Assembly: GCA_964199315.1 (NCBI GenBank)
Contig: OZ116708.1
Span: forward strand, 27,280,001-27,344,000
DNA: 64,000 nt
Reading direction: 5' to 3'
DNA from: Orbicella franksi
Lineage: Eukaryota
In this document: positions 1-64,000 of the stretch, in pieces
Layout: each line of letters starts with the position of its first letter
Numbering within the stretch: the first letter of the stretch is position 1
Made by a program: the position numbers and the translations under genes
The notes under the pieces: generated by a model
Databases searched by the model: none
What the model saw: only the letters and a program-made list of their open reading frames with translations
What the model was told of the DNA's origin: nothing

Positions 1-24
1 AATTTTTTATTTTCTGATGTACAG

Positions 25-3000
25 TTACCCATGGCTGTATTGTAGCCACAGTAACCCTGTTCCTTCCTGATGGAAAAGAGGCAACAAAGTAAGTTCTACC
101 ACAAAATAAAATAAGGTTGAAAACCAAGCAAGTTTGTGGCTCATTGTTACTTACAAGTATATGTACATTGTATAAGGTGGGGTTGCTCTGCAAGGCTGTC
201 ATTAAGTTTTGAATCACCTGTACATGTAACTTTGATCTTCACACCTGTAACAAACTTGTTACCCTTTGAGTGAATTGTATCAACTATAGGCAAGTTCACC
301 CATAACATTATAGCAGGTGTTATGGGTTATGGCCCTTATTGACAGTCCTGGCTCCTTACTGCATGTTGCTCTTTAAATCTCTGATCTGCAAATTGTATGT
401 TATACCTTACTTAGTACATGTACAGAACTTAACATACTGCATGTGTACTGGCTATAACATACATGTAGCACTCTTAAGGTTTAATTTACTGTGGAGCCCC
501 TGTACACTGATTATGGTGTGATCATTTCATTTGCAGAAGTGGTGTTCCAAGAAGCTTGTTTGCATTGGTATGTTAGAAATGTCAAAAATGTAACAGTTGA
601 ATTGCTTTAAATATGACACTCAGTATTAAAGAGATCTACATGTACATGTATATAGCTTTTAATAAACTTTTTTACCAAAGCAGAAACAATGTTTTACCAA
701 AGTAGAAACAACGTATAAAGAAACTGTTCCTTCTTTAAACATTTGTTTTTTCATGTACACTCAAGTAAACAAATTGCCCTTTGCTAGTGTAGTATTTTGG
801 TTTCAAGAAAATTTGAGAGAGATTCGATTTTACAAGATGCATCCATGTATTGCCTAAGACAAAAGTTTTTTTGTTATGATCTGGTTGACAGAAAGCCTGT
901 TTTGAAGCTCTACATGTATTGCCATCTTTACTGAACTATTTTATTCTGCATTACAATATGAATTTAAATGTTACAATCTCCTGTACCCTTGGTTGCATTT
1001 TCCAAGGTCAAAATTAACCTGGTTCTTTTCTTCTCAAAACAGAACGAAAATGGCATTCAAGCTCAGGAAATGTGGCAGTTATCTCAATATTTACAGGTTG
1101 GCAACCATATATGTATACGTTTGTATGTTGTGAGTATTTGTTGGGTGAGAAATTTTATTTATTTAACCCATTCATCGTGTTTCTGTAGGATGCACTTTAT
1201 AGAGAGCAAATGCTTGAAAACAAGCTGGCAAACCTTCAAAGACTTTTATCAGACTCACAAGTAGCCGTGGAAGATAACACACAGGTAAACAAGATAATTG
1301 TAGAATATGGCCCTGGTGTTAATTACATATAGATCCTTCTCAAAATTGGGATTACATGTAAAAGAAATGAACCACTCAGGGAAAAAGAGAATCAAGTGAA
1401 ATTACAGTTAAAGCTCAAATGGCTGTGATTGCCTTTAGGAGGCGACTTTTACAAGAGTGTCCAGTTACAGTGTCTAAGTGACAATTCAAACAAGTTTCAG
1501 ACATGTATTGGTGGTCATAATGTGAGCTGGTTACTTATTAGAGTGGTCACAAGGAGAACTTCATCTGTATAATCAAATGTACATCAGTGTCAGTAAACTA
1601 CAACCTTGGATCATAACCACGTTTATTAATTTTTTTTTTGTGTAGACGTTTGCTCAAGAGGACAAATTACTCTCGAGATTGGAGACTTTAGAAAACCAAT
1701 TAGAAACTCTAACAAAGGTAACCTTCATAGGTTCTTGTACTACTGTATGTTTTAGCATTGTTGTTGCAATACTTTCTATTTGTAGGAATTCTGGGTAGAT
1801 TTTGTTGTTGTTGTTGTTTATCAAAGGTCAGGGCCAGGTTTGTACAATGGTTTTGTTTTTCCCTCTCACCAGCCCTGTACCATTATTTTGCGTGGTGTTC
1901 ATTTTCCAGCATCTGTACATTGTTGAATCATTCTTGAAGTTGACTCTGAGAATCCTTCAAGTATTTTCAACCTGCCTTTCCAGTGTTCCACATTCCAATA
2001 CTGTGATTTTCAATATTTGTATCTGCAATAATTACTAGAATTCAATCCAAGAATTTATTCAGCATAGGGAATGAAGAGATTGACTGAATGATTGATTTTC
2101 TATCTATTTTTCAGAATTTAAATGACGATGATATCAAAAAGGAGCTACTTGTGCTCCAGGAGGAAAGACATCATTATGAAATGAGAGCAAAGGTACTTGA
2201 ATGTGTTTGTTTCACCTCTTCTAACCAGTAATGATTTCTTCAGTTTTATTCCTTGATAATTTTATTAACCTTAATGGCCTTTAGGGTATGGGGTTCGTTA
2301 TTGTTCTTTAGTGATGATTGTTTCAATTACAGTTTTATTTGGAAATATAGACCTCTTACCTTACCCACATTTACCCAGGGCTCAAAAAAAGTGTCATCCC
2401 ATTGTCCCAGACAAATAGATTTTCTTTCTGGGCAAGTAACTTTTTATTATTAAATTATTCTCACTTGCCCAGTGGGCAAGGGATTGCAAGTCCTCCTCAA
2501 ACTATATCATTAAAAGAGTAATTTGAGAGATACTTGTCCTAAGGGCAAGCTGGAATTTAAGTTTTTTTCAAGCCCTGTTACCTTGAGTTGGAGTTTGCGT
2601 CAAATTTTAGTGAGCCATACAGTGGAATACAGCTTGCTAAATGACCAATCATAGCACGCGTAATAACTAAGAGGTATTACAATGTGAGATATTTTACTAC
2701 AGTCCAAGTCATACAAATGCTATATTTTTATTCCCCATAAGTGGACACTTGTTTTAAGTAGACACTTTTTCTTGTCTCAGGCTAAGGGACTCTTGTAATC
2801 GGAGTTTTCTAATTGTAACAGAGTTACACTTGGTTAGTTTTAGTTTTGGTAACTCCTCTCTTTCTTACATGTATGTACACATATTAGTTCAGTGTAAATT
2901 ATGTCTATTTTATCTTTCTTGCAGGAGTCATTGAAAAAAGTTCTACAGGAAAAGCTAGAAGCAATCCAAAAATTAACTGAAATAGAAGTAAGTTAACAGA

Positions 3001-6000
3001 TGAGACCAAGGTCTTAAATGTCCCTGAATATTCAGCCCTGAAATTTTATCACATATAGGACTGTTGCCCAAAGATGAAAGTAATAAGTATTTTGTGACCT
3101 AATACATGTACAACTAAAATAATTTTGGAGGTACAGTATATGACTGTTTTTCTATTTTACACTGTACAGAAATCCTGTAACAATGCAGAAGATGAATGTC
3201 TACATTACAAATCCTTATATGAGAGATCGCAGCAGGAACTAAAAGACTTGGCTGAAAAGCACAAGCAGGTATTGAAAATGTCTTTGCACAGTCTAAATTT
3301 CAATAATTTGCAGTAATTTCTTGGAGACTATTTCTGTACTATTTCTTTACATGTGTGTCTGGTCTATACTACAGTAACTTTTCATAGGAAATGATTTGCA
3401 CCACGATTCATTTTAAACAAGTGTTAAAACTTGGGATTAGCATATTAATGAAGAATTGGTTTGTGCTTAACGTACATGTATTGAGTTATGGATGCGCAAG
3501 GGAAGTTTGCAGAGCATGAAAGAAGTGTAAGAGTTGGCAGCTCAAGGCAATAGCCACGAGCAACTCTTGCTTCTTGAGTGCTCTCCAAATTTCCCAAGTG
3601 CATCCATAACTTGATATATGCACAGCTTAAAGCATTCACCAATTCTTTTATAACATGGCGACAACACATTGAATGCTAAAACATCTTTTATTTGTGATTG
3701 ACTACTAAGTTCTCACAATGCATGGTGAAGGAAAACAAAGGTCATGAGGATCCTAACATGCCACAATCAGTTGAGCAACAGTTAAACAAAACGCTAAACC
3801 TGGTTTCTAAAATTGTCGATCGATGAAAACTTCACTCCTTTGAATTAATTATAATGAAAATGTAGGCAAACAAAGTAAAAATACTCAACGAAAAAGTAGA
3901 CAATTGAATACTCAAGTTATAGTAAATGTCTTAGCTTGGCAAAAGTCAAAGGCTCGAAGGAGGGTTTGGATTGCACACGCTATGTTATAGATGCACTTAT
4001 TCACCAAACATTCCTGTTGATTGAGTTATAAACACCATGGGCAGCAGCATTGTTGTCATCATTACCATTGTATTTGTGGTCATATTTGTCATGTATTCAG
4101 TTTAATGTGAATCAAAGCACATCCAGGGCTCGAAATTAACTTTTTCGTTCGGTAGCCAGGTGGTGACTAACGGAAAAATTTTGGTCGCCAGATCATAAAT
4201 TTTGTTCACCAACTTATTTTATAACTTACACAAGAACTTGATTTTATACGTTACTTTGCATGCAAGAAAAGTCACAGTTGAAGAGGGAAAACAATATAAG
4301 TAGAAACAACACAAGTAACACTTTAGTTATAAAGCTACCATTGTTCTCAGGTGATATGTCTCTGGTCCGAACTGGTGATGATTGTCTCCATAGTCATTTT
4401 AAATGAAGCGAAGCATAAAATGTTTCAAGTCTGTGGTTTTCATTGTGAGACAAACACGGGTCCTTGCGTATTTTCCCTTTGCTACTTCTTCGAAATGCCG
4501 TTCTTTATTTTCGACTTGCTTTCCTCGACACGTTTCGCTCACGTAATTCCTTCAACTGATTGGTAACTGCCTCCATTTTCACGGCAAATGAAAAGCACAC
4601 GGTGTTGAAGTATGCCTGCGATCCCAATTTCGGAAGGAGCCACTGAAACAATATGGCACGCTGTGAACGCAGTATCGACATACGTGTCGAAATACATTCA
4701 ATTTTTTTGAATATCTTGTAATATTCAGACACTATTTTACTGGGGACGGAAAGGTGAGTTGTATACTGGCCACCGTATCTGATTGATTTCATAGTATAAA
4801 GATTTAAAAACAAAACTTGTGTTGTGGTTTTCTTTAGTTTTCGGATAAAACACAAGTCGCCAGTGCTCAATTTTTGGTCACACTGGCGACCAGTGAGTCG
4901 CAATTTCGAGCCCTGACATTGTCATCATCATCTTTTTTAGGTTGATAACAGCCGGTTAGGCAACATACCAACCACTTGCAAAATATAAAGTAAAATTACC
5001 TAGTGTGCATGCTCGCTAATAATGTCAACCTCCGGCCAAATGCAGTGTGTATACTGCAATCTCCATCATTATAACTTTCCTCATCATTTAGATTATCATT
5101 ATTATAATAGTCATCAGCAGCATCATTTTCATTTCATAACTTGACAGAGATTACAAGAGATGCAAAGTCTTCATGATCAAGTTGAAGAAGCAGAAAGGAG
5201 ACACTCAGCCGTTGAAGGGCAGGTCAGTTGTGTCAATATGTCTCACTGCACAGTACCAAATGCTTGTAACACCATTTTCCTTTCCAAACAATCCAAGTGC
5301 ATTTACAGTGTATGGTAATGTTTTAGAACATATTAATGAAGGTAACCCTTTCAATTTCAAGAGAAAGCAACCATTACAATTTTCTCTAAGAATACCAATA
5401 GCCACATTTGACAAGAAAGTTGGTCAATCAGTCAGTACATGTAGGTCAACAGTTTGCATTATTTTATAAATTTCTCAGTAAGTCAGTCCCACTGTTCAAT
5501 TCAATTCATCATAAGGTCAGTTCATCCAGTAAACTTGTCAAGAGAGTCAGTGAATTCATTCTTTATTTGTTCATTCATTCTTTGTCATTTGTCAATTTGT
5601 CTCCGTTCCTATGTTCATTCGTTTTGTCATTTAATTACTTTGTTCAAAGCAATCCTATTTTATTGGTTCTTAGGCTGTTCAAGAGAAAACAGAATTTGAA
5701 ATAAGAATTAAAGAAGCACAGCTTCGTGAGGCTGCCTTAGCTGCTAAGGTTGGTTCACTGTGTTCATGTAATAAATAATGCAGCTTGTCAAATACAGGAC
5801 TATGAAAGTTTTGTACATATTTTGTCCTGAAACTGAACATTTTTCCCTTTGTTACTGCAGGCAGAATCTTTGCAGGCAGAATGTGATTTTACAAAAGAGC
5901 AGGTCACTGCAATGAAAGGTGAATGACATGTTGCTTTAATTTAAAAGAGATTAATTCATGTAGCAACAGAGAGACGTCTTGCAAATAATTTATATGCCAT

Positions 6001-9000
6001 ACATGTACAAAGGTCTTTTTAGAGCCGATGTTATCAGCATGAAGTTTGCAGGTCAAAGTGTATCTTCTCACAGTGATGAACTTTGAGTGTTCTGTTCCAA
6101 GAGAGTGCTTTTTGTTATAGCTGACTAAAAATACATGTAACTATCTATATGAAGATTGATTCTGGAATACTGAGGTAGGAAGAAACTGAGAATTTTTACT
6201 TTGCTCTTTATTTTTCTTACTGAGGTATGTTTTGTCCACATTTAGTTCACATGGAAAAAACTAAAGGTGAAGTTCATCAGCCAAGTAACGAATACAAGTC
6301 CCCCGTCATCCAGCTACAAGGTACATTCATGAGAAATGCAATAAATTCAGGGTTCCCACAATCTTGAAAAGTCATTGAATTTTAGGAAGAGTCCTTGAAA
6401 AGGCCTTGAATTTTCTCCAAAGTCAATAGCAAAATTGTTTTCTTTTAACTTTGGTATTCTTCTTTTCTGATGTCAAACATTTTACAAACACTGTGACACA
6501 AAAAAGATATTAAGGCAGGTCAAATGCAAATGGAAATGTTAATGGAAGCAAAATTGGCAAGTGGTAATGTTTGTATTTTTTATGGTCTTTTGTATGTTGA
6601 CATGGAGCCGAAACATACAGCCTTAAAAACCTGTTTATTTGGAAAGTGCATATGTTGATTCCGATTATCACCTGTAAAATTGCATTTCTGGCATGGGTCC
6701 TTGAAAAGTCAGTAAAGAAAGTTTGCAATTTTTTGTAAGAACCCTGGTACCATTTTAGTTCCTCAGCTGATTGTCACATACATGTACTGTAGTTCTTTCA
6801 ATTAAGTGGTGAAAATTTGATCTCCCATTCAACTATTTTTCAAAATTCTCATTACCATTCCACTTGGCATCATATTGGCATATTTTGATTACCATACTCA
6901 GAAGCTTGTCTTAAGTAAGTTTGGCATGAATTCTGCATTCATAACTGTACCATAACCACATGTTTAGTCAGACGTCAGTCTGTGGTCACTGAACAGTATG
7001 GCATGAAGCCAGGTCATATAAATTTTACATTTTGCATTGAACATTGAAGGATTTAAAGACTTCAGTTTCCTTCATGGGTTTTAAGCTAAGCTATCAACAA
7101 CAAAGCCCTAATTTTCAACAAGATCCAGCAAGGGAAACAATGTATTATTTTTGGTTTGTTTACCTATCAGGTAGGTTGAAAATTCAGCTGTTATTTGCTT
7201 GCCTTGTGAAATTAAGATGTCTTCATTCATTTGATATGAACTGCAGGAGTTGAACCTTAAGAAGGCTGATTTATTGTTGTATTGTGCAATATTTTAATCT
7301 TGGCAATGTTGTATTGAAAGATAAAAAATATCATGTTTAACTTTATGTGCATCAATTGCATATTTGTGCCTTGAGCTCTTTGCTCATGTTCAATTCTCTG
7401 TTCCATCAATAATTTAATTAATGGAACAATTGCACAATGTATCTTCATTTAATTTAAATCTGTGCTACATGTACATGTATGTTGCAGTAGTTAGAAGATA
7501 AGAACATCCACTCAGAAGTGAGGTTTAATTTTCTCATGTCATTGATCTGGAAACCAGAATCATGCCACTGCACTATAAAATGTGAATTTTCTTACTGGAG
7601 AGAACTGGAAAAAAATGTTGATAATAGAAATAACATTTTACTTTCATGTACTCTCTTCCAATAGTTATATTATTTAGAAAGTTGTGAAATTAGAATCCTT
7701 GAAAAACAATTCATTTGCATAGTTTACAGTACAAGTAGTAAACAAAGCAGGTTTATAGCAGGTACTTGAATACTAATAAAATTAAACCTAATTAATTGAA
7801 AAAGTTGGCACAAAAAAATTACTTAGTGATACCAATTACAGTTAGAATTCTCCTTTAGAATAAAGAGAACCTGCAAATTGTGGTGTCCAAGGATAATGTA
7901 GTAATATTTGGTGGTTTTTGTAAGTTTAAATGACAGTCATATAAAGTATATTCTTATTGTGGCTTGCAAATCATTTTGTCTGTGTCAGCTGTTTAGTCTC
8001 AAAACTGTAGGATGTGAAAAAATATCCTTATTTACCTCGAAGTTGTACATTAACATCCAAAAAAATACTGACTTACAATGTCTAAACAAAGGTGTGTCTG
8101 ATAGCCTAAGGCTATATAAGTATTTTTAGTTGGGCTTACAAGTATATTCTGTCTTTCACTTGCTTGATGCACAAGTGAAGTCTCTTTGAAAAACGTGTCT
8201 TTGGAAATTTTTTGAGGAAATCCAAATTACAGAAGTACTGTAAGTGATGAAATTCTGGGGCGGGGGTTTGTGAGAATGACTTCTGAGCTAGTGTGTCTTA
8301 GTTACAGCTTTTCTAAAGGACAAGACTGATAACTGGTTCTCTTGTCACTATTTTAATGTTAATTTTCAAGACCAAAAAATAATTATTGCCAAGCAAACAG
8401 GTGTTGAGGGTAAACTGTTACTCTCTTGACATACCACTGAATGTTTGGAAAAAACAGTGCAGATGTATGGCATACATTAATTAATGAGAAATGATGCAGT
8501 CCAACTTAACTTCATTTACAGTGGACCTTGGAAAAAGACCAAATAGTCAAGAATCTGTATAGTCAATAATAATTTATAGTCAATAAGCAAGAGTACATTA
8601 TATGAATATTACAATTAAAAAAACTCTTGATAAAACTCATGAAAAAAGAATTGTACAAGGCACCATTTGCTTATGATGATTGTTTTTGTAAGTTTTAGAA
8701 ATGACTCTTCATACATGTTTTCACTTGGTAGCTTTGTGTGTGACAGTGTGATGATAGTTTTATCCTTCTGTTGTTTTGGTTCTTTTACAGAAGAGTCTGT
8801 CATAGAAGCTGTAGATGTCAATGGAATGAGAGAACTGGAAAAGTTGCCAGACAACTTTGACGGTAGGTTTGGTTGTGTTCCTGCAAAGTACAACTGTATG
8901 TTTACAGGGCTGTTGGAGTTTTGACCTCCAGTATTGGTGTGACATATACGTGTATGTCTTATCTACAGTCTGTTTGTTTTTATGCTGAGTAAATGTTTAA

Positions 9001-12000
9001 ACGTTTCTCTTTTAATTTATGAAAGACCTTTCATTTCAGTGAGAGGCCTTTATGAAAGGCCTTTCAATATTAATGTGTAGAAAAGTGACATCTTACGGAT
9101 TCACAGTTCTTCTGAGGAGAACAGTCAACAATGTGTTGTCTAAATTTTTTTATCTTCATAGGAAATGCAACAGTGCTGGAGGAACCGAGGGATAATGATT
9201 ACTCCAATACAGATGATGTGAAGATTTTACAAGGTTAGCTATTGTTAGTGGAAATTCAGGATAATTTATGTTATGTTGCAATGCATGTGTTACAGTAAAA
9301 CCCTGCTTTACAGCCACCCCATTAATCCAGCCACATCATTATTATGGCCACTTTATTCTGGCCCAAATAAGAGCTAGGTCATTTTCTTATTTAAAGAACC
9401 CCTTTAATACAGTCACCCCATTAATGAAGCCAGATTTTTGTGGCTCTCTGGGGCGAGTTGTTCTGAAGCCAATTAACGCTAACCCATGATTAAAAGTTAA
9501 CCGAAGTATAAATTTTTCTTGTAAACAAGTGTTTTTCACTCCTTATGTTTTGTGTATTTTGAGATTATTCAAACTCAAAGCAGAAGGGCAAACAATGTAA
9601 ACAGAAAATCTCACTGCAGGTACAAAACTCAAATCAAAATTCTGGCTTATCCTGGGTTAGCTTAATCGGGCTAGAAAAACAACCTGGCACTGGTGACTGG
9701 ATTAACCGGTTTCTACTGTACTTACTTACCAACAATTCATTTTCATACACAGTTCAACTTGAAAAGCTTCAGGGTGAAGTTGGAGATAAGGAGAAGATCC
9801 TGAATTCACTTATAGGTAACGGGCATTAATTTAAGCTGAATATTCAAAGATTTCACATCATTTCAACTTCAAAACAGTATGGCTTGTGCTTGTAGCCGAT
9901 ATACATGTAACATGCACTTTGATTGCTAATTCTAGGGCATTATTCTGCCATAATGCCTGTGGGGTGATTACAGGCCTGCAAAAACAAAGCAGACAGTCTA
10001 TATTAAACAACTTATTAACCTCGAACGTTCAATCATTACAAGAAAATCTCACACCTCGGCCTTGCTGTATTGACCTCGCTATCGCTAGGTCTATACTGCA
10101 AGGTCTCGGTTTGAGATTTTCCCGTAAAGACCTCACTCTCGGCTAATAAGTATTTAGTCACTAATGAGAGTAATAGAATATGTCAGCTCAGTCAAATATT
10201 TGTTAGACCTAATAAAGTTGTGCTCAATGTTTCAACAGAGCAAATAGAGGAAACAAAACGACTACAGAAAGAAAGTCAAAGTGAAGTAGTGTACTTGAAA
10301 GGTACATGTGCATGTACAACTGTATGTACATACATGAACATACGTACAAAACCTTGATGTCCTTTATTTGTGCTCAAATTTACAGAGTACATGTAGCTAC
10401 ACAATGCTACTATGTTTGAGGAAAATTAGAACTATCAAGAAAAGCTACACAAAATCAAAATCAACTACATGAACAAAGTAAATATGAAGTAAATAATTCA
10501 ATTCTCACCTAATAGTATAATAATTTTTATAACTGATAAGCAAATAGAAAAATACTTACATACTCTAAGTATCTTAGCTTTATAGAAAGAAAAACAACAA
10601 TTGACACTTATTAATTTGTCTGGCTCTGCCCATGCCAAAACAAAGAGAAGTTTTTTCGACAATTTTATAGATTAGTGTGAACAGGTTCATTTCAGTCACC
10701 TGTTAGACATTACTTTCTCTTTCCTTGTACATTTTCCATGTGATGCTGTACTTGCCTTAATCTTGAAAGAATTAAAGTATTCACTCTAAAATCAGTTAAA
10801 TTGGAAAGCTAATGTGAAGTAATATTCTTCCCTTTTTAGAAAAATTAGAGAAATCACAACAAAGTGCATTGGAGGACAAGGAGAAAATTCACTCCCTTGA
10901 AGGTAAAACATATTGATCGTTCCCCTCTGTCACTTACAAAATCTTTCTGTAACCAAACAAACATTGTTACTCAGCACTAATCAGACTTGAATATCACTCA
11001 TGACCACAGCTTAAAGAAAACTATATTTGTAATCCTATAAAACAATTCACATGAGAACTTGTTTCTTGTGATAAGTAGTTGCTCTGATAACCAGCCGCAT
11101 TCCTCTCTTGGGGAGGAACAAATACCAGACTTGAGAGAGTGGCAGAAATCAAGCCAGATACATGTAAGCACACACTTAGCAGCCTTTTAATAAACCTTTG
11201 TAATATAAAATAACATAATTCAGTATTCTTTCCTTTCATAACCCAGATCTTAGTTAAGTTCTCCGAAATGGTAGTCGTATTGAGAGTTTGTAAACTATTT
11301 TCGAAGTGCGCTATGGCTAGCATGTTGGACTCCAGACCGAGCGGTCCAGGTTTAAGCCCTAGTCAAGGTCAAGACACTTTACTCTCACAGTGCCTCTCTC
11401 CACCTACAAATATAAGTCTGTACAAGCAAATTTAAACCTGCTTTCAGTGTTAGATACATAAGTGACATCTTTCGACATGCCATCTCTTGACATGCTACGT
11501 AACCTGGCCTATGTCAGAATTGGACTTCTTTATGGCAGAACTTGATTTTTAGTTATGAAAGATGGATTCATTTGACATCAAACTAAGGCTAGAAGTATCA
11601 CAAAGTCATTCTGTGAGAGCTAAATCGACTGTTTTGAATGTTTAAATCTTTCGAATATTAAAATCAGTAGCAGCCCAATTATACAGGAAGTCACTACTGA
11701 GAGCCAATTAACTACACGCAAATTGTTTGATTTATCCCATAAAACGGGAAACATGCAAAGTCACAATCTTCAATGCTCAGGCATAACCCTGTTTTGACTT
11801 ACCATCATATTTAGCCAGGGGTTTCATTGAGGGCCAGGGACTAGGCAAATTGACCGGCTGTAAGGATGAATTTGTCCACCTGGTCTGACCATCTAGAGGA
11901 AAGTTTTTCTTATAAAGAAGTTCAGTTCAAATAGCTTTGCCTGCGTGTGAAGACCAGATGTCCTCCTGTTGAAAATGTTAATGAAACCCCTGATTCAGCG

Positions 12001-15000
12001 GGAGTAGAAATACTCGAAGTCATTCATGCCACAGAAACCGAGCTGTATGGGCCGCTGGTCTGACACAAACATTGCCATACTGTAAACTGTGGACAATTAG
12101 AAGAGTGGTTGGACTGGTTGGTTGATAGTAGGTATTTCTTTTTGTTACAGAGCAAGTGATGGAGTATCATCTTCAAGCCATAGATGAGTTGTCTATTCCA
12201 AATGATAGTGATGCTGAAGAAGGAGACCATGTTGATGCCATTCAACCAGTTACAAGTAAATATTGCAAAATATTGCAAAATATTTCATTTTCCTCAACAT
12301 TGATTGGTAAACACTAGTCATATCATGTTAGTGTTTGAAATAATTTCTATTGCTAATTTATGTGCGGTTTTAATGCTGGTTGTTCATGAGTTATGCGGCA
12401 ATTTGAGTTATTTTGGCCACATACAAAAATTGCCTTTAAGCTGAGGAAACCTGAAAATAGCATTTCATGAAGATATTAAAACACCATAGAGAAAAAGTAA
12501 ACCATCAAGGAGCAAGGATGGTTACAGATTGAGAAGATTACCATGAATTACAGACGACAAACTTGAAAGATTTAGGCTAAACTTTTTAAGATGCACAAAG
12601 TTAGAGAAATTTGAAGGGAACCCAAAAATAGCAGTTTAAGATAGAAAAACACCAAAGAGACAATTATACTAAACCACAGAGATAGAAGTATGGTTAAGGA
12701 TGGAGAAGATTAACACAGATTACAAACAATGAACTTGAAAAATGACGGCAGGAGTGATATGATTTTATGTGTTTTATATCAAGATCATAGTGACCATACA
12801 ATGGTGAAGTTGGATGGCAGGAACTCATTTGAGGAGATGGATCTTGTCAGGCGCCTACATGGTAAGAAAACAGTCTTTTTTGTGGTTGTAGTGATCATTA
12901 GGCACATCAGGTATAGAAAAGATATTATTTGAGATTTCAGGCTCACCCCGCTCTATTACAATTGACTGAGGTTGCAGTCGTAATAATTTTTCTATGCCAG
13001 GGCTGGGTTGTTCAAAAGACATTTAATGCTAACCGAAAATTAAGAGTCAACTGAAGTGTTAATTTTTCGGTAAAAAAAAATGTTTTTCACTGCTTACAGG
13101 TATGTTTTGTTTAGTTTGAGATTATTTAAACCCAAATCTGAAGGACAAACAATATGCACTGTAATCCTCACCAAAAGGTTACAAAACTGAAATCAAAATT
13201 CTTGCTAATCCTGGGTTAGCTCAATTGGGCTTTGAACAACCCTGGTACTTTAAACTGTACATTTTGGTACCTCCCCTCTTCCCCTCTTCTCCCCCTTCCC
13301 CACCATGATACACTTTTCTGGTACTCTTATTACGTTTTCGAGGTTGCCAAACATTTACGTTTCTTTATCTTTCCTAGATCGGATTTGTGAAGTGAAGACC
13401 ATGGCAGAAGAAAGACACCTAATGATGATCAGGTGGTCTGGTAAGTGATAACAATATGACCTTTTGGACACTGCAGAGAAAAGGGTAGGATTTTTTGCTG
13501 TGCTCAAGCTTCTTTACCTTTGTGTTTTTGAGCTGGTAACGACACAGGAGAATTCCAAACCTTTTGGTTTAATGGTAGTGCTTTGTTCCAAAATAGAAAG
13601 GGTTAGCAATTATTCACTTCTTTGTGTTAAGTCTTCCTTGATTGTTAACTTTTTGCTTTATTTTTTAGCTGACGATGATGATGACGATGATGAAATAATT
13701 GCTAATAGTAACAGCAGTGCCAAGTCACGTTATGAAGAAGGCCCTCTCCGTAAGGGATTAACATTGAAGTTTTGTCTTTGTCGAATTTCAGTCTGAAAGT
13801 TTTGTCTCACCATATGGTAGTCATAACCATCCATGCTTCATATTTTGTTCAGTGATGTACCTTAGTAAACTATTATTTTCTGATCCTCGTATCTTTGTTT
13901 TACGCCGCAAGAGTTAATTCAAGTAGCGCGACTTAAGGTATCACGCGACTGGAGACACGATAGCGTGACATGAAATCACATGACAATAGTTATCGTGACA
14001 TAACCCTTTGAAAAATAAAAAATCGAAATTTGATTGATAAGCTCATTTGCCCCCCAAATTTGGCCAATGAAAGCCGATATCCGCGTAAATATTGCTAACT
14101 TTTACAACTCTTTTAGTTTAAACTGTTTGTAGTCAATTTGTTTGTTACATGATGTTTCTCTTCACAAAGTTGTATGCTAATGGTAAAATGTAAACAATGA
14201 CACAGCAAAAATAAGCTCATTCGAGTTTGTTTCCTGTTTTAGATCAACCACGAAATGCAAGGCAATTATTGCAGGACAGTTTACACAATGTACAAGACAT
14301 CAAAGGTAACAGAAATTGCGTAACATTACTGACGTAAAGATCTGGTTTTTTCCTTTTGATTTCATTTTTGATTTGGACTGTTCTTAATATTTAGGAGAAT
14401 TCATCGAAATTGGCAGAATTATCGACAATGAGCACGAGGAATCACAACATGTGCAAGGTTAGTAAATAATTACTGTTTATTACATCAGCGTGTAATGTTC
14501 ACAAAGCGTGACAGTCAGGGCCAATATGTCTTCTCAACTGTTCCAATATAACACATTGATTCATGCTTAAAGTCAGGTGGAACATTTTCAAAACTATTCC
14601 TTTGGGGATTTCACGTTGGAAAGATGCTGACTGACTTGTTATTGAGTAAGGCTTAGTTCACACTGGTGTTATAAAGGACATAAGATGGACGTTATGTCGT
14701 TATGTTTGCAGTGTGAACATCCCGACGTACGGAAAAAAAACCCTGATGTCTTTATGTCGATGTTCACATAAGCTTTTTGTCGTTATCTCGTTTATGTCGC
14801 TATGTCGCTGGTGTGAACTAGAGCTAAGAGAACGGCGATTTGGCTCAGGATTTTTTCTGCTCTGTTTAGAGCTTAAGCATTTTTATTGTTGTTTTTGTAG
14901 GACAGCTGAATGACACGCAGCAAGAACTCAAGGAAAACAACGAACTTGTGGTCGAATTACAAGGTGATTTACACTTGAGGGTTTCTTTCCTTGACAGACC

Positions 15001-18000
15001 GGTGATTAACTTGTTCAACAAATCGTTGAAGGAAAAATAAGCAATTACTTTTGAAAATTGCCCTGTATACATTTGTCCGTATATCCAGATGTAGTGTAGT
15101 ATTTAATGATTAGTATTTACTGATAGATTTATTTTGTGAGCCTAAGCTTGGAATAATATAAGTTTGATAAACTTAGAAGATATCTGCTTAGTAATTGTAT
15201 GTTAACATTGTGCGTGTAGTGATGACCAGAGGAAACTTCACTTGACAAACAGGGCTTAGTCTGGTGTAATAAATTATAACTCAAAGACGCAAAATTTATG
15301 TAACAGTCCTTTTATCTGGGAGGGAATGGATAATGATTAACAATTTTTCGTCTTTTCTATTTTATCACTTGAGCGTTGTATTATTTTGTGATGTGTAACT
15401 CATTTAACGAACATAGCTTTCTCACTTCCTAACAATAATTCTGAAAATTTTCGTCGTAACAGCTCCTTACCATGATTTTAGTCTTTGTAACAGGTCAAAT
15501 CCACGCACACCAGTCAATACACAATATTATTTTGCTTTGCTTTTGTTATTTTAAATCAGCGTTTTTATTTCATCTAATTTCAGAGGAGCTGAAAAATGCG
15601 CAGTCCTACACTAAAGACTTCAAACAGCAAATTTTAGATCTGAGAGGTACATTGTCACTGCCATCTCACTATTATGTTGTTGCACACGTTGTGCTCCGCG
15701 TAATAACATTTTGCCAGCTAATTTAACGCCGCATTGTATTTCTTTCATGCTTCGTTTCTTTGGCATCTTCCCTACAATTCTTATGTTTCTAGCCTGAGAT
15801 CGGTTTTGCATGTAGACTCGATTACCAGCTGCTGTTCGGGAAAGGAATCCGCGCTCCTCCCCCGAAGGAGGAATTTCCGAGGAATGTAGACCGTTATACA
15901 GTCGATTCACGACATAATTGTAACGCTGTTTTTGCTGTTATTACAGATAAATTACTAGAAGAACAAGAGACCACCCGAAAGAAAGAGGAATTTGTGGCCC
16001 ACTTAAAAAGTAAGTTGAGCGAGACATAAACAAACATTAAAGACTTCCCGGTAGTGTCCCTTGCACTTTGAGTTGTCACGCGGCGCTTTTGCGTGACTTC
16101 AAGGAAGCGCTACGTGACGACTCAAATCACGCGCGCGCGAAAAGGACGAAAAACTAACGGAAGGTCCGCGACCACGCGGAGACTTGACTTGACCCTTTTA
16201 TTAAATCAATTGATGTTTTTGTAGGAGAACTGAATGAATTGGTGCGAGAAAAAGATCTTCTGGCTTTGGAAAAGAAATGTGAACATCACGCGACAGAAAC
16301 CGCCATGAACAATGCTCGTGAAATGCAGAAACAGGCGGCAAAGAGCGCGAAAGATGCGGGAAAAAATAAAGGTATGAGTGTTATACTCTAACTATTTTGA
16401 ATGGCGTAGTGGGGGGGGGGGGGGGGGGACTCTTTTGGGTTGCTTGAACAGAAAAGGCGGGTAGGGCCGTTTTAATAAAGAAATGAACAATTTTTTTCCT
16501 TTCAAAAATATCGTCATCGTGAATGTCGGACACTCACACCCCTTCCTCCAAAAAAATATACTCCTATACTCCTTGTCATCCTTATTCTCAAGTCTTTGCC
16601 TCCCCCCTTCCCCTGTTTTTCCCTCAGAACCAAACTAAAGAACTCGATGAGTATTTTAAACGGGAATTCACAAGTCTTTCTGTTTACGGCGATAATCCCT
16701 CGTCAGTTTCCTGTCACATAGTCTTTTTACAGTCTTCTTCTTCCTCTCCCTCTGTGACACATAAAAGGCTTCTATAAGACAGCGAACTGCTGTCAGTCTG
16801 CGCATAGTATGGAGATCCGGGGGGACTCTCATATGAAAAGGATCGGGATGCTCGGCGGAAATTTTGAAAAGAACCTCTAAGATATATCAAGACCCCGTTT
16901 TGTGGGCGTGGATTGAAATTTTTTTTCCATCCATAAGAGGTTGAAATCCTAAAACAAGACATTATCTCCGGCCTTACGTTTTTTGGGGGTGTTGTCGTTT
17001 GTGGGGGGCCTAATTAGAAAACTTGTAAGACACGGGTAAATGGTGTGGAGGTTGATTTTGATCGCCATTCTTTTGCTTGTTTGCTGCAGTGGAATTGAGT
17101 GCAGTCACGGAAGATAATCGCGTCCTAAAACAAAGAATACAGACCCTGGAAAGCGAGTTGAAAAAGTGAGTACCGCGACTATTTTCGCTTCACCCCTCTT
17201 TGTATTGAATGTTTAGCCATGTTTTCATTTATTTTCTCCTTTCCTTCAGATATCGGAGGGAAAACAACCGCTTGTCCTCCGACCAATCTCGGTTACAGGC
17301 CACATACCGTGAGATCGAAAACCAGAGCAAATTTTTAAGTGAAAAAATCATGAGACAACAGGTTTGTGAAGGCTCCAAGACTTTCCAGTGTTTTTGGTCC
17401 ATATTAGCTATTTGGTTTAGCACAGGTAGTACTTCCCTCTCGTTGACTTCTGTTGTTTTTTTTGTGTGTGTTACAGACAACTCTGCAAGGCAAGATCGAG
17501 AGGGAGATAACCGAGAAAAAGCTCACGGAAAATCAGGTAAACAAGCTGTGTTTTTTACATGTCTCTATAAACTGGTGAAGTAATTCACGATGCCTGGAGT
17601 TTTCTGATAACTGTCAGTGAACTGATTCTGAAGTAATCGCATCCTGGCCTATCAGCACAAACGCTAGCAAACCAATGAAAAACGTGTACCAGCCGAGCGA
17701 CCAATTAGAAACAAAAACAGGCAACCAGTGCCAAGCGCGGGAAACCGCGGAGAAGTATGTAGCAGGTGAAACGCGGGAAAAATGTGACGGCGGCCAAGCA
17801 CGGGAAACATACAACGGCTGCAAAGCGCGGGAAACGTCTGTAAGCCAAGTCTCGACTGGTTTCATGTTTCCTGATTGGCTGCCCTAAAAGGGCATATTAT
17901 TTACCCCTGGCCCTCTTTCAGGTAGTCAAAGCGAGTTACAGAAGTTAGCTTCATGGAACTTTCCATACTTCCTTACTTCCCATGGCCAGTTTAAACCGCT

Positions 18001-18916
18001 CTTGTGTAATGCATCGTAATCAAACAATTGAAATTATAACTGAACAAACTGGAAAACTGGGTGTGATTCTTGTTTATCATTTCGGTTTGACCTCTTCTCT
18101 TGTTTCTAATGTCATTTTTTGTCTTATGTACTTCAGGCTAGTGCGCTTGAAGAGCGACTTCAGAAAACTGAATTAGAACTAAAGAAAAGCCAAGAGGAAG
18201 CACAAAAGAATATACAACAGCTTAATGACGCTAATTCACAACTGGTGAGTTATGATTTGTTTTTGATTGTTTCCCATACAACCTGGATGAGCTATCAAGA
18301 ACAGCTGGCTTGATACGCGCTTGGTCTGAAGAGTCGGTACATGTAGATGTCACGTGAGTGACAAAATGTCTCGGTGCAGGGCCCGTTTCTCGAAAGCCCC
18401 CGAAACTTTTCAGGTCCACAAAGCCATTATCTAAAAGCAGAGAAGTGTATACGCCTGAAACTTCTTGTCATATCAAGAGGATATAAGTAAAACAGCTCTG
18501 TAATCATAAAAAAACCACGATCTTGACTGAGGGCTGGGGCCTGGCTCTGGATTTCGATTGCCTCCCTTACGGTTCTTCTGATTGTCTTCTCCTCCCTTGC
18601 AATGATACTTGGGGCGACCTGCAACGGTGTTCAAGGTTCTTTGTAATTGGCCAAACGAAACAATACATAAAGAACACAAATGCTCCCTAGCCCTAAGAAC
18701 AAAATGGGTGCAGATTAACGAGAACGAATCAAAATAGAGGTTTAAAGAGGTACAGGTCATCTGTGATACTTGTGTTTTAGATTGTTATTCTTTTATATTT
18801 TTCAGTGGACTTACGTTATGGCTGGGATTGTAGCATTTCTAGCGTTCATTATGGCCTACGCTCTCGATCTCATTGAACTTCACCCCGGTGGGCGAGCCCG
18901 TGGTCTGTGGAGTTAA
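25..18916 (+). CDS. SLMAP: Sarcolemmal membrane-associated protein (SLMAP) orthologue, 5'-partial, 32 exons (~809 aa in window)
   Basis: GT-AG exons in one continuous frame: 25-88, 537-567, 1043-1096, 1189-1284, 1646-1717, 2115-2192, 2925-2987, 3170-3268, 5148-5222, 5674-5748, 5861-5918, 6246-6320, 8791-8862, 9162-9233, 9753-9815, 10239-10301, 10840-10902, 12151-12255, 12784-12861, 13378-13440, 13669-13749, 14243-14305, 14395-14457, 14901-14963, 15584-15646, 15947-16009, 16225-16371, 17090-17165, 17250-17361, 17477-17536, 18137-18244, 18806-18916 (TAA). The translation (V)THGCIVATVTLFLPDGKEA...QEMWQLSQYLQDALYREQMLENKLANLQRLL...EDKLLSRLE...ESLKKVLQEKLEA...AEDEC closely matches vertebrate SLMAP as recalled (VTHGCIVSTIKLFLPDG, ELFQLSQYLQEALHREQMLEQKLATLQRLL). 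It ends in a hydrophobic tail anchor WTYVMAGIVAFLAFIMAYAL. The earlier FHA exons lie before the window. Confidence 0.93.
2376..2577. mobile_element. hAT-like MITE with 5-bp target duplication
   Basis: Ends CAGGGCT...AGCCCTG; TTACC on both sides. Confidence 0.75.
4124..4915. mobile_element. Non-autonomous hAT-like element (792 bp)
   Basis: Perfect 14-bp TIR CAGGGCTCGAAATT/AATTTCGAGCCCTG, subterminal GGTCGCCAG-type repeats; flanks ACATC/ACATT. Confidence 0.85.
6348..6746. mobile_element. hAT-like MITE
   Basis: TIR CAGGGTTC/GAACCCTG with subterminal CTTGAAAAG repeats; no target duplication recognisable. Confidence 0.7.
9293..9718. mobile_element. Tc1/mariner-like MITE (TA target) containing a nested MITE at ~9449-9690
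   Basis: TA-CAGTA...TACTG-TA ends. The internal segment is homologous to the element at 12997-13245. Confidence 0.6.
11305..11430 (+). mobile_element. Degenerate tRNA-derived SINE
   Basis: Eroded A/B-box head (GGCTAGCATGTTGGACTCC...CCAGGTTTAAGCCC) followed by CAAGACACTTTACTCTCACAGTGCCTCTCTCCACC. Confidence 0.5.
11816..11992. mobile_element. hAT-like MITE (second copy at 53962-54138)
   Basis: 13-bp TIR CAGGGGTTTCATT/AATGAAACCCCTG; internal sequence shared with 53962-54138. Confidence 0.8.
12997..13245. mobile_element. MITE
   Basis: Inverted ends containing GGGTTGTTCAAA/TTTGAACAACCC; related copy at ~9449-9690. Confidence 0.65.
14650..14824. mobile_element. PIF/Harbinger-like MITE
   Basis: TAA on both sides; TIR TAGTTCACAC/GTGTGAACTA. 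Confidence 0.7.
17715..17840. repeat. Short GC-rich tandem (AAGCGCGGGAAA-like motif, ~27-45-bp spacing)
   Basis: CAAGCGCGGGAAA, GAAACGCGGGAAA, CAAGCACGGGAAA, AAAGCGCGGGAAA. Confidence 0.7.
18520..18625 (-). mobile_element. Penelope-like GIY-YIG endonuclease C-terminal remnant in the last SLMAP intron
   Basis: IIAREEKTIRRTVREAIEIQSQAPALSQDRG resembles the PLE C-terminal pattern ILxxExxxxxRxxKEAIxIxxxxPxLNRDxG. Confidence 0.55.
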
Positions 18917-19748
18917 CGAATGTTTGTTGTAGTTAGCCTTCACTTTGTATTCCACGGACCGATATGTTGAATTCTTGAGACGGCAGAATCGAGAGAAATT
19001 ATCAAATCGTTTGGATTAAGGAGGCAGATTTCTATTTACAAAAGAATTTGCAGCACATTATCACTAGTGTGTGTTAATGAAAATTAGTTGGTTTCCCATT
19101 TTATTTGATATTAGTTCTCCTGTGAAGTGAAACAGAACGTTTTATATTGCAAAGGAATTACATGGTTTTGAAATATATATTGTTTTTTTTTTTTTTGGTT
19201 TTGTTTTTTTTGTTTGTTTTCACCTGTTAGTGGACATTACATGAGGGATGTTCCCATTCGTTAGCATCGTTGAAATAATTTATACATGCTATGTAATTTA
19301 TCTATGCTAAGGTATTTTTCCAACTTGTAGCTTCTTTACAAAGCCAACCATTTCCTTTTCATCTAGAACAATGATATTATACCCGCTGGTACAAAAGCTA
19401 CCTTCTTCTTTGGCTTCCTCTCAGCCCCACCTTCCTTTCTTTTCCTTTGTTATCCTAGCGAGCGGCCCTTTTTATTTTTTTAAAGTCTATATGAAGATTT
19501 ATTCTTGTAATTATTCTGAATTGAAGGCTTTTGTGAAACTGAATATCGACAAAGGTATCAAATCTTCTGAAAATCTGTCACTATTGTTTTGTATCAGTTA
19601 AGAATATCTTAGTTTCCAGATATTCAATTTTCGTTTTTAATTTGTTTTGTCATTACTGGTTTAACCCTCTTGTTCCAAACAGAGGTTTATGGTTTTGTAA
19701 TTCACATATTTCCTGGTGCGTAGAACTCTGTTAAGATCTCACTGAAGG

Positions 19749-20163
19749 TTGGTTTTCACTAGTGACGAAGTCGGAGTCGTAAGAGAGCTTACGACCTAGT
19801 GAAAATCGAAAATCGGAGTCGTAAGCTGAGTTATATGCTCGACGGAGTCAGAAGAATCAGAACGTGTCCATTTCGTCCGATTCCGTTTACGACTCCTTCG
19901 CTTATGATCCAGTGAACACTAGATTGTCGGAAGCGGACGTACCAACCAATTACAAGGCCGGGAAACGTGCATTGTGATTGGTTTATTCTTCCGCTTCTGC
20001 TTCCGACTCCGACAATCTAGTCTTTACAAGATCATAAGCGACGGAGTCAAAAGCAGAATGGGTGTTCTGCTTCCGACTCCGTCGGTTTGATTTTCACTAG
20101 ATCTTATCGCTCTACTCCTCTGATTACGACTCCGACTACGACTCTGTCGCTAGTGAAAACCAG
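19749..20163. mobile_element. MITE with GGAGTC/GACTCC subterminal repeats
   Basis: TIR GGTTTTCACTAG/CTAGTGAAAACC, extending into AGTCGGAGTCGTA/TACGACTCCGACT. Confidence 0.8.
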
Positions 20164-20874
20164 TGTTTAGGGTGGCGATTTTGCAGCCTTTTATTTGTAA
20201 TTTGCAGCATGCAGCAGTCAAGTTATTCAAACGTTGTACATAAGGTCATGAGTTCTATTTATGACTATAATGATGATCGATTTCCAATTAAACAACAGCT
20301 GACTTGGCTAAATTATGACATGGCTCTGTCCTCAATGAGTTCAGGAAAGGGACGTGTACAAGGTGTATACCCCTCTCCCCTGCCCTCCCATCCCCTGAAC
20401 CTTGTAGGGATACTTTCATGGGGGTGGGCGACTTATGGTGTGAACAGTAGCGGGGGGTAGCCCCGGGCAATGAATCCTTGAGGTAATAGTCTTGTCTTCA
20501 TCACCCAAAGCCACGGAGTCCTTGTAGAATATTTTTATTACATCAAAAATGGCTTAAAATGGCCCTTTTTACATGGCGGTCGCAAGTCACTTTGAAACAA
20601 ACTTGATTAGATTATATTAGGGATAATAGTTCTTTCGTCAATAAAATTGTCTCTGAACGTCACCTATTGATATGTGACTTACGGGAAAACAGTCTCTGTT
20701 ACCTAGAGAAGTTATGTTAAAAACTCGCCATGTACATTATTGAATATGGCAAGATGGGAAGTTTCTAGTTTTTTGGAGTTTTTTAGTCTTTAATTTAAGG
20801 GAACTCTGCTTCCACGCATACAATCTGAACTGTAAACAAAACATCTTCATGCCGCGACAGTTTGAGCTGAGCAG

Positions 20875-23800
20875 TTATACAAACGATTCTGGTAAATAAA
20901 CAAGTCCCTTCTGGTTAGAATACCTCGGAGTACGGCTTGGTGTACTAAATACCGGCGTAAAATAATCCCTTTGCGGCAAAAGATCAAAGCCTGCCTCTAA
21001 GAACCCATTGTGATGGCATGTACAGACAGGTGAAGTGTCCACAGTAACAAAACTGTAACTATAGGGGTGGTCCTGTGTGTTAGACAGGGGTTTATCCTCC
21101 AATAAAATCCCTTCATCGAGGTAGTTAAATTGATAGTGTTGTTTTGAGCAAGGCATTTTCTTCTTTCTTCTCCTGCGCGTGTGTGGTGTTGTGCTGACGC
21201 TGACCGCCGTGGATTCGACGCTTGCCACTGTTGATGTGTCTAGATCTATTCCAGCATTAAGTTTGCCCAGCGGTGGTTTTCCGTTCCTTAACCCATTTCT
21301 GTTGGGATATTTGTTAGCTTGAACGTTCTCTTGAATGATCTGCACGTCTATCATGCTAAAAGCAAGAAGAGAAATTGCATAACATTACTTCCTAATCGTA
21401 GCAGCAAACTCGCAGTGTGATTGGTTAAAATATAAGAAAATGAGGTATTGGATGAACTGAAATGGTTTCCTTAAACCCCCGCTGACAAATACCGAGGTTA
21501 AGCAACTGATTGCACCGTTTTCGGAGTTCTCGAGAGTTCCTCCGCTGTTCGTTGATTGGATAAAAAAAATTTCGGAAACCTAACGGGAATCTTACTTAGC
21601 CGATGGAGTTAAAAGAAAACTCTTGTATTGTACAACCCTAATCGACGATTGATTCAATCTTAAAGGAGCACTTGGCTCCTATTTATCACCCATTACATGA
21701 ATCAACCAGCGGAACTTACCTTCGGAGATGATTGTCGTAGATAAGAAACGCAACAGCGGCGAGCCACAGAACCAGAAACAATAGGGGAAGGAGAATCAAA
21801 GAGACTGCTTCAACTGTTGAGACCTGGTTCAGATGAAAACCAGTAAGTAAAGTACACGGCTCCCTCGCAACCGTTATTCGGGCCATGTCACGCAACACTT
21901 CAATGTGTGTTGCGTGACGATTCCAATAACGGCTGTCAAAGAGAATAGCAAAAAGTAAATTTAGTTTTGAAAATATAAACTTGATAGGCTTTTCGCCTTG
22001 TAGGCCCTTGAGTAGGAGAAGATCGTAGATGTGTTACTTTTGGTTTCCGAAAATAACTTCTTGTTGTTGTTCTTTGGTTTTGTTCGGTTTTAATATCTTT
22101 TCCATTCTTTGCCTATCACGGGGTGGGAGAAAGAGAAAGTAAACCAGCTGGTGGGGGAGGGGAGGGTTGGGCATTTCCAGAATAAACTGTTACCTTGAGT
22201 ATGCGGACGACATTTTCTGTGTTTTCAGGATCATAATAACACGAGAATGTGTTGTTAGCCTGAAAAGAAAATCAGAGGAAAAATGAGTCAAAGAATTATT
22301 CAAAGTTACTCTAACACAACAAGAAGATACGATAGGAGGCGAGTCGCCTACGCAGTTGTACGTTTCGTAAACGGTCGATGCCAATTTCGCGACACTTAGA
22401 AATTTTTTAACTATCAACGAATTTTTCTCTACGAAATTAAAGAAAAAAGAAAATTTGTAAGTATCCACCCAGTATCGAACCCGAAACCTCTGTTTCCTAA
22501 CATCCCTCTTCTACCACTACACTACCAGGTTGATCCACCAAATCTCTGCAAAATTAAATTATAAAACTTGACTTTCTTAAATATTAATGCCAGAGTTTCC
22601 CAACCATCAAGTAAAAGCTAACCGCAAGCAAACCAGTGTGAATATGAACAATCAAGCATTTGACGAATGCGTTTTACTCAGTCAACAAATTAAAACCAGT
22701 TTCTACAATCTCCAGGCCTATACTAAAGCAGATATGGCATCGTCCATTCTGAAAGGCTTGGTTACCAATGATGGCATCGACCGTTTACGAAACGGAAATC
22801 AGCGTCGCCTCCTTTGGGAATGGAACGGAAATGGACAGGAAGGCGGCCACTTTTACAGCAGATTTGAAAATATTTCACCCACTCGGTCTGAACATCTAGC
22901 GTTTTGACGACTGAACGACATCTGCGTCTCTGTCATCGGTCCAAGAGCAAGTATCCTGCGTGAAAACGTCCCTTATCTTCTGTCTTTCCACGCATGCGCA
23001 AAGCAAAGGTATGTAGGAGACCTTAACTTCGATCCCAGGACTCAAACAAACAGAGTGAGATTAAAGAAGTTTCTGCCCGCAAACTATTAAAAGAGCTTCG
23101 TATCGGTTTTCGCATCTTAAAAAGTTTAGCCCAAAGTTTTCAAGTTCGTCGTTTGTCAGTGTCAACCTTCTCGTTAATTTTTTGAACAGCCTTGTTCCTT
23201 TATGGTTTATTATTATCTCTCTGGTGTCTTTCTGCCTTAGTAAACTGCCATTTTCAGGACTGATTCCACCAATTAAAAGGTACTTTCACCGGGCCAAAAT
23301 AACTCTAAATACCGTGATTGAGCTCCCTAAAAGAGCAACAAGAGCTACAGAGACTACCACTGTGTTTCAAATGTCAGGTACAGTATTATCATATTAGAGT
23401 TTTTATTACCGTTCCGTACAACCGCATATACGTTTTAGCACACTCTGTAGTGTTCAAGTCAGAATTCCAAGCGCACGTGGAGTATCTCCCAAACAGGTCA
23501 CTGTTACCAAACGTCATTGAACACTGAAAAATAAAGATCAAATATAAGGGTTATTTGTTATCACAAGTAATTGGGGGAAATGTCACCCATTTTAGTAGGA
23601 CTTTTAGGAGTTAGATCAGAGGAAATCCAACAATGTTAGCTTGATTTGAAGAACAATTTTAAACAAACGTCAGGAACCATTATAGGCATAGGAAGTGAGA
23701 CAGACTTATCGTGGCGAGCATAAAAATAGAAACATAGAGTTCGTATTTTTTGAGCAAAACTCAGCTTTGGTTGATTTCTGGAAATCTTGCTGTTGGGATA

Positions 23801-26800
23801 CCTTTAGGAACTTGTTTCAAAGGAAGAATCGAAATGAGCATTTATAACCGACTATTGAGAAATAAACTCAAGTTCGTCCTGATGTAGGTTCAGCCTTCCC
23901 CATAATTACATGATGATTTGTCAAAGTTTTAAGCTGTGTATCTCGACCAGCAAAGCCTAAAACTTTGATGAATCATTAGGTAAACACCAATTTCATTTCT
24001 CTAACCTTTTCACAGTGAACTAAAGCTTGCTCGTTTTCCATGAGAACTGCTTCAAACTCTGTTGTTTGAGTAACATTGTAGGTCACCTACAGAGATTAAT
24101 TCATGGTGAAATTGAGCTGTACTTATATCTTAGGGCGTGCACAAAACAAGTGCATTCAAGTAGTAGGCCACAAGTTTTTATGGTTTATAGGCTGATAAAC
24201 CACGCGGTCGATGAATTCGTAAATCACGAGCCTGCGGCTCGTGATTTACGAATTCTTCTCGTGTTCTTCCAACATCCCAAGTGGTTTATCATGCCACTAA
24301 ACCATAGAAACTTGTGGACTATTGCTTTTATATAATAATTCAGAAGACACGCGAAATTTCTATGAGTTTACTGGCACAATAAACCATAGCTGATTGACCA
24401 ATCAGAGCGCGCATTCATTTGATTATTACATAAATCGTGATATCTGACAAGTTATGCAGCCAATAGCACATACGAACCAACTGACTTTCAGACAACTAAC
24501 TACCCCGTTTACACTACGCCGGAGGAATTTGAAAACGCAGCTTTAATTTCTTTACCGTCCACACTACTCCGTCACGAAAACGGAGCCTTTTGAAGGCGCT
24601 CTTCAAACTGGAGAAATTTGAAAACGCCGGCTTTTCGTGTGGACGGAAAAAAAATTGAAAACGGAGCTTTTCGAAAACGATGATATGTCACAATAATCAT
24701 GTGATTTCCCCGCCCAAGTTTTCCTCAAACACAAATGCGAAATGGCCGGTGATTGTCGTGTTTTTAAACTCCTCCGACGTAGTGTGGACGGAAAACATTT
24801 GATGCGTTTTCAGAGAGAAACCTCCGTTTTCAAATTCCTCCGGCGTAGTGTGGAGGGGACCTCTGTTCTAAAACCACTGAACTATGGGTACTCATATATA
24901 ACATACTGAAAAGCGATCTCTACTTGATTCCCGATTCGGTTCGCCTTTATTCTTTTTGCCTGACCGAGAAGAAAAACCTGCACTCATGACTAACAATCAG
25001 GTTTATCCAGTCTACATAACATGGCACGCGCGAGGAAACTGAAAAGTCAACTCCTTGCTCCTCTCCACACAGGTCAGTTTTTTGTTAACGCTCTACAGAA
25101 CATCTACTTACGAATATTTTGGTGCAAGGATAATATTTATGTGTCCGGTGACTGCAAGAACCTTCTGGTAACGTTTCAACGCGATTTACTCGGCAGTACG
25201 TAGACACTAATCCTCTTCCTGTGTAGAAACAGAAATACACCAATCATAGGTAAGTGAAAACACCTCAGGGGATACCTCACCTCCCCTCCCTGTGACCCAA
25301 ATGTTTGCCCCGTTGATCACTCACTCTCTTGTGAGTCTCGTCTCACTTGCACTAAACGTAGAAACCACTAGGGGTTATTCCGCGCTGTAGACAACACCGA
25401 TATCTTTCCAGACAAGCTCTTCAACGTTGCTGCGCGGATAATTAATTAGCAAAAGTATTAAAATTAGCTGCAAGGCATCGTTACACATATACAAAGAGGA
25501 CTGGCGAGTATGTATGAAGGTGGTCGTAATAGAGCCAATTTTGTTTGTATAAGTAATAAATCTGTCAACAAGTAGCGTAAATTAAGTGCAAACCCCAGTT
25601 TCAAAAACTGGCCAGTGCGAATTGCCAAAATTTCGCCAATCTTCAAAGAAGCCGAAGCGCTGCCTCGGAGGCTTCCAAGTTTTGGCAAAGCAAACAATTT
25701 TTTGTTTTTTTAACCATTAAACTGTCGTACTTTTAAAACATGTCTGGATAAAATTACGGCGAGAAAATAACTTATCGAGAAATATAGATCTTGGCACGTA
25801 TATTTCAGTCAGTAACGTTTTGGTTCAAACATGTTGGTCTGACGCGACCACTGCCAAAATTTGGAACTTGCGAAATTTTTGCCAATTTTTTTCCTCGCCA
25901 ACATTTGGAAGTATTTGAATTCGATCTAGAGCTACCCGGCCCGTACGAATTGTCAACCTATATATTCAATATTGCCCGAAGTAGAGCGATTAAGAGCACT
26001 TAATAAAAGATCGCATTACAGTTTCAAGGCGTTTAGCTGGTCTTGAGGTGAAACCCCACGAAACATTATGTGAAGTTGGTTGTTATTGCGAATGAAAGGA
26101 ATTTATGGGTTTCCCTAATAAGCTTCGTAGAAACGATACTTATAAATTGAATTTCTGCTTAAAAAATGTGAATTAATTAAATCTCAAGTGGATGCACTCT
26201 CAAGAGAGTGTACAGTTTAACTGAACTAATTGTTTGTCGTCGCCTTCGATCACATCCTGCCAAACAGCACGCTTTTATCTCGCGGCGGAAATGAACTCGG
26301 ACAAAAACTCAATTTATCAACAAACTTGCAGAGGTTAAATCGACTCAATAGGGACGATCTAGTGGAAAGTGAAGCGTAAAATATCGTGAAAATCGGCAAG
26401 TTTCGGTGTAAAGTGAACACACTGCAGTAATCCCGCGGTAAATACTGGCTGAAGAGTCTATTCGAAGTCTAAGTTTACATAGCTTTCATTATATCTTGCT
26501 TATTTCCTTGCAAATTGCGAAAATGTTTACGGTTCTAAAATCGAGTACCTGACGATGACAGACAAACGCGTGCACTTGATACAAAACGATCAACGATATC
26601 CATCCTTACCTTGTATGTACGGCTGGACAACGTAAATCCCAATCAATATAAGAAGAATAAAGACTATAATAACGCATGGAAGGCAGAAACACAGCGGACA
26701 TCTCAGTTTGTCGGCAATGTTTTCGCGTAAGAGTTCATGTTTACTCGATCGCACCCGTCTTTCCGTTCGAATATCGGCCTTTTCCCATTTCGACAAGCGA

Positions 26801-26865
26801 GGTTGTTGTCGTTCAGGCTGTTTATCTGGTTCAGGCTGTTTATCTGGTCGTACAAAGCTTGCCAT
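20875..26865 (-). CDS. BK-channel beta subunit (KCNMB/CaKB)/TipE-like two-transmembrane protein, 7 exons, 402 aa
   Basis: Minus-strand GT-AG exons 26865-26610, 25218-25112, 24086-24006, 23523-23410, 22259-22194, 21823-21720, 21355-20875 join in frame (1209 nt incl. stop). TM1 LCFCLPCVIIVFILLILIGIYVVQPY. Loop with 8 Cys (YCRV, GSCS, YPCTKIFV, HCEKCSM, STCA, ECAK, FSCYYDP) and N-glycosylation sequons NVT/NTT/NNT. TM2 VSLILLPLLFLVLWLAAVAFLIY, then a ~165-aa cytoplasmic tail. YPC-x-x-x-V, KCS and FSCY-x-DP match KCNMB loop motifs. Confidence 0.85.
24503..24860. mobile_element. Harbinger-like MITE in an intron of the KCNMB-like gene
   Basis: Long inverted ends ACACTACGCCGGAGGAATTTGAAAAC/GTTTTCAAATTCCTCCGGCGTAGTGT. 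Confidence 0.8.
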
Positions 26866-28066
26866 TTGTGCGATCGCCGCTCTACCAACTTGTAGTCCCT
26901 AACTCTGTGAATCCACAGCCAGCATATTGAGTGTAAATATGTAGAAATTTAGGTATTCATTTATGGGTGATCTGTCACTCGCCAAGCGCTGGCAGTTTAC
27001 GAGGCACTTGAGATAACAAAAGCTTCAACACACGCCGTTGATTGGTGAGCGAGATAATCATTAATCACGTATGGCGAATGCAAATTTTACTGCGTAATTG
27101 AAATTAAAATTTAAATGTAGTCACGCTTTTGTTCAGCTCCGTTTCATGTTGTTCACACCTAGGCAGAATGCGTTCAGACTTTTACTTTGCTTTCGTACTT
27201 TTTACTTAAATAAGGAAGATTAATTACAATAATAAAACCGTGTATTCTACAAGCCCAAAACCTGTGGTATTGCTGAATTCTTTTACTCAGTTTCACATTC
27301 CATTACCAAAACTTAACTGAAATTCAATTAGTGAATTTACTTGCGAAATATTGCTATTTTAATCGAATCCCCAAGGTCCTCGTTTCTGAAAAGACACCAT
27401 CAAACAATATTCTGTTATTAATCGTTTTATCAATTCTCATCACTGTGCAATTAAATGCCAAATGACAATGCATATCATTTTCGTTCCCAGGTGTTTTCTC
27501 TTAGAAACTAAGGGAAAGCCGTGGGAACGAGTTTAATGCGCATCGCGCATCAGTAGTCGATGTCATAATAAAAAATTGACCCTAGTTGGCGTAGATATAT
27601 GGGTGGAACATTTCATAGAAAGAAATAAAACAGTTTTGATCGCAAAGATGCATCTCCTAATTTCTTGATTTATCCATTCAAGGTGGTCAAACGAGCTCTT
27701 TTCACGTGCGCGCACCATGCGTCACCTGTCAGGTCCCATCGCATTCCTCCCCAAGCGCGGGCTCATTTCCCAAAACAGCGGCTGGTAATCGAGCCTATTC
27801 CCTCCCGGCTTCCTTGAGCGTTTCTGATTATCTCTAGTTCCGGAGCGTTGCGAAGATAAGAGTCAACAGTGGACTAAATAAGCATACTTTATAAACGCGC
27901 TAGGCTATAATAAAAAACGCTGAATGAGTTCTGCTATTTTTCTGCTCGTTTGTTGCACTCTAGGTTCGCTGTGAGTTCTCTTCTTTTTCTGTTTTTTTTT
28001 TTTTTTATTTATTTTTTTTTCTCTCGTTTTTGTTTTTATTTTGTTTTTCTGCGAGCTGATATTTAT

Positions 28067-28160
28067 TAGCCTGCGTCGCAGACGGTCTAAACCGCCGGTC
28101 CGGCTGCAATGCACGACTTTATCGGGGATTTTATCACACGTCCGGCTGCAACGCAGCCTG
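28067..28160. mobile_element. hAT-like MITE, short internally deleted copy (left border of the array)
   Basis: Begins TAGCCTGCGTCGCAGACGGTCTAAACCGCC and ends CCGGCTGCAACGCAGCCTG; preceded by ATATTTAT (28059-28066). Confidence 0.75.
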
Positions 28161-28233
28161 TCTGCAGCCAAGTGGTTACATTTCCGAGCTTCGGTTCGGA
28201 AGGGCCGGCGTTCAGCGCCCGAAGGGGAACTCC
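28161..28233 (+). pseudogene. 5'-truncated, mutated copy of the small RNA gene (copy 1)
   Basis: Starts at TCTGCAGCCAAGTGG directly after a MITE end. It lacks GGAGTCCC, and the B box is mutated (GTTCAGCG). Confidence 0.6.
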
Positions 28234-28826
28234 AATTTTTGTTTTCGTATTTGTGTATTACCGAAGAGTTTTCTTTTTCATACAATTCTTTTTCCCCTTT
28301 GAAGTAAGTTAGCTGGTTAAAAACTTTTTTTAAAAAATGACATCCTGATCCTGGCTGATCGTAAAATACCCATCTAGCCATGCCTTTATTTCCTTTAAGC
28401 CCTCTTTCTTAGCTTCTAACCAATAGATGAACTCCTTGAAAAGTACGCCTCACATTTGGAACTGAATTTTTTTTCGGTTTGGAAAAGATGTAATAATGGT
28501 CTTCAAAATACTCTATATAACTGAGGCAAAGCTATTTAAAAAGCTTAAGGGTTTAGTTTGAATGCTTTTGAGCTCAGCCCAGAAATAAACCTTATAAGCT
28601 ATTGAAGCTTTCCTTTGGCAACTTATGGCCTGGATTGTTAAATAAAGGCGAACTACTATTGTTAGAAGAAAGACAATCGTTAAAGAGGCTACAAATTACA
28701 TAGAGATTAGTCTCCATTGGTTCTGTCATTTCTTTTACGGCTTATTTTTTTAAGGATGGATTAGCCTGTCAATAGAACTACTTGTTGTTCGTATAGGTAC
28801 CGTTAAATTTTCTAACTACGTCATAT

Positions 28827-28907
28827 GGAGTCCCTCTGTAGCCCAGTGGTTACATTTCCGAGCTTCGGTTCGGAAGGGCCGGCGTTCAACGCCCACAGAG
28901 GGACTCC
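28827..28907 (+). ncRNA. Candidate vault RNA-like Pol III RNA gene, copy 2 (first intact copy)
   Basis: 81 nt. A box TAGCCCAGTGG, B box GTTCAACGC, perfect 12-bp terminal stem GGAGTCCCTCTG/CAGAGGGACTCC, internal hairpin TTCCGAGC-TTCG-GTTCGGAA, followed by AATTTTT. Confidence 0.65.
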
Positions 28908-29503
28908 AATTTTTATTTTGGTATTTGTGTATTACTGAAGAGTTTTCTTTTTTATACAATTTCCTTTTATTCCGTTTAAACTAAGTTAGCCGGTTAAAAA
29001 CTATCAGTTTAAGAAAATGACATCCTAAACCTGGCTGATCGCAAAATACCCATCTAGCCATTCCTTTATTTGCTTTAAGCTTACTTTCTTAGCTTCTAAC
29101 CAGTAGGTGAAGACCTTGAAAAGTACGCATCACATTTGCAACTGAAATTTTTTTCGGTTTGGAAAAGATGTAATAATGGACTTCAAAATACATTATAACT
29201 GAGGCAAAGCTATTTAAAAGCTGAAGGGTTTACTTTGAATGCTTTTGAGCTCAGCCCAGAAATAAACCTCATAACCTATTGAAGCGTTCCTCTGGGAACT
29301 TATGGCCTGGATTGTTAAATAAAGGCGAACTACTATTGTTACAAGAAAGACAATCGTTACAGACGCTACAAATTACATAGAGGTTAGTCTCCATTGGTTC
29401 TGACCTTTCTTTTATGGCTAATTTTTTTAAGGATGGAGTGGGCTGTCAATAGAACTACTTGTTGTTCGTATAGGTACCGTTAAATTTTCTAACTACGTCA
29501 TAT

Positions 29504-29584
29504 GGAGTCCCTCTGTAGCCCAGTGGTTACATTTCCGAGCTTCGGTTCGGAAGGGCCGGCGTTCAACGCCCACAGGGGGACTCC
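29504..29584 (+). ncRNA. Candidate vault RNA-like Pol III RNA gene, copy 3
   Basis: Same 81-nt sequence (3' stem CAGGGGGACTCC, one G:U pair), followed by AACTTTT. Confidence 0.65.
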
Positions 29585-30173
29585 AACTTTTATTTTGGTA
29601 TTTGTGTATTACTGAAGAGTTTCTTTTTCATACAATTCTTTTTCCCCTTTGAAGTAAATTAGCCGGTTAAAAAGATTTTTTTAAAAAATGACGTCCTGAA
29701 CTTGGTCGATCGTAAAATACCCATCTAGCCATGCCTTTATTTGCTTTAAGCCCTCTTTCTTAGCTTCTAACCAATAGATGAAGACCTTGAAAAGTACACA
29801 TCACATTTGGAACTGAAATTTTTTTTGGTTTCGAAAGAATGGACTTCAAAATACTCTATAACTGAGGCAAAGCTATTTAAAAAGCTTAAGGGTTTAGTTT
29901 GAATGCTTTTGAACTCAGCCCAGAAATAAACCTTATAAGCTATTGAAACTTTCCTTTGGGAACTTATGGCCTGGATTGTTAAATAAAGGCGAACTACTTT
30001 TGTTAGAAGAAAGGCAATCGTTAGAAAGGCTACAAATTCCATAGAGATTAGTCTCCATTAGTTCTGTCATTTCTTTTGTGGCTTAATTTTTTTAAGGACG
30101 GATGGAGTAGGCTGTCAATAGAACTGCATTGTCGTGCGTATAGGTACCGTTAAATTTTCTTATTACGTCATAT

Positions 30174-30254
30174 GGAGTCCCTCTGTAGCCCAGTGGTTAC
30201 ATTTCCGAGCTTCGGTTCGGAAGGGCCGGCGTTCAACGCCCACAGGGGGACTCC
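30174..30254 (+). ncRNA. Candidate vault RNA-like Pol III RNA gene, copy 4
   Basis: Identical to copy 3, followed by AGTTTTT. Confidence 0.65.
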
Positions 30255-30845
30255 AGTTTTTGTTTTGGTATTTGTGTATTACTGAAGAGTTTTCTTTTTC
30301 ATACAATTCTTTTTCCTCTTTGAAGTAAGTTAGCCGGTTAAAAACTTTTTTAAAAAAATGACATCCTGAACCTGGCTGATCGTAAAATACCCATCTAGCC
30401 ATGCCTTTATTTGCTTTAAGCCCTCTTTCTTAGTTTCTAACCAATAGATGAAGACCTTGAAAAGTACGCATCACATTTGGAACTGAAAATTTTTTCGGTT
30501 TGGAAAAGATGTAATAATGGTCTTCAAAATACTCTATAACTGAGGCAAAGCTATTTAAAAAGCTTAAGGGTTTAGTTTGAATGCTTTTGAGCTCAGCCCA
30601 GAAATAAACCTTATAACCTATTGAAGCGTTCCTTTGGCAAATTATGGCTTGGATTGTTAAATAAAGGCGAACTACTTTTGTTAGAAGAAAGGCAATCGTT
30701 AGAGAGGCTACAAATTCCATAGAGATTAGTCTCCATTAGTTCTGTCATTTCTCTTATAGCTTATTTTTTAAGCATGGAGTAGGCTGTTAATAGAACTGCA
30801 TTGCTGTTCGTATAGGTACCGTTAGATTTTCTAACCACGTCATAT

Positions 30846-30926
30846 GGAGTCCCTCTGTAGCCCAGTGGTTGCATTTCCGAGCTTCGGTTCGGAAGGGCCG
30901 GCGTTCAACGCCCGAAGGGGGACTCC
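30846..30926 (+). ncRNA. Candidate vault RNA-like Pol III RNA gene, copy 5 (variant)
   Basis: A and B boxes intact; variants GGTTGC and CCCGAAGGGGG; followed by AATTTT. Confidence 0.55.
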
Positions 30927-31506
30927 AATTTTCGTTTTGGTATTTGTGTATTACTGAAAAGTTTTCTTTTTGATACAATTTTCTTTTTTTCCGTTTGAAG
31001 TAAGTTAGCCGGTTAAAAACTATTTTAAAAAATGACATCCTGAACCTGGCTGATCGTAAAATACCCATCTAGCCATGCCTTTATTTCCTTTAAGCCCTCT
31101 TTCTTAGCTTCTAACCAATAGGTGAAGACCTTGAAAAGTACGCATCACATTTGGAACTGAAATTTTTTTGGTTTCGAAAGAATGGACTTCAAAATGCTCT
31201 GTAACTGAGGCAAAGCTATTTAAAAAGCTTAAGGGTTTAGTTTGAATGCTTTTGAGCGCAGCCCAGAAATAAACCTTATAAGCTATTGAAGCTTTCCTCG
31301 GGCAACTTATGGCCTGGATTGTTAAATAAAGGCGAACTACTATTGTTAGAAGAAAGACAATCGTTAGAGAGGCTACAAATTACATATAGGTTAGTCTCCA
31401 TTAGTTCTGTCATTTTATAGCTTATTTTTTAAGGATGGAGTAGGCAGTCAATAGAGGTACATTGTTGTGCGTATAGGTACTGATAAATTTTCTAAACACG
31501 TCATAT

Positions 31507-31587
31507 GGAGTCCCTCTGTAGCCCAGTGGTTACATTTCCGAGCTTCGGTTCGGAAGGGCCGGCGTTCAACGCCCACAGGGGGACTCC
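31507..31587 (+). ncRNA. Candidate vault RNA-like Pol III RNA gene, copy 6
   Basis: Identical to copy 3, followed by AACTTTT. Confidence 0.65.
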
Positions 31588-32169
31588 AACTTTTATTTTG
31601 GTATTTGTGTATTACTGAAGAGTTTCTTTTTCATACAATTCTTTTTCCCCTTTGAAGTAAATTAGCCGGTTAAAAAGATTTTTTTAAAAAATGACGTCCT
31701 GAACTTGGCTGATCGTAAAATACTCATCTAGCCATGCCTTTATTTGCTTTAAGCCCTCTTTCTTAGCTTTTAACCAATAGATGAAGACCTTGAAAAGTAC
31801 ACATCACATTTGGAACTGAAATTTTTTTGGTTTCGAAAGAATGGACTTCAAAATACTCTATAACTGAGGCAAAGATATTTAAAAAGCTTAAGGGTTTAGT
31901 TTAATGCTTTTGAGCTCAGCCCAGAAATAAACCTTATAAGCTATTGAAACTTTCCTTTGGGAACTTATGGCCTGGATTGTTAAATAAAGGCGAACTACTA
32001 TTGTAAGAAGAAAGACAATCGTTAGAAAGGCTACAAATTCCATAGAGATTAGTCTCCATTAGTTCTGTCATTTCTTTTATGACTTATTTTTTTAAGCATG
32101 GAGTAGGCTGTCAATAGAACTGCATTGTCGTGCGTATAGGTACCGTTAAATTTTCTTATCACGTCATAT

Positions 32170-32250
32170 GGAGTCCCTCTGTAGCCCAGTGGTTACATTT
32201 CCGAGCTTCGGTTCGGAAGGGCCGGCGTTCAACGCCCACAGGGGGACTCC
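32170..32250 (+). ncRNA. Candidate vault RNA-like Pol III RNA gene, copy 7
   Basis: Identical to copy 3, followed by AGTTTTT. Confidence 0.65.
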
Positions 32251-32839
32251 AGTTTTTGTTTTGGTATTTGTGTATTACTGAAGAGTTTTCTTTTTCATAC
32301 AATTCTTTTTCCCCTTTGAAGTAAGTTAGCCGGTTAAAAACTTTTTTAAAAAAATGACATCCTGAACCTGGCTGATCGTAAAATACCCATCTAGCCATGC
32401 CTTTATTTGCTTTAAGCCCTCTTTCTTAGCTTCTAACCAATAGGGGAAGACCTTGAAAAGTACGCATCACATTTGGAACTCAGTGAAATTTTTTTTGGTT
32501 TCGAAAGAATGAACTTCAAAATACTCTATAACTGAGGCAAAGCTATTTAAAAAGCTTGAGGGTATAGTTTGAATGCTTTTGAGCTCAGCCCAGAAATAAA
32601 CCTTATAAGCTATTTAAACTTTCCTTTGGCAACTTGTGGCATGGATTGTTAAATAAAGACGAACTACTTTTGTTAGAAGAAAGACAATCGTTAGAGGGCC
32701 TACAATTATTACATAGAGATTAGTCTCCATTGTATATGTCATTTCTTTTATAGCTTATTTTTTAAGGATGGAGTAGGCAGTCAATAGAACTGCATTGTCG
32801 TGCGTATAGGTACCGTTAAATTTTCTTATTACGTCATAT

Positions 32840-32920
32840 GGAGTCCCTCTGTAGCCCAGTGGTTACATTTCCGAGCTTCGGTTCGGAAGGGCCGGCGTTC
32901 AACGCCCACAGGGGGACTCC
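32840..32920 (+). ncRNA. Candidate vault RNA-like Pol III RNA gene, copy 8
   Basis: Identical to copy 3, followed by AATTTTT. Confidence 0.65.
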
Positions 32921-33325
32921 AATTTTTATTTTGGTATTTGTGTATTACTGAAGTGTTTTCTTTTTCGTAAAATTTTCTTGTTTTCCGTGTAAAGTAAGTT
33001 AGCCGGTTAAAAAGTTTTTTTGAAAAATGACATCCTGAACCTGGCTGATTGTAAAATGCCCATTTAACCATGCCTTTATTTGCTTTAAGCCCTCTTTCTT
33101 AGCTTCTAACCAATAGGTGAAGGCCTTGAAAAGTACGCATCACATTTGAAACTGAAATTTTTTTCGGTTTGGAAAAGATGTAATAATGGACTTCCAAATA
33201 CCCTATAACTGAGGCAAAGCCATTTAAAACGCTTAAGGGTTTAGGCTGTCAATACAACTACATTGCATGTGCATATAGGTAGCGTTAAATTTTCTAACCA
33301 CGTCATATTGAGTCCCTCTTTTGCC

Positions 33326-33506
33326 TAGCTTGCGTCGCAGACAGTCTAAACCGCCAGTATAAGAAGACGCGTAAGAAACTAGCCAATCAGAAATGGATAC
33401 AGAAATTCGTGTATCTATGCGGGAAATCAGAACAAGCTTTTGGGAGCCGTTTAGCAGACGGACTATATCGGAGATTTTATGATCCGTCCGGCTGCAATGC
33501 AGGCTA
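33326..33506. mobile_element. hAT-like MITE, same family (right border of the array)
   Basis: Begins TAGCTTGCGTCGCAGACAGTCTAAACCGCC and ends CCGGCTGCAATGCAGGCTA; followed by ATATTTAT (33507-33514). Confidence 0.8.
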
Positions 33507-35238
33507 ATATTTATTCGAGCTCGTAAAAGCGAACGCCCGTGGGGAAACGCAAAGGAAATAGAGGGGTTGACAAGCTAACAAAGGTGACGGTATGCAAAGG
33601 TTCTCTTTAAATGTGTGCATATAGTTTAAATCTGAGAACAAAGCAATCAATGTCTGAAACGACGTGCTTCAAGTTTGTTTGAAGACTTGATCAGTTCAAT
33701 TTTTTCGCATACGGAAACCTGATTCTTGTTTCAAATCTTCTCGTCACTCAATCGAACAGATACGCGACCTTCAGCGTGCTACGACTGCTCGGATTTTTGG
33801 AAATGTTGCAGGGAATGTTAAAGCAGGGTTTTGCACAGTCGACTGACCAGGGACGGGAGGCTCTATATGGTAGCCCCTTCCGCCCCCTCCCCAACCCCCC
33901 CTCCCTCTAAATGCGCGCGCAGGTCAAAAGTAGTCCGAGGTAAACCTTCGGTGGCACCTTGCTTGTCAGGTCCAATGTGGGTTCAAGGGACTGTATAGAT
34001 CGTGCAAACAAGAAGAAAAATATATGAACGTCAACAATAGATTATGATCCAGATCATATTCTCTTGACGCCAAACGCTTTTCATTGAAGACAGCAACTTT
34101 TCTTTATTTTTTACGTGAATATTTTTTCTCAAATTGAACACGACCAAGAGATATTTTCTAACCTGAGAAAGAAGCTCATTTGATGAAGCATTTCTGAAAA
34201 GAGCATTTCCATAAAAGTAAAACTCTAGCATCTATTTTTTCCGTTTATTTCCCTGTTTGTAGAAGGAAGTTATAATTCAAATGGTTTATTCTGTCTTTGC
34301 ATGGTTTTCATACATACGCCGAAAGAGAGTGAAAAAATGTGGCTAGCCCGTAACCCCACAGAACAAAGCACTTCATTGGTTTATTAAACAAGCCGGATCA
34401 CACTATTCCCAAACGCACAAACAACAATTAAGATTCCAGAGAGGCGGTGGTACAATGAGTAAAATGGCGGGAAAAAGCTTGCAGTGACTAAAATTCGTGA
34501 CGTACTTGTTCACCATTGGTCCAATCTTATTTTCCATATTCATGATGAGTCTTGCTGATGTGAGGTGTTTGTTTGTCATTCAGAGAAGTTCGCGGACTGG
34601 TAGGATGTGTATCGTTCCCTTCTTCACGAGAAGAAACTTCAAAGACGATTTACTGAAGGCGTTTGGAGAAGAAGTAGTTTCACATTGTGTAAATCTATGG
34701 TAGGTTGCTATTTCCTGGCATTTTAGTTCAAATTGGTGCGAAGTATTCCGACAAATGCTACTCCAAATCTGACCACGTACGCTTGTTAACTCGGTTTACG
34801 TTTCGCGTCGAAGCTCACAATGCCTCATGTCTAAGCCACGACTAAAACTTGTAATGAAATAACACTTGAATCATTCGAGACGGTTTGTTGAACTTATTTT
34901 GTTTTCTTGAGAATTTTTCGTTCGTCCCGCAAGTTGCTCCAAGATGATAAATGATTCCGTTGAGAAACAGGGGGAAAATATTACACTGATTTGTTCTAAT
35001 TTATAGTTATTGTTGATCACCGTTGACACGTTTGGATTTGCTCCTTCCACTTTCAGAAAGAAAAGTCCTGAAGAGAGCAAAGTCGGTGGACAACAAGGAA
35101 CAAGTCAACTTTACATTAACTAGAGGAGGACACAAAGATAAGAACATTATTTGTAAATTTAGTTCAGTTTACAGTGAAACCTTTCCAATAGAAATGGCAG
35201 CGTTTTTACATGACAATTTTTGGAGTTAATTTCAAAAC

Positions 35239-35632
35239 TGATCAAGAGTTAAGTTCTCGCTCGCTTCTCGCAGGGAAAATTGTCTGAGTTGCCAAATTGA
35301 ATGCATTCACAATATTTTGTAGGAAAGTTCTGATTCTTACATGGCTGATCAAAAGTAATGTTCTCGCTTTAGGAAAAATTGTCTGACTTACCAAATTGAA
35401 TGCATTCACATTTTTTGCAGCAAGGTTCTAATAATTACATAGCTCAGTGATCACAAGTTAAGTTCTCGCTTCATCCTGACAGGAGAAATTGTCTGACTTG
35501 TCAAATTAAATGCTTCGCCTTTTTTTGTTCTGAGGTTATGGTTCTTAAATGGCTGATCAGTCAATAGTTACGTTCTCGCTTTACTCTGACAGGAGAAATT
35601 GTCTGATTTGCCAAATTAAATGCATTCGCATT
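35239..35632. repeat. Minisatellite, ~105-bp unit x ~4
   Basis: TGATCA...GTTCTCGCT...AATTGTCTGA...AATGCATTC recurs at 35239, 35346, 35448 and 35554. Confidence 0.85.
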
Positions 35633-36229
35633 GAAGCTCAGAAACAGTTACTTTGAATTCTGCTTTTTATTGGAAAGGTTTTACGAGTGTCATGTTTTCA
35701 CAAAGTGCATTTATTTTCGAGTGATTCGGACATTTCGTTGATTCAAACTGAATTCTGTTTGGCTTTTGCATGCTTTACCATTTCGTTCAAATTCGAGTTT
35801 GTTTTCTATTCGTTAAAAACTGCGAAACATATCGCGGCTAAAGCCCCTGGTTTGAAAACATGGCACACTACAGTTAAACTTTTAAAGATGGCCTTGTATG
35901 TTCACTGAAGCAGTGATAGCAACAACTAGCACAATGTTTGGATTATTTTGCCTCCAAATTCATTCGCGTCAAGTTTTGAGTTTTTTTTTCGTTGTTTTTC
36001 GGCGTTAATTTGTTTGTTTTTCAACATCGTTAAATGCCGTAGACTCGACATGCAGAGCCATCTTAATATTAAGTTACTTGTTAGTTTGACTTGACACATG
36101 TATTCAGTGAGGTTGCAAAGAATTATTGTCTGGGTTTTCTGCAATTCTCGACAAAGTAGGATTGAAAAAGTTTCATTTATTTTTCGAGTAGAAATTGAAC
36201 TAAGTCAGTTCCGTTAATCGATGTTCAAT

Positions 36230-36850
36230 TCTGACTGTCTTGGATCTCTATAAAATTGTCTAAAACTCTTCATCTGCGAATGTTAAATTCAGATCTCCCT
36301 GGATTTTTTAATATTCTTTTAAAAAATTCATTTCGGGTGAATCGCTAAGAAAATTTAACGATCGTGTTGCAATAATTTATCTTAATCATAATTGTCTTGT
36401 AGTTTTCAAATTTGTTCTAAAAAATTCAACAATCTCGTTGCAACAATCTACATTTATTTCTGTCTTGGATCTGTATATTGTACTAAATCAATTCTGTTTA
36501 TCGTCGAAAAATATTGACGATCTTCCATCAATTTGTTCAATTCTGATTGCTTTAAATCGATGTTTTAAATCGCTGTAGAAACTTGATGATTGTTCTGGAA
36601 AGACTCGGCCAATATTAAATTCTATCTTCTTGGATTTTTGAATTATGATCAACTAATTCTGCTACATCGCTAAACAAAATTTACGAGGGCACCTTATCGA
36701 TTTTCATTCATCGTAATTGTCTTGGACTTTCAATTGTGATGGCAAAAACTGACGACCATTTTTGATCCGTGTATAGTTACAATTGTCTTGGATTTCCAAA
36801 TTGTGTTCACTCGTTTCTGTTGAATCGCTGATACAAATTGTCTAACTTGG
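36230..36850. repeat. Highly degenerate tandem repeat (~80-bp periodicity)
   Basis: Recurrent TGTCTTGGA and ATCGCT motifs. Confidence 0.45.
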
Positions 36851-37904
36851 CAATTTTTTTCGTTCAACACGATACCCAGACAATAATCTTTAGTATCTCA
36901 CTGAATATTACATTATATTTCTCGAAGGTAACATGGCAAGCCAATTTTTCGTTTGTTTTGTTTTTTGTTCATCGGCAAGTAACTAATCGGATCGGTTTAA
37001 TTTTAACTTGATACGCGAGTAACTTCGGGATTTTTTTTTTTTTTTTTTGATTTTATAGTTCAAATCAACTTGCTGGCTTGCCTATTTACCTTCTTGATAT
37101 ATAATGTAGTGTAATAACATTACGTGAAATAGTGTGTCCTAAAACGACGAGCAGCTGGAAATCCGTTTACAGAAATGAGAAGATCGGGCAAAAATTAGCA
37201 GATTAAAATTAGTTCAACTACAACGTTTCAGCACACTGGTTTGGATGTTGAGACGAAGAGAACATTTTTTGACTCGTTATGATCAAGAGAGCTTGTATAG
37301 TTGGGCTCAATTTACCCAGCGATATGAACTTTCTTAATTGTTACGATTTAAAAATGTTTTCATCTTCTCAGTGTTCAACCTAGTGCGTTCAAAAGTTGCA
37401 GTTGTGCTAATTTTTATCTACTCTTCTCATTTCTGTATATTTCTCGCTGTTTGGCGTTTTAGGACATACTATTTTATGTAATGTTAGGGTGTAATACTCC
37501 ATCTTGTGCAAAAATTTTATCTCAAATTTTTGTATAAGACGGTGAATCACATTTTTGGCGGGAAAATAATTCAAGGGGGTACCCCCTTAAAATTTTTGTC
37601 AAAAAAGTTGCCAGGGGAAACGCTGTGCAAATTTTTTCCAATTTTCCCGCCAAAAGTCTTAGTATATATAGGGCAAATTTTTTGATGACACCTTTGTAAT
37701 TAATTTAATGGAAAATCACTTAATTAATTATTCAAGTTGAATAAAACTAACTTGCTTGTATTTATTGTTTGAATGAAATATTTTATTAAAGATAATAAAG
37801 AATACAAAGAAGACATTTGAACTTTACTGACTTCTGTTAATAGCAATATAAAATAACAGAGACCAGAAAAAGACTAAATAACTTTTATTGATATACTTGA
37901 AAAA

Positions 37905-38205
37905 AAAAAAAAAAATGGCGCATGCGTATTTTGGGCGCCGTATTTTTTCTAAGATTTTTTGCGGGAAAAATAAAAATTTTAAACGGAATACATAAAGTAT
38001 AAGACGATTTTTTTAACAAAAAAAATTGGCGCATGCGTATTTTGAGCGCCCGTATTTTTTCTAAGTTTTTTGGCGGGAAAAATAAAAATTTTAAACGGAG
38101 TACATAAAGTATAAGACGATTTTTTAAACAAAAAAAAAAAAAATTGGCGCATGCGTATTTTAAGCGCCCGTATTTTTTCTAAGTTTTTTGGCGGGAAAAT
38201 TAGGA
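37905..38205. repeat. Tandem repeat, ~115-bp unit x ~2.6
   Basis: TGGCGCATGCGTATTTT...GCGGGAAAA...AAAGTATAAGACGATTT repeats at ~37916, 38028 and 38146. Confidence 0.9.
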
Positions 38206-41200
38206 ATTTTGACATGGGTCTTCACGACTAATAATCTGCGCCAAATTTCAAACAAGAGCGTTAAAGCGCGAAGAAAACTTTTAGTTACAAACTTATTCCA
38301 GCTACACAGTGTACGAGTTTCCTGTGAGAAAACGTTTATTATTCGAAAAGCTTAAGAACTTGGTAAGATTACAATTTTGAGACTTTGGCTCGTGTCTCAA
38401 ACAAGAAAATAAATCGTTTCCGAACCCTACAGAAAGCTGCCACGTTAAAATTTCGAGACTTTGGCTCGTGTATCAAACAAGACAATTGGAATCAGTAAAT
38501 AAATTCTATGAGCCGCAGAACACAGCGAAAATAAACCTGTTTGAAACTAGAACAAATGTCCTCCGTCTTGTTCTTACTTATCCGAAAAAAAGAAAAGTCC
38601 CTAGCGATCTTAAATGTCTATCCTACTTTGCGTCGTTGGGTTATCTTCAATGTTTTGTCCTTATTGTTTCCTCCAGCGTCTGTCTTCAGAGTATTTAGTT
38701 CCCGTTTGCCAACTTCAGTGTCTCTGTGTTTATCCTTTTGCTGTCTTGCTCGTAACGCCAGAAATCCTGCAAGAAAATTTAAAATGTTTACTTCACATGC
38801 CTTGTAATGTTTATGTATTAAACCAAAGCAATTGCTTCATGTTCTCTTGACAAACATTCATCTTCGGCTCCTTCAGATACGCGTTTGAATATTTTCGCAA
38901 TATTTTTCCTTGTAGCATTTTAACTTTCACAAGTAATTTACACAATTTGAAAACAAACTTTGTCTGCTTATTTACATTCGAGTAAGACGCAGTGCAAGCT
39001 TGAAATATTAACTCTTCACACTGATTTCCGAGTGATCAAAAAGTTATTTCCTCTTAAAATATCAACACAATGTCAAGCAAACAAGTATAGGGAATAAAAA
39101 AAAATTAATCAACCAAGGAATACTGTCTTGCTATACCACAATATTCTGGGAACTGACATTGAAGAGACATGAACAGCAAACAGTCGGCAGAAATGAAATT
39201 CTGAACAACGAATTAAATCAATTTTAATTACCTAAAGTTATCGTGTTATGGATGGCTCCATTACAGCTTCACAGTATCGTCATTTGTACCTGAAAAGAAA
39301 AAAAAAGTTATTTGAACGACTTGTCTTCACCTGTTCTTATCGCGACAAAAAACACGGCTAGTTTTTGGACAACACTTCTAGACAACACTTCTCGACGAAA
39401 CACTTTACAGTATACACAGAACGTACCAGTTCTGTTGTTTGCATATTCGGTAAAAATGCACGGAAGAAATAAGCAAAGGAGCGTAACAACTCCAAACTGC
39501 GAACAAATTCCTAGTAAATATTCTCACTTCGTTGTAATATTTCCGCCACAAAGTAAAAATATCTCGATTTGACCGACACATTCCAGGATATTAATACGAT
39601 GGACAACAAAAGAATAACGCTTGATACATGCTTGTTTATTCGACTGTTTCTAACAGATTTTGCACAAGGCTTTTCTCTACAAAATAAAACCAAACGTTTC
39701 GTGTAATAAAAACAGTACTTACGTAAAAATATCGCGGATCCGTTAGTAGGATTGATCATGATAATATAGAATATGGCGTTCCCTGGTAAAAAGTATTTAA
39801 AAAAAACATCCTATATTATCAGTTCTTACCTTGAGGAGAATTCAAATTCCATAAGTTGACAATACACCGTGACATCTTTGTTTGAAGCACGAGCTTCAAG
39901 TCAAGTTCTTGTTGCAGGTATTTGTGTTTCATAACAACTTCAAACGACAGGATCTGAAGCCTGATACTTTCTCGTAGCAATGAGCCAAGTTACCGGTAGA
40001 TCTCTGTAAATTAAAGTTTTAAAGGTGAACAGTTAACATACGGGCGATAAAAAGCAATGCTACATACCGTTATCAGATTTCTAATTTGCAATTTAAAAAT
40101 TTTCAAACATTTGCAGCCACGCACTAGAGTCTTTCTTGTTGCGCGGGATATTTTAAATTTTCCCTCACACTATTTTTGGTTTTTTGACAGGAAAATTGAC
40201 ATTAGAAACGACACAGTTAACTATCTCCAAAAAAAAAAACTTGCAACCTGTAAAAACGGTAACCAAAAAGGAAAACCCCCGGTGGGAGAGGGTGAAGTGT
40301 ATCCTTTCATGGCCACAATAAAAATAAGACAACAAACAAACAAACAAACTATAAATGTTACATTGTGTGTGCCGGGGAAGCCTTGCGTGGAAAAGCCTTA
40401 AAGTGTTTATCGACTGCTAATGACGTCAAATTGGTTGCCATGGCATTGTCAAAAGATGTTAACCCAGCACACCCTTTATCCTTTTGAGATAAATAACCTT
40501 TAAAACTCATCAGTGGACGTTTTTCGTTTAGGAAATATTTTTGTCCCCACGACAAAATATGTTTTTGAAATATTTTGTAGGTGTGGCACAGAGCCACCTA
40601 ACTTTCATGAATTTAAGATTGCTCTGAAAATTTGACAAATTTATCGACAAAACAACAATATTTCACAAAGCAAAACTTTTACCGAGTATTTTCAAGGTTG
40701 TTAGCCCCAAAAGTTCAAAACAAAGGTATGCTGATCCCTTGAAGTCAGCTCACTCATGATGATGGCAGATCATTTCTAACATGGCATTCACTAGTGTTTT
40801 TAAATCCCAGTTCTCTAAAGCCTATAAAATTAATAAAATAGTGCTCTACAACCATCTCAGTTGAAATCCTGGCTTTTAGTCATGAACAAAAAAACTGATT
40901 AGTTTTCACTGTTTATGTGTTTAATTCTGTGATTTTCTTCAATTTCCAAAACAAAATCTGGCCATGCAGACAGTTTGTTGATTTTTGGTAAAATATGTCA
41001 TTTCCAAGTGCCAAGTAATGCTTAACAGCCACTCTGTCAAATTTAAAAGGCAAGTGTGCATGCCAGCAAAGACAAGAGGCAATGGAATTTCACTGAAGGA
41101 ATATTCACAAGAGAATTCACAGTCACTTTTGCTTTTTTTAATCACACTGGCATCAAAAAATATCAAAAAACTGACTTTTTTTTTTAATGTGCTCAGATTA

Positions 41201-42729
41201 CTAAATCTTTCTTTTTAAGTGTCCCTCATAAATAAAATCTATACCATGGTTGACAAATTACTTCTTAATTTTGGCACACAGCTTCAGCCTTAATTTATAA
41301 TGTCACAAGTGAAACTACAAAATTCCCAGGGCAACGTTTGGTGTAAAATTTCTTGATACAACAAACAAGTCAAAAACTGTCCTCCTGTGTTTCGAAGTCT
41401 GCCTTCTTGTTCTTATTTATTCCAGAGGAAAACTAAACACCAGAAAAAAACTCGCTTGTGTAAATGAACCTTTAGTATGTGGAGGGATGAATTTGAAATT
41501 GATGCTAACCTCCACTCAATTTAGTCTAGACTTGCCATAAGTCAACCTTTCCTGATCGTTCGCTTATTCATCTCCCTTGAGCAAAGCGAGAGGGTAATCT
41601 TTGAGCAACGAAGTCGCAAACGTGAGTACGACAGCAAAACCAACAGGGCCAAGGAAAAATATTATTATTGGAGAGGACTTTGAAAAAGTCTCAACCTAGT
41701 CCTGCTATGAACAACCTGGCCCAGGAATACGAAGTTGAATAATTCGCAATGCAAATTAAATATTTCATCTGAACATTTAAGACTTACCTCAGAGTCAGCC
41801 AAAAATCTATATGTACACAGGGAAGTTTGAAATGCTCTCCATTTTGCACTTGTTTCTGGCATGTACATGTATGTAACCTTGGTTGGCTTAGATATGGTGT
41901 ACATCAAAATTGTAGGCCCACATTTGCTTGGCATAGAATATGCTGTGTTGGCTTCAGCTGGGTGTAGGCAGGTTCTGTAATTGATAACAATAATACAAGT
42001 AGATAAATAAACGAGGCAGATGAAATGAGTCATTATGAGGCTACATGGAATTTAAGCTCAATTAGACCCAAGCCAAAGTTAATCAGTGGCTTGCTGTGGT
42101 AGTCATGGACACCAGAGTAACTGCGGTTTTTAGGGGCATCAAATGTTTTGTGTCCTAGCTGTCTGCAGATGTGCAGTTTGCTATCAGATTCATGATTGCA
42201 ACAGACACCACTTTTCAAAATTCTCTCACTTTTCCCTGACAAAAATCAAATTTCCCTGACCAAATAAATACAGAATGTCAGATCTAGTCGCGGTTTCTGG
42301 CCTCAACTTACAGTAATCCTTTTCACTGTTCATTAAAAGACTAATAAGGAAAATATCATTGAGATCACAGTAACCCCAAATGTTTCTTCCAGCCTTCAAT
42401 GGTATCAAAACAGCCTAGTTAAATTATGTCAATTTTCACTGACTCTAAATAAAATTCCCTGACCTTGAGAAAATTTTTTCCCTGACCATTTCCTGACCTA
42501 TGGCAACCCAGATTTTACTTTCTGCTTATAATAAGTTTACATGTGTTCTTTTTCCCTCCCACTTCTCTTTCCCTTTTCTTAAATGCAGTCACACTGCTGA
42601 CCAACAGAAAAATGCCAGAATATCTTAAACAACCAAAGTATTCTGGCATTTATGAGTTGGTAAGCAGTATCCAGTGTTAGTGCACTCTAAGAGCACACCA
42701 TTGGAGTAGTTTGTAGGGTGTCTTCAGTG

Positions 42730-43088
42730 CAGGGCAGCAAAAAAACCCAGGCCCGACTGCCTGGGGCAAGTAAATTTTCCCCTTGGGCAAGTGAAATTAG
42801 CCTCAGTAGTATTGTTAAAGATGAGCAAAACAATGAGTTGAAAGCATGGATTAATTTAAAATACATCCATTTGTGTCACTGTCCAGTATCTTTCACCTAG
42901 TTTAGTACCAGTAAGCTCATTTTGTTACCAACAGTCTTTCACGGATTTTAGACAGTACCCAGTAAATGATGTACATAATTGATAAGGCATGAACATTGTG
43001 CACCTATTAGGCAAGTAATATTTTAGTGGGGGCAACTACAAACTGAAATGAACTGGGCAACTGGATTTCAGAATTTTTTCCTGCCCTG
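42730..43088. mobile_element. hAT-like MITE with 5-bp target duplication
   Basis: CAGGGCAG...CTGCCCTG flanked by CAGTG on both sides; internal GGGCAAGT motifs shared with 2376-2577. Confidence 0.8.
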
Positions 43089-43369
43089 CAGTGTAGTGTC
43101 ACATAGCAGATTTTTTGTGGAACTTTGGAGCACCTTTCTGCCCCTCCCTTCACCATCCCCTTTAACCACTATAATTAACACAGTGAGATAGCTGTCTAGA
43201 TGACTCTGTGTAGGAGCTCATGTCTGGGTTGCAGGGATTGCTAGCCATGGAAGGGGTTCACTGTCTAGGAAGAAGTAATCGGATTGCATTGATAACTTAT
43301 GTAAGCGCGCCTACCAATGAGGAAATTTCACCAAGGCTGACTTCAAAATATCAACCTTAGTTAAAGAGA

Positions 43370-43655
43370 AAGATCACCTTTTGTTCAGCAAGATCACCAC
43401 CACAAAAGGACACCCACTTCAAGATTTGTTGCCACAAAACAGTCACGAATACTAAGAAAAAAGGGGGCATAAATTCCAACTCTCCCAGATAAGAACTTTG
43501 ACATACAAAAATTGATTTATGAACAGATGTCTTTTAAAACTTGTGTAGACTTTAAATTGTATTCAACTTGCTTTCATTCAAGATTTGATTGTCAAGACTC
43601 ACGTCTGCTGAGTCTAGCATTTTTCAAAAAGAAATAAAGACCTTATTCATTCATT
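43370..43655 (+). mobile_element. L2/Crack-type LINE 3' fragment
   Basis: DHLLFSKI...GHPLQDLLP...GHKFQLSQIRT..YKN.FMNRCL followed by AATAAA and a (CATT)n tail. Confidence 0.65.
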
Positions 43656-44049
43656 GGGGCCAGCTAGTCACAGTGGTGGCCCCTGGACATACCACGCACC
43701 CATAGTCCATGCAGCTTGATACAGTTGTCAAAGTAAGTAATTCAATTTGGTAAGTATTTGGGTTCCCTTGGTGAGTGTACATTGATTTCGTCTGTGTGAT
43801 GGGCTCATGGATGTCACTCTCAGGGTTGTCATGGATACCTTCCCACTTACTTGAATCACATCTGTCCCCACCTTAACTACAGGCTCCTTCCCCAGACTTG
43901 TCTATTAAAAATGAGTTGTACTTTCTTTTAAGAAAGTAAGAATAAAAATAATGATAAAAAACCTGTAACCTTGTGTCCCATATTTAAATGACTACTTAAA
44001 ATTTAGAGTGTAATAGCTAAAACAAGAACTACTAAATCAGTCTTACAGT

Positions 44050-44235
44050 ATTGACAATGGACTCCAGAGGGAGAGGGAAGGAGTGGCCACCAGAAGATCA
44101 TGTGGCAGAAGACCAATGAGAAGGAAATGAAGCAAATGGGAAAGATCTGGAGGAACAACCAAGTGATGGCAAAGGACTGGCAGATGTGGAAGAATTACCT
44201 TGCTGCCCTACATGCCACCAAGGCGTCAAGGGTAT
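44050..44235 (+). mobile_element. RTE-clade LINE 3' fragment
   Basis: WTPEGEGRSGHQKIMWQKTNEKEMKQMGKIW...MAKDWQMWKNYLAALHAT matches the RTE C-terminal pattern WTPEGxRxRGRPKxTW...AxDRxxW. Confidence 0.7.
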
Positions 44236-45599
44236 GGTGTGTTGAGTATTGCAAAAATTACTGTAACACCTACACCTTCCATGCTCTTGTTCTTAATTCT
44301 TTCCTTTCCAATTGCTGACGGCCTTCTTGCACTCCTGTTTGCTGGAGAATCAGGCTGCAACCTTCTGATAAATGCTTTCTCTGTCATAATAATAAAAATA
44401 ATCAAAGAATAACTTACTGTCATACATGACATACAGAGAGCAGGGAAATAGAACAAACCACTTAATAATTAACACCAGCTTATTAAACAGTGTGCAAAAA
44501 CAGGCTTCAAATTTGAATGGCATTATACATTATTATTTAATTATGCTAATGGTAGAATAGAAAGAGGAGTTGCTTATACTAATGCGGGAATAAAGGAATC
44601 CCACTTTTTGTAATGTTGTACAAGTTTACTATTTTTTTTGGCAATCAAAATTTCTATGCTAAGAGTGGCTTTCAATTTAGCCTCAAAAACTTCTAAAGAT
44701 GTTTTTGTATCATCATGCTCACAAGTAGGGCTAAGGATGCACAGAAAGCTGTGCAGTACCATAAACACTGGTGAATAAGCCACACCCCCAGTTTGGTGAC
44801 TCAAATTTCAAAAAAAAGTTTTCGGAAAGAAATCAAAATAATTCACAAGTGGAGTCTTGAGAAAGATTCTTTTCATGTACATTTCTTGATTTCTTGAAAA
44901 CTCACTAGCACTGAAAACAGGGAATACTTCAAACTGAAACCCTTACCTATAATTTTAGTTCTCCAATAGTATAGACATGATGTCTACCGACTTTGACATA
45001 TGTTTCATGTTTCTCTGGTATTTTTCAACCAGTATTTTTTTTTTTTTTCATTCCCGTAAGTTTTTCAATTGAATTTTACATACAACAGCGTTTTCAACTG
45101 TTCATTTGTAACTTAATAGCCAAGCATTCACATGGAGATGGAGACCTGGACACAAGTAGCTTTCGATCACAGTTCATTGCGACAATGAAAAGAACAGCCT
45201 TGTGCCGGAATGGAGATTCTCTGCTGCGAGACGATTAGCAGCTCTAATATGGCAACCTTAAACAGGCTAAAAGATATTTTAATGAAGGTTTAACAGTGTT
45301 TAACAGGAAGAAATGTAGGCTTATGCTTATGAACAAGAACAGCTCTTTTAGGAGCTACCAAACTTGCAAAAGCAATGATCATGTGTACTCTGATATTAAC
45401 AGTTTTATGAAGTCTTATTACTTTGCTCTTAATACAAACTTGAAAATTTTCAATGAAAAGTGTTAATTTATGCAACTTTATGGCACGTTGTCCAAAATGT
45501 TCTTGCAGATAAGCTGCATCCTCGAATTTTTAGGAAGATTTTGAGTGAAAAGGTGCAGCTTACCTGCCGGTGTTTACGGTACATTTTTCCGCTCTGAAT

Positions 45600-47700
45600 C
45601 TACAATCTACAATCTAGAATCTTGAGTTTAAAAAGTTTATTATTTGTAAAGACAGACAAGTTCTGAACCCCCAAGCAGAAGAATTCTGTTTTTTCTTCAT
45701 TCAATTTTAAACCTGAGAATTTTGAGAAACATTCCAGACTGGGACTCAAATGCTGGTAGGAAGACTTGTTTCTTAAAAAGCATGCCATGTCATCAACAAA
45801 AGTAGAAAATTTCACTCTTTGTTCTTAATTTTGATACCTTGAATTTTATTATTTTGTCGAATACTACATGCCATAACTTCTAGACTAAGTATAAACAAAA
45901 GGCATAAGGTTTCCCCTTGTCACACCACCCGGTCAACACTTGAGAAGAACATTCGAATCCACTGAATAAAGGATGGTCCAAAATTAAAAGTGTGAAGGGC
46001 TTTAAGAAGAAATTAATGATGCAGGGAATCAAATGCTTTTTCAAAATCAATTTTTGCCATGATACCAGACTGCCCACTTTATTTTGTGTATTCTAATACA
46101 TCATCAGTAGTCCCGAAGGGATCAAAGATTGATCTACCTTTCACATACTCATTTTGGTTATAGTGAATCAAGTCAGGTAGAATATACTCTAGTCTGACGC
46201 CTTGGAAGCTATTTTGGTGTCCACATTAAAAACAGAGATTGGCCTGCAGTTTAAGACAAAACAACCTTTTGTCTTTCCTTTTTTTTCTAATTAAGTGATT
46301 TATAACTGCTTGTTTCTGTGAGTTAGATAATTCTCCATAATTATGTGCATAATTGAAACAAACCACTAAATGTTTTTCAAGAATAGGCCAAAAGGCTAAG
46401 TAAAACTCCACTGTAAGGTCATCATTGCCAGGAGTTTTATTTTTTTGAAAACTTTTCAAAGTATTAAAACATTCACCGATAGTAAAATTTTCCTCACATT
46501 TCCCTTTCTGCATTTCAGAAAGTTTAGGCACAGACATGTTCTTGAGAAAGGAGTCTGGCATGGTTTCGCTTTCTCTGATGAATTTGCCTGGTAAAGATTT
46601 GAGTACAAACCTTTGAGTTCATCAATGATTATTTTTGGATTCGTTGCCAGAGATTGATTTTCTCTAATAATGTTCTGGATTCTCTCCAAGTTCTCTCCAA
46701 GTTCTCTCCAAGTTCTCTCCAAGTTTAAAAAAGTACTTGTTACTTTTCTCCCGTTGTTCATACCACCTGGCCCTTAAACATACACTGTACTATTGCCCCT
46801 TGCACAATATATTCATACTGAAGGTCATGCTCGGTCTTCAGAAACTCAATTTTGTAAACATTTTCTAAAGTTAATATGATTGTAGTCTTTATCATCTAAT
46901 AAACTTCCATTGAACTTCCAGAAAGAGGGTCCACATACTTGTTCCCCTATTCTGTTAATCGACAACAGGATTGCTGAATAATCTGTCTTAATGGAAGGAA
47001 TAATATTTGCCTGATCAATCTCCTCTTGCAGATCATTGTCAACTAACCAAAAATCAAGCCTTCTTTGGATTATCGGTGTTTTCTGTCTCCAAGTGAATCA
47101 TTCTATTTCTGGATTCCTAGCTCTCCAAATGTCAACTAAATCATGCAATAAGCAAATGTTTTCAATCTGCTTAGCCAATTCCTTCGATTTTGGCTTGCCA
47201 ACAAAACCATCAAGGTCAGGGTCTAAAATAACATTAACAACTCCAAAAATTATGATCCTACAGTCATCATCTACTGGTATATCACTTTAGCCCAATGCAT
47301 CTTTAATTTGATCAAAAAGGAGTGTTTGCTCACTTGTTTTGTTTTGAGCATAAATGTTCACAAATAAGAACAAAATGCCCCAAGAAAAATAAAATGCCCT
47401 TCTTTGTCAGGCCACACAGATGTAAGTTCAAATTCCAAGCTATCCTTAATTAAGATGAGTACACCTCTTCTATTTTCTGAGAAATGCAAGAAAAACATCT
47501 CACCCTTCCACTGCTTTTTCCAAACATTTTTCACGGCAATTGGCTGCCAAGAATAGTATGCCAAAGGAAAGAAATGCTGCTGTGTCAGCAAGTGTCAACA
47601 TTTATGTGCAAAGGCAATGGAGGCTTCCGCAAGATTTGCTCTTTATTCATTTCTGAAAGTTTTGAGGGAGCATAAAGCCAACAATTTAAGGACACTTTCA
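45600..47700 (-). mobile_element. Degenerate L1/Tx1-clade LINE ORF2 (APE endonuclease + RT)
   Basis: Fragments RGVLILIK, FVNIYAQN, LVDIWRARNP, RRLDFWLV, GPSFWKFN, KSFQKNKTPGNDDLTVEFYLAFW, IDFEKAFDSL, with many stops, frameshifts and deletions. Confidence 0.88.
46680..46724. repeat. 11-bp tandem (TTCTCTCCAAG) x4 inside the L1 remnant
   Basis: Direct reading of the sequence. Confidence 0.9.
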
Positions 47701-47974
47701 GATGGGATGGCATCGAGAGGTGCAAACAGATTGCATAGTTTATTTTGTTCTTAACATAGACTTAAGAAGTATTGCCAACTGGCTTTGGAAATTTCAACTT
47801 CTTAAATAATAAAATTGTGGTTGTTTCACGCGAAGTCCATTTCACTCAGAACCATTTCAGCAAGTTTGAACTCAGGCCAATTTTAAGGTGTACCAATCTT
47901 TCATGCTCATAATCTCTGAACATCACCTCAACCATGTTGCTCAGTTTCGCAGCTTGACGATAGGCCACACACAT

Positions 47975-48125
47975 ATGCTTACTGTAATAGTAAATATGGC
48001 CATTAATAGTTTGTTACGCAGGCAATTAGGCAGCCCATATAACAAACTATTCCAATAATCAAAGCAGCTTATCAGCATGTGAACAAGAGTTTACCTTGCT
48101 TTAGACAATACCAGGTATTTACATG
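47975..48125 (-). mobile_element. L2/CR1 RT C-terminal fragment
   Basis: TLVHMLISCFDYWNSLLYGLPNCLRNKL resembles the consensus TLVHAxxxSRLDYCNSLLYGLP. Confidence 0.7.
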
Positions 48126-51100
48126 ATTATATGTCACGCACATGTATGTGAGAATACAAAGCTACACACCTCTTTACTGTCCACCTGGTGCCTTCTTCCA
48201 TTTTTCCCTCTCATTTTCCTCATTCCTTGTTTAGATAGCCAAGCAGAGGGAATCACACTCTGAGCATGTGCCAGATCATGGAAGGCCACATCCAAGATTG
48301 AATTCCATGTTGAAGATTCTCTAGTACATCTTCAATGAGACCACTGGTGTTAGTGTAGAGAAAATGGTGCAGCACCGTTCACTTTTGAACCCATCCTGTA
48401 AGGAAAGGTACCAGAGTTCAGAATTTCATGTCAAGACAACCATTCCCTAGCACCATGACCACACTTTGAACGTGGTCAACCATGTTTTTTAACTTCCCAC
48501 ATTGATTTTTTTGTTCATTTTTGGACCATGTGGCGATAATGGTAAATAAAATCTGTTTCTGGAAAGAAAAGTAGGGGTCACTGAACATCCAAGATCGTTA
48601 AATCCAGGCAAAGCCATGGCAATGGCCATCTGCCCTATCATTGTTCATTTTTTTACTTAGCACGCACTCTCATACATGATGTAGCATGTGAATTTGCGTG
48701 TGCGGTAAGGATGCGCAGAAACAATTAGCGCGAACGTCCTTAAGCAATTTTTAGTAGACTGTTCACAGCCTCTATTTTCTCGTATTTTTATTCCATTGTT
48801 GAACGCATGGATAGAGTCGGGAGTTAACTGGACGCCAGCACAAATTTAAGACTTGACTTGACTTATTGCTCACTTTGCTCACATACCCCACCCCCCCCCC
48901 CCTTGCCCTACGTGCTTCGTGCTCGCTTTGCTGCTTTTTTTTTTTTGCGTGCATAAATAGAGAGGCTGCAAACAAGCTAATTTTGAGAAAGAAGCCCAAT
49001 TTCCTATAAACATACAGAACAACTTTCTTGCGGTAGCCAAGTGATTCTAAATAATGTTTTGGTTTTGTAGCGGACAAATTCTCTTAGCTTCAGCACTACA
49101 TATGAAATCTCAATCTCAACACACAGCCATGGTTGATCAAAAACCAGATACCTGGAAGTGAAAAATTTTAAACCATGAGCTAGTACTTGACTATTTTGAA
49201 TGTTTTATTTTTTTAAATTCGTATCATAAACATACTTTAAAAACTGGCCATCAAATATTGAATAAGCTGCTTTTTAACATAGCTTAGCCAACAGTTCTAA
49301 GAACTGCAAATCTACACGGTCACTCAATACCTATCAACAATGTCACACAACCTGTGGCAAATTTTCGTCATGTTATGTGCTTCCATGCCGAGGCCAAGTG
49401 AACAATTCAATGTAGAAGCCTGATAAGTTTGAAATCCCATGGTATTTCTACGTAGAGGTCAAGCATTCTCAGCAGGTTCAAATGGAAATTATGGAGGAAA
49501 AATGGAAATAATTTCTGACTGCCAGGTAATAGTGTTTTGAAAAAACAGGCCGGTGAGTCACACAAAGCTGAGACAATTTGTAACTTGCAAACCCAAAAAC
49601 ATTGTATAAAATCACTTGATGTTTCTGAACAATGATAAAAAATATACTCAAATACTCTCGGGAGGTTTCAATTGATACTAACAATGATTTTTTTCTGGAA
49701 TTGATTATCTACGAATTCTTGACTACAGGGTATCTAGTTTTTGGAACAACCATGCTCGTGACCAGGAGTCAAGATTTTTATAGTATGTCGAGGCTTAGAC
49801 AATTCATCCACTGCAAAACCAAAACATTATTTAGAGTCGCTTGGCATTTCTCAACAAATATTGAGTACTCTCAGAGCCGGTTTCAACTGTGATTTTTGAA
49901 GATATTATTCTACAAGAGTTGACTCCAGAGTCAGAGCACGAAAATTTTCTGTGTCAAAACCTCAAGATTTTATGGTACGCCCAAGCTCGTAAAAAGCTAA
50001 AACAATAGTTGGAATTGCTTGAAATTGCTAAACAAAGATCTACTGTACAGCTGTAAGAAGAATTAAATGAGTTATTCTGTGAGATTTCTACATTAATTTC
50101 AGACTGCTGGGTAGGCTAGTTTTCTGGAAACACTTCCCGGCTGCTGGGTATCTAGACACAAATGTTATTATTTGTTTTGTTTGAAGTTTTCAGAACTCTA
50201 CTCACAAAGTGCACTCGTTGGTTCGATTTGAGCTCCTTTGACTCCTTTGACAATAATAATTATTGACAATGAAAAAGCGCTTTGGCTCGAATAAACAACA
50301 CACACTCAAGTCCATTCCAGAAAACAACTCAGGTCTTGATGAGCCTATCAATTATGTGATTCAAACATAAGAAATCCAAGTTTTGTACACCTTAAATAAA
50401 CAAAATTTCAGGCAAATAAACCGAAATAAACGATTAATCCCGCGCCAGAAAGACTAAACACTGAAAAACAACCTGGAATAATCTTGTTCAACGCTTTGAA
50501 GCCTTGTGACATCCCAAAGGAAAAAAAGTGTTCTGATTGGCTCATCCCAAATATCAACAACATCCACCTACATCCTAATATGGCCAAAAAAATCTCACAG
50601 CACCAGAAAGGTTCACTTACGCAAAATTGAGCTGAGAAAATCTGATTTTTTCTGGGTAACCTGCTGCATAAACCTTCACACTACGTATGACGTTATATAG
50701 CCTCCGCCTTGTCAGACTTGTGTTTCCTCTCGTCTGACTCATGGCAATGTAGTTGACCACCCTAACTAGAAGTATATTCTTCTATTCTCCCTTCAGCTGA
50801 TTTTGAAGAACTATGTGAGATCTGTTGTGATGGTGAACATGCAGTGTTTGAATGAGGTGATAAACTATACATCCTTTGAGGTCTCAGTAATCTTCCATAA
50901 CACAGGGGGAGAGGGGCACTTATTCGAAGGGAGGCGCTTATTTTAAATTTTGGCCGACAGAAGAGGCGCTTATTCAAAGGGGGCGCTTATTTGAGGGGAA
51001 GCACTAATTTGTGGATTTGCAGTATCTGTCAGGAGTCAGCTGTACTGATTGGTTAAATTCAACAACTGCCTATTGTGCCTATACAGGAACGTAGATCTAG

Positions 51101-52499
51101 ATGAGCAGAGGTGTTTACAAAATAATGTAGTCCCTCATTGTAGTTTACAATTAAACTCTTTGTCAATGTTGTACTTACTTTTTCCATCAGTCTCATTATC
51201 TGATAAGACAAGTTCTTTGTCTTGTACTTTTTCCCTGGCACTTTCATCTGCTAGTAGAAAAACAATCAGTGAGTTATGTGATTCTTTTTTTTTTTTCACT
51301 AAAAACTGAATCACAATCTTAATTTGTGATTGACTTTTATTTAGTATTTTACAGTGTCTTTAGTCTGTGGAGGCCAGCATTAAGATGCAACAGTCTGTAA
51401 TTGGGGTCACCCAGGCAATAATGTTAACAAATTGAAGGACAGAATGAGAACAATATACAGTGTACATTCATAAGCTTCACGAGTGAACAAGGTGCAGTAA
51501 TATACATAGAAGCTGCACTGATAAAATACATATAAAATACCACTGAGCTAACAAAGATTACTGATATTCTTAAGTTTAAGTTTATGGCAGCCATAAACTG
51601 ATGTTAATGAGACCTGAGAGACAATATCTCAAAGTCAGGCACACACACTCTGCATTGTAACACTTTATTTCAGAGACATGTAATACTATGAACCTCGTGT
51701 CATGCTCATAAGTAAATCCCAGTAACATAGGTAACATGCCACCAATTCCTGATCTCAAAGTCCATCAGGGATTCCCAGTTGAAAACAATCACCCCCTTTG
51801 GATATCACAACAAACCTTTCATTTCCTAAGTAAAGCCACTGTTATCTACATCTGTAAAAGACAGTGTATCAATGGTTCCAGTCATGTCTCTCACATGTCC
51901 ACCTCATGCCCCTGACCTCTAGTCAAGCACACGCTCCTCGTTGTATTCAGTCTTCTCGTTTGTGCTGATCCTTCGCCACTGATTTTTCTTTTACCCTCCC
52001 ACCCTCCCATGACTGGGACCCTTGCTCTACACATCTGAACCCCTGATACTATGCTTTAGGACCATCTTCAAGCGAATAAACAAATCATTTAGATCTATAG
52101 AAATGTTCACCATGAATAAGGCTAATAATCTGTCTTTCTCCAAAAAAAAAAAAAAAAAAAATGGGGGCAAGCTCCAACACTACAATTCAGAATGTCATGT
52201 ATAGATACTGAACATTACTATTCCGCTACTTTTAGAAAAATATTTATCCATATATACTTATGATATCAGTTGCTTAGTATAAAATAATAATAATAATAAG
52301 TATACCATTAATGGCTATAGGCTAGGGTTATCTGTCTCCTAGCAAGCCTTAGACCTTATCATTGAGGGTGCAATGAACAGCGACTCTATTTTGTTGTTTA
52401 CTATTAAAGGACGGTGGCAGGGAAGTGCACCCATTAGCTGCACTTTACCCCACAGCAAGGCTCTAGCCCACTGGAGACAGGTCCGGAGAAATTACCTAT

Positions 52500-52700
52500 T
52501 CCAAGGTGGCTACCCCAGGTACCACCTGATCTGTACTCCCCCCAGGAGGGGCTCCCCTTCCTGGTTCCCTCAGTCCCCCGGGACTGTGGGATATGGGCCT
52601 CACCCCTGGAGCCAGGTCTGGAACTTTTATTCCAGGGTGGCTACCCCCGGTACCACCCGCTCTGTACTCCCCCAGGAGGGCCCCCTTCCTGGGCCCCTAC
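52500..52700. repeat. GC-rich ~130-bp direct duplication
   Basis: GGTGGCTACCCC(C/A)GGTACCACC...CTGTACTCCCCCAGGAGGG occurs at ~52504 and ~52635. Confidence 0.7.
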
Positions 52701-53961
52701 TCCCCAGTCGTCCTTCCCTGCCACCCAAATTTTACCCACAGCCAGTGTGTTATTTCCTAAATGTAGTATCGTTAGTGGAAGCTCAGACCAAGCCTCGAAA
52801 GAGGATCATTAATTAGAAACTAACCAACTGTAACTTGGGGTTCATTAAACAGTATTAGGGACACATATTTTAAGGGCCTTACTATATTGTGCCCTTCTCC
52901 ATTTCTTGCTTTATTCAATATCTTTAAATATCTTTAAAGAAAGATATCTTGTAATATAATAATAACTTTATAATATAACAAATATCTTTGTAACTAAGAT
53001 AATAATGAATGGAGGAAATAATAAAACAAAACAAACAAACAATCCCTGCAGTATTTTTTGGTGCTTCCATTTCTTTGTGTGCAACTGCATTTCTCTGTTG
53101 CTTTTCCAACATGGTTTTTGCTAAAACCCTTCTTTTGTAATCATGTGCAAGGAACATTCTCAGACTCTATAATTATTGTTAATAAGAAACATCATGCCTT
53201 AAATCAGCTTACTCGCAAATTTGTCTTTAGCAAAAGATTATTTAATTATAATAAATATTCTCTTATCGAACATTTGCAAGAAAGCTATGGAATCAAAATG
53301 ATAAAAAACTCTTATCAGTACATTTTTAATTACATTTTTATTAGTGTTTTTTTTTTGTTTTTTTGTTTTTTTGATGGATTGAATAAAATGAATAAAGTGT
53401 AGCCACTGTGGTACTTTAATCTAATTAAATAATAATATGAATAATCAGAAAGTAAGGGACAGGTTATATTCCAGTTGAAAAACTTAAGCTGGCACATCAA
53501 TCATTTTTATAACTTTTCTTAAGCCTGACTCACCTTTTCAGCCATTACTTTAGAAATGGTTGCCAAAGATCGACCCTATCAAGGAAAACAACTTACAACT
53601 ATTAGCCAATTATAAAAGGGTCATAATGCAAAGCTTGAAAAGCTAAGGGTCAACTGTCAAGTTCACATGGATAGTCAGGATGATGGCTACAGTGTATGTC
53701 AATATTGGTTTCATTGATCAAGACATATTTTGTGTGTTTTCTACAGACTAATTCAGACTACACAGTTCTGACTAATTCAGATTACATAGTTTTGCGCTGG
53801 CATCCAGTTTTCTAGTGATTCTATCTGCGTGTTCAATGATCGAATAAAAATACAAGAAAGTAGAGGGCTGTGAACAGTCTAAACAATGACAACCAAAAAA
53901 AACCACATAAATAAAAAAATACATGTATATATAATATTTAGAAAACATTATGTACCACATG

Positions 53962-54138
53962 CAGAGTTTCATTCAGGACTGGGCACAGTGCGAATTGAGT
54001 GGCTGTGAGGATAATTTTGCCTACCTAGTTTGATCATCAAGAGGAAAGATTTTTTTAATAAAGAAGTTCAGTTAAAAAAGTTTTGCCTGCCTATGAAAAC
54101 CAGTTGCCCTTCCGCTGAAAATGTTAATGAAGCCCCTG
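53962..54138. mobile_element. hAT-like MITE with 5-bp target duplication
   Basis: CAGAGTTTCATT...AATGAAGCCCCTG flanked by ACATG on both sides. Confidence 0.7.
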
Positions 54139-54320
54139 ACATGTAGACAGTACATAATTACAGTAAGGTAGAAATGCATATGTCATGGAAATTACCTTTC
54201 TTCTGATTCTTCGGTGTTTTGGAGGAAGCAGAGGAATCTGTTGATTTTCTGTTCTGATGAGGACTTTCAAGTAACAGTACTATAATTTTTATTTCTATGC
54301 ACATGGAAGTGTTCAGTAGC

Positions 54321-54968
54321 TTAAGAACATTCATGCAAAAATTTTCCAGTCAATAGACTTTTTTCACAATTTTTATTGCAGTCAGATAATGAGTTACTCG
54401 CGTCAGAAATGCAAAAAAAAATTGGGAGTCACCCACTTTGTTTCAGAGATAAAGCTTATGGAAAACTACCTTGATTTTGAAAAATTGGTGCACGTAATTC
54501 AGCAAGGTCTACAGGGGTTTATAGTTAAAAATATCAAAGGTGAGTCAACGGAGACAAACGGTCACATTTTGTAGAAGTTGGTCTGTTGCGTAAACAATTC
54601 CAAATGTTACCAATGTTTCCACATGTGTAACCCTTCAAGAGGCATTTGAAACCGTCACACAGATAAACATAGAGCTAAAAAGAATGGAATTCAATGGCGC
54701 ATTTTGCAAAAAATTCAAACTCTGAGTTGATAGATTTTCTTCATTTTTGTGCTAAACATAGAAAATCGGTAGAGAAATTCATCCATCAAAAGAAAAATAG
54801 GGGTCACCAAATGTCCAAGATCATTAAATCCAGGTAAAGCTATAGCAATGGCCACCTGCCCTATCATTGTTCATTTTATTCCTTAGCACGTGCTCTCATG
54901 CATGACGTGGCATGTGAATTTCCGTGCACAGTAAGGATGCACAAAAACAATTAGCATGAACGTCCTTG
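54321..54968. mobile_element. TTAA-flanked non-autonomous DNA element (Kolobok/piggyBac-like); partial second copy at ~48500-48744
   Basis: Left end TTAAGAACATTCATGC, right end GCATGAACGTCCTT. The right half is shared with 48500-48744, which ends GCGCGAACGTCCTTAA. Confidence 0.55.
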
Positions 54969-55295
54969 TACTGATTATCTAGGTAAAAGAAAAGTTACCA
55001 TAATAACAAGAACCAAATTATACCAGCATACATCACAATACATAATTTATGTACTTAGTCAGTTTTATTAAACAGATACTACATATTTCATATAGATTTT
55101 GTTACAGTGTATTATAGCAAACTGAAATTCATAATTTATAGCTTGGGATTCCACAGTAGTGTACTCCTCATTAGTACAAGTAACAGAGTCAGGTACTCTT
55201 TTGGGAACTGACACCCTCTTGGGCGATTTTTTTTTTTTTAAGTAATACTAGTGAGCAGCACTTCAGCAACAGATCTTGTCAACTTGCATTATTTT

Positions 55296-55337
55296 CTCCG
55301 ACCGGTCTCATCTGATCATACAGACTTCATCAGGGAG
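55296..55337 (-). ncRNA. Hammerhead ribozyme motif, mutated core (GAGA)
   Basis: CTCC-CTGATGA-A-GTCTG-TATGAT-CAGAT-GAGA-CCGGTC-GGAG: perfect stem I, but GAAA is changed to GAGA. Confidence 0.55.
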
Positions 55338-56522
55338 TTTGAACAAGATACATAAAGGAACTTATTTTATACCTATTCTTTAGAGTAGAAATCATGTTCC
55401 AACTAGGGTGTGAACAGCAAAAATCACCTACAGAATTGTGTGCAGGATATGACTAAAATCCTGCGAATGTGCAATGTTAAATTTAACGTTAAATCCGTGA
55501 GCCCCAAAAAAAGTTTACTGACATAGATATGCTAACGTATTGGTAGATTTATAACTGACAATAGAACTAAGGTTCGGTAAATGCTTAAGAATAACTTTTT
55601 TGATTCCAACATGACTGCAGTTAAACGTGGATTTGAACACCACTGTCCTATGTCTAGATAACCGACCAGGCTTAGAGAACCATTTACTCCTGTTACTATA
55701 GTTTATCTCCCTGAAAACGGGTAGTAAAAACCTAGCTGGATAACCGCGAAGGCATAAGCGCTTGCAGAATAGTTGACGTGTCTCATCGAATGAGCGAAAA
55801 GTCAAGCTATTTCTGGTGTAACGCACGAGCTCGCCTTTGATAAAAGCTTTTTTGTTGCTAGCGGGGTGAAATGACTCATATGGTATACATAAATACTTGT
55901 TAAGCGGTTTCTGAAAAGTAGAGTATTGTAGTTTGTTTCTGACAGAATCTTTGAAAAGTAGCAAGTCTAGAAAGGAAATCTTAGAATTGCTAATTTCATA
56001 AGTTATCTTAATGTGTTCATCCTTAGTATTAATGGCACTGAGAAATTCAAGGAGGGTCTCCCAAAGGCCTTCCCAGATGACAAAAATATCATCGATGAAA
56101 CGCTTGTAGAGGGTTAAATTTCGAGAATACAGTTCAATAATATCCCTCTCATGATAATACATAAAAGCGTTTGCGGCTGTAACCGCGAAGGGAGTACCCA
56201 TGGAGATACCAAACGTTTGATGGTATATATCGCTACTAAATTCAGATTTCAGGAAATTATTCTCAAAGATTACACGAGTTAACTGAACCAAGAGAGGTGT
56301 TTGTACTACCTTGCCCTCTCTAAATTTAAGACCTAAGCCAAGAGTTTGTGACTGCTCTGGGGTGAGAGTGACATTTGAAAGATTGTGAAATTCCAAATTC
56401 CGTGGTAAGAGGTCCAATTTTTAAAATTTTTTTAATTTTTTTTTTAATTTTCTTTTTTTTTTTTTTAAATAATACTAGTGAGCAGCACTTCAGCAACAGA
56501 TCTTGTCAACTTGCATTATTTT

Positions 56523-56564
56523 CTCTGACCGGTTTCGTCTGATCATACAGACTTCATCAGGGAG
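56523..56564 (-). ncRNA. Minimal type I hammerhead ribozyme motif in the Penelope pseudo-LTR
   Basis: Minus strand reads CTCC-CTGATGA-A-GTCTG-TATGAT-CAGAC-GAAA-C-CG-GTC-AGAG. The CUGAUGA/GAAA core, 5-bp stem II, palindromic ACCGGT stem III and GUC cleavage triplet are intact. Confidence 0.75.
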
Positions 56565-56786
56565 TTTAAACAAGATACATAAAGGAACTTAGTTTATACC
56601 TATTCTTTAGAGTAGAAATCACGTTCCAACTAGGGTGTGAACAGCAAAAAACACCTACAGAATTGTGTGCAGGATATGACTAAAATCCTGCGAATGTGCA
56701 ATGTTTAATTTTGGGGCTCACGGATTTAACATTAAATCCGTGAGCCCTTCGGTATAAAATAAGTTCCTTTATGTATCTTGTTCAAA

Positions 56787-56828
56787 CTCCCTGATGAAGT
56801 CTGTATGATCAGACGAGACCGGTCAGAG
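56787..56828 (+). ncRNA. Hammerhead ribozyme motif in the inverted pseudo-LTR copy, mutated core (GAGA)
   Basis: CTCC-CTGATGA-A-GTCTG-TATGAT-CAGAC-GAGA-CCGGTC-AGAG on the plus strand. Confidence 0.55.
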
Positions 56829-57003
56829 AAAATAATGCAAGTTGACAAGATCTGTTGCTGACATGCTGCTCACTAGTATTACTTAAAAAAATTGAAATTC
56901 ATAATTTATAGCTTGGGATTCCACAGTAGTGTACTCCTCATTAGTACAAGTAACAAAGTCAGGTACTCTTTTGGGAACTGACACCCTCTTGGGCGGTAGC
57001 TTC

Positions 57004-57413
57004 ATACATACATACATACGTACGTTTATTTGATAAGTACGTTTAAAATAAGCAACTGTACAGCTGATGTGGACCTACTACTACTAAGTCTAAATAAGAG
57101 AAACAGAAATTTACAATACAATTGTCATAAAGCTAAAATAATATAAACAATAACAATAAAAAGAGTAATCAAATAATTTAAAAATACCTAAATTCAGGGT
57201 TCTTATTATGATTTACAGAGCATTCCTTTTGGAAAGTGATGTCTCTGACATAGGTCTTGATCGATTTTATCTTCCTTTTAAAAGAAAGAGGGTTTTCAAG
57301 CTGTTTGACAGTGTCAGGTAAAGAGTTCCAGGCAATTGCAGCTCTGTGTTTAAATGAACGACGGCCCTGTTCGGTTCTTAGCCTGGATACAACAACATTT
57401 AACGATTTCAACT
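57004..57413 (-). mobile_element. 5'-truncated L2/CR1-type LINE 3' end with (TATG)n tail
   Basis: Peptide RLRTEQGRRSFKHRAAIAWNSLPDTVKQLENPLSFKRKIK, typical of the CR1/L2 ORF2 C-terminus. Tandem TATG tail at ~57004-57020; GAAGC repeated at both ends. Confidence 0.8.
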
Positions 57414-58589
57414 GCTTCCATGGTTCTATTAAATCATTTTCCATTACAGTGGTTAAATATGGTTCACTGTCTAGAAAATTATTCAAAAAATAAACATGAA
57501 AATATTTTGCATTGATAAGGGCAAGTAAAGGCAAGGTAACTCAATGAAGTAGGAAAGCATAAATTGGGACTTTCCAAAAATTTTGCATATATTGGGATGG
57601 AGGGGCAACTTCGACAGGTCTTTGATCCAGCAAAAAACTGATTCCTACAGGTCTTGATTTCAATTTTAATGATTCCGATACGACTGTATTTTCTCTAAAT
57701 TAGAGGGATGGCAGATTTCAACAAGGGCAATTTTCTCAAGTTACTGATTCTAACAATAATAATTTTCAGTAATTACAGATTCTGATAGCCTTGTTTCTTA
57801 AAAAAAAAAGAAAACAAACGTTTCCTACCCCAACTCCTACGACGAAAACTGCAGATTCCGAAAGGGTTTAATCAGACCTTACCAAAATGTACCCTCCATA
57901 GGAGGGGGGGGGGGGTGCGGACAAAAAATGGAACGTCCCATTTATCAGTTGTATAGTGAATTGAAGTCAAGAAACAGTTCTCACTTTACATGTATCGTGG
58001 TTAGGGTCGAATAATTTACCTTTGACTTTATCTTCTTGTAAGATTCTTTCAACTTAGTCTCATGCCCTCTCTTAGAAAAATTTCAAGTTGAATCTTGAAC
58101 TTACCGAAAATCGACGTTCCACGACACTTGCACGTGGAACACAAATTTGTTCTTTCACGCCCTCGTACTCTCCTCCGCGTTCTTCTAACATCACATGAAT
58201 GTTTTACAGTCAGTTTCGATTCTCCACAGTTAACAAGAATCCGGTTCTTTTCTTTGTAAATACGTTAAAAATGAAAGAACTCTTCTCACATCTAACCATG
58301 CCTTCGAGTTTAGCGCCATCTTTGACCCAGCATTCCCCGCGGCCTCCCAGACAACTCCCGCGAAGAGTTTTCGGAGGACTGGGCTGGGCCAGATTGGCCA
58401 TTTTGCTTTTCAAATTTCGGAGGTATGGTGGATGATGCAATCTTTCCCCAGCAGCCAGCAGTCCAAACTTACCAAATATTGGCTCTAAAAAGCCATGGAA
58501 TGGATAAAATTTTGCCTTTTGGCCGAGGTGAGACTGGGATCCAAAAGTCATGATACCAAATAAACAGTTGAGACATTTCATCAGAAAAC

Positions 58590-59000
58590 GGTGTGGTGTA
58601 GTGGGTAAGGCGATTGACTTAAGAGCGGGAGGTACCAGGTTCAAACAAAATATATAATGGGTAAAATCAGTAGTATAGTGAAGGCGTGGGTTGATAGTTC
58701 GAGGGGATAATAAGGGGGTGGGGGAAAAAAATCAGAGGGGATTAGGGAGACTGTGATTAGGAGACAAATGGGAGAAAGGGCAAATAGGCCATGGAGGAAT
58801 ATGAGGGATCAGTCCTATAGTGATAGGTATGATAAGACATATCGGGGAGATTATGAGGAAAAAGTATCAAAGGGGAAATTAGGGAGATTAGAGAGTGGAA
58901 AGGGTGGTGAAAGGAATAATAAGTAATTCGTGAAAGGGATAATAAGTAATAGGCGGATAGAGGCTCCTGGCGGATGTGAATAAAAAACATAAGAGTCAAA
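58590..59000 (+). mobile_element. tRNA-like head followed by a purine-rich body (SINE-like)
   Basis: GGTGTAGTGGGTA (A box), CTTAAGA anticodon-like loop, GGTTCAAAC (B box); no 3' acceptor strand; GGGAGA/GGATTAG-rich low-complexity body. Confidence 0.4.
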
Positions 59001-62000
59001 GCAGAAGCAAAACTAGCGGGTTAGTAGTCGGTATATACCCTGTTATAGGAGAAAACAAATACTTTGTATAGGAATCTAAACCTGAAATGTCTTTCAAACA
59101 GACCAATCGTTTTTTCCTTTTCTTTCTGTTTTTACAGCACAAAAAGTATCCTAAAAGCAAGTTGTTAACTTATTGATAACAGCATAGGTGACGTTATCAT
59201 TATAAATCTCGTATAAAAAATATTGAAAGTGAAATTATCTTTTTGCCGTGAGCTTTGCACCAAGCATAAGAGAAGAATTCACAGCTGGATACCCACACTA
59301 TAATATTGAGAGTTCTTTTTGTTTTACTTCCACGTTTTGCCAGAAATTAATGGTCTACTAATAACCTTAGCCAACTCTATTAACATAGTCAGCTATTTTT
59401 AATAACGTTTTCGGGCATGCCAGCAGCCGTTTCTTTCATTTGTTTTTCCGGCGACGCAATAAACAGGAGTAAACTGGCTCTCTCTCAGCTTTGTCGGTCA
59501 CAGCTGTAACTGATTCATATATTTGTGGTAGTACGGCATTTCAAGAAGAATACGTGTATGCTTGATATAATCACCATAGTTAAAACAAACGTTTTTTAAT
59601 GCTAAATTAAAACACCTCTCCTACAAAAATAGCTGATCCTCAACTCCACCCTCACAACTTGCCTCGAGCATCTCAAAATTATTCGGGCCTTTAAAGTTGT
59701 AACCTATCGAAAAACTCGTATAAATGCCAAAGCACAAGTCAGCAACAATTATATCCTGGCAGTTTGTCCAGCAGGATTCTTTCTATAAGACAAAACGGCA
59801 GTGAATACGCTCTTTCTTGGCTTGCAATAAGCGTTAAATATTTCTTGCCGTCGCGTCAACGTCTTTTTCTTGACGGGTGGTTACCGAAATCGACCAATCA
59901 CAGCCTAGCTCAACAAGTCTTGTTTGTTACTAGACGCTGGGTTTAGTAATTACCCAGCACTGACACAAACATTCTAGAGTTTTCCTTATTTTACACTGTC
60001 ACGAATTCTTGGAGCTGTCGCGCTTTCATATTCCATCTGTCATTCACCAAAATAAGTTTGTTTCAGTTGCCTTTTAGATGCAACACGCTGTTCGTGTCCA
60101 TACATTTTTCTAGCTTCTCGGAGTGTGCTGAGCGTTAGCAATGTTGGGATCTCGCCATAAACAAGAATTAACTTTTAAACGTAAGTACGCATTTTTTCAC
60201 ATGTTTTAAACCTCAGTCATTCACCCTAGTAACAAGTCTCTCTTGTACTGGATGAAGGTTGTAACTCGATGCTATTTCTTGATTTACTGGGAATGTTTAC
60301 TTTCTATCAAAGTCTTATCTTCAGGAATTTATTTATAAGAAATTGCTGTGTTATTCTAGCTTGGGAGAGTCGCGTTTAGCGTCAGGTAGTTTTGCATACT
60401 ACAAAATGAAAACATTTAAATTTTCACCTGTTAAGTTGAAAGCCTGTTTGTTTGAAATGCCGTCGGCGAAAGTAAATATTACCTATACTTTCTCAGTATT
60501 AATGGTTCTGGTTTTTATATTACAGCTTAAAACAGCATTTTCAATCCGCATTTGAAGAATATTTTGATCATGCTTACTATTTGAAAGATGTGTGGTCAGT
60601 TTGATTGTTACAAATCCGGAGCAACAACGAAATAACGAAGAAAATGATGGCGCTTTTATCACAAAATAGACTCATGTTACAGTTAAGGCGTAGATTTGAG
60701 TCTCGAAAGGTTTGATAATTTAGTCAAGTTCTATTCCATAACGTTCGGATATCCATTAAAATGAGATCTGGCTGTAACAGAAGTCTGTGATAGCACTTAA
60801 AACACTCAGTTCTAACAAAGCTGTGGACGTCTGTTAAACTAAGTATGCATTTTGTCCGCTGGCGCATTAACATTTCACAAATTATGTACGTGTGTAAATG
60901 TTGTCAAAGTTCTAAATGAATGCTTTGTAATGGTTTGCCAACGTTTAATGATCAAGTTGGAATTTCTCTTTCGAATGTAAATACGAGCAGACAGGTGACT
61001 AGAAAGAAAGTCAGTGACAAAGGAATATTGTCTTGATGTAATATCCGATTCTCATAACTGATATTAAAAGAATTGTACGGCTATCAGTAAGAAGAACTGA
61101 TATTTTGAACCTGGTTGAACAGTTTTCAAAGTGTTAATTCATTCACGGTCAGAGTTTTATTTTTTCATTTCCGAATCAGATTTCGTTACATAAAGACATC
61201 GTAATATTCTCATTTAATAGCTTTAGTACATCTATTCATAACTGAATCATTTTCAGATTAAAAAACGTTTTCCCAAGCTATATATTTTTTTCAATATCCA
61301 TTGATTAAGAATCAAAATTAGCGATAATAATTTTGAATGACGTTTCGATGACTCGTTCATCATTTTCAAATTCGTAAAACTAAAAGTCAGATTCTTGTGA
61401 GTTTTTTATATATTAAGAATGCGTGTAAAAGTCTCGTTGCATTGAGAATTCTATTAATTTGGCTCTTGGCTCACGATTTTTGTGAAAGTCTAACCTGACG
61501 TCCACGAGACAACTAAGTTTCGGTGAAATAGCAGATGAAATATTCTGTTTTGAAGAGAAACAGTATTTAGTATTCTAGAAGTAGGAAATTCCTCCGGTTT
61601 CTAACCTATATTGAGTTGAAACAGCACTGATTTTTTGCAACTTCACAGCACGTTCGGAACTTTATCCTTCCATCGAGTCTCTTTTGATTGATATATTCTG
61701 TGGTTTTCTTAATCTAGCGATGACAAAGGTGAATATGAGGATTATTTCTTCACATGACGAGGTTTCATTTTAAAAATTAATGAAAGAACAAACCGAGCTA
61801 GCGCTAGGTTGGACAGCGCCGTTATCAACGAGAGGAAACCGCTCCTTCCAGTAAGCGCCGAGTTGTAGCACGAACAATAACGAACTTTTGCAACTCTGAT
61901 GAAGGTGGACAGAGGCCACCGAAAATTCAGCAAAGAAAAATCATGGATCGGATTACAAAGAAGTTTATTATAAGTGAGCTAGGTCAGTCACCAGACATTT

Positions 62001-63047
62001 GAAGGAAAACTCTTTTCAGCCATTGAAGATCATTGTAACGCCTTGTAACTTCTCAGAAACTTAATAACGTCATTGTCAATTATTTTGTCATCTATTTGTC
62101 ACACACCATGAATAAGTCAAATGATTTGCTTTCCATTGTACGAGAGAATGCGAGTTTCTACAAGCTCAAGCTTTGCAATGAGATAATTTAAAGCAGCTTG
62201 GTCAAAACGTTGACTGCACGGTCACATATCAGATATACCATTTTATGTCATAGCACTGAAATGTCTTCATCTCATTACACGTCAGAGGAGACCTCTCTCA
62301 AATGGTTCCATACTCTTAAGCTTGACATTAAAGTAAGATTTTTCCATTGTACCAACGATTGCACGCTACGAGCGCTTCTGTGGATTTTTGTTAAACCAGC
62401 ACGCGTGGCAAGTGCGCGTGCGTGTGGTGAGTGTGCTGCTCGCGCGCGTGCGAAAGGAAGAGCTTCTTGAGAGGTTTTTGTCCTCTGCGGGTAACGAACA
62501 CTATGCAAAACGACGCCATGTGTTAGACCAAGAACTCGCGAAACCCGACCAAAGGCTGATATATATATATATTCTGTGAAAGGAATCCCCACTATTGTGA
62601 TAAAATGCTGCTAAAAGTTATTAAAAATATAACAAGCTTTTGCCAACTTTGTTATTATTAAACACTGACTTGAACTGTTAATACTGGCAAATGGCTAGGT
62701 ACATGTACAGCAAATGGCCAGGGGTAAAAGAAATGACATTATGAAAACGGCAGTCTCGTCTTCTATTTCCCACGGACTAAATTAAAAGGGTCGCCATCTG
62801 TTTCCAACGCCTTTTTCAACTGCTTCAGAAATGAGCAATTTTTTGGTTCGTAATACTATAAAACACTTCTGTCAAGGAAGGAAAACGAAGGTGAGGCCAC
62901 AGAAGACGCCCTTGAAGTCTCGATAAGGGGAGAGGGTCATAAACTAAGAAAGTTATCTCGACTTGTAGATGGCTTTTAACCCTTCTCCTATAGCGAACCT
63001 CGATTGATGTCCTCTGATTAGCAATACTGTTCTTTTTCTCCTCTAGT

Positions 63048-63575
63048 ATGACCTCGTATAGATACCTGGCCGCCTCGGATGACAATCTACTCGATCGGAA
63101 TCAAAACATAACCGGACAACCAGACGGAATCAAGATCACCCGACTATATGGCTCCGATGAGGAACAGGACGAAGAGGGATCTTCGGGTTTTCGTGGTCGG
63201 TCCCAGAGCCTAAAGTACTTGAATGAACGAGTGGAGACTGGATCCATATCTAGGTCAAAAAGCCTCAGGGATGTGGACACGGGCGACTTTGACCGCGCCA
63301 CAGCGCGGGTGTCGTATGTTGATAGCTGGAATCCAGTTAATCCCGCTGGACGTGGTAGGTTAGCGACAAAGATTCAAAGCTGGGAGAACTTGGACGCAGA
63401 CGAAGACACTATGTCGCGGAGCGCGGAACATGGTTTCGGACAAAGACGCATCAGTAGCCAGAACTCGGCAAGAAAACGGAGCTATGAAAATTACACAAGG
63501 AGAGCGTCGGCTGAAGATTATTCAAGGAAGACTTCGTCGGGACAGGAGTATGAAGTTATGGATAGGGATTCAGAG
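63048..63575 (+). CDS. First large coding exon of an unidentified gene (Ser/Arg/Asp-rich, likely disordered N-terminus), 3'-partial
   Basis: Polypyrimidine acceptor TTCTTTTTCTCCTCTAG directly before T-ATG, 176 open codons with GC-richer composition, strong donor GAG/GTAAGC at 63575/63576. Confidence 0.8.
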
Positions 63576-64000
63576 GTAAGCCGATAATCAGCCAGTAAGT
63601 GCGCGCGAGTAAATTCGCGTCTGGCTGGCTCCGGGTCAGTAAATATGCAATTTATCAGACGAGTAAACGGTCCGATAAGAAGTCTTTATAGTTGTACCGC
63701 TTTCGCCGACTGGAACTCAGTAATAACTAGTGCTAAGTAATTAGAAAATACATTTAATGAATGTGAACGGGGAAACTGCGGCAAATTGTTGAGTCTGATA
63801 CATTTAGAATATCGGTAATGTTTTGCCGGCTGTTTCGCCCATCGCAGAACCTGCTCAGTAGTCTAAACTGGCATCAAATCTTCCTTTCATTCTAAAGCAC
63901 CAGTTTAATTCACTCGGTCCTCGCTTGTGGTAGACAGGGTACCACAAACCATCCCGGTGGTCGACCATTGACACCCAATTTTGTTAATTTTATGTCTGTA

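Follow-up and report, generated by a model that had tools for sequence, protein, structure and literature searches.

The closest described systems come from maize, bacteria, Drosophila and another reef coral. In maize, the Ac macrotransposons (Huang and Dooner 2008; Wang et al. 2022, as cited in PMC9910405) enclose several kb of host DNA between two copies of one cut-and-paste family that point the same way; the family's 8-bp duplication flanks the whole unit, and such units excise and reinsert. Bacterial cointegrates and IS-bounded composite transposons (Shapiro-type replicon fusion) carry their element copies in direct repeat, with the topology flank-element-target repeat-circle content-target repeat-element-flank. 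The Rsp-like satellite of Drosophila spread via circle reintegration, with truncated first and last units that make one complete unit (PMC7403614). The CMITEs of Acropora are short, non-coding, inverted-repeat elements, piggyBac-like with TTAA targets and CCYT termini; they form arrays of themselves, and some are linked with tandem arrays (PMC2872659).

The locus reported here lies in a 64,000-nucleotide stretch of Orbicella franksi DNA (the window) and shares features with each of these systems. In contrast to the Ac macrotransposons, the coral case is natural, old and fixed, its elements are tiny non-coding derivatives, the tandem array it carries is circularly permuted by way of a further, inner duplication, and neither excision nor a donor site was seen. 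Its topology is that of the bacterial structures, whereas its family is of the eukaryotic cut-and-paste kind, and the second element copy would derive from a sister chromatid, from a duplication at an earlier time or from a separate insertion; to our knowledge, replicative transposition is not known in this family. Unlike the Rsp-like arrays, which are satellite DNA, the coral units are intact RNA genes, and the array ends overlap by a duplication of transposon length, each end abutting a transposon copy. The Orbicella family is also distinct from CMITEs in its 8-bp duplications and TAG...CTA termini and in bounding an array of host genes. We concluded that the block from 28067 to 33506 entered a unique site on chromosome piece C11 in one event, by or through two 8-bp-duplicating, hAT-like non-autonomous elements (probability about 0.8). 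In general terms this upholds the sequence-only reading, which had proposed a MITE-mediated relocation of the array. Table 1 gives the features; all those named in that reading were found in place by direct reading.

Table 1. Features of the relocated array and its borders (positions in the window).
Feature	Position	Strand	Remark
Outer direct repeat copy 1, ATATTTAT	28059..28066	+	abuts 5' terminus of left element; read directly
Left element, 94 bp	28067..28160	+	family positions 1-33, unique 15-nt centre, last 46 nt
Inner repeat copy 1, TCTGCAGCC	28161..28169	+	homology to intact genes starts at 28161/28162
Split RNA gene, 3' part with T-run	28161..28241	+	6/73 positions differ from intact gene
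Tandem array, units of ~660-670 bp	28161..33325	+	between the two elements, ~5.2 kb
Seven intact RNA genes of ~82 nt	starts 28827, 29504, 30174, 30846, 31507, 32170, 32840	+	
Split RNA gene, 5' part	33309..33325	+	3/17 positions changed
GAGTCCC + TCTTTTGCC, end of split gene 5' part	33310-33325	+	read directly
Inner repeat copy 2, TCTTTTGCC	33317..33325	+	directly before right element
Right element, 181 bp	33326..33506	+	family positions 1-36, last 143 nt; termini TAG...CTA
Outer direct repeat copy 2, ATATTTAT	33507..33514	+	abuts 3' terminus of right element; contigs 33374-33760 in four runs

The locus has the macrotransposon layout: two elements of one family in direct orientation, as the sequence-only reading had stated, stand around a cargo, and an 8-bp duplication of the family type lies outside the outer termini. 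The array starts and ends within one RNA gene, and when its circularly permuted ends are joined they give one gene with an overlap of 8-9 nt, which reads TCTGTAGCC in the intact genes. The inner duplication of about 9 nt proposed earlier held in its length (9 nt by homology, not 8), while its copies proved imperfect, having drifted from TCTGTAGCC by one and two changes. The outer repeat is an AT-only word beside a T-rich tract. At its 5' terminus the left element agrees with the consensus, and at its 3' terminus it is degenerate (CCTG vs GCTA in the family); contigs of other copies depart from its sequence exactly at 28067 and past 28156. Its 15-nt centre resembles the 3' terminal motif at 13/15 nt and looks like filler. 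In the right element, contig loose ends at 33364 mark the internal breakpoint, and a second instance of its deletion structure was not seen in the genome. An insertion of the array into a single element was also considered; it would split one element into halves, and here both elements have both ends.

The family has about 117 5' ends in the 497-Mb genome. Clean 8-bp target-site duplications (8/8 flanks) were found at no fewer than 15 independent copies, among them full-length ones (L008, L011, L013, L016, L020, L022, L029) and short ones (L078, L079, L081-L084), in agreement with the 8-bp rule claimed earlier; several more copies have 7/8 matches, and three (L002, L026, L077) have 9-nt flank repeats. 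At least 28 short copies of 76-91 bp with their own duplications exist besides the two elements of the locus; their identity to the left element is 75-84%, and their centres vary. Neither locus element has a matching duplication of its own, and no derived substitution is common to the two, although only 79 nt can be compared, which is uninformative. The label MITE used in the sequence-only reading suits elements that are short and non-coding with terminal inverted repeats and target-site duplications; the high copy number and homogeneous copies of MITEs were not found, and "deletion derivative of a 1.2-kb non-autonomous element" is more exact. In hAT elements the terminal inverted repeats are short and bear a YARNG-type motif at the terminus. 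The family termini, TAGCC...GGCTA, agree with 4/5 positions of that motif; the inverted repeat, ~15 nt long and with mismatches, is nested within a longer subterminal one. We call the family hAT-like solely from its duplication length and TAG...CTA termini. At least 150 matches to the hAT dimerisation domain exceed the cut-off in the genome, many of them in open frames of ~700 aa, and none lies near the listed family termini as a transposase-bearing partner.

The intact RNA genes carry box A/box B-like motifs and T-run terminators, and the last array unit has a ~210-bp spacer deletion. ARAGORN called 0 tRNA genes for the cargo gene. Rfam returned no match at gathering scores in the 64-kb window and, for one array unit, nothing relevant at E up to 10, with tRNA, vault RNA and Y RNA considered. 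Identity is 90-98% within the C11 array and 82-87% to arrays on chromosome piece C2, and the gene subtype of this array is common only to the array at C2:18.20 Mb. The C11 array is an outpost of a large small-RNA gene family centred on C2. The intact genes differ by 1.6%, while the halves of the split gene are ~10% changed. Judged by this divergence, the relocated, putatively Pol III-type array shows constraint after the move, and its spacers and split gene drifted.

Next, we consider whether the nested pattern could be due to chance or assembly. The + strand of the 64 kb holds ATATTTAT 3 times (~5e-5 per position), the terminus motif of the elements is found in the window only at these two copies against 0.01 expected, and for two array ends of independent origin the chance of a 6-10-nt overlap is ~5 in 660. 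The joint chance that both outer termini carry the exact 8-mer and that the array ends overlap in phase by 8-9 nt is ~1e-6 or less, and the nested A-TE-B...B-TE-A pattern reported earlier is real and non-random by these estimates. Junction support comes from short-read contigs of independent sequencing runs in up to four coral taxa. The junction between left element and gene is bridged in 3 runs and the right element/ATATTTAT/flank junction in 4 runs and all four taxa; the left outer junction is partly covered (14 aligned flank letters in 2 runs), and the junction between gene and right element is absent among the contig pieces listed. With three of its four junctions recovered in contigs from as many as four coral taxa (only in part for the left outer junction), the locus is real, not an assembly artefact, and old. 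The insertion is already carried by all four sampled taxa. None of the three runnable tests that had been named beforehand (the array at orthologous loci without elements, junctions made by the assembly, family copies lacking 8-bp duplications) spoke against the relocation.

Both flanks, at 27860-28058 and 33515-33760, are single copy in the genome, and flank searches for an empty or paralogous site gave only T-rich low-complexity matches. The empty allele and the donor array lacking MITE flanks that the sequence-only reading had proposed to look for did not appear, the former among the listed contig joints of four coral taxa and the latter in genome searches in which the best candidates were scored. 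Exact patterns with up to 3 mismatches for other junctions of gene and element gave nothing outside the window, nor did junction-spanning DNA queries (best 40 of 307-478 candidates scored). The absence of donor junctions is weak evidence because only the best candidates were scored. Genome-wide, no duplicated CTGTAG stands ahead of any gene as an excision footprint, and searches of the genome gave neither a second copy of the composite nor an element-only site. The element family was not found within the five C2 arrays examined, and the ends of the array at C2:19.80 Mb show no clear circular permutation.

What we observe directly is the anatomy, the 8-bp rule of the family, and that the locus is old and unique. 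Four routes (macrotransposition, circle recombination, sister-copy transposition and ectopic gap repair) yield an identical pattern, and the present genome cannot tell them apart. The sequence-only reading had the array arrive as an extrachromosomal circle or composite transposon; the composite fits equally well, while the pattern is not specific to recombination between a circle and a chromosomal copy. Our favoured route, held tentatively and at less than even odds, is macrotransposition. In this route an element would have inserted into one gene of a donor array, duplicating CTGTAGCC, and unequal exchange would have copied the interrupted unit, giving two direct-orientation elements a few units apart. 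Transposase may then have paired the outer 5' end of one element with the outer 3' end of the other and moved both elements with the intervening units into a target ATATTTAT, which was duplicated. The later stage is what the locus displays: the intact genes have remained near-identical, and the split halves, spacers and both elements have decayed. One element would also have lost its centre in place.

Macrotransposition is favoured by the nested repeats exactly at the element termini, with their low chance expectation, and by the outlying array, the single-copy flanks, the 8-bp duplications of the family, the junction contigs in up to four taxa and the pattern of decay; the maize Ac macrotransposons (PMC9910405) are a precedent. 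The outer termini match the consensus at their last bases, and the degeneracy of the left element's inner 3' terminus would make the distal end the preferred one. Removal of the donor by cut-and-paste fits both the lack of other gene/element junctions and the element-free C2 arrays, and hAT genes with long open frames may supply the transposase. Against macrotransposition, the two elements are built differently (94 vs 181 bp) with no common derived substitution, so a common origin needs a later deletion in place. Also against it are the missing donor array, excision footprint and second composite copy, and the need for an element in an RNA gene, a small target, followed by duplication of the unit. 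The inner overlap of 9 nt rather than 8 counts against it too, yet 9-nt flank repeats occur at three family copies.

The same pattern would follow from aberrant transposition of a lone resident element at ATATTTAT, a route we consider rather unlikely. Here, once the site had replicated, transposase would pair the 5' end of one sister-chromatid copy with the 3' end of the other and insert them into an extrachromosomal circle of array DNA, which would be opened at CTGTAGCC with duplication, leaving element-array-element between the old ATATTTAT copies as a eukaryotic counterpart of the bacterial cointegrate. This gives the exact observed pattern from only one prior element insertion, makes the inner repeat a duplication of the family length and requires no element in the donor array, in line with the failure to find such junctions elsewhere. 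Against it, copies that were identical at first would need later deletion to reach their differing structures, and we know of no documented case in which a hAT-type element joined a chromosome to a circle via sister ends. Tandem arrays of an abundant family are the circle-forming kind of DNA (PMC7403614), and Ac transposition with the ends of two separate element copies is documented (PMC4270019).

The cointegrate of the sequence-only reading, in which an array circle bearing an element flanked by CTGTAGCC crosses over with an unrelated resident copy flanked by ATATTTAT, is quite improbable in our judgement. It gives the identical pattern and naturally explains the differing structures without common derived changes, and the joining of array ends into a single unit has been proposed to mark circle reintegration (PMC7403614). 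However, the two elements have only 33 + 46 nt in common at ~86% identity, very short for a crossover unless formerly longer; two independent insertions are needed, one of them into a small target, and an element-bearing array was found nowhere else. Lower still we place ectopic gap repair, a doubtful route in which a resident element at ATATTTAT excises and the broken ends copy the element from the sister chromatid, switch to a family copy within an array gene, copy outward on both sides and anneal within the repeats. The final pattern is again identical, from one donor-array element; the filler-like centre of the left element would be a trace of interrupted repair, and the family has yielded many internally deleted derivatives. 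The element that this route requires within a donor gene was not found, and the ectopic template would have to be copied over a long tract of more than 5 kb. A native array without relocation, its elements and repeat pairs being independent insertions, chance matches or misassembly, could draw on the AT-only outer repeat beside a T-rich tract, the imperfect inner copies and junction data from contigs rather than long reads, but is highly improbable given the joint chance of ~1e-6 or less, two elements without matching duplications of their own, only ~117 family 5' ends in 497 Mb, and independent contigs from three to four runs that span two junctions and reach partway across the left outer one.

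Jumps of tandem gene arrays and satellites to new chromosomes have mostly been inferred from weak junction evidence. At this coral locus neither layer of target-site duplication has been lost, which allows the event to be assigned to a named transposon family and narrowed to four explicit mechanisms. The locus is a clean example from nature of non-coding RNA genes being dispersed by transposons in a cnidarian. If insertion of sister ends into a circle were true, it would be a eukaryotic, transposase-made "cointegrate", and such elements could capture circular DNA and seed new gene arrays.

Direct reading of 27700-33900 in the window (C11:27280001-27344000 of the 497-Mb coral genome) recovered, at the stated positions, every feature that the sequence-only reading had described there, a tandem array of RNA genes set between two transposable elements. 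The sequence directly to the left of the left element recurs directly to the right of the right one (outer repeat A), and the inner flanks of the two elements match each other inside a split RNA gene (inner repeat B). Both flanks of the insertion site are single copy in the genome. A T-rich tract of 65 nt lies immediately to the left of the insertion site. We consider that the block was relocated in one transposon-mediated event, with a probability of roughly 0.8.

Features of the array and its flanking elements (window positions)
Feature	Position	Basis
Outer repeat copy 1, ATATTTAT	28059-28066	direct reading
Left element, 94 bp	28067-28160	direct reading
TCTGCAGCC then 3' part of RNA gene	directly after left element	direct reading
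Tandem array, ~660-670-bp units	between 3' and 5' gene parts	direct reading
Intact RNA genes (n=7)	starts 28827, 29504, 30174, 30846, 31507, 32170, 32840	
5' part of same RNA gene, terminating in TCTTTTGCC	33309-33325	direct reading
Right element, 181 bp	33326-33506	direct reading
Outer repeat copy 2, ATATTTAT	33507-33514	direct reading

Both elements derive by internal deletion from one non-autonomous family, which has a 1196-bp consensus, termini TAGCCTGCGTCGCAGAC...GCAACGCAGGCTA, long subterminal inverted repeats and about 117 5' ends in the genome. The right element joins consensus 1-36 to the last 143 nt, a structure for which the genome search found no second instance, and the left element joins consensus 1-33 to the last 46 nt through a unique 15-nt centre resembling the family 3' terminal motif (13/15 nt). 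Taken singly, neither element lies between matching flank repeats (3/8 at the right element). The claim that the family makes 8-bp duplications is borne out by exact flank repeats at independent loci, both in full-length copies (L008, L011, L013, L016, L020, L022, and L029) and in short copies of 76-91 bp (L078, L079, and L081-L084); several further full-length copies show a 7/8 flank match. Flank repeats of 9 nt occur in three family copies (L002, L026, and L077), and therefore the 9-nt inner overlap at the locus is compatible with how the family behaves. Duplications of 8 bp and termini of the form TAG...CTA fit a putative, partly tested assignment to the hAT superfamily. The hAT dimerisation domains in the genome number at least 150, many of them within open frames of ~700 aa; no transposase-bearing copy with the family's termini was found. 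The family has yielded at least 28 short derivatives (76-91 bp); their differing central fillers and the clustering of deletion breakpoints at the centre of the long inverted repeat suggest recurrent hairpin-loop loss, not one amplified MITE. Seven full-length copies on chromosome piece C8 (9.6-11.2 Mb; L005, L006, L007, and L016-L019) have common flanks and carry the duplication GAAGAGTC, exactly or with a single change, and were multiplied by segmental duplication of the locus, not by transposition.

The intact RNA genes are ~82 nt long, with box A-like and box B-like motifs, a T-run at the end and a predicted stable stem structure (-44.5 kcal/mol, z = -5.95). The gene was not called by tRNA calling on the window and had no Rfam family match even at E values up to 10. 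The intact genes differ pairwise by 1.6% and the spacers by 6-18%, and the split gene halves have changed at 9/90 positions, which shows that the split gene has been dead since the arrangement formed and that constraint or homogenisation acts on the intact copies. Much larger arrays of the same unit lie on chromosome piece C2 at 17.94, 18.20, 18.70, 19.08, 19.30-19.35, and 19.80 Mb, and more distant short-unit arrays on C2, C11 (24.1-24.9 Mb), C14, C1, and C15. Identity is 90-98% among window units and 82-87% between these and C2 units; the last window unit, with a deletion of ~210 bp, stands furthest apart (83-85%). The gene subtype of the window, GGAGTCCC...GGGACTCCAATTTTT, is found again solely in a small array at C2:18.20 Mb. 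This divergence, the decay of the split gene and the distribution of arrays indicate that the window array is an old outpost of an RNA-gene family centred elsewhere. Both strands of the terminal stem distinguish the gene subtypes, with GGAGTCCCTCTG...CAGGGGGACTCC in the window and at C2:18.20 Mb and GGATTCCCCCTG...CAGGGGGACCC in the large arrays of C2, a hint of paired changes in the stem; the ~50 nt inside the gene hardly vary across the window and the C2 arrays (L038-L060). Very long arrays of the family occupy C2:19302363-19347306 and C2:18704348-18714329; the part examined at 19.34 Mb has 11 identical 683-bp units, with matches extending at least 45 kb, and such arrays may reflect recent amplification or collapsed assembly. 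A spacer part present in every unit (29781-30011; unit positions ~277-507) matches dispersed copies at C1:38.9-44.5 Mb and C7:9.44 Mb with 76-88% identity, and seems to be a piece of another repeat family.

The pattern A-element-B...B-element-A is not specific to one route; four yield it, and the evidence for choosing among them is weak. We tentatively favour macrotransposition, in which insertion of an element into a donor-array gene would have made B, unequal exchange would have duplicated the interrupted unit, and the complete block would have been carried to a new target A by way of the outer ends of the two element copies. A precedent for part of the routes is given by Ac macrotransposons with 8-bp duplications (PMC9910405), and PMC4270019 provides one for transposition using the ends of two separate elements. 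The outer termini of the elements are consensus-like and the left element has a degenerate inner 3' terminus, which would make the distal end the more likely one to be used. No gene/element junction other than those of the locus was found among the best-scoring candidates of the genome searches, nor the element family in the C2 arrays examined, nor an excision footprint in the genome search. These absences fit macrotransposition better than crossover or gap repair, and the same holds for sister-end transposition, a rather unlikely route in which a resident element (A) would insert its 5' end from one sister chromatid and its 3' end from the other into an element-free array circle, creating B. 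Their weight is reduced, since they concern best-scoring candidates and an old event.

The sequence-only reading had proposed that a circle with an element in a gene (B) recombined with a resident element (A). For arrays in which the two end units together make up a whole one, circle reintegration has been proposed (PMC7403614). At this locus such a homologous crossover is quite unlikely; the present structures would offer it just 33 or 46 nt at about 86% identity. Ectopic gap repair, in which a resident element would excise and repair would switch template into an element in a donor array, is improbable. The absences fit both of these routes more poorly, whereas the structural difference between the two elements, with no derived change in common across 79 comparable nt, fits them better than the other two; the latter evidence weighs little because the family readily loses its centre and only 79 nt are comparable. 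Relocation through the elements is upheld, but the circle-by-crossover reading is no better than its rivals.

Chance or artefact is highly improbable. ATATTTAT occurs three times on the + strand of the window, the element terminus motif solely at the two elements (0.01 expected), and the probability of a 6-10-nt overlap between two independent array ends is about 5/660, so that the chance of the combined pattern is no more than about 1e-6. Short-read contigs from four coral taxa, contig-level data, were aligned to 27860-33760. Contigs bridge the left element/gene junction over 28053-28195 without difference (two runs) and 28067-28216 (a third run), and the right element/ATATTTAT/flank junction over 33374-33760 in 4/4 runs. 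Support at the left outer junction amounts to just 14 aligned flank letters, because the adjoining T-rich tract (27984-28048) was skipped as repeat. The gene/right-element junction was absent among the contig pieces listed, and no empty-site joint (28066 to 33507) was present among the joints listed, with 13 further joints beyond these. The bridged junctions from several taxa show that the arrangement is not an assembly artefact and is common to several corals.

The locus is a natural case of a known kind, the composite or macrotransposon-like capture of host DNA. What is unusual in it is the double duplication signature and the cargo of Pol III-type genes.

What the first reader, a model, noticed from the sequence alone, without database searches (positions are those of the whole stretch)
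28161..33325. Tandem array of 7 intact (+1 split) candidate vault-RNA genes in a probably non-bilaterian genome
Seen: every ~670-bp unit contains an 81-nt block GGAGTCCCTCTG-TAGCCCAGTGG-TTAC-AT-TTCCGAGC-TTCG-GTTCGGAA-GGGCCGGC-GTTCAACGC-CCA-CAGGGGGACTCC followed within 3 nt by T4-T5. It has an exact A box (TRGCNNAGYGG), an exact B box (GTTCRANNC), a 12-bp 5'/3' panhandle and an 8-bp hairpin capped by the extra-stable C(UUCG)G tetraloop. The block is identical in 5 of 7 intact copies while the spacers accumulate many substitutions and indels. The one change in copy 2 turns a G:U into an A:U pair. Established: vault RNAs are ~80-150-nt Pol III transcripts with this A box - variable domain - B box - panhandle - U-tail layout, and they often occur in small clusters. 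The human vtRNA 5' motif TAGCTCAGCGGTTAC (recalled) matches TAGCCCAGTGGTTAC here at 13/15. The human GCGG/CCGC pairing appears here as a compensatory GTGG/CCAC. Inference: this is an amplified, selectively conserved vtRNA-like (or new Pol III) RNA gene cluster. vtRNAs are well described mainly in deuterostomes, so a coral-like array would be notable.
Basis: partly seen in the sequence, partly recalled or inferred. Interest (0 to 1): 0.9.

Follow-up and report, generated by a model that had tools for sequence, protein, structure and literature searches.

The report
Coral tRNA-like Pol III gene array
The array is real, but it is one small outpost of a very abundant reef-coral tandem-repeat family whose unit carries a tRNA-like small-RNA gene built for RNA polymerase III; nothing tested identifies it as vault RNA, and whether the RNA is made or what it does is still open.

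Summary
There are seven full copies, one split copy, a 661-677 bp period, A and B boxes, a UUCG hairpin, a 13-bp terminal stem and T4-T5 runs. The 81-nt block is the least variable 81-nt stretch of the unit: 4 variable columns against a median of 17 (Fisher p=2e-5).

The vault-RNA reading is not supported. Rfam gives no RF00006 match even at E<=10, for this subfamily or for the major one. tRNA scores 11 bits, below the threshold of 29.

A coral-metagenome scan returned 80 coral contigs with about 215 copies. Most lie in short tandem arrays with periods of about 290, 470, 670 or 800 bp. The copies share about 75 nt of upstream sequence with a TATA-like element, an 81-83 nt body, and a T-run present in 92% of copies. 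They range from intact to badly decayed and show no compensatory covariation. Shared upstream sequence and the lack of a body or tail exclude a SINE.

Two paralogous types keep the same terminal-stem sequence but carry different central hairpins.

RNA-library signal mirrors the DNA signal, so transcription is unproven.

The array here sits between two MITE copies with an outer 8-bp target duplication.

The scan had already met this family elsewhere in the same genome (s1-234094, s1-237911).

Closest known analogues are Xenopus OAX/satellite I, newt PolIII/TAN and rodent 4.5SH arrays.

The parts
28059..28066 (.). Left copy of the outer 8-bp target-site duplication, ATATTTAT
   Evidence: Read directly. 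The identical octamer lies at 33508-33515.
28067..28160 (+). Short (~94 bp) MITE copy with both termini; an internal-deletion form of the right-hand copy
   Evidence: Direct repeats D8 and D9 match the two ends of the 33326-33507 element. The imperfect ~19-bp terminal inverted repeat was read.
28161..28233 (+). 3' part (from about nt 9) of the RNA gene split by the MITE. It is mutated: 3 mismatches in the core and a broken terminal stem.
   Evidence: 67.5 bits against 102 for intact copies
28827..28907 (+). Gene copy 2. It has one change, G74>A, which makes U9.G into U9-A.
   Evidence: 103.4 bits
29469..29474 (+). TATA-like element TATAGG at -35..-30 of copy 3. The same element precedes every copy, and TTAAATTTT follows at -24..-16.
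   Evidence: Family D4; family-wide upstream conservation
29504..29584 (+). Gene copy 3, the reference copy. A box 29516-29526, UUCG hairpin 29533-29552, B box 29561-29569, 13-bp terminal stem formed by nt 1-13 and 69-81.
   Evidence: (MFE -44.5 kcal/mol, z -5.35)
29588..29596 (+). Terminator-like TTTTATTTT, starting 3 nt after copy 3
   Evidence: 92% of 180 full-length family copies have T4 within 10 nt downstream.
30174..30254 (+). Gene copy 4, identical to copy 3
30846..30926 (+). Gene copy 5, a variant. A26>G, and ACA>GAA at nt 69-70, which breaks two pairs at the base of the terminal stem. The first T-run is interrupted (TTTTCGTTTT).
   Evidence: 94.9 bits
31507..31587 (+). Gene copy 6, identical to copy 3
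32170..32250 (+). Gene copy 7, identical to copy 3
32840..32920 (+). Gene copy 8, identical to copy 3. Its spacer carries an internal deletion of about 200 bp.
   Evidence: (D4 spacing 469)
33309..33325 (+). Degenerate 5' fragment (gene nt 1-17) of the split gene, abutting the right-hand MITE
   Evidence: Last member of family D4; read
33326..33507 (+). Long (~182 bp) MITE copy
   Evidence: D8, D9
33508..33515 (.). Right copy of the outer 8-bp target-site duplication, ATATTTAT

Best explanation
The stretch 28161-33325 is one short array of a very abundant reef-coral tandem-repeat gene family. Each unit (about 290-800 bp; 661-677 bp here) carries a tRNA-derived or tRNA-like gene laid out for RNA polymerase III. 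The gene has a TATA-like element about 30-35 bp upstream, an internal A box (nt 13-23), an internal B box (nt 58-66) and a T-run 0-4 nt after the body.

Inferred mechanism:
- TFIIIC binds the two boxes and places TFIIIB on the upstream element.
- Pol III starts near G+1 and stops in the T-run, giving an RNA of about 85-90 nt.
- The RNA folds into a compact cloverleaf-like shape: a 13-bp terminal stem, a D-arm-like A-box region, an 8-bp UUCG-capped hairpin in place of the anticodon arm, and a shortened T-arm. It ends in a U-tail.
- The long terminal duplex would block tRNA-type end processing and stabilise the RNA.

Copies multiply at the DNA level by unequal crossing-over. Array pieces with arbitrary end points are dispersed to new sites. 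At this locus the array arrived together with two flanking MITE copies. Many copies then decay.

I think the RNA is most likely a lineage-specific abundant small RNA of the 4.5SH/OAX kind, with unknown function. It is not a demonstrated vault RNA.

Shown: the sequence anatomy, the family, its abundance, and the relative constancy of the gene.
Inferred: transcription, the RNA ends, stability and function.
For: Anatomy and fold.

Family:
- 80 coral contigs hold about 215 copies.
- 65 of 83 locus-strands hold two or more copies, with period peaks at about 290, 470, 670 and 800 bp.

Conservation:
- It peaks from -75 to +83 across the family (majority fraction 0.8-0.99) and falls to 0.4-0.8 downstream.
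- T4 lies within 10 nt downstream in 166 of 180 copies.
- The hairpin, which is not a promoter element, is as conserved as the A and B boxes (0.93-0.97).
- In this array the gene has 4 of 81 variable columns and the spacer 129 of 539 (p=1.9e-5). The gene is the least variable 81-nt window, while whole units are 87-97% identical.

Paralogues: types in L017 and L047 keep the terminal-stem sequence, the homologous upstream region, the T-run and the overall architecture, but have different central hairpins.

Abundance: in DNA runs of two other coral species, the summed depth of the core is 10-35 times that of this spacer.

Precedents:
- Cnidarian ncRNA genes in tandem arrays (PMC11067881).
- Hundreds of tandem 4.5SH genes with TATA-like boxes (PMC7279448).
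- OAX and PolIII/TAN repeats (PMC10702118).

An independent follow-up on another piece of this genome reached the same reading (s1-234094).
Against: No discrete transcript was shown.
- In RNA run X13 the core-to-spacer depth ratio is about 9, no higher than in the DNA runs (12-36). That run also holds a 679-nt contig spanning a whole unit, which fits DNA carry-over or read-through.
- A poly(A) library gave only 2 partial reads in 10 million records.

There is no compensatory covariation within the family. 91.2% of cells are paired, against 91.1% in shuffles (112 of 500 shuffles reach the observed value). A C.A mismatch at pair 9-73 is common (28 of 85).

Copy scores run continuously from 112 down to 28 bits, as in a decaying repeat.

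At the allelic contig L075 the second gene copy differs at 4 of 81 positions, about as much as its spacer.

In this array the 75 nt upstream are no more constant than the rest of the spacer.

The constancy of the gene could come from gene conversion among thousands of shared cores rather than from selection.
Confidence: 0.6

Rival explanations
1. The units are a satellite-like repeat that happens to contain a relic tRNA-derived Pol III gene. The arrays expand and decay neutrally. Any transcription is incidental, and the RNA has no function.
For: There is a continuous decay spectrum of copies.
There is no covariation beyond shuffles.
Most copies are unique sequences: 85 distinct among about 115.
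Units turn over between haplotypes.
Arrays start and end at arbitrary phases of the unit.
The RNA-library signal is proportional to the DNA signal.
Against: The gene is the least variable part of the unit in this array.
Family-wide conservation peaks on the promoter region plus the gene.
T-runs are retained in 92% of copies.
Three paralogous types keep the same architecture with different helices.
Confidence: 0.27
2. The genes encode the coral vault RNA, or a vault-RNA-like RNA bound by TEP1 and MVP.
For: The layout is shared with vault RNAs: A box, variable centre, B box, terminal stem, U-tail, and 81-83 nt length.
Paralogues with conserved ends and variable centres recall vtRNA paralogues.
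Cnidarians have MVP, and vtRNA similarity outside the boxes is slim (PMC3762200). In 2009 vtRNAs were largely unknown beyond deuterostomes (PMC2655684).
Against: RF00006 gives no match at E<=10 on either subfamily and none at gathering score in the window.
The same model finds 3-4 low-copy candidates, not listed among the tandem arrays, in Hydractinia.
Copy number here is orders of magnitude above any known vtRNA locus.
The sequence resemblance is confined to the generic A box.
Confidence: 0.1
3. The copies are heads of a tRNA-derived SINE, spread by retroposition.
For: The promoter is tRNA-like and the copy number is high. Two poly(A) RNA reads match the core and then continue into unlike sequence.
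Against: The 45-75 nt upstream of the gene are conserved in nearly all copies. The T-run follows the 81-83 nt body directly. There is no body, no LINE-derived part and no simple-repeat tail. Copies sit in phase in tandem units.
Confidence: 0.02
4. They are genuine tRNA genes in a tandem cluster.
For: There is a weak tRNA-model alignment (11.4 bits). ARAGORN calls the type-2 paralogue in L017 tRNA-Cys. tRNA tandem arrays exist in cnidarians.
Against: ARAGORN finds no tRNA in the window.
The RF00005 score is far below the gathering score of 29, and E is 9.
The central hairpin has a 4-nt loop, so there is no anticodon loop.
The 13-bp terminal stem leaves no acceptor end.
The L017 copies get no Rfam tRNA match at E<=1.
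Confidence: 0.01

Closest known systems
Xenopus OAX / satellite I and newt PolIII/TAN repeats (tRNA-related, Pol III-transcribable tandem repeats; PMC10702118)
   Same: Tandem units of a few hundred bp, each containing a tRNA-related segment with a Pol III promoter. High copy number. No matching SINE is known.
   Different: A different lineage (anthozoan coral) and an unrelated sequence. The coral gene has a long terminal stem and a UUCG hairpin in place of the anticodon arm. The family comes as many short dispersed arrays with several unit lengths and at least three paralogous RNA types. Transcription has not yet been shown.
Rodent 4.5SH RNA genes (PMC7279448)
   Same: A lineage-specific small Pol III RNA encoded by hundreds of genes, each inside a tandem repeat unit. 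Internal A and B boxes are combined with a TATA-like upstream element. A T-run terminator is present.
   Different: 4.5SH derives from 7SL/B1, not from a tRNA. Its units are 4-5 kb. Its expression and nuclear role are established, whereas nothing is known here.
Vault RNA (Rfam RF00006)
   Same: Pol III gene of 80-150 nt, with an A box near the 5' end, a B box near the 3' end, paired termini and a U-tail. Paralogues differ in the centre.
   Different: No covariance-model match. Thousands of copies in arrays, against 1-4 genes. No link to vault proteins has been tested.
Tandem arrays of tRNA, snRNA and 5S genes in cnidarians (Hydractinia, Nematostella; PMC11067881)
   Same: Small RNA genes are repeated tens to hundreds of times, with spacers of several hundred nt that are similar to one another, in a cnidarian genome.
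   Different: Those arrays encode recognisable housekeeping RNAs. [quoted passage not shown]

Membership tests
Vault RNA (RF00006) | Match to the Rfam Vault covariance model | tested here: not met
   No hit at gathering score in 64 kb. No hit at E<=10 on a 141-nt slice with copy 3 or on a 161-nt slice with a consensus copy of the major subfamily.
Vault RNA (RF00006) | Pol III gene with internal A and B boxes, an upstream TATA-like element and a T-run terminator | tested here: met
   Motifs read. Upstream element and T-run are conserved family-wide. This is sequence evidence only. The feature is shared with many other Pol III genes.
Vault RNA (RF00006) | 80-150 nt RNA with paired 5' and 3' ends and a variable central domain | tested here: met
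   81-83 nt body with a 13-bp terminal stem. Types 2 and 3 have the same ends and different centres.
Vault RNA (RF00006) | Physical association with the vault particle (MVP/TEP1) | not testable with these tools
   Needs vault purification or immunoprecipitation. MVP is reported in cnidarians (PMC3762200).
Vault RNA (RF00006) | Low copy number (one to a few genes) | tested here: not met
   About 215 copies on 80 metagenome contigs. Core depth is 10-35 times that of this spacer in DNA runs. Other arrays exist in the same genome. Hydractinia RF00006 hits number 3-4.
Vault RNA (RF00006) | Expressed as a discrete small RNA | tested here: inconclusive
   RNA-run contigs hold the gene, but at the same core-to-spacer ratio as DNA. 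The poly(A) library gave 2 partial reads. No small-RNA library was available.
tRNA (RF00005) | Cloverleaf with a 7-nt anticodon loop, recognised by tRNA finders | tested here: not met
   ARAGORN finds 0 genes in the window. RF00005 scores 11.4 bits against a gathering score of 29. The central hairpin has a tetraloop.
tRNA-derived SINE | Unrelated 5' flanks; head followed by a body and a tail; target-site duplications | tested here: not met
   Upstream sequence is conserved in nearly all copies. The T-run follows the 81-83 nt body directly. Copies sit in phase in tandem units.
tRNA-related Pol III tandem-repeat families (OAX/satellite I, PolIII/TAN; functional analogue: 4.5SH arrays) | Head-to-tail units, each with a tRNA-like segment carrying A and B boxes; many copies | tested here: met
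   tRNA relatedness rests on the weak RF00005 alignment and on the more tRNA-like type-2 paralogue, which has a canonical T-arm.
tRNA-related Pol III tandem-repeat families (OAX/satellite I, PolIII/TAN; functional analogue: 4.5SH arrays) | Transcribed by Pol III in vitro or in vivo | not testable with these tools
   Needs run-off transcription, Pol III ChIP or inhibitor tests. The read data are uninformative.

The most novel reading that the evidence does not exclude
The arrays encode a real, abundantly expressed class of coral small RNAs. It would be a superfamily with at least three paralogous types, which share one conserved terminal-stem sequence and the A and B boxes but carry different central hairpins. 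The RNAs would act through a common protein partner, in the manner of vault, Y or 4.5S RNAs. This class could be the still unidentified anthozoan vault RNA.
Probability: 0.3. Interest if true: 0.7.

Novelty: new member of a known kind. Interest (0 to 1): 0.45.

Why it matters
If the RNA is made, reef corals carry an undescribed Pol III small RNA encoded by hundreds to thousands of genes. It would rank among the most abundant non-ribosomal transcription units in these genomes, and it would be a candidate for the RNA partners of conserved ribonucleoproteins that remain unknown in non-bilaterians.

If it is not made, the family is still a clear new example of a tRNA-derived gene turning into a satellite-like repeat. 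It is also a large pool of TFIIIC-type sites that genome annotators should mask, and should not call vault RNA or tRNA.

The covariance model built here (R1) gives a direct way to survey other anthozoan genomes.

Tried and rejected
- Rfam at gathering score over the whole window found nothing.
- Rfam at E<=10 on single copies of both subfamilies gave only chance-level miRNA, CRISPR and sRNA hits plus tRNA at 11 bits.
- ARAGORN on the window found none. ARAGORN on 60 loci made only the loose tRNA-Cys calls in L017, and Rfam does not back those calls.
- TRF missed the array because its longest period is 500.
- RNAalifold on the family alignment dropped the terminal stem and kept only an A-box hairpin. 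The explicit pair count showed no covariation, so I make no claim of structure support from within-family variation.
- Read laying did not show a discrete transcript.
- A search for common array termini, which would indicate a transposon carrying the gene, found that boundaries fall at arbitrary phases of the unit.
- The MITE terminus occurs in only one other locus, L075, which is the same genomic site.
- Literature searches for the exact motifs and for tRNA-derived coral satellites found nothing.
- A possible tRNA-Sec or tRNA-Arg origin was considered from the long D-stem-like hairpin and the UUCG loop. I dropped it as untestable here.

Full report
**1. The observation**

- The 56-nt core of the block occurs eight times on the + strand with at most three mismatches, against none expected by chance.
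- A covariance model built later from the wider family finds exactly these eight copies and nothing else in the window.
- Full copies start at 28827, 29504, 30174, 30846, 31507, 32170 and 32840. Spacing is 661-677 bp.
- Five copies are identical.
- Copy 5 has three changes, and two of them open the base of the terminal stem.
- The A box, the B box, the UUCG-capped 8-bp hairpin and the T4-T5 runs 2-3 nt after the block are all present as described.
- The terminal stem is 13 bp rather than 12.
- The RNA folds far better than shuffled sequence: -44.5 kcal/mol, z = -5.35.
- Sequencing-run labels identify the source as a reef coral. At least four species labels hold the block.

**2. Is the block held constant?**

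- Whole units are only 87-97% identical to one another.
- The gene has 4 variable columns in 81, against 129 in 539 for the spacer (Fisher p = 1.9e-5).
- It is the least variable 81-nt window of the unit. The median window has 17 variable columns and the best non-overlapping window has 10.
- In this array the 75 nt upstream are no more constant than the rest of the spacer.
- The constancy is therefore real. It could come from selection, or from gene conversion with the many other copies of the core in the genome.

**3. What it is not**

- Vault RNA: Rfam gives no family at gathering score in the window.
  - With permissive filters and E<=10 on a 141-nt slice there is no Vault (RF00006) match, only a chance-level tRNA alignment of 11.4 bits against a threshold of 29.
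  - The same holds for a consensus copy of the major subfamily.
  - RF00006 does detect 3-4 low-copy candidates in the cnidarian Hydractinia (PMC11067881).
- tRNA: ARAGORN finds none in the window.
- SINE: nearly every copy elsewhere has the same 45-75 nt upstream and a T-run directly after the 81-83 nt body. There is no body or tail.

**4. The family**

One scan of metagenome contigs returned 82 loci. Eighty are coral contigs and two are bacterial chance hits.

The covariance model finds about 215 forward-strand copies on them. Scores run continuously from 112 down to 28 bits. 65 of 83 locus-strands hold two or more copies, with periods clustering near 290, 470, 670 and 800 bp.

In long contigs the arrays are short (2-9 units) and embedded in unique sequence. 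They begin and end at arbitrary phases of the unit. This argues against a transposon with fixed ends.

Across the family, conservation is highest from about -75 to +83 and lower downstream. Within the RNA:

| Region | Conservation (majority fraction) |
|---|---|
| A box | 0.97 |
| Central hairpin | 0.93-0.97 |
| GGGC segment | 0.97 |
| B box | 0.96 |
| Terminal stem | 0.88-0.93 |

T4 lies within 10 nt downstream in 166 of 180 full-length copies.

The upstream consensus has a TATA-like ATATAGG at about -34..-28 (-35..-30 in the window's subfamily), followed by TTAAATTT.

In DNA runs of two other coral species, the summed depth over gene nt 7-50 is 10-35 times that of this array's spacer. Loose ends show the other subfamilies.

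Earlier notes of this scan record a ~24-unit array and a four-gene cluster elsewhere in the same genome. An independent follow-up reached the same reading as mine.

**5. Evidence for and against an RNA-level function**

Against:
- Within the family there is no compensatory covariation. 91.2% of cells are paired, against 91.1% in shuffles.
- A C.A mismatch is common at one stem position.
- Most copies are unique.
- The allelic contig L075 is nearly identical to the window through the flank, the MITE and the truncated copy. It then carries a different second unit whose gene differs at 4 of 81 positions.

For:
- Besides the constancy described above, two paralogous types turned up as by-catch.
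- Type 2 (five copies in L017; ARAGORN calls four of them tRNA-Cys, which Rfam does not support) and type 3 (two copies in L047) share several features with type 1. These are the terminal-stem sequence, a homologous upstream region and the T-run.
- Each has a long central hairpin at the same place, with a different sequence in each type.
- Type 2 also has a canonical T-arm.
- This supports a tRNA origin and hints at a conserved architecture, but it rests on only three types.

**6. Transcription**

Many RNA libraries hold the block.

| Run | Type | Result |
|---|---|---|
| X13 | RNA | Core-to-spacer depth ratio about 9; also contains a 679-nt contig spanning a whole unit |
| DNA runs | DNA | Core-to-spacer depth ratio 12-36 |
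| Poly(A) raw-read run | RNA | 2 partial reads in about 10 million records |

The result fits DNA carry-over and says nothing about a non-polyadenylated 85-nt RNA. Expression is therefore undecided.

**7. How the array got here**

- The array lies between two copies of a MITE, about 94 bp and about 182 bp long.
- The whole composite is flanked by the octamer ATATTTAT on both sides (28059-28066 and 33508-33515).
- The inner junctions split one RNA gene and duplicate gene nt 9/10-17.
- Two routes fit. One is composite transposition of MITE-array-MITE. The other is integration of an array circle by recombination between MITEs.

**8. Verdict**

The array is a member of an abundant coral tandem-repeat family built on a tRNA-like, Pol III-type small-RNA gene. 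The closest known analogues are Xenopus OAX/satellite I, newt PolIII/TAN (PMC10702118) and the tandem 4.5SH genes of rodents (PMC7279448). The background is that cnidarian genomes tend to keep small-RNA genes in arrays (PMC11067881).

Vault-RNA identity failed the only sequence test available and fails on copy number. The layout is compatible, MVP exists in cnidarians, and vtRNA similarity outside the boxes is slim (PMC3762200). I therefore keep that reading at about 0.1.

No paper in the searchable library contains the motifs.

Noticed in passing
window 28059-33515: The whole array is bracketed by two direct MITE copies (about 94 bp and about 182 bp, imperfect ~19-bp terminal inverted repeats) and an outer 8-bp duplication, ATATTTAT. 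The inner junctions split one RNA gene, with gene nt 9/10-17 present on both sides. This fits composite transposition or integration of an array circle through MITE-MITE recombination.
   Followed up: partly
L075:1-1512 (- strand) and L082: These metagenome contigs are the same genomic site as the window's left and right junctions. L075 is almost identical through the flank, the MITE and the truncated copy (2 substitutions plus a poly-T indel in about 1 kb). It then diverges by about 6-7%, because its second unit is a different unit. So unit content turns over between haplotypes or close species.
   Followed up: partly
L017:1844-1924, 2303-2383, 3468-3548, 4329-4409, 5135-5215: A paralogous 'type 2' gene lies in the same array as two type-1 copies. 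It has the same terminal-stem sequence, a homologous upstream region and a T-run. It also has a canonical T-arm and a different 10-bp central hairpin. ARAGORN labels four of the copies tRNA-Cys(gca), but Rfam tRNA gives no match at E<=1.
   Followed up: partly
L047, - strand, two copies about 660 bp apart (CM hits at 3303-3392 and 3962-4050): A 'type 3' gene of 87-88 nt has the same ends and A-box region. Its A-box hairpin is extended by one C-G pair, its central hairpin is different, and an extra AU-rich hairpin lies before a shifted B-box-like motif.
   Followed up: partly
family consensus, about 25-35 nt downstream of the T-run (e.g. L059, L069, L081): A conserved downstream motif, TGTTGGACTCCATTGAT, repeats the last seven bases of the RNA (GGACTCC). 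It has diverged in the window's subfamily. Its meaning is unknown.
   Followed up: no
L017:2835-2950: A long, nearly perfect hairpin of about 116 nt gives sub-threshold plant miRNA-family hits in Rfam (36 bits against 100). It is probably a small inverted-repeat element.
   Followed up: no
window 37901-38210: Tandem repeat with a 112-bp period, 2.7 copies, 88% matches, A/T-rich with GCGCATGCG cores.
   Followed up: no
window 27984-28048: A 65-nt T-rich tract lies immediately left of the insertion site of the MITE-array composite. It varies in length between the window and L075.
   Followed up: no
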